Assembly (NCBI GenBank): GCA_041498975.1
Contig: JBGQJI010000045.1
Location: 1-16,853, forward strand
Direction: 5' to 3'
Source of the DNA: Candidatus Methylomirabilis sp.
Lineage (GTDB): Bacteria > Methylomirabilota > Methylomirabilia > Methylomirabilales > Methylomirabilaceae
DNA: 16,853 bases
The notes under the pieces were generated by a model. It saw only the letters and a list, made by a program, of their open reading frames with translations. It ran no database searches and was not told the DNA's origin. Shown here in pieces: positions 1 to 16,853 of the stretch. The stretch's first letter is position 1, and each line of letters starts with the position of its first letter. The translations under genes were made by a program, and so were the position numbers.

Positions 1-255
1 CCCACGCGGCTGGACGGCCCGCCCCGCGTGATCGCCGCCGGCTTCCAGCTCAACCAGGGCACCCTCATCGGCCCGATCGACCTGTTCGACGACCCCGCGT
101 ACGACGAGGCGCGCCGGCAGGCGAACGTCGCCGCCGACTACCTCCGCCGCCACGGCCCGTTCGAGCCGCACCGCCTGCCGCTGGAGGAGATGGAGTACAC
201 CACCATGCCGCTGATCATGGGCCGGCTGCGGGACCGGTTCACGAGCGTGGGGTGA
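1..255 (+). CDS. fbp: Bifunctional fructose-1,6-bisphosphate aldolase/phosphatase (class V FBPase), C-terminal part; 5' end outside window
   Basis: Frame 1 reads PTRLDGPPRVIAAGFQLNQGTLIGPIDLFDDPAYD...DYLRRHGPFEPHRLPLEEMEYTT, matching the conserved DGPPRV and RRHGPFEPHRLP-EMEYTT C-terminus of FBP aldolase/phosphatases; TGA at 253-255. Confidence 0.92.
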   Translation, partial: PTRLDGPPRVIAAGFQLNQGTLIGPIDLFDDPAYDEARRQANVAADYLRRHGPFEPHRLPLEEMEYTTMPLIMGRLRDRFTSVG

Positions 256-430
256 GGGCGATCAATAGACCACGAGCGACCACGTGGGCGGGGGGAGTCC
301 CGGTCGCCTTATGCGGCGCCGTCGTTCGTCGCAACCGCATCCTCACGGGTGAGGTGGCCGGTGTCATGGCAACAGCTCTCAGGTTCGAAATACGTGACAC
401 CATGCGGGGCGGGTAGGGGCGAGCGAGACA

Positions 431-970
431 GTGCTCAAGCATCGCGTCCTCTTCGACGAGAGCGCCATTGCCACGCGAGTGGAGCAGCTTGCCCAGGCGA
501 TCGCCAAAGACCTCCCTGTACCAGATCCGCTCATGATCGGGCTGCTCACCGGGAGCTTCGTTTTCCTCGCTGACCTGGTTCGGGCGCTCGGAAGGCTCGG
601 CGTGGAGCCTCAGGTGGACTTCGTGGCTGTGTCTCACTACGGGCTGGCGACCGAATCCAGTGGCGTTGTGCAGATCCACAAGGACACGTCGATCGACCTT
701 TCGGGGCGGCCGGTGCTCCTCGTGGATGACATCCTGGATTCGGGACGGACGCTCCGAGCGGTCCGAGATCGGTTTGTGGAACGGGGGCCGAGCTGGCTGC
801 GGATATGCGTGTTCCTCGACAAGCCGAGCCGACGACTGGTTCCTATCAGCGCAGATTACATCGGTTTTGAGGTGCCAGATGTCTGGATCATCGGCTACGG
901 CCTGGACGCCGGCGGGGAAGGGCGGGCACTCCCTTACGTGGCCGCCCTCGACCGGGAAGGGGACAGATAG
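431..970 (+). CDS. hpt: Hypoxanthine(-guanine) phosphoribosyltransferase
   Basis: GLLTGSFVFLADL, PRPP-binding VLLVDDILDSGRTL, LDKPSRR, and IGYGLD...RALPY motifs; 179 aa. Confidence 0.93.
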   Translation: MLKHRVLFDESAIATRVEQLAQAIAKDLPVPDPLMIGLLTGSFVFLADLVRALGRLGVEPQVDFVAVSHYGLATESSGVVQIHKDTSIDLSGRPVLLVDDILDSGRTLRAVRDRFVERGPSWLRICVFLDKPSRRLVPISADYIGFEVPDVWIIGYGLDAGGEGRALPYVAALDREGDR

Positions 971-1042
971 TTCAGGGTTCAGAGTTCATAGTTCAGAGAT
1001 TTGAAGCCCCGGTCAGACATCTACGAACTCTTAACTACGAAC
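968..1042. repeat. Heptamer tandem repeats arranged as an imperfect inverted repeat (probable hairpin after hpt)
   Basis: TAGTTCA GGGTTCA GAGTTCA TAGTTCA (968-995), then CTACGAA CTCTTAA CTACGAAC (1021-1042), which is approximately the reverse complement. Confidence 0.6.
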
Positions 1043-1079
1043 GTCTTTCCTAAGAGGGCTGAGGCAGCATCCCTTTCCG

Positions 1080-1167
1080 TGGGACCACAGTGCCCCATCG
1101 CACCATTCCTGTGTTGACAATAAGTTAGCGGGGCACCCCTGCCATTGGCTGAGGCGGAATTGCCCCA
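1080..1167 (+). promoter_or_regulatory. Two palindromic putative enhancer (UAS) sites, TGRGRC-N6-GNCCCA, with an IHF-like core between them (module copy A)
   Basis: TGGGAC-CACAGT-GCCCCA (1080-1097) and TGAGGC-GGAATT-GCCCCA (1150-1167); CAA-TAAG-TTA at 1118-1127; all conserved at the same offset in copy B. Confidence 0.65.
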
Positions 1168-1213
1168 AGTCGGGTCATCTGCCTTTTTCGCTGCACCCGC
1201 AATCTTCGATTAG

Positions 1214-1254
1214 GCTCTATATAAGCCTTCAGAATCAACAAGATATACGCGATT
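1214..1254 (+). promoter_or_regulatory. AT-rich IHF-like site between the enhancer and the sigma54 promoter (copy A)
   Basis: AATCAACAAGATA resembles WATCAA-N4-TTR; 33/41 identical to 6828-6868. Confidence 0.55.
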
Positions 1255-1278
1255 ACCTTTTCCATGGCTGTGGAATCC

Positions 1279-1295
1279 TTGGCATCCAGATTGCT
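1279..1295 (+). promoter_or_regulatory. Sigma54 (-24/-12) promoter upstream of acd
   Basis: TTGGCAT-CCAGA-TTGCT fits TTGGCAC-N5-TTGCW. Confidence 0.85.
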
Positions 1296-1550
1296 CTTAA
1301 GGCCGGGGAAGATTTAATCTCCAAAGGGTGCGTAAGGGGATTTGTGACGGTTTGTTTGTTGAAGCCTCGAAGTGGTCGAGCCTTGGTTGGAGGCGGATTA
1401 GGTGAGTCGTTGTAAGGTCGATGCGGGGCCTGGGCCGGCGGATTGTCGCGGCGGCGCTGCTGGTGCCATTGCGGCGGACAGAAATCCGATGGGGACAACC
1501 TTGTCCATGATTTTCTGGACTGCCTGCTGGGTGTGGCTGTGGCTGATTCG

Positions 1551-3683
1551 ATGAAGCCCGACCAGACGCTGAGGGCATTCTTTGCTCCGCGGGCGGTCGC
1601 CGTGGTCGGTGCCTCTCGAGATCCTGACAAGGTCGGTTATCGTGTCTTGGAAAACCTGCTCAGAGGAGGGTTTGGCGGTGCGATCTATCCGGTAAACCCC
1701 GCTGCCAAGGAGGTCCTGGGACTGACGGTCTACCCCTCACTGTCCGAGATCGGGGCTCCTGTCGATCTGGCGGTGGTGGTGCTCCCAGCGCCGCGAGTTC
1801 TTGGAGCCATCGAGGCCTGTGCAGCGCAAGGCATCGGTGCCGCGATCGTGATCTCCGCCGGGTTCAAGGAGGTCGGGGGCGAGGGGGCCGAACTGGAAGA
1901 AGCGTTGAAGAGGCGGGTGCGGCAGCTTGGGATCAGGGTGCTTGGCCCGAACTGCCTGGGTTTGGTTGTCACCGAGGCAAAGCTCAATGCGACGTTCGCA
2001 AAGGGGATGCCGCCCCCAGGCGGCATCGCGTTTGTGTCGCAATCGGGCGCTCTGTGCACCGCGGCGCTTGACTGGGCTGTTGGTCTTGGGATCGGCTTCT
2101 CCGCCCTCGTCAGCCTCGGGAACAAGGCTGATCTCTCCGAGGCCGAGATCATTGAGGTACTGGCCGACGATCCCAAGACTCGTGTGATCGTCGGCTACGT
2201 GGAGGCGGTGGAGGATGGACAGGGTTTCCTCTCGGTTGCGAAGGCGGCCTCGGGAAAAAAGCCGGTAGTGTTCTTCAAGGCTGGGACTACTGAGGGGGGG
2301 GCCAGGGCGGCGGCGTCTCATACCGGCGCCCTCGCCGGCGCGGATCGGGCCTACGAGGCGGCGTTCAAGCAAGCAGGGGTGATCAGGGCGAGGAGTCTGC
2401 GCCAGTTGTTCGACTTTGCCAGGGTTTTTTCCTCCCTTCCGCTGCCGGGCGGCAACCGGATCGCCATCGTGACGAATGCAGGCGGGCCTGGGATCATCGC
2501 GGCCGATGCGTGCGAGGGTGGTGCGTTGCGGCTAGCCGTCCTCGCGGAGCCGACGCTGGCCCGGCTCAGGCGAGTGCTGCCGGCCAGCGCCTCTCTTCAC
2601 AATCCGGTGGATGTCATCGGGGATGCCTCCGCAGATAGGTATCAGGCGGCACTCGAGGCCGTGGCTTCCGATCCGGGCGTGGATGGCCTCCTGGCCTTGG
2701 CGACCCCTCAAGCCATGACCGACATGGAGAAGTTCGCCCAGGCGGTCGTGGAGGTCGGGAGGGGCGCGGCGAAGCCGGTCCTCGCCGCCTTCATGGCTGA
2801 GGCCAGCCTGCTCGAAGCCAACAAGATCCTCTTGCGTGGTGGCATTCCCGACTTCCCTTTTCCCGATGAAGCAGTCAAGGCGCTCGAGGCGATGGCCAGG
2901 TATGAGGCGGGTCGGGACCGCCCGCCGCTGCCGGTGCGGTTTCCGGCCGACCGCGCCGGAGTCGCCAAGCTCCTGCAGAAGGCCCGCGATCGCAGGGTGC
3001 CCGCCCTCGGAGAATCAGACGCGCGAGAGGTCTTGATTCCCTACGGGTTTCGCGGCCCGAAGACCGTCCTCGCTTCGAATGCGTCCGAGGCGGCAGACGC
3101 GGCCGACCAGATCGGCTACCCGGTTGTTCTGAAGATCGTTGCGCCGGAGATCCTGCACAAGAGCGAGGTCAGCGGCGTTCGCTTGGGGCTCTTGAACCGG
3201 GAGGCGGTGCGCGAGGCATATGCCCAGATGGTCGCGCGGGCCGCCAGCGTCACCCCTCATGCCCACATCGAAGGGGTCCTCGTTCAATCTCAGATGATGG
3301 GCGGGCGGGAGGTGATCCTGGGGGCGGCGCGGGACCGGCAGTTCGGTCCGCTGCTGATGTTCGGGCTTGGGGGGATCTATGTGGAAGTCTTGAAGGATGT
3401 CACCTTCAGGATCGCGCCCCTGTGCAGGGCCGAGGCCGAGGCGATGGTCCGAGAGGTGCGGGCATTCCCTCTCCTGCAGGGCGTCCGTGGCGAGCCGCCC
3501 GCCGATCTGGCAGCCCTCGTGGAAGATATCCTGCGACTCTCCCAGTTGGTGACGGATTTTGCAGAGATCGCTGAGATCGATATCAACCCACTGCTCGTGA
3601 TGCCGAAGGGAGAGGGCACGGTGGCACTCGACGCCAGGATTCGGCTGGTGTCGAGTGATGAGGCCGCGCCTGTTACAGCATGA
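1551..3683 (+). CDS. acd: Acetate/acyl-CoA ligase (ADP-forming), fused alpha-beta (AcdAB type)
   Basis: CoA-binding VAVVGAS...YPVNP, LGPNCLG, SQSGA, SLGNKAD, phospho-His in AAASHTGALAG, NPVDVIGDA, and ATP-grasp GYPVVLKI...HKSEVSGV...FGPLLMFGLGG...EIDINPL; no GNAT domain. ATG 1551 is preferred over 1443 because homology starts there. Confidence 0.9.
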   Translation: MKPDQTLRAFFAPRAVAVVGASRDPDKVGYRVLENLLRGGFGGAIYPVNPAAKEVLGLTVYPSLSEIGAPVDLAVVVLPAPRVLGAIEACAAQGIGAAIVISAGFKEVGGEGAELEEALKRRVRQLGIRVLGPNCLGLVVTEAKLNATFAKGMPPPGGIAFVSQSGALCTAALDWAVGLGIGFSALVSLGNKADLSEAEIIEVLADDPKTRVIVGYVEAVEDGQGFLSVAKAASGKKPVVFFKAGTTEGGARAAASHTGALAGADRAYEAAFKQAGVIRARSLRQLFDFARVFSSLPLPGGNRIAIVTNAGGPGIIAADACEGGALRLAVLAEPTLARLRRVLPASASLHNPVDVIGDASADRYQAALEAVASDPGVDGLLALATPQAMTDMEKFAQAVVEVGRGAAKPVLAAFMAEASLLEANKILLRGGIPDFPFPDEAVKALEAMARYEAGRDRPPLPVRFPADRAGVAKLLQKARDRRVPALGESDAREVLIPYGFRGPKTVLASNASEAADAADQIGYPVVLKIVAPEILHKSEVSGVRLGLLNREAVREAYAQMVARAASVTPHAHIEGVLVQSQMMGGREVILGAARDRQFGPLLMFGLGGIYVEVLKDVTFRIAPLCRAEAEAMVREVRAFPLLQGVRGEPPADLAALVEDILRLSQLVTDFAEIAEIDINPLLVMPKGEGTVALDARIRLVSSDEAAPVTA

Positions 3684-3764
3684 GGGCCCCATTGTGGTGA
3701 GGTGGCCAAGGCATCGAAGGGCACCTTTCAGCACAGAGTAGAAGGTCTCGAGGCAGGAGGAGTT

Positions 3765-4145
3765 ATGCTCGATGGTTCGTCGCCTCAACGGATAGTCATT
3801 GTCGAGGATGATGTCGATTTGCGCGAGACGCTCGGGCGTGCCCTCTCGCGCGAGGGGTATCAGGTGAGCTTCGCCGGCGACGGCACCGAGGCGATCTCCC
3901 TGTTGAGGGAGCGGCCGTTCGATCTGGCGATTGTGGATGTGGTCATGCCGAGAATGGGGGGAGTCAAGATGCTAGAGGAGCTGAGGGCTCTGGGCCTGGC
4001 GGTCCCCACGATCATTGTGACAGCCTTCGGCGATCGATTTGTGTACCAGCGGACGATCGAGCTTGGCGCCTCGGAGTTTTTGGTGAAGCCGGTCAAGCTC
4101 GTGGAGTTGTATCGCGCTGTCAGAAAGGTGCTGGCCGGCGGGTAG
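3765..4145 (+). CDS. Single-domain response regulator receiver (CheY-like)
   Basis: IVEDD, phospho-Asp in LAIVDVVMP, IIVTAFG, FLVKP; strong RBS GGAGGAG before ATG 3765. Confidence 0.88.
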   Translation: MLDGSSPQRIVIVEDDVDLRETLGRALSREGYQVSFAGDGTEAISLLRERPFDLAIVDVVMPRMGGVKMLEELRALGLAVPTIIVTAFGDRFVYQRTIELGASEFLVKPVKLVELYRAVRKVLAGG

Positions 4146-4175
4146 GCTGTTGAAACAATTGGATCTGAGGAGGGG

Positions 4176-4958
4176 ATGACAAGAGTGGAATCGTTCGAGC
4201 GGCGCCACTGGTCGAAGCAGAGCCGGATCGAAGCGGGCAAACGCCCCTCTGAGGAGCAGGTCCGTGACTTCCGCGAGATCTACCTGCAATACGCTGCGGA
4301 GGAGTCGGTCATGCTGGAGGCCCAGCGGTGCCTCGAGTGCAAAGAGCCCTCATGCGAGACCGCTTGCCCGCTCGGCAACCGGATCCGGGACTGGCTTCGG
4401 CTGGCATCGGAGGGGAAGTTCTTGGAGGCGGCGGCCGTCTCGCGCGAGACCAGCAACATGCCGGAGGTCTGCGGCCGCGTCTGCCCGCAGGACCGGCTCT
4501 GCGGGGAAGGAGTCGAGTTTCACTGGCTCACCGCTCCGGTAACGTTCATCGGGGATGAGGATGGAAAGGTCCGGGCGATCGAATGTGTGCAGATGGTGCT
4601 TGGCGAACCCGACAAGGACGGCCGGCGGAAGCCGGTTGAGGTCAAAGGCAGCAACTATCTGATCGAGGCCGACCTGGTCATCATGGCCTTCGGGTTCGAC
4701 GCTTCGCCGGTTGAAGGCGAGGATGCCTCGAAGCTGACAACTAACAAGTGGGGGAACTACGAGGTCGATCGGGTCAAGATGACCTCCTGGCCAGGGGTCT
4801 TTGCCGGCGGCGACATCGTCCGCGGCGCCGATTTGGTGGTGACGGCAATCAAGGACGGTCGTGAGGCGGCAAAGGGGATCGACGAATACCTCCGCCATCT
4901 GTCGAAGCAGGGGCACGCAGGTGCCGATGTCCTGGCCGCGGAGCGAGGGCAGATGTGA
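4176..4958 (+). pseudogene. gltD: GltD/SudA-like flavo-FeS oxidoreductase with a large in-frame internal deletion
   Basis: N-terminal EAQRCLECKEPSCETACP...CGRVCPQDRLC joins directly (~4503) to the C-terminal GVEFHWL...DLVIMAFG...GVFAGGDIVRGADLVVTAIKDGREAA; 260 aa versus the typical ~470; FAD and NAD(P)H GxGxxG/A motifs are absent. Confidence 0.75.
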
Positions 4959-5767
4959 ACCGGGAGCGAACAGACGTGAATTGGGACGTTCGACGTCGCC
5001 GCCTGGTGAAGGAGGAGCTCGTCTATGGTCCCCTTCTTTCCCGTCGGCTGGGCCGTTCGTTGGGAGTCAACCTGCTCGGCTCCGGGGAGAAGCTCTGTTC
5101 CTTCAACTGCCGCTACTGTCAATGCGGCTGGACAAGGCATCCGACCCTGGAGGTCGGCGAGCGGATCGCCGGCCTTCCCTCTGCAGAGTTGGTTGCCGGC
5201 GCGCTTGAGAGGAAGCTTCAACAGCTCTGCCATGAGAAGATCGTCATTGACGTCATCACTTTCTCAGGAAACGGCGAGCCGACCCTCCATCCTGAGCTGG
5301 GGGAGATCGTCAGGACGGCGTCCGCGCTTCGTGATCGCTACACCCCCGGCGCGAAACTGGCTGTTCTCTCAAATAGTTCGACCGTGCATCGGCCTCGGGT
5401 GCGCACCGCACTGGAGATGGTGGAACTGAAGATGATGAAACTTGATGCGGGCAGCGAGGCCCTTGTGCGACGGATCAATCTGCCGGCCAGAGGGTTCGAC
5501 TTCGCCAGGATGGTCAAGGGGTTAGCCCAACTCGACGGAGTCCTTCTGCAATCGATGTTCGTGTGGGGCAGGGTGGAGAATACCGACCCATTCGCGGTCC
5601 GCGACTGGGCCGAAAGGGTTCGCGACATCCGGCCGCTGGGCGTCCAGGTCTACACCATCGACCGGGTCCCGGCCGACCCGGATCTCAGGCCGGTCCCCTG
5701 GGCAGTGCTGGTCTCGATAGCTGGGTATGCGAGGCGAATCGCCGATGTCCCGATCGATGTATACTGA
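4955..5767 (+). CDS. Radical SAM protein (TYW1-like/COG0731-type Fe-S oxidoreductase)
   Basis: VYGPLLSRRLGRSLGVNL, CSFNCRYC (CX3CX2C), ITFSGNGEPTLHP, KLDAG, VQVYTIDR; GTGA overlap with the upstream stop. Confidence 0.88.
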   Translation: MNRERTDVNWDVRRRRLVKEELVYGPLLSRRLGRSLGVNLLGSGEKLCSFNCRYCQCGWTRHPTLEVGERIAGLPSAELVAGALERKLQQLCHEKIVIDVITFSGNGEPTLHPELGEIVRTASALRDRYTPGAKLAVLSNSSTVHRPRVRTALEMVELKMMKLDAGSEALVRRINLPARGFDFARMVKGLAQLDGVLLQSMFVWGRVENTDPFAVRDWAERVRDIRPLGVQVYTIDRVPADPDLRPVPWAVLVSIAGYARRIADVPIDVY

Positions 5768-6248
5768 AGCATTCCGTGGCAGCGGCGTCCGACGATGGCT
5801 GGCGGCGCTGACACTTCTCTCTGCGCTAGGTGTGGTGGACTCTGGCTATCTTTTCTGGAAACATCGTGTGTTGACGTCGCGCACGCCAGGCAGCGAAGGC
5901 CCGGGCTTCTGCCCGGCGGGGGGATGCGACGTTGTGAACCAGGGACCGTATGCCGAGATCAGGGGCATCCCCCTGGCGGTTGTTGGCTTGGCCGGCTACC
6001 TGACACTGCTTGTCCTCTCAATCATGGCGGGGGCGTTCGGCAGCCGAAGTCTCCTGACTGCATTCTCCGCCATTTCAGGCATGGGGATGGGCGTATCGGC
6101 TTACCTGGTTTACCTTCAGGTTGCGGTGATCCGTGCGATCTGTTTCTGGTGCGTTGTTTCGGCTCTTGCGATGGCGTCGATCTTTTTCCTGAGCGTGCTG
6201 GTACTTCGGCGGTTGCGGTCTCTAGAGCTGCTGCAATCGGCCGAGTAG
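5757..6248 (+). CDS. Vitamin K epoxide reductase (VKOR) family membrane disulfide oxidoreductase
   Basis: Hydrophobic helices, loop Cys pair FCPAGGCDVV, GIPLAVVGLAGY, active-site ICFWC. Start uncertain (ATG at 5727, 5745 or 5757). Confidence 0.88.
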   Translation: MYTEAFRGSGVRRWLAALTLLSALGVVDSGYLFWKHRVLTSRTPGSEGPGFCPAGGCDVVNQGPYAEIRGIPLAVVGLAGYLTLLVLSIMAGAFGSRSLLTAFSAISGMGMGVSAYLVYLQVAVIRAICFWCVVSALAMASIFFLSVLVLRRLRSLELLQSAE

Positions 6249-6578
6249 CAAGGCCTGTAGGCCGCTTGCGGGCCTGAAGAGCAGCTCACCGCCCTCGCGC
6301 CGGTCCTCGGCTCCAGCCGTCTTCTCCCCTTGGGGCTCAACGACGGTGAACTTCACATTCATCCCTTGGTGAGGAAGTCCGCAGACGACGGTGCAGTACA
6401 AGAGGAAGCTCTCCACCTTATCAGCGATGAAATCGACCTCCGACAGCTCACCGGGCTTGACCAATACCTCGTTGACGCCGAAGGTTGGAAGGACGAAGCC
6501 GTGGTAGACGTCGGTGCTGATCAGAAACTCAAATTGCCTTGATGCCTTTGCAGGGGGCCAATTTCTCGCTTTGGGACA
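6222..6578 (-). pseudogene. Degraded CuA-type cupredoxin (CoxB/NosZ C-terminal-like domain)
   Basis: Open - frame reads RQFEFLISTDVYHGFVLPTFGVNEVLVKPGELSEVDFIADKVESFLLYCTVVCGLPHQGM, with all CuA ligands (H; CxxxC; H; M). No ATG/GTG/TTG between the in-frame stop at 6579-6581 and the DVYH motif; the 3' end runs into VKOR. Confidence 0.72.
6251..6275 (+). terminator. GC-rich hairpin just after the VKOR stop
   Basis: AGGCCTGTAGG-CCG-CTTGCGGGCCT pairs with several G-U; no U-tract. Confidence 0.3.
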
Positions 6579-6693
6579 TCATCGCCCAAGCCTCCCAACG
6601 AATGCCTCAATCACCAATCGTATCCCATTCCCTAGGAACGACCAGCACAGCCCGATAACATACCTGGTGCATGTGAGACAACGCGGCTTGCCA

Positions 6694-6781
6694 TGGGACT
6701 ACAATGCCCCACCAATCCATTCCTGTATTGGCAATAAGTTATATGGGCCGCATCCACCTCGCCTGAGGCGAAACTGACCCA
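6694..6781 (+). promoter_or_regulatory. Two palindromic putative enhancer sites with an IHF-like core (module copy B)
   Basis: TGGGAC-TACAAT-GCCCCA (6694-6711) and TGAGGC-GAAACT-GACCCA (6764-6781); 6694-6741 is 40/48 identical to 1080-1127. Confidence 0.65.
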
Positions 6782-6827
6782 GGCCCTCGAGGCCTTCCCT
6801 TTCCTTCGCCATGGGTTCTGAGAATGA

Positions 6828-6868
6828 GCCCTGTATAACCCTTCAGAATCGAAAAGATACACAGGATT
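6828..6868 (+). promoter_or_regulatory. IHF-like AT-rich site (copy B)
   Basis: TATAACCCTTCAGAATCGAAAAGATA; same offset (5614) from copy A. Confidence 0.5.
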
Positions 6869-6892
6869 GGGTTTTACAGCATCGCCGATGTC

Positions 6893-6909
6893 TTGGCACT
6901 CATATTGCT
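6893..6909 (+). promoter_or_regulatory. Sigma54 (-24/-12) promoter upstream of the Crp/Fnr gene
   Basis: TTGGCAC-TCATA-TTGCT, a consensus match. Confidence 0.88.
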
Positions 6910-7169
6910 CTATAAGTCCCAGAAGCTTTCCAGCCTGAAGATGCCAGTAATGAGTATTTTGCATCCAAGCACTGGTTGCAGTTTTGGGCTTTCACGATGA
7001 CGGCGCTTTTCAGCCTGAGCATCGTTGTGCTGTGCAAAATTCGGTCTCTTGACCAACTTGATCAATCGGAATTGGCCGGGCAAGAACGAGGTATCTAACT
7101 GCACGGCGAGGCCTCCGGGCTATCTTGTTGTTTGATGGCCTGGAAAGAGGCCCGTAGATGAGGTGACGT

Positions 7170-7853
7170 ATGTTGTGCGAGAGATGCCCAGTTCGAGGGG
7201 ATTCGGTATTTGGGACGGTCTTGCCACCGGTAGATCGCCAGTCGAAACCATCCCATTCGGTCAGGCGATTTGCTAGGAGGCAGGTCGTGCTGCGAGAAGG
7301 GGAGATACCGGTGGGTCTCTACTGCATCCGGTCCGGCCTGTTGAAGCGTAGCCTCGGAGATCCGCAAGGCAATCGGAAGATCCTTGAGATCCTGGGGCCC
7401 GGCGACCTCCTCGGTATAGAGTCGATCAGTGGCAACGGGTGCCGAGCGGCAGAGATTGCTACCCTGGAGGCAAGTGAGCTCTGCTTCTTCCACCGGCGTG
7501 ATCTGTCGGAATTGATGAAGGGAACTCCGGCCTTCGCCATCGCCCTCGCGGCTTACACTGCTGAGCGTCTAGCTCACGCCGAGCGGGAACTAGCTGACCT
7601 TTCGCTGAAGACCGCGAGGCAACGGCTTGCCAATGTGCTCCTCACCCTCGGTCAGAGGTATGGGAAGCATACGCCACGCGGGCTGTTGCTGGACCTGCCG
7701 ATCAGCCGCGGCGAGCTGGCCAATTTGACCGGGATTGCGCTTGCCACTGCCAGCCGCCTCTGTAGGGAGCTGAAAGATGAGGGAGCAATTAGTACAAAGG
7801 GGCGGAGGATATTCATCTTGCGATGGGAGCAACTCAAAGAGGACACCGGGTGA
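7170..7853 (+). CDS. Crp/Fnr family transcriptional regulator with N-terminal CxxC
   Basis: cNMP-like beta-roll (LREGE..GLYCIRSGLLK...ILGPGDLLG), RQRLANVLL, HTH LPISRGELANLTGIALATASR; RBS GAGGTG. Confidence 0.9.
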   Translation: MLCERCPVRGDSVFGTVLPPVDRQSKPSHSVRRFARRQVVLREGEIPVGLYCIRSGLLKRSLGDPQGNRKILEILGPGDLLGIESISGNGCRAAEIATLEASELCFFHRRDLSELMKGTPAFAIALAAYTAERLAHAERELADLSLKTARQRLANVLLTLGQRYGKHTPRGLLLDLPISRGELANLTGIALATASRLCRELKDEGAISTKGRRIFILRWEQLKEDTG

Positions 7854-7866
7854 GATATTGGAGCTT

Positions 7867-8005
7867 GTGCCGTTCCAACTCTTTACGCCAAAATGGTGAG
7901 GCTAGTACCGTTCCAATTTTATCTCAGAAATAATGACGCTATGCAGAGGCCGATTGAGTTGCCCACATATCACGGTGTCCTGAGGCCAAAAAGTTGGAAC
8001 GGCAC
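7867..8005. mobile_element. Putative MITE with 14-bp perfect terminal inverted repeats and an internal extra left-end copy
   Basis: GTGCCGTTCCAACT (7867-7880) is the exact reverse complement of AGTTGGAACGGCAC (7992-8005); third copy GTACCGTTCCAATT at 7905-7918; AT-richer non-coding interior. Confidence 0.55.
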
Positions 8006-8140
8006 TTGTCTCGAAGATTAGACCCAGGTCGAGTCCAGACGGAGTTTCCAGATAGGTTCGCTTGGGAGGTCACATCAACTCTTGGTGCCGATGACGGGGC
8101 ATGTAAATCCGCAATCAGTCGGGGTGCAGATGAGACGGAT

Positions 8141-10129
8141 ATGGGTCTTCTGATGGACCGGCGAGAGGAGCGTGGGAAGGGTGAGGCCTTTCCGGCGAGG
8201 ATAGGTCGGAAGCTCGGCTTCGCCATGGGCCTGGCCTTGTTCTTGGTTCTCCTGGTCGGCGCTATCTCTATTTTCCTTTCGAGTTCTATCTCGCGCGGCA
8301 CCCAGGTGATCAAGGCTCAGAGCGAGGAGATTGAAGATGTGAACCGATTGCACACCATGACCCACCACCTCGTCGAGGTGGTTCAACATGCCCTGGTTTC
8401 GGGCAAAGCCCCTCTCGGTGAGAAGGTAGAAGTGATGCTCAGGAATCTGGACCGGGGGGTGGCGAAATATCTGGCGGCGGAGAAAGCGCGAGAGGACACC
8501 CCTGAAAAGGCCGCGGAGCTTGCAATCCTCAAGGAGATTGTCGGTGTGACATCCAACCTGGCCGATGTTTCAGGGGAGATCGTCGGGGCAGTGGCCCTCG
8601 GGCGCAAGGTCAATCTCAGGACAACCGACCACCTCAATAAGCTTGCCCGCTCAGGCCACGAGAAGTTCGAGAGGCTAAACCAGATCCATCACGCGAAGAT
8701 GAAAGGGTCGATAGGGGCGAGCGAGGCGAAACTGAAGCGTATCATGGGGATCTACGTCGCCTTCGCCTTCCTGGGGGTTTTATCCCTCATCCTGGGGTGC
8801 GTCGTCTTTTCCAAAACTATCGTGGTGCCGGTCCAGAAGTTGGCCTCTGCCACCCTCGATATCGCAGCAGGCGACTTCGGGAAGAGGGTGGCCGTGGCAT
8901 CGAAGGACGAGATCGGACAGCTCTCCCACTCCTTCAATGTTATGGCGGAGAGGCTGGAGCAGCATGAAGGTGAGCTGAGGGTCGTCCAGGAGGACCTGGC
9001 AAGGAAGGTGCGGGAGACCGAAGCCCTCTACCGGGTCGGGATGGAGATCTCGGCCCTGCTGGAGTTGGACACGATCTTGACCTCGGTGATCGAGAAGGCA
9101 CGGGAACTGTTGGGGGGCGAGGCGGCATGTCTTTGTCTTCTGGATGCGGAGGGCCACCTTGTCCCTAGAGCAACGTCCGGGCCTTTCGGTTTGGCTGCGC
9201 CAGATGAGGCAACGGCTGGCCCACTGGCCGGAATCGCTCCATCCCTCGGGAACCCGCCGGGCTGTGGCCATGTGGCGTGCGAACAACATTGCCCTCCGAT
9301 CTGCGGGGAACTTCAGCTAACTCGCATCGTTGCCCCGCTGAAAAGGGGCGAGAGATCGATTGGAACCCTCTGCGTAATCGCTCGCTCGCCGAAGGGCTTT
9401 TCTTCAAGGGAAATGGATCTCCTACAGGGGCTCGCCAGCCAGGCTGCCATCGCGATGGAGAACGCCCGACTGCACGAGCAGGTGCGGAGCCTGACGCTGT
9501 TGGAGGAGCGGGAACGGATCGCAATGGACCTCCACGATGGCATTATTCAGTCGATCTACGCCGTCGGCCTCAACCTTGAGAGGTGCGCGGAACTGGTGAA
9601 GGATGACTCGCGCGAGGTGGGGGCACCACTGGAGAGGGCGGTGGACGATCTGAACGACGTGATCAGGGGGATCCGCATCTATATCTCTGACCTGCGGCCC
9701 AGCTCCTGCAATGGGAGGGGGTTAAGAGAGACCATCGCAGACGCCGTGAAGGTGTTGAAGATCGATTCCTCGATGGAGGTGGAGGTCATCGAAGAGGGGA
9801 TCTGTGGGAAGCTGTCGCAACAACAGGTTGCCCAGCTTTCGCACATTGCTCAGGAGGCGCTTGCCAACGTCCTGAAGCACGCTGGGGCCAGTTCTGTCAC
9901 TGTCCGCCTGCTTTCAGAGGATCATCGCCTTATCCTCTCCATTCAAGACAACGGGGTGGGGTTCGACCCCCAGATGGTGGAACCCGCAGCCGGGCAGGGA
10001 CTGAAAAACATGGCGGAGCGGGGTAGGGCCCTTGGGGGCACCTTCTCAGTGAAGAGCATACAGGGTTCGGGGACCGAAATCGCCGTTCAGATCCCTCTAG
10101 CGAAAGCCAACGCAGGGAGCAGGGCATGA
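8141..10129 (+). CDS. Membrane sensor histidine kinase: TM-periplasmic helical domain-TM-HAMP-GAF-HisKA_3-HATPase (NarX/DosS class)
   Basis: Two TM helices, HAMP (PVQKL...DEIGQLSHSFNVM), GAF ending LASQAAIAMENARLH, H-box ERERIAMDLHDGIIQ, QEALANVLKHA, DNGVGF, GQGLKNMAER. Start at ATG 8141 or 8153; the ORF-track start lies inside the MITE end. Confidence 0.92.
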   Translation: MGLLMDRREERGKGEAFPARIGRKLGFAMGLALFLVLLVGAISIFLSSSISRGTQVIKAQSEEIEDVNRLHTMTHHLVEVVQHALVSGKAPLGEKVEVMLRNLDRGVAKYLAAEKAREDTPEKAAELAILKEIVGVTSNLADVSGEIVGAVALGRKVNLRTTDHLNKLARSGHEKFERLNQIHHAKMKGSIGASEAKLKRIMGIYVAFAFLGVLSLILGCVVFSKTIVVPVQKLASATLDIAAGDFGKRVAVASKDEIGQLSHSFNVMAERLEQHEGELRVVQEDLARKVRETEALYRVGMEISALLELDTILTSVIEKARELLGGEAACLCLLDAEGHLVPRATSGPFGLAAPDEATAGPLAGIAPSLGNPPGCGHVACEQHCPPICGELQLTRIVAPLKRGERSIGTLCVIARSPKGFSSREMDLLQGLASQAAIAMENARLHEQVRSLTLLEERERIAMDLHDGIIQSIYAVGLNLERCAELVKDDSREVGAPLERAVDDLNDVIRGIRIYISDLRPSSCNGRGLRETIADAVKVLKIDSSMEVEVIEEGICGKLSQQQVAQLSHIAQEALANVLKHAGASSVTVRLLSEDHRLILSIQDNGVGFDPQMVEPAAGQGLKNMAERGRALGGTFSVKSIQGSGTEIAVQIPLAKANAGSRA

Positions 10130-10797
10130 GTGACAACCCAACACGGCTCCTCATCGTTGACGACCATGAGGTGGTGCGTGTGGGGCTGCGGCTTCTCTTG
10201 GAGCGGAGGGCCGGCCTCGAGGTCGTGGGAGAGGCCGCCTCGATGGCCAGCGCCGTTGAGGAAGCCTCACAATGCTCGCCAGACGTGGTCATCATGGACA
10301 TCCGGCTGCCCGATGGAAGTGGTGTAGAGGCCTGTCGGGAGATTCGGGCCAGACGACCGGAAACGAAGGTCATCATGCTCACGTCGTATGCCGATGAGGA
10401 CGCGGTGTTTGCCTCCATTCTTGCGGGGGCCTCGGGATATCTGCTGAAACAGATCGGATCGCATGCGTTGGTTGACGCGATCCAAACTGTAGCGCGGGGA
10501 CGGTCATTGTTGGACCCGTCCGTCACCGAAAAGGTCCTTGAGCGGGTGAGAAGGATGGGCACCAGCGCGGCGGATGAACAGCTCTCGAAGCTCTCGGCGC
10601 AGGAACAGAGGATTCTTGCCCTGATCGCCGAAGGCAAGACCAACAAGGAAATCGCCGGGGAGGTCTGCCTGAGCGACAAGACCGTCAAGAATTACGTCAG
10701 TAGCATCCTGGCCAAGCTGAACTTAAGCCGCCGGTCAGCGGCGGCCGCCTTCGTCGCCGGGCAGGGCAGGAGGAGTGGGCCGAGCGGCAATTCGTAA
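10126..10797 (+). CDS. NarL/LuxR response regulator, DevR/DosR-like
   Basis: IVDDHEVVR, MDIRLPDGSG, LTSY, AGASGYLLK, GRSLLD, and HTH EGKTNKEIA...SDKTVKNYVSSILAKL closely follow mycobacterial DosR; ATGA overlap with the kinase. Confidence 0.93.
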   Translation: MSDNPTRLLIVDDHEVVRVGLRLLLERRAGLEVVGEAASMASAVEEASQCSPDVVIMDIRLPDGSGVEACREIRARRPETKVIMLTSYADEDAVFASILAGASGYLLKQIGSHALVDAIQTVARGRSLLDPSVTEKVLERVRRMGTSAADEQLSKLSAQEQRILALIAEGKTNKEIAGEVCLSDKTVKNYVSSILAKLNLSRRSAAAAFVAGQGRRSGPSGNS

Positions 10798-10830
10798 GGC
10801 AACGTCCCGGTAGGCGAAGCGAGGATCGAG

Positions 10831-10880
10831 AAGGGGGCCAGATGGCCTGATCGTAATGGGCCATCTGGCCCCCCTTTTTT
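10831..10880 (+). terminator. Intrinsic terminator-like hairpin overlapping operator boxes
   Basis: 15-bp perfect stem GGGGGCCAGATGGCC / GGCCATCTGGCCCCC, 11-nt loop, followed by T7. Confidence 0.6.
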
Positions 10881-10916
10881 GCGACATCCCTCCCTGCAAA
10901 TAAGGACGAAGGGCAC
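10835..10916 (+). promoter_or_regulatory. Four phased DosR-type boxes (GGGNC-N4-GNCCC)
   Basis: GGGCC-AGAT-GGCCT (10835), GGGCC-ATCT-GGCCC (10858), GCGAC-ATCC-CTCCC (10881), AGGAC-GAAG-GGCAC (10903); spacing 23/23/22 bp; possible -10 TATTGT at 10940. Confidence 0.6.
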
Positions 10917-10996
10917 TAGTGCAACGCAGAGCGTCTTTCTATTGTTATGGTGATGGGATATGGCGTGCGGCTCGTTCGTGGGGGCGGTGCCGGGAG

Positions 10997-11410
10997 ATGA
11001 CGCGGGTTCGGGTGCTGATCGTCGAGGAACATGACAAGGTCCGGCGGGAAATGGCGGCCCGGTTGCGAAGCGAAGCGCATCTTGAGCTGGTTGGTGCAGC
11101 CGCTTCCGGCGAGGAAGCTGTCTCAATGCTTCAACGCGCTCGGCCGGACGTGATCCTCCTGGGTCTCGGGATGAGGGCCGAGAGGGGGTTGGAGACGTGC
11201 CGCAAGGTCGCCACTATCGCCCCCGAGGCCAGGATCCTGGTGCTGACCTCCTGCGAAGATGAGGCCGAAAAGCGGGAGGCGTATCGGGCCGGGGCCTGCC
11301 GGTATCTGCTGAAGGACCTTCACTCGAGGGAACTGATCCGGGCGATCGAGGGCCTCCGGATAGCACATCCTCGGAAAGGAGGGAGGAACGACGGAATACT
11401 CAATCGATGA
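10997..11410 (+). CDS. Aspartate-less (pseudo-)receiver domain protein, NarL-type, without HTH
   Basis: VLIVEEHDKVR...PDVILLGLGM (Gly at the phospho-Asp position)...LVLTS...AGACRYLLKD; GGGAG before ATG 10997. Confidence 0.8.
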   Translation: MTRVRVLIVEEHDKVRREMAARLRSEAHLELVGAAASGEEAVSMLQRARPDVILLGLGMRAERGLETCRKVATIAPEARILVLTSCEDEAEKREAYRAGACRYLLKDLHSRELIRAIEGLRIAHPRKGGRNDGILNR

Positions 11411-11481
11411 GGGAAGGAATGTACAAAGGGGAGGGGGAGCAGGGGAATCAGGTGCAGACGAATCTGAAGAGGAGGTGTGTC

Positions 11482-12984
11482 ATGAAGCGCACAAGAGTCT
11501 TCGGCCTCGTGGGAATTATGGCAATGGCGCTGGGGCTCATCGTCCCAATGGAGGTCGAAGCTATCCCCGCGTTCGCACGACTCTACGGGCATAAGTGCAG
11601 CGCTTGCCACAGCGCCTTTCCGGCGCTGAACGCCAGCGGGGAGGAGTTTCGCCTATCGGGATACCGGCGCTTCGAAGGTGGGGACGTGGTCCCAAAGGTC
11701 CCGCCCGTGAAAATTGGGGACCGCCTGGAGCTCCCCGGGATCGTCCCCCTCTCCTTTAGCCTGACGGCCGGGTATAACTTCACGGAGATCGACAACACCC
11801 TCGGGGACGGGAGCAAGAATGTCAACACGGAAAGCGACTTCAAGAGGAATCAGAGCAGCTTCAATTTGAACGAGTTTGAGTTTCTCGCCGGGGCCTCGCT
11901 GGGGAGCCACCTCTCCTTTTTCCTCGAAGCTCCACTGGGCGAGACTGAGATCCGCCAGTTCTTCGACCCCGAGGTGAGAAATCACGGAGCCAAATTTAAG
12001 TTGGAGGGGCCGGAGGTCCCGGAGTTGGCGTTCATGGGCTTCCACGACATCCTGCTCCCGGACCTCCTGAACCTGAAGGCCGGCATCATCGAGCTGCCGA
12101 CCGCCTTCTCCCCTAATGCTCGACGCCTGTCGTTTTTCCCCTACTTGGTCTACGAGGCGACCGCCCTGGATGTCGTCTCTCGGAGGGGGCTTGATAATTT
12201 CGCCGCCGTCCCGGGGGTCGATGAGGAGGGGCTGGAACACAATCAGTTCCGTCTCAGCAAGTCCCAGGTCGGCGTCCAGCTCTTCGGGCGGATCACGCGA
12301 TCGCTCCATCAGATCCCCGAACTCTTTGTGGATTACGTCGTCGGGGTGGTGAACGGGAATAATGTCAACGCCGACAACAACAAGACAAAAGACATCTTTG
12401 GTCGCCTGGCGTTCACCTACACGATCCCAAGCATGACCATGACGGTCGGGGGGTTCGGCTACTACAGCGGCAACACCGTGGATAACCTGACCACCAATCC
12501 AGAGAATGAGGCCAAGTACAAAGACCGGCTGTGGCGGGCAGGGCCTGACATCACCTTCACGCTGAATACGCCGCTCTACGTCAACCTCTCCTCGCAGATT
12601 CTCTTCGGCGAGGACAGCAACGCCACCGGCTTCGGCAAGAAGGCGACCTGGTGGGGAGGCTTCGTGCAGGCGGAGGTCAAGCCGATCACCGAGCTCATCC
12701 TCTACGGCCGCTACGACTGGATCGAGGGTGAGCGGTTCAATGACACCGACGTAACAATCAACGGGGCCAGCGGGACGATCGGGCCGGTCGAGCCCAGCCT
12801 GTGGGATGTGGTGATCGGGGCGCAGTACTTCCTCTACGAGAACTTCAAGCTGATCGCGGAATACCGCCATGGCGAAAAAGATCTGAGGCCAGGTACCAGC
12901 GCCAACCCGGACGTACAGCCGATCGATCAACTCAAGAAGACGGAGGAGGACGCGGTCTTTGCCGGGTTCCGTCTGGCCTTCTAA
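11482..12984 (+). CDS. cyc2: Cyc2-like fused monoheme cytochrome c-outer-membrane beta-barrel porin
   Basis: RBS AGGAGG; Sec signal peptide ending VEA; mature N-terminus IPAFARLYGHKCSACHSAFPALNASGEEFRLSGY (PxFAR, CxxCH, PxL, GxxF..GY); amphipathic beta strands; C-terminal Phe (AGFRLAF); 500 aa. Confidence 0.82.
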   Translation: MKRTRVFGLVGIMAMALGLIVPMEVEAIPAFARLYGHKCSACHSAFPALNASGEEFRLSGYRRFEGGDVVPKVPPVKIGDRLELPGIVPLSFSLTAGYNFTEIDNTLGDGSKNVNTESDFKRNQSSFNLNEFEFLAGASLGSHLSFFLEAPLGETEIRQFFDPEVRNHGAKFKLEGPEVPELAFMGFHDILLPDLLNLKAGIIELPTAFSPNARRLSFFPYLVYEATALDVVSRRGLDNFAAVPGVDEEGLEHNQFRLSKSQVGVQLFGRITRSLHQIPELFVDYVVGVVNGNNVNADNNKTKDIFGRLAFTYTIPSMTMTVGGFGYYSGNTVDNLTTNPENEAKYKDRLWRAGPDITFTLNTPLYVNLSSQILFGEDSNATGFGKKATWWGGFVQAEVKPITELILYGRYDWIEGERFNDTDVTINGASGTIGPVEPSLWDVVIGAQYFLYENFKLIAEYRHGEKDLRPGTSANPDVQPIDQLKKTEEDAVFAGFRLAF

Positions 12985-13012
12985 GGGCTTGAGGCTCAGA
13001 GGGCTGAGGCGC

Positions 13013-13588
13013 ATGGGGACTAGAAGAGGCGGTACAAACGGCTCATGGAAGGTTGTTCTCCGGGCCCCCATTCTTGGGGTCATCGCGGCGGGTCTGGTGA
13101 GCTGTACAGCCCTCCCCGGTGGGTCACTGGATCCTCTGGTCCCCGCCCTTGGCATCCCTCGGGGGGAGGGTACTTCAGCTCAGGCGCGGAGTGAGCCTCC
13201 GGCGCCGCAGGCCAGAGCCTCGACGCGCGGTTCGTCTGCGCCAAGCCACGAGGTTCAGCCGCGCGGCGAGGCGCCCACACCCAGTGAATGGATCGGCCGA
13301 TATCGGGATAGCCGTGGAGAGGGGGAGATCACTCTCACCCTCACGCAGGATGGGACCGCACATGGCGGCACATGGCGGCTCCGGACTGGTGGCTCTGGCA
13401 CCTTTAGCGGGATCGTCGCTCCGGACGGCCGCACGCTCTCCTTCTCGATGCGGGGCGGCGATCAGGAGTGCCTCGCCACGCTTGAGGGGATCGCCGAGTA
13501 CGCGGGCGACCGGATCATCAGCAGCTATCGGGGGACCGATTGCCATGGAGCGGTGGCGGACGGCCATCTGGATCTCCAGAAACGGTGA
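13013..13588 (+). CDS. Putative lipoprotein with a Pro/Ala/Ser linker and small beta-rich C-terminal domain
   Basis: Basic N-terminus, hydrophobic stretch and lipobox GLVS-C; low-complexity linker; Gly-rich beta strands with two Cys. Confidence 0.65.
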   Translation: MGTRRGGTNGSWKVVLRAPILGVIAAGLVSCTALPGGSLDPLVPALGIPRGEGTSAQARSEPPAPQARASTRGSSAPSHEVQPRGEAPTPSEWIGRYRDSRGEGEITLTLTQDGTAHGGTWRLRTGGSGTFSGIVAPDGRTLSFSMRGGDQECLATLEGIAEYAGDRIISSYRGTDCHGAVADGHLDLQKR

Positions 13589-13908
13589 GAAGGCGAGCTC
13601 AGTAGGCCCAGACGAGGGGCACCCTACCTGATCGCGATCGGCCCAAATCTCATCATCCCCTGTCTCTAGGGCTATATGGGACCACCCGGTCACCATTCGC
13701 TCGCCAGGAATCCACTGCCACGATCTCAATGGGGCCCGAAACCATCAGGGGCTGTCCTCCTCTGGCCAGCCTTCTTCTCCTTATCGTCATCGCCGCCCTC
13801 TATGCTTCGAGGCTCGGAGCGGCACGACACCCATCGTCGGAACAGGCGTCAGAGAATAGCTGCGTTCCCCTGGGATGAATGATGTGAGTGTGGTTAGGAC
13901 AGGCAACC

Positions 13909-13923
13909 TTGATTGAAAATCAA
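13909..13923. promoter_or_regulatory. Palindrome TTGAT-N5-ATCAA just upstream of the cytochrome c RBS
   Basis: TTGATTG-A-AAATCAA in GC-rich DNA, ending 3 bp before AAGGAGG. Confidence 0.4.
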
Positions 13924-13941
13924 AATAAGGAGGTCGTGACT

Positions 13942-14307
13942 GTGAGACAACCGAATCGGCATTTCTCAATATCGCTGGGTCTTCTGGTGTTGCTGGTCGG
14001 CACAATTGGCCCGGGAGTCCTTCGAGCCTCCGGTGCCGATTTGGCAAAAGGGGAAAAGATCTACAAGTTGATGTGTGTTAAGTGCCATGGGCCGACTGGA
14101 CGGGGGGATGGTCCCAAGGCACCGGACTTGGACCCTAAGCCGATGGACTACACAGACAAGGCCAGGATGGCGCAATTTACAGATGACGAGTTGCGGGAGA
14201 CGATCATCGACGGGAAAGCACCTATGCCGAGCTTCAAAAAGCAGTTGAAGCCTAGCGATGTGGAGGACGTCCTCGCCTACATTTTGAAGAAGCTCGCCGG
14301 AAGATAG
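13942..14307 (+). CDS. Periplasmic class I monoheme cytochrome c
   Basis: RBS AAGGAGG 8 nt before GTG 13942; signal peptide; GEKIY..MCVKCHG..GRGDGP; distal Met in PMPSF. Confidence 0.92.
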   Translation: MRQPNRHFSISLGLLVLLVGTIGPGVLRASGADLAKGEKIYKLMCVKCHGPTGRGDGPKAPDLDPKPMDYTDKARMAQFTDDELRETIIDGKAPMPSFKKQLKPSDVEDVLAYILKKLAGR

Positions 14308-14424
14308 CGGGCCGTCCCACAATTGTTGAGGTCGGTTTGGTCGAGCGGGACGCCCAGTCGATAAACGAGCCTAGCGCTGAGCGCCCGTAGGTAGCATGAG
14401 AAGCCACAAGACGGAGGAGCTCGA

Positions 14425-14925
14425 GTGACCAGGGTTGGTGCCGTTGCTGCGTCCCTTGTCGCAACCCTGACGGTCGTTACCCTCATCGCCGCCCGACCGT
14501 GGGAGACCGTCCCGACTCAACCTCTCGCCTTCAGTCACAAGGTCCATGCGGGCGAGTACGAGATCCCGTGTCTCTACTGCCATGTCAACACGCGGCGCTC
14601 TGCGATCGCAGGGATCCCCTCGGTAGAACGATGCATGGGGTGCCATGCCATCATGAAGGCGGACAAAGCGGCAGAGGTCAAAAAGATTCAAGAGTACTGG
14701 GACCGACAGGAACCAATCCCCTGGATTAGAATCTATGACCAACCGGACTTCGTCTACTTCTCCCACAAACGCCAGGTCCTCAAGGGTATTGCCTGCAAGA
14801 CCTGCCACGGCGCCGTGGAGACAATGGACCGCGTGCAAAAAGTGGTGGTTCTGGACATGGATCGGTGCGTTGCCTGCCACATGGAGAAAAAGGCGAACAT
14901 TGATTGCTTGACCTGTCATCAGTGA
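14425..14925 (+). CDS. actA: Membrane-anchored pentaheme cytochrome c, alternative complex III subunit ActA (QrcA-like)
   Basis: N-terminal TM, QPLAFSHKVHAG, five CxxCH (CLYCH, CMGCH, CKTCH, CVACH, CLTCH), PIPWIRIY..PDFVYFSH; RBS GGAGG. Confidence 0.88.
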   Translation: MTRVGAVAASLVATLTVVTLIAARPWETVPTQPLAFSHKVHAGEYEIPCLYCHVNTRRSAIAGIPSVERCMGCHAIMKADKAAEVKKIQEYWDRQEPIPWIRIYDQPDFVYFSHKRQVLKGIACKTCHGAVETMDRVQKVVVLDMDRCVACHMEKKANIDCLTCHQ

Positions 14926-14940
14926 CACCACAGGTTACTC

Positions 14941-16853
14941 ATGACCCAACAGATCAATCGCAGGAATTTCTTGAAGATCCTCGGAGTCGGCGGGGCTGCC
15001 ACAGCCCTTGTGAGCTGCTCAGTCGAGCCTCCAGAGAAACTGATCCCCTACTTGATCCCGCCAGAGGAGATCATCCCCGGCGTTGCCACCTGGTACGCCA
15101 CCGTCTGCCGGGAGTGCCCGGCAGGATGCGGGATGCTCGTCCGGACTCGGGAAGGGCGGGCCGTCAAGGTTGAGGGGAACCCGTCGCACCCCGTCAATCA
15201 AGGCCGGCTCTGCGCCCGCGGCCAGGCCTCCCTTCAGGGGCTCTACAATCCCGATCGGATTCGGCAGCCGCTGCTCCGAGGCGACTCCGGCCAATTCCAA
15301 TCCATATCCTGGGAAGAGGCCGAAAGGCTCCTGGTGGAACGGCTCGCTGATCTCCGCAGGCAGGGAAAGGCCAAAGGGATCGCCTGTGTGACCCCCCTCC
15401 TGAGTGGCAGCCTCGACCACCTGATCAGCACTTGGCTGGCCGCCCTGGGGTCAAAACGCCGACTTACCTACGAGGCTTTCGCCTACGAGCCTTTGAAGGC
15501 GGCCAACCGAATCGCCTTCGGCCTCGATGTCATCCCTAGCTACGATATCGGGGCGGCCGAGCTGCTCCTCTCCTTCGGGGCCGACTTCCTCGAGACCTGG
15601 ATTTCCACGGTGGCGTATACCAGCGCGTTCGCCACTATGCGCGCCTATCGGGACGGGAGGGTAGGAACGGCTATCTATGTCGGGCCCCGCCTGTCTTTGA
15701 CGGCCGCGAACACCGATCAGTGGGTTCGTATCAAGCCGGGGACCGAACTCTATCTCGTGATGGGGATGATCCACGTGATCCTGAAAGAGCAGCTCGCCCC
15801 GTCTATTCCCCAAAAGGAGGTAAAGCAGCTCAAGGCGTTGGTGAAGGCGTACGACCCGAAGGTGGTGGCTGCCGTGACCGAGGTCCCGGCGGGGAAAGTC
15901 TTTCGGCTGGCCCGGATGTTCGCCAGGGCGAGGCCGGGTCTCGCCATCGGAGGAGGTGTCGCCGCGGCTTCCCGCAACGCCACAGCCACCCTCGTCGCCA
16001 TCAACCTCTTAAATTATGTGACCGGTAACGTGGGAAGGACCGTCCGCTTCGGCCCCAACGCCAACCCGGCTAAGCTCGCCACATACCGCGACATGCTCAG
16101 CCTCGTCAAGGCCATGGACAAAGGCGAGGTGCAGGCGCTCCTCCTATACGGTGTCAATCCCCTCTTCACCCTCCCTGAGGCGGCGGGATTTCGTGCGGCA
16201 CTAAAGAAGACCCCCTTCGTGGTGAGCTTCGCACCCTTCATGGACGAGACGACGGCCGAAGCCAATCTGATCTTGCCGGACCATACGCCTCTGGAGAGTT
16301 GGGGGGACTACTCCCCCTGGGAAGGCGTCCATGGCCTCATGCAGCCGGTGATGCGGCCTGTGTTCAAAACCAAGGCGGTCGGCGATCTCCTCCTCTCCGT
16401 GGCCAAACGAGTGGACGACCGGATGGCCAAGGAGTTCCCGTGGCCGACGTTTTACGAGTATGCGCGGGATCGGTGGGGCGAACTGCACCGCCGGTTAGCC
16501 CCAATGAAAGAGTTCGAGGCCTTCTGGGAAGAGGCGCTCCGATCTGGAGGCATCTGGAAGGAAGCCCGCGCCACACCTGTGCGTCTCTCTCCAGAGGCAT
16601 TTAAGATGGCATTTGACCCCTCGGAGCTAGACGGTGGAGCGGCCGAGGCCTTCCATCTCCTCCCATTCCCCTCCCTGGTCCATTACGACGGACGGGGGGC
16701 GAATCGACCGTGGCTTCAGGAACTACCTGACCCCGTCACAGAGATCGTCTGGGACTCCTGGTTGGAGATCCATCCCGAGGCGGCCAAGCGGATGGGGATC
16801 GATGAGGGCGAAGTCATCGCGGTGACATCGCCTCACGGGGCCCTTGAGCTGCC
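14941..16853 (+). CDS. actB: Alternative complex III subunit ActB (molybdopterin-oxidoreductase-like fold), Tat-exported; 3' truncated by window end
   Basis: Absent from the ORF track, consistent with no stop before the window end. Reads MTQQINRRNFLK (Tat)...ALVSC...EKLIPY..PEEIIPGVATWYATVCRECPAGC...EGRAVKVEGNPSHP...LCARGQASLQGLYNPDR...YDGRGANRPWLQELPDPVTEIVWD, typical of ActB; follows actA. Confidence 0.88.
   Translation, partial: MTQQINRRNFLKILGVGGAATALVSCSVEPPEKLIPYLIPPEEIIPGVATWYATVCRECPAGCGMLVRTREGRAVKVEGNPSHPVNQGRLCARGQASLQGLYNPDRIRQPLLRGDSGQFQSISWEEAERLLVERLADLRRQGKAKGIACVTPLLSGSLDHLISTWLAALGSKRRLTYEAFAYEPLKAANRIAFGLDVIPSYDIGAAELLLSFGADFLETWISTVAYTSAFATMRAYRDGRVGTAIYVGPRLSLTAANTDQWVRIKPGTELYLVMGMIHVILKEQLAPSIPQKEVKQLKALVKAYDPKVVAAVTEVPAGKVFRLARMFARARPGLAIGGGVAAASRNATATLVAINLLNYVTGNVGRTVRFGPNANPAKLATYRDMLSLVKAMDKGEVQALLLYGVNPLFTLPEAAGFRAALKKTPFVVSFAPFMDETTAEANLILPDHTPLESWGDYSPWEGVHGLMQPVMRPVFKTKAVGDLLLSVAKRVDDRMAKEFPWPTFYEYARDRWGELHRRLAPMKEFEAFWEEALRSGGIWKEARATPVRLSPEAFKMAFDPSELDGGAAEAFHLLPFPSLVHYDGRGANRPWLQELPDPVTEIVWDSWLEIHPEAAKRMGIDEGEVIAVTSPHGALEL

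What the first reader, a model, noticed from the sequence alone, without database searches (positions are those of the whole stretch)
11482..16853. Cyc2-like cytochrome-porin clustered with a periplasmic cytochrome c and alternative complex III: candidate outer-membrane-to-quinone electron conduit
Seen: co-oriented porin with N-terminal PAFARLY-x3-CSACH-x3-PAL and C-terminal Phe, lipoprotein, monoheme cytochrome c, pentaheme ActA and ActB. Known: the PxFAR/CxxCH/PxL signature defines Cyc2, the Fe(II) oxidase of Acidithiobacillus, Zetaproteobacteria and Gallionellaceae; the neutrophile models route Cyc2 to periplasmic cytochrome c and then to ACIII or an oxidase. Inference: the chain is encoded in one locus under a DosR-like system, in a host whose gene set (class V FBPase, fused ACD) does not look like a classic proteobacterial iron oxidizer. 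It may be an undescribed extracellular electron uptake module. Many Cyc2 homologs have no proven function.
Basis: partly seen in the sequence, partly recalled or inferred. Interest (0 to 1): 0.88.

Follow-up and report, generated by a model that had tools for sequence, protein, structure and literature searches.

The report
Cyc2-like porin slot beside complex III
An uncultured relative of the methane-eating Methylomirabilis bacteria carries in one gene row a predicted outer-membrane heme porin like that of iron-oxidising bacteria, an unnamed partner lipoprotein, a small cytochrome and alternative complex III, which together likely bring electrons from dissolved iron outside the cell into its respiratory chain.

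Summary
Observation confirmed. 11482-12984 encodes a 500-aa Cyc2-like protein: PAFARLY-CSACH-PAL motif (one residue off the published consensus) and a predicted 16-strand porin. A lipoprotein, a monoheme cytochrome c, pentaheme ActA and ActB follow. ActB continues into ActC on contig C238; two close relatives hold the full actABCDEF. ActB keeps the CX2CX3CX27C motif reported for iron-oxidiser ActB1. The host lies in a Methylomirabilota clade where pmoA was not found, sister to the methanotrophs.

The gene slot, not the gene, is conserved: a relative with 97% identical ActB carries a different Cyc2 type in the same place. ActA lies within 8 kb of only 7 of 57 Cyc2-motif genes read, so the ACIII link recurs but is not obligatory. 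The unnamed partner gene is tighter: 16 of its 18 strong hits lie beside a cyc2-like gene. 'DosR-like control' is not supported.

Best reading (0.5): Fe(II) to Cyc2 to cytochrome c, then aa3 oxidase downhill and ACIII uphill to menaquinone. Direction, substrate, co-transcription and Cyc2 cluster are untested. This is a new variant of a known, still unproven pathway model.

The parts
11482..12984 (+). Cyc2-like fused monoheme cytochrome-porin, 500 aa, signal peptide predicted by inspection (cleavage after VEA, residue 27)
   Evidence: Motif; Pfam BBP2 only, E 6.7e-6; AF2 pLDDT 88.9, 16 barrel strands; porin fold Z 24.9, rmsd 3.2, 301 aligned to PorB 3A2S; profile hits OprO/OprP
13013..13588 (+). 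Unnamed lipoprotein (start uncertain): lipobox, conserved C-x-x-L-P-x-G-S-L-D-P segment, low-complexity linker, 8-strand avidin-like barrel with two conserved Cys
   Evidence: No Pfam or NCBIfam hit; alignment; model and fold search; linkage to cyc2-like genes
13942..14307 (+). Monoheme class I cytochrome c with signal peptide (periplasmic carrier, predicted)
   Evidence: Pfam Cytochrom_C E 3e-13; start from comparison with G005 and G016; PDB cytochrome c552 hits
14425..14925 (+). ActA, pentaheme subunit of alternative complex III
   Evidence: 5 CxxCH; best PDB hits are ACIII ActA chains, E 2e-31 to 7e-26
14941..16853 (+). ActB 5' part (TAT signal, CX2CX3CX27C motif); continues on contig C238 into the Fe-S domain and ActC
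   Evidence: the full-length G005 ortholog hits ACIII ActB 6F0K_B at E 1e-144
10997..11410 (+). Receiver-only response regulator, probable first gene of the cyc2 unit
   Evidence: Pfam Response_reg; the upstream DNA is shared by G002, G005 and G016, each followed by a cyc2-like gene
10833..10880 (+). Intrinsic terminator-like hairpin (17 pairs plus T run) between the two-component genes and the cyc2 unit
8141..10129 (+). Membrane histidine kinase (periplasmic helical domain with three conserved His, HAMP, GAF, HisKA_3); often near cyc2-like genes; role untested
10126..10797 (+). NarL/LuxR-family response regulator
   Evidence: all named NCBIfam models below cut-off

Best explanation
The row likely encodes an electron-uptake route: a predicted outer-membrane Cyc2-like heme porin would oxidise dissolved Fe(II), the small cytochrome c would carry the electron across the periplasm, and ACIII would drive part of the flow uphill into menaquinone while the rest goes to the aa3 oxidase encoded elsewhere. 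Shown here: the genes, motifs, predicted folds, gene order, the swap of Cyc2 type in the same slot, and the host's oxidase, menaquinone-pathway, complex I and cytochrome c maturation genes. Inferred: localisation, heme loading, the substrate, the direction of ACIII, co-transcription, and any role of the lipoprotein (probably an accessory for assembly or anchoring, since it has no heme motif). In this host it would be a supplement to C1 metabolism rather than the main lifestyle.
For: (1) The protein meets the published Cyc2 criteria except one consensus residue: single CxxCH, upstream AxPxFAR, PxL four residues downstream, more than 365 aa, 16-strand barrel, OprO/OprP as nearest solved homologs.
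(2) The Cyc2 family members tested so far oxidise Fe(II): cluster 1 PV-1, cluster 2, cluster 3 Cyt572, and a further cluster 3 protein from Nitrospirota (passages).
(3) G016 is 97% identical in ActB and 92% in DNA from 13762 onward. It keeps the upstream receiver region and the cytochrome-act genes but holds an unrelated-barrel Cyc2-like gene between them, matching only over 62 N-terminal residues at 37%. This argues that the slot is kept for a Cyc2-type function.
(4) Linkage to ACIII or a relative recurs with different Cyc2 lineages and both fused and split ActB (G000, G005, G016, G025:C56, G036:C17, L137).
(5) ActB carries CX2CX3CX27C, as reported for iron-oxidiser ActB1; the aligned Roseiflexus/Chloroflexus-type, Rhodothermus and Flavobacterium ActB chains lack these cysteines (organism names recalled). 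In Sideroxydans, ACIII is strongly induced by Fe(II).
(6) G000 already has a Rieske/cytochrome b complex beside an aa3 oxidase, so ACIII is a second complex III. Mqn-family, complex I and Ccm genes are present. RuBisCO is in G005 and G016.
Against: ActA is within 8 kb for only 7 of 57 Cyc2-motif genes, although many loci end at contig edges. Of 18 fused-ActB loci, 4 have cyc2 within 8 kb, 5 have none in 10 kb or more upstream, and 9 are cut within 3 kb. The Fe-S motif is in all 13 fused-type ActB sequences printed, with or without cyc2, so it is no mark of iron oxidation. The residue after FAR is Leu, which Keffer's tree filter would have excluded. By motif the protein resembles cluster 3, whose function is called most uncertain and which occurs in iron reducers; a member of a 64%-identical cluster is labelled Geobacteraceae. 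RuBisCO and phosphoribulokinase were not found in G000 (84.9% complete). A 353-bp gap, where G016's similarity resumes, may hold a separate promoter for cytochrome-act.
Confidence: 0.5

Rival explanations
1. Neighbours without a dedicated uphill link: ACIII is the lineage's ordinary quinol:cytochrome c oxidoreductase, and a mobile cyc2 cassette landed upstream and feeds only the common cytochrome c pool and oxidase.
For: ActB orthologs occur in 21 of 41 genomes searched, mostly without cyc2 nearby. In family f4 the same cytochrome-act unit follows a heme-copper oxidase-like gene and an NXR-like operon. G002 has the cyc2 unit, but no ActB was found with this query (81% complete). Solved ACIIIs oxidise quinol.
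Against: In-place replacement by another Cyc2 type in G016, repeated independent pairings, and a separate bc-aa3 cluster already covering the forward route.
Confidence: 0.2
2. The same wiring runs outward: quinol to ACIII to cytochrome c to the Cyc2-like porin, which reduces a soluble extracellular acceptor such as chelated Fe(III), Mn(III) or humic quinones.
For: This is ACIII's demonstrated direction. [quoted passage not shown] A close cluster has a Geobacteraceae-labelled member. In relatives the upstream slot holds terminal-acceptor modules (oxidase, NXR/Nar).
Against: No Cyc2-family protein with shown reductase function appeared in the passages read; Cyc2PV-1 has +208 mV; cluster assignment here is by motif only.
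Confidence: 0.15
3. Uptake as in the best explanation, but from another soluble donor (Mn(II), reduced humics or redox shuttles), or a redox-sensing or detoxifying role rather than energy gain.
For: Cyc2 homologs occur in Mn(II) oxidisers and nitrifiers and in many bacteria not known to oxidise iron. The Atlas's nearest clusters are unnamed, commonest Nitrospirota among the few with a record. Overall sequence distance to tested proteins could not be measured.
Against: All functionally tested members in the passages read use Fe(II). The subfamily conserves many acidic residues, compatible with a cation pore, though not specific.
Confidence: 0.15

Closest known systems
Cyc2 fused cytochrome-porins (Mariprofundus Cyc2PV-1, Acidithiobacillus Cyc2, Leptospirillum Cyt572; Keffer et al., bioRxiv 10.1101/228056; McAllister et al., PMC7029218)
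   Same: Signal peptide, single N-terminal CxxCH with AxPxFAR and PxL, 16-strand OprO/OprP-like barrel, about 500 aa.
   Different: Leu instead of Gln/Lys after FAR, as in most of its subfamily (K or Q in 0 of 30 motif-bearing rows of A3). FAR-x-Y type like Cyt572 (FARKY), hence probably cluster 3, but not tested. A near-invariant His276 in a predicted periplasmic turn. A linked lipoprotein gene.
Cyc2-Cyc1-ACIII model of neutrophilic iron oxidisers (He et al., PMC5566968; Kato et al., PMC4643136; Zhou et al., PMC8788666)
   Same: Same three functional parts; ActB with CX2CX3CX27C.
   Different: Genes lie in one row here, whereas in Ferriphaselus cyc2 (OYT1_00168) and act (OYT1_00079-85) are far apart. 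ActB is fused, not split. The carrier is monoheme, not diheme Cyc1. Host is Methylomirabilota with an aa3 oxidase.
Alternative complex III of PDB 6F0K, 6BTM, 6LOD, 8K9E; Qrc complex
   Same: Pentaheme ActA, fused ActB, NrfD-type ActC; ActD, monoheme ActE and ActF in G005 and G016.
   Different: Extra N-terminal four-cysteine motif in ActB; NCBIfam QrcA/B/C are best hits but below cut-off; ActD-F not assembled in G000.
Non-methanotrophic clade of Ca. Methylomirabilis (Rasmussen et al., PMC11264602)
   Same: No pmoA, nirS or Nod/qNor found; NAR/NXR and a PQQ alcohol dehydrogenase present; sister to the methanotrophs.
   Different: That paper's main text has no occurrence of cyc2; its supplements were not searched.

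Membership tests
Cyc2 | N-terminal signal peptide | tested here: met
   By inspection only (basic start, hydrophobic helix, VEA before the mature IPAF; Ala27 nearly invariant); SignalP not run
Cyc2 | Single CxxCH near the mature N-terminus | tested here: met
   C39, C42, H43 invariant in 31 of 31 and 108 of 108 rows
Cyc2 | AxPxFAR core and T/Y, five residues upstream of CxxCH | tested here: met
   AIPAFAR-x-Y-GHK-C
Cyc2 | Gln or Lys directly after FAR (strict consensus and tree filter of Keffer et al.) | tested here: not met
   Leu here; profile-linked relatives carry KY in 53 of 100 motif-bearing rows of A2. Filed therefore as Cyc2-like, not as a strict member
Cyc2 | PxL four residues after CxxCH | tested here: met
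   CSACH-SAF-PAL
Cyc2 | At least 365 aa with a 16-strand porin related to OprO/OprP | tested here: met
   500 aa; 16 strands in the model; OprO E 1.4e-7 by profile; OprP Z 22.4, rmsd 3.3, 319 aligned
Cyc2 | FeGenie HMM hit and cluster 1/2/3 placement | not testable with these tools
Cyc2 | Heme loading and Fe(II) oxidase activity | not testable with these tools
   Needs expression and assay
Alternative complex III | Pentaheme ActA | tested here: met
Alternative complex III | ActB: molybdopterin-enzyme-like domain plus Fe-S domain | tested here: met
   Window plus C238; G005 ortholog 990 aa, best hits the four ACIII ActB chains
Alternative complex III | NrfD-type ActC following actB | tested here: met
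   C238, 388 aa to the contig end, Pfam NrfD E 5e-28
Alternative complex III | ActD, ActE, ActF | tested here: inconclusive
   Not found in the G000 assembly, where C238 ends inside actC; present in order in G005 (Pfam ActD, monoheme, NrfD-like) and G016
Alternative complex III | No molybdopterin cofactor in ActB | not tested
   Ligand positions not examined
DosS/DosR system | Kinase with tandem GAF domains (heme gas sensor; definition recalled) | tested here: not met
   One GAF behind two membrane helices, a periplasmic domain and HAMP; best NCBIfam hits MctS/NarQ/NarX and MadR/NarL, all below cut-off

The most novel reading that the evidence does not exclude
The Methylomirabilis lineage includes iron-oxidising mixotrophs. 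A swappable Cyc2 slot and an undescribed lipoprotein subunit form an outer-membrane module wired either to an Fe-S-extended ACIII (methane-independent clade) or to a periplasmic nitrate/nitrite oxidoreductase (two pmoA-bearing genomes, G004 and G007), allowing Fe(II) oxidation with O2 or nitrate and reverse electron flow for CO2 fixation.
Probability: 0.25. Interest if true: 0.8.

Novelty: new variant of a known kind. Interest (0 to 1): 0.5.

Why it matters
The Cyc2-to-ACIII route is a long-standing model resting on co-occurrence and expression; in the genomes described in the passages read, the genes are not adjacent. A compact locus names the exact carrier and complex to reconstitute, and the natural swap of Cyc2 types offers a built-in comparison. 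It would give the methane-independent Methylomirabilis clade an energy source beyond methanol, and hints at metal-linked electron transfer in some nitrite-dependent methanotrophs. The linked lipoprotein is a candidate accessory that could matter for expressing Cyc2 proteins. Interest is tempered because unchecked notes from this scan report Cyc2-ACIII linkage in at least six other genomes, and function is untested.

Tried and rejected
- Complex prediction of the Cyc2-like protein (with heme) and the lipoprotein: no answer, score 0.00 in two runs; neither for nor against binding.
- No Cyc2 relative among solved structures by sequence; thermolysin hits are chance. Fold searches list only porins.
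- FNR box search: 6 two-mismatch sites against 3.67 expected, none upstream of the unit. Sigma-70 scan: 1 site against 2.6 expected.
- Rfam: 0 matches. Plasmid tblastn: no match.
- RNA runs: 4 runs with shares 0.05-0.11, contigs only, mostly 90-95% alike, so they come from relatives and show neither level nor co-transcription.
- The search for related loci in genome contigs gave 2 relevant loci of 9; the other 7 were weak Bacteroidota hits and were dropped.
- The second homolog search reached no named Cyc2. Cluster look-up gave one organism label.
- Cluster assignment against reference Cyc2 sequences was left out because none was held.
- Rejected: 'DosR-like'; ActB as a true molybdoenzyme (best hits are ACIII); Qrc (below cut-offs, and ActD-F present in relatives); assembly chimera (same order in G005 at 86% DNA identity over 6,092 aligned bases).
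- NiFe hydrogenase not found over cut-off in 5 of 5 genomes.
- Literature: searches and the passages read showed no description of a cyc2-act operon, of Cyc2 in Ca. Methylomirabilis, or of this lipoprotein. Only some listed papers were opened. FeGenie does note cyc2 or sulfocyanin homologs in Rokubacteria. The figshare trees of McAllister and Keffer, and bioRxiv supplements, could not be seen and may contain these sequences.
Full report
Observation. The window is the whole contig C45 of an 84.9%-complete, 2.68-Mb genome. From 10997 to the end six genes run on the + strand: a receiver-only regulator, the 500-aa protein at 11482-12984, a lipoprotein, a monoheme cytochrome c, pentaheme ActA and the first 637 codons of ActB. 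Gaps are 71, 28, 353, 117 and 15 bases. The Cyc2-type motif is unique in the genome and absent from 5 shuffles. Contig C238 overlaps the end of C45 by 79 identical bases and encodes the rest of ActB and 388 residues of an NrfD-family ActC. ActD-F were not found in this assembly, but follow in order in G005 and G016.

The porin. AlphaFold2 on a 55-row alignment gives pLDDT 88.9, a small helical N-terminal heme region and, by my count of the strand list, 16 barrel strands. Fold searches return general porins (PorB Z 24.9, rmsd 3.2, 301 aligned). A 108-row profile finds OprO and OprP as the best solved homologs, the same templates Keffer et al. report for Cyc2 (10.1101/228056, passages). All their criteria are met except the residue after FAR, which is Leu, so I file it as Cyc2-like. 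The FAR-x-Y form matches Cyt572 (FARKY; PMC13741234, passages) and suggests cluster 3; this is inference, as no reference sequences or FeGenie models were available. The subfamily is small: 68 proteins by word search, and 45 representatives at E below 1e-30 of 3,980 at 0.001. His276 is kept in 29 of 31 rows, in a turn predicted to face the periplasm, and is a candidate sixth heme ligand (speculation).

Host. An 86%-identical ortholog locus is titled Ca. Methylomirabilota and another hit is named NC10. pmoA was found in 10 of 41 relatives, all in the host's genus, and not in G000. An RpoB tree of 28 genomes puts G000 in a 7-genome group (support 90/84, not starred) in which pmoA was not found, sister to a 12-genome group (100/100) holding the 9 pmoA carriers on the tree. 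This fits the non-methanotrophic clade of Ca. Methylomirabilis (PMC11264602, abstract and passages). G000 encodes a PQQ alcohol dehydrogenase, an NXR-like enzyme, two formate dehydrogenases, a Rieske/cytochrome b cluster beside an aa3 oxidase, Mqn-family, complex I and Ccm genes. nirS, Nod/qNor, hydrogenase, RuBisCO and phosphoribulokinase were not found in it. RuBisCO is present in 16 of 19 congeners, including G005 and G016.

Conservation of the arrangement. G005 has the same row (86% DNA over 6,092 aligned bases). The region upstream of cyc2 is shared by G002, G005 and G016, 4 of the 7 group members counting G000, and each is followed by a Cyc2-motif gene. G002's copy is frameshifted and is not followed by act. 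In G016, similarity to the window stops inside the receiver gene and resumes at 13762; between lies a FARQT-type Cyc2-like gene from a distant branch that matches only 62 residues at 37%, with no lipoprotein. RNA-library contigs of relatives in 3 of 4 runs leave the window at 11574 and continue in frame with another Cyc2-type heme motif, a weak hint of a third allele type. The slot persists while its occupant is exchanged.

Across the phylum, 42 of 251 genomes match the profile, 35 of them with the heme motif. I read 57 motif-bearing genes (44 from genomes, 13 from metagenome contigs). A CxxCH-bearing ORF lies within 1.5 kb for 40, the lipoprotein family within 4 kb for 20, and ActA within 8 kb for 7 (6 loci); many loci end at contig edges. 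Close homologs in two pmoA-bearing genomes (G004 61%, G007 56%) lie with diheme cytochromes 4.6 and about 5.4 kb from a TAT-exported NXR-like operon. Another (L132) follows a Rieske and multiheme cluster, and others have no respiratory neighbours. Seen from ACIII, 4 of 18 fused-ActB loci have cyc2 within 8 kb, 5 have none in 10 kb or more upstream, and 9 are cut short. In family f4 the upstream position holds an oxidase-like gene and NXR instead. The ACIII link is therefore recurrent but optional.

The lipoprotein. It has no Pfam or NCBIfam match. The model shows an 8-strand barrel at residues 90-190 resembling avidins and designed barrels (Z 10-14, no functional meaning). Of 18 strong hits in 251 genomes, 16 lie within 4 kb of a cyc2-like gene; the other 2 are at contig edges and are followed by actA-actB. 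Kin are not independent. It comes in three forms: full lipoprotein (11 of the 20), a short lipopeptide of about 70 aa holding only the conserved C-x-x-L-P-x-G-S-L/V-D-P segment (4, plus L136), and a non-lipidated two-domain form beside FARQT-type Cyc2 (5). Nine weaker hits lie in larger proteins; the 5 I read are C-terminal domains of PQQ-type propellers. It has no heme motif, so an accessory role is more likely than electron transfer.

ACIII type. ActB is fused, TAT-exported and keeps CX2CX3CX27C, the motif Kato et al. report for iron-oxidiser ActB1 (PMC4643136, passages). The three solved ActB chains whose alignments were printed lack it. All 13 fused-type sequences printed share it, so it is a lineage trait.

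Regulation. The upstream kinase has two membrane helices, a periplasmic helical domain with three His conserved in 7 of 7 aligned homologs, HAMP and one GAF. It is not DosS-like, and a strong terminator-like hairpin separates the pair from the cyc2 unit. Kinases of this class lie within 6 kb of 10 of the 57 genes, so control of cyc2 is plausible but untested. No FNR box was found.

Mechanism. Cyc2PV-1 has +208 mV and Fe(II)/Fe(III) lies near 0 mV at neutral pH; menaquinone is near -75 mV (recalled). Electrons entering at the porin can run downhill to the aa3 oxidase or the NXR-like enzyme, but reach quinone only uphill. The model of He et al. (PMC5566968, passages) and the Fe(II) induction of ACIII in Sideroxydans (PMC8788666, abstract and passages) assign that step to ACIII. 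I give this 0.5. Rivals: unlinked forward ACIII (0.2), outward flow to an extracellular acceptor (0.15; PMC7005843, passages), and another donor (0.15; 10.1101/2021.11.15.468770, passages). PMC11412304 (passages) argues that mixotrophs may not need reverse flow, which favours the first rival.

Other papers seen as passages only: 10.64898/2026.03.26.714105, PMC7029218 (10 supplement files searched without hits), 10.1101/2020.07.02.185041, PMC10732223, PMC10654088, PMC8076601. None was read whole.

Novelty. The parts and the pathway model are known. Not found in the searches made: the single-row arrangement, its occurrence in Ca. Methylomirabilis, the exchangeable slot and the partner family. 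Unchecked notes of this scan describe Cyc2-ACIII linkage in at least six other genomes, one with a cyc2-linked lipoprotein. I did not test them, and sequence look-ups found no look-alike of either protein. Verdict: new variant of a known kind, interest 0.5.

Noticed in passing
window 7867-8005: A 139-bp element bounded by 13-bp inverted repeats lies between fnr and the kinase; the 13-mer occurs 70 times in the genome, often as inverted pairs, like a MITE/REP family. No Rfam hit.
   Followed up: partly
window 4176-4958: GltD-like gene of only 260 aa: the N-terminal Fe-S part is joined to the C-terminal part, with about 220 central residues missing; no paralog found in the assembly. Deletion or assembly fault not resolved.
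   Followed up: partly
window 8141-10129: The kinase periplasmic domain has three His conserved in 7 of 7 homologs (possible metal or heme site), and its GAF carries a four-Cys cluster that is only partly conserved.
   Followed up: partly
window 7170-7853: Crp/Fnr regulator with two N-terminal Cys and further internal Cys; no FNR box found in the window.
   Followed up: partly
L047 (G000:C134) 3-130: The NxrA-like frame begins with about 45 residues matching VgrG, probably a misassembly at the contig end; the true NxrA N-terminus is on C211.
   Followed up: partly
L023 (G004:C127) and L024/L025 (G007:C44): Two pmoA-bearing genomes carry the Cyc2-like gene and lipoprotein among diheme cytochromes next to a TAT-exported NXR-like operon.
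   Followed up: partly
L066, L070, L071 (G022, G026, G033): NXR-like operon, heme-copper oxidase-like gene, small cytochrome c and actABCDEF form one cluster in family f4.
   Followed up: no
L067 (G023:C150) 12363-19998: Multiheme cytochromes with 10, 8, 8 and 13 CxxCH motifs lie upstream of the cytochrome-act unit, perhaps another extracellular route in the same position.
   Followed up: no
L187 (G000:C24): Two NuoD-family genes about 10 kb apart on one strand, in G000 and four relatives, suggesting a duplicated or rearranged complex I cluster.
   Followed up: partly
L111, L112, L114-L117, L120 and others: A second widespread pairing in family f9: a FARQY-type Cyc2-like gene directly followed by a triheme cytochrome c.
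   Followed up: partly
L050 (G000:C34) 9592-19999: Rieske, split cytochrome b and a 918-aa octaheme protein directly upstream of aa3 oxidase genes.
   Followed up: no
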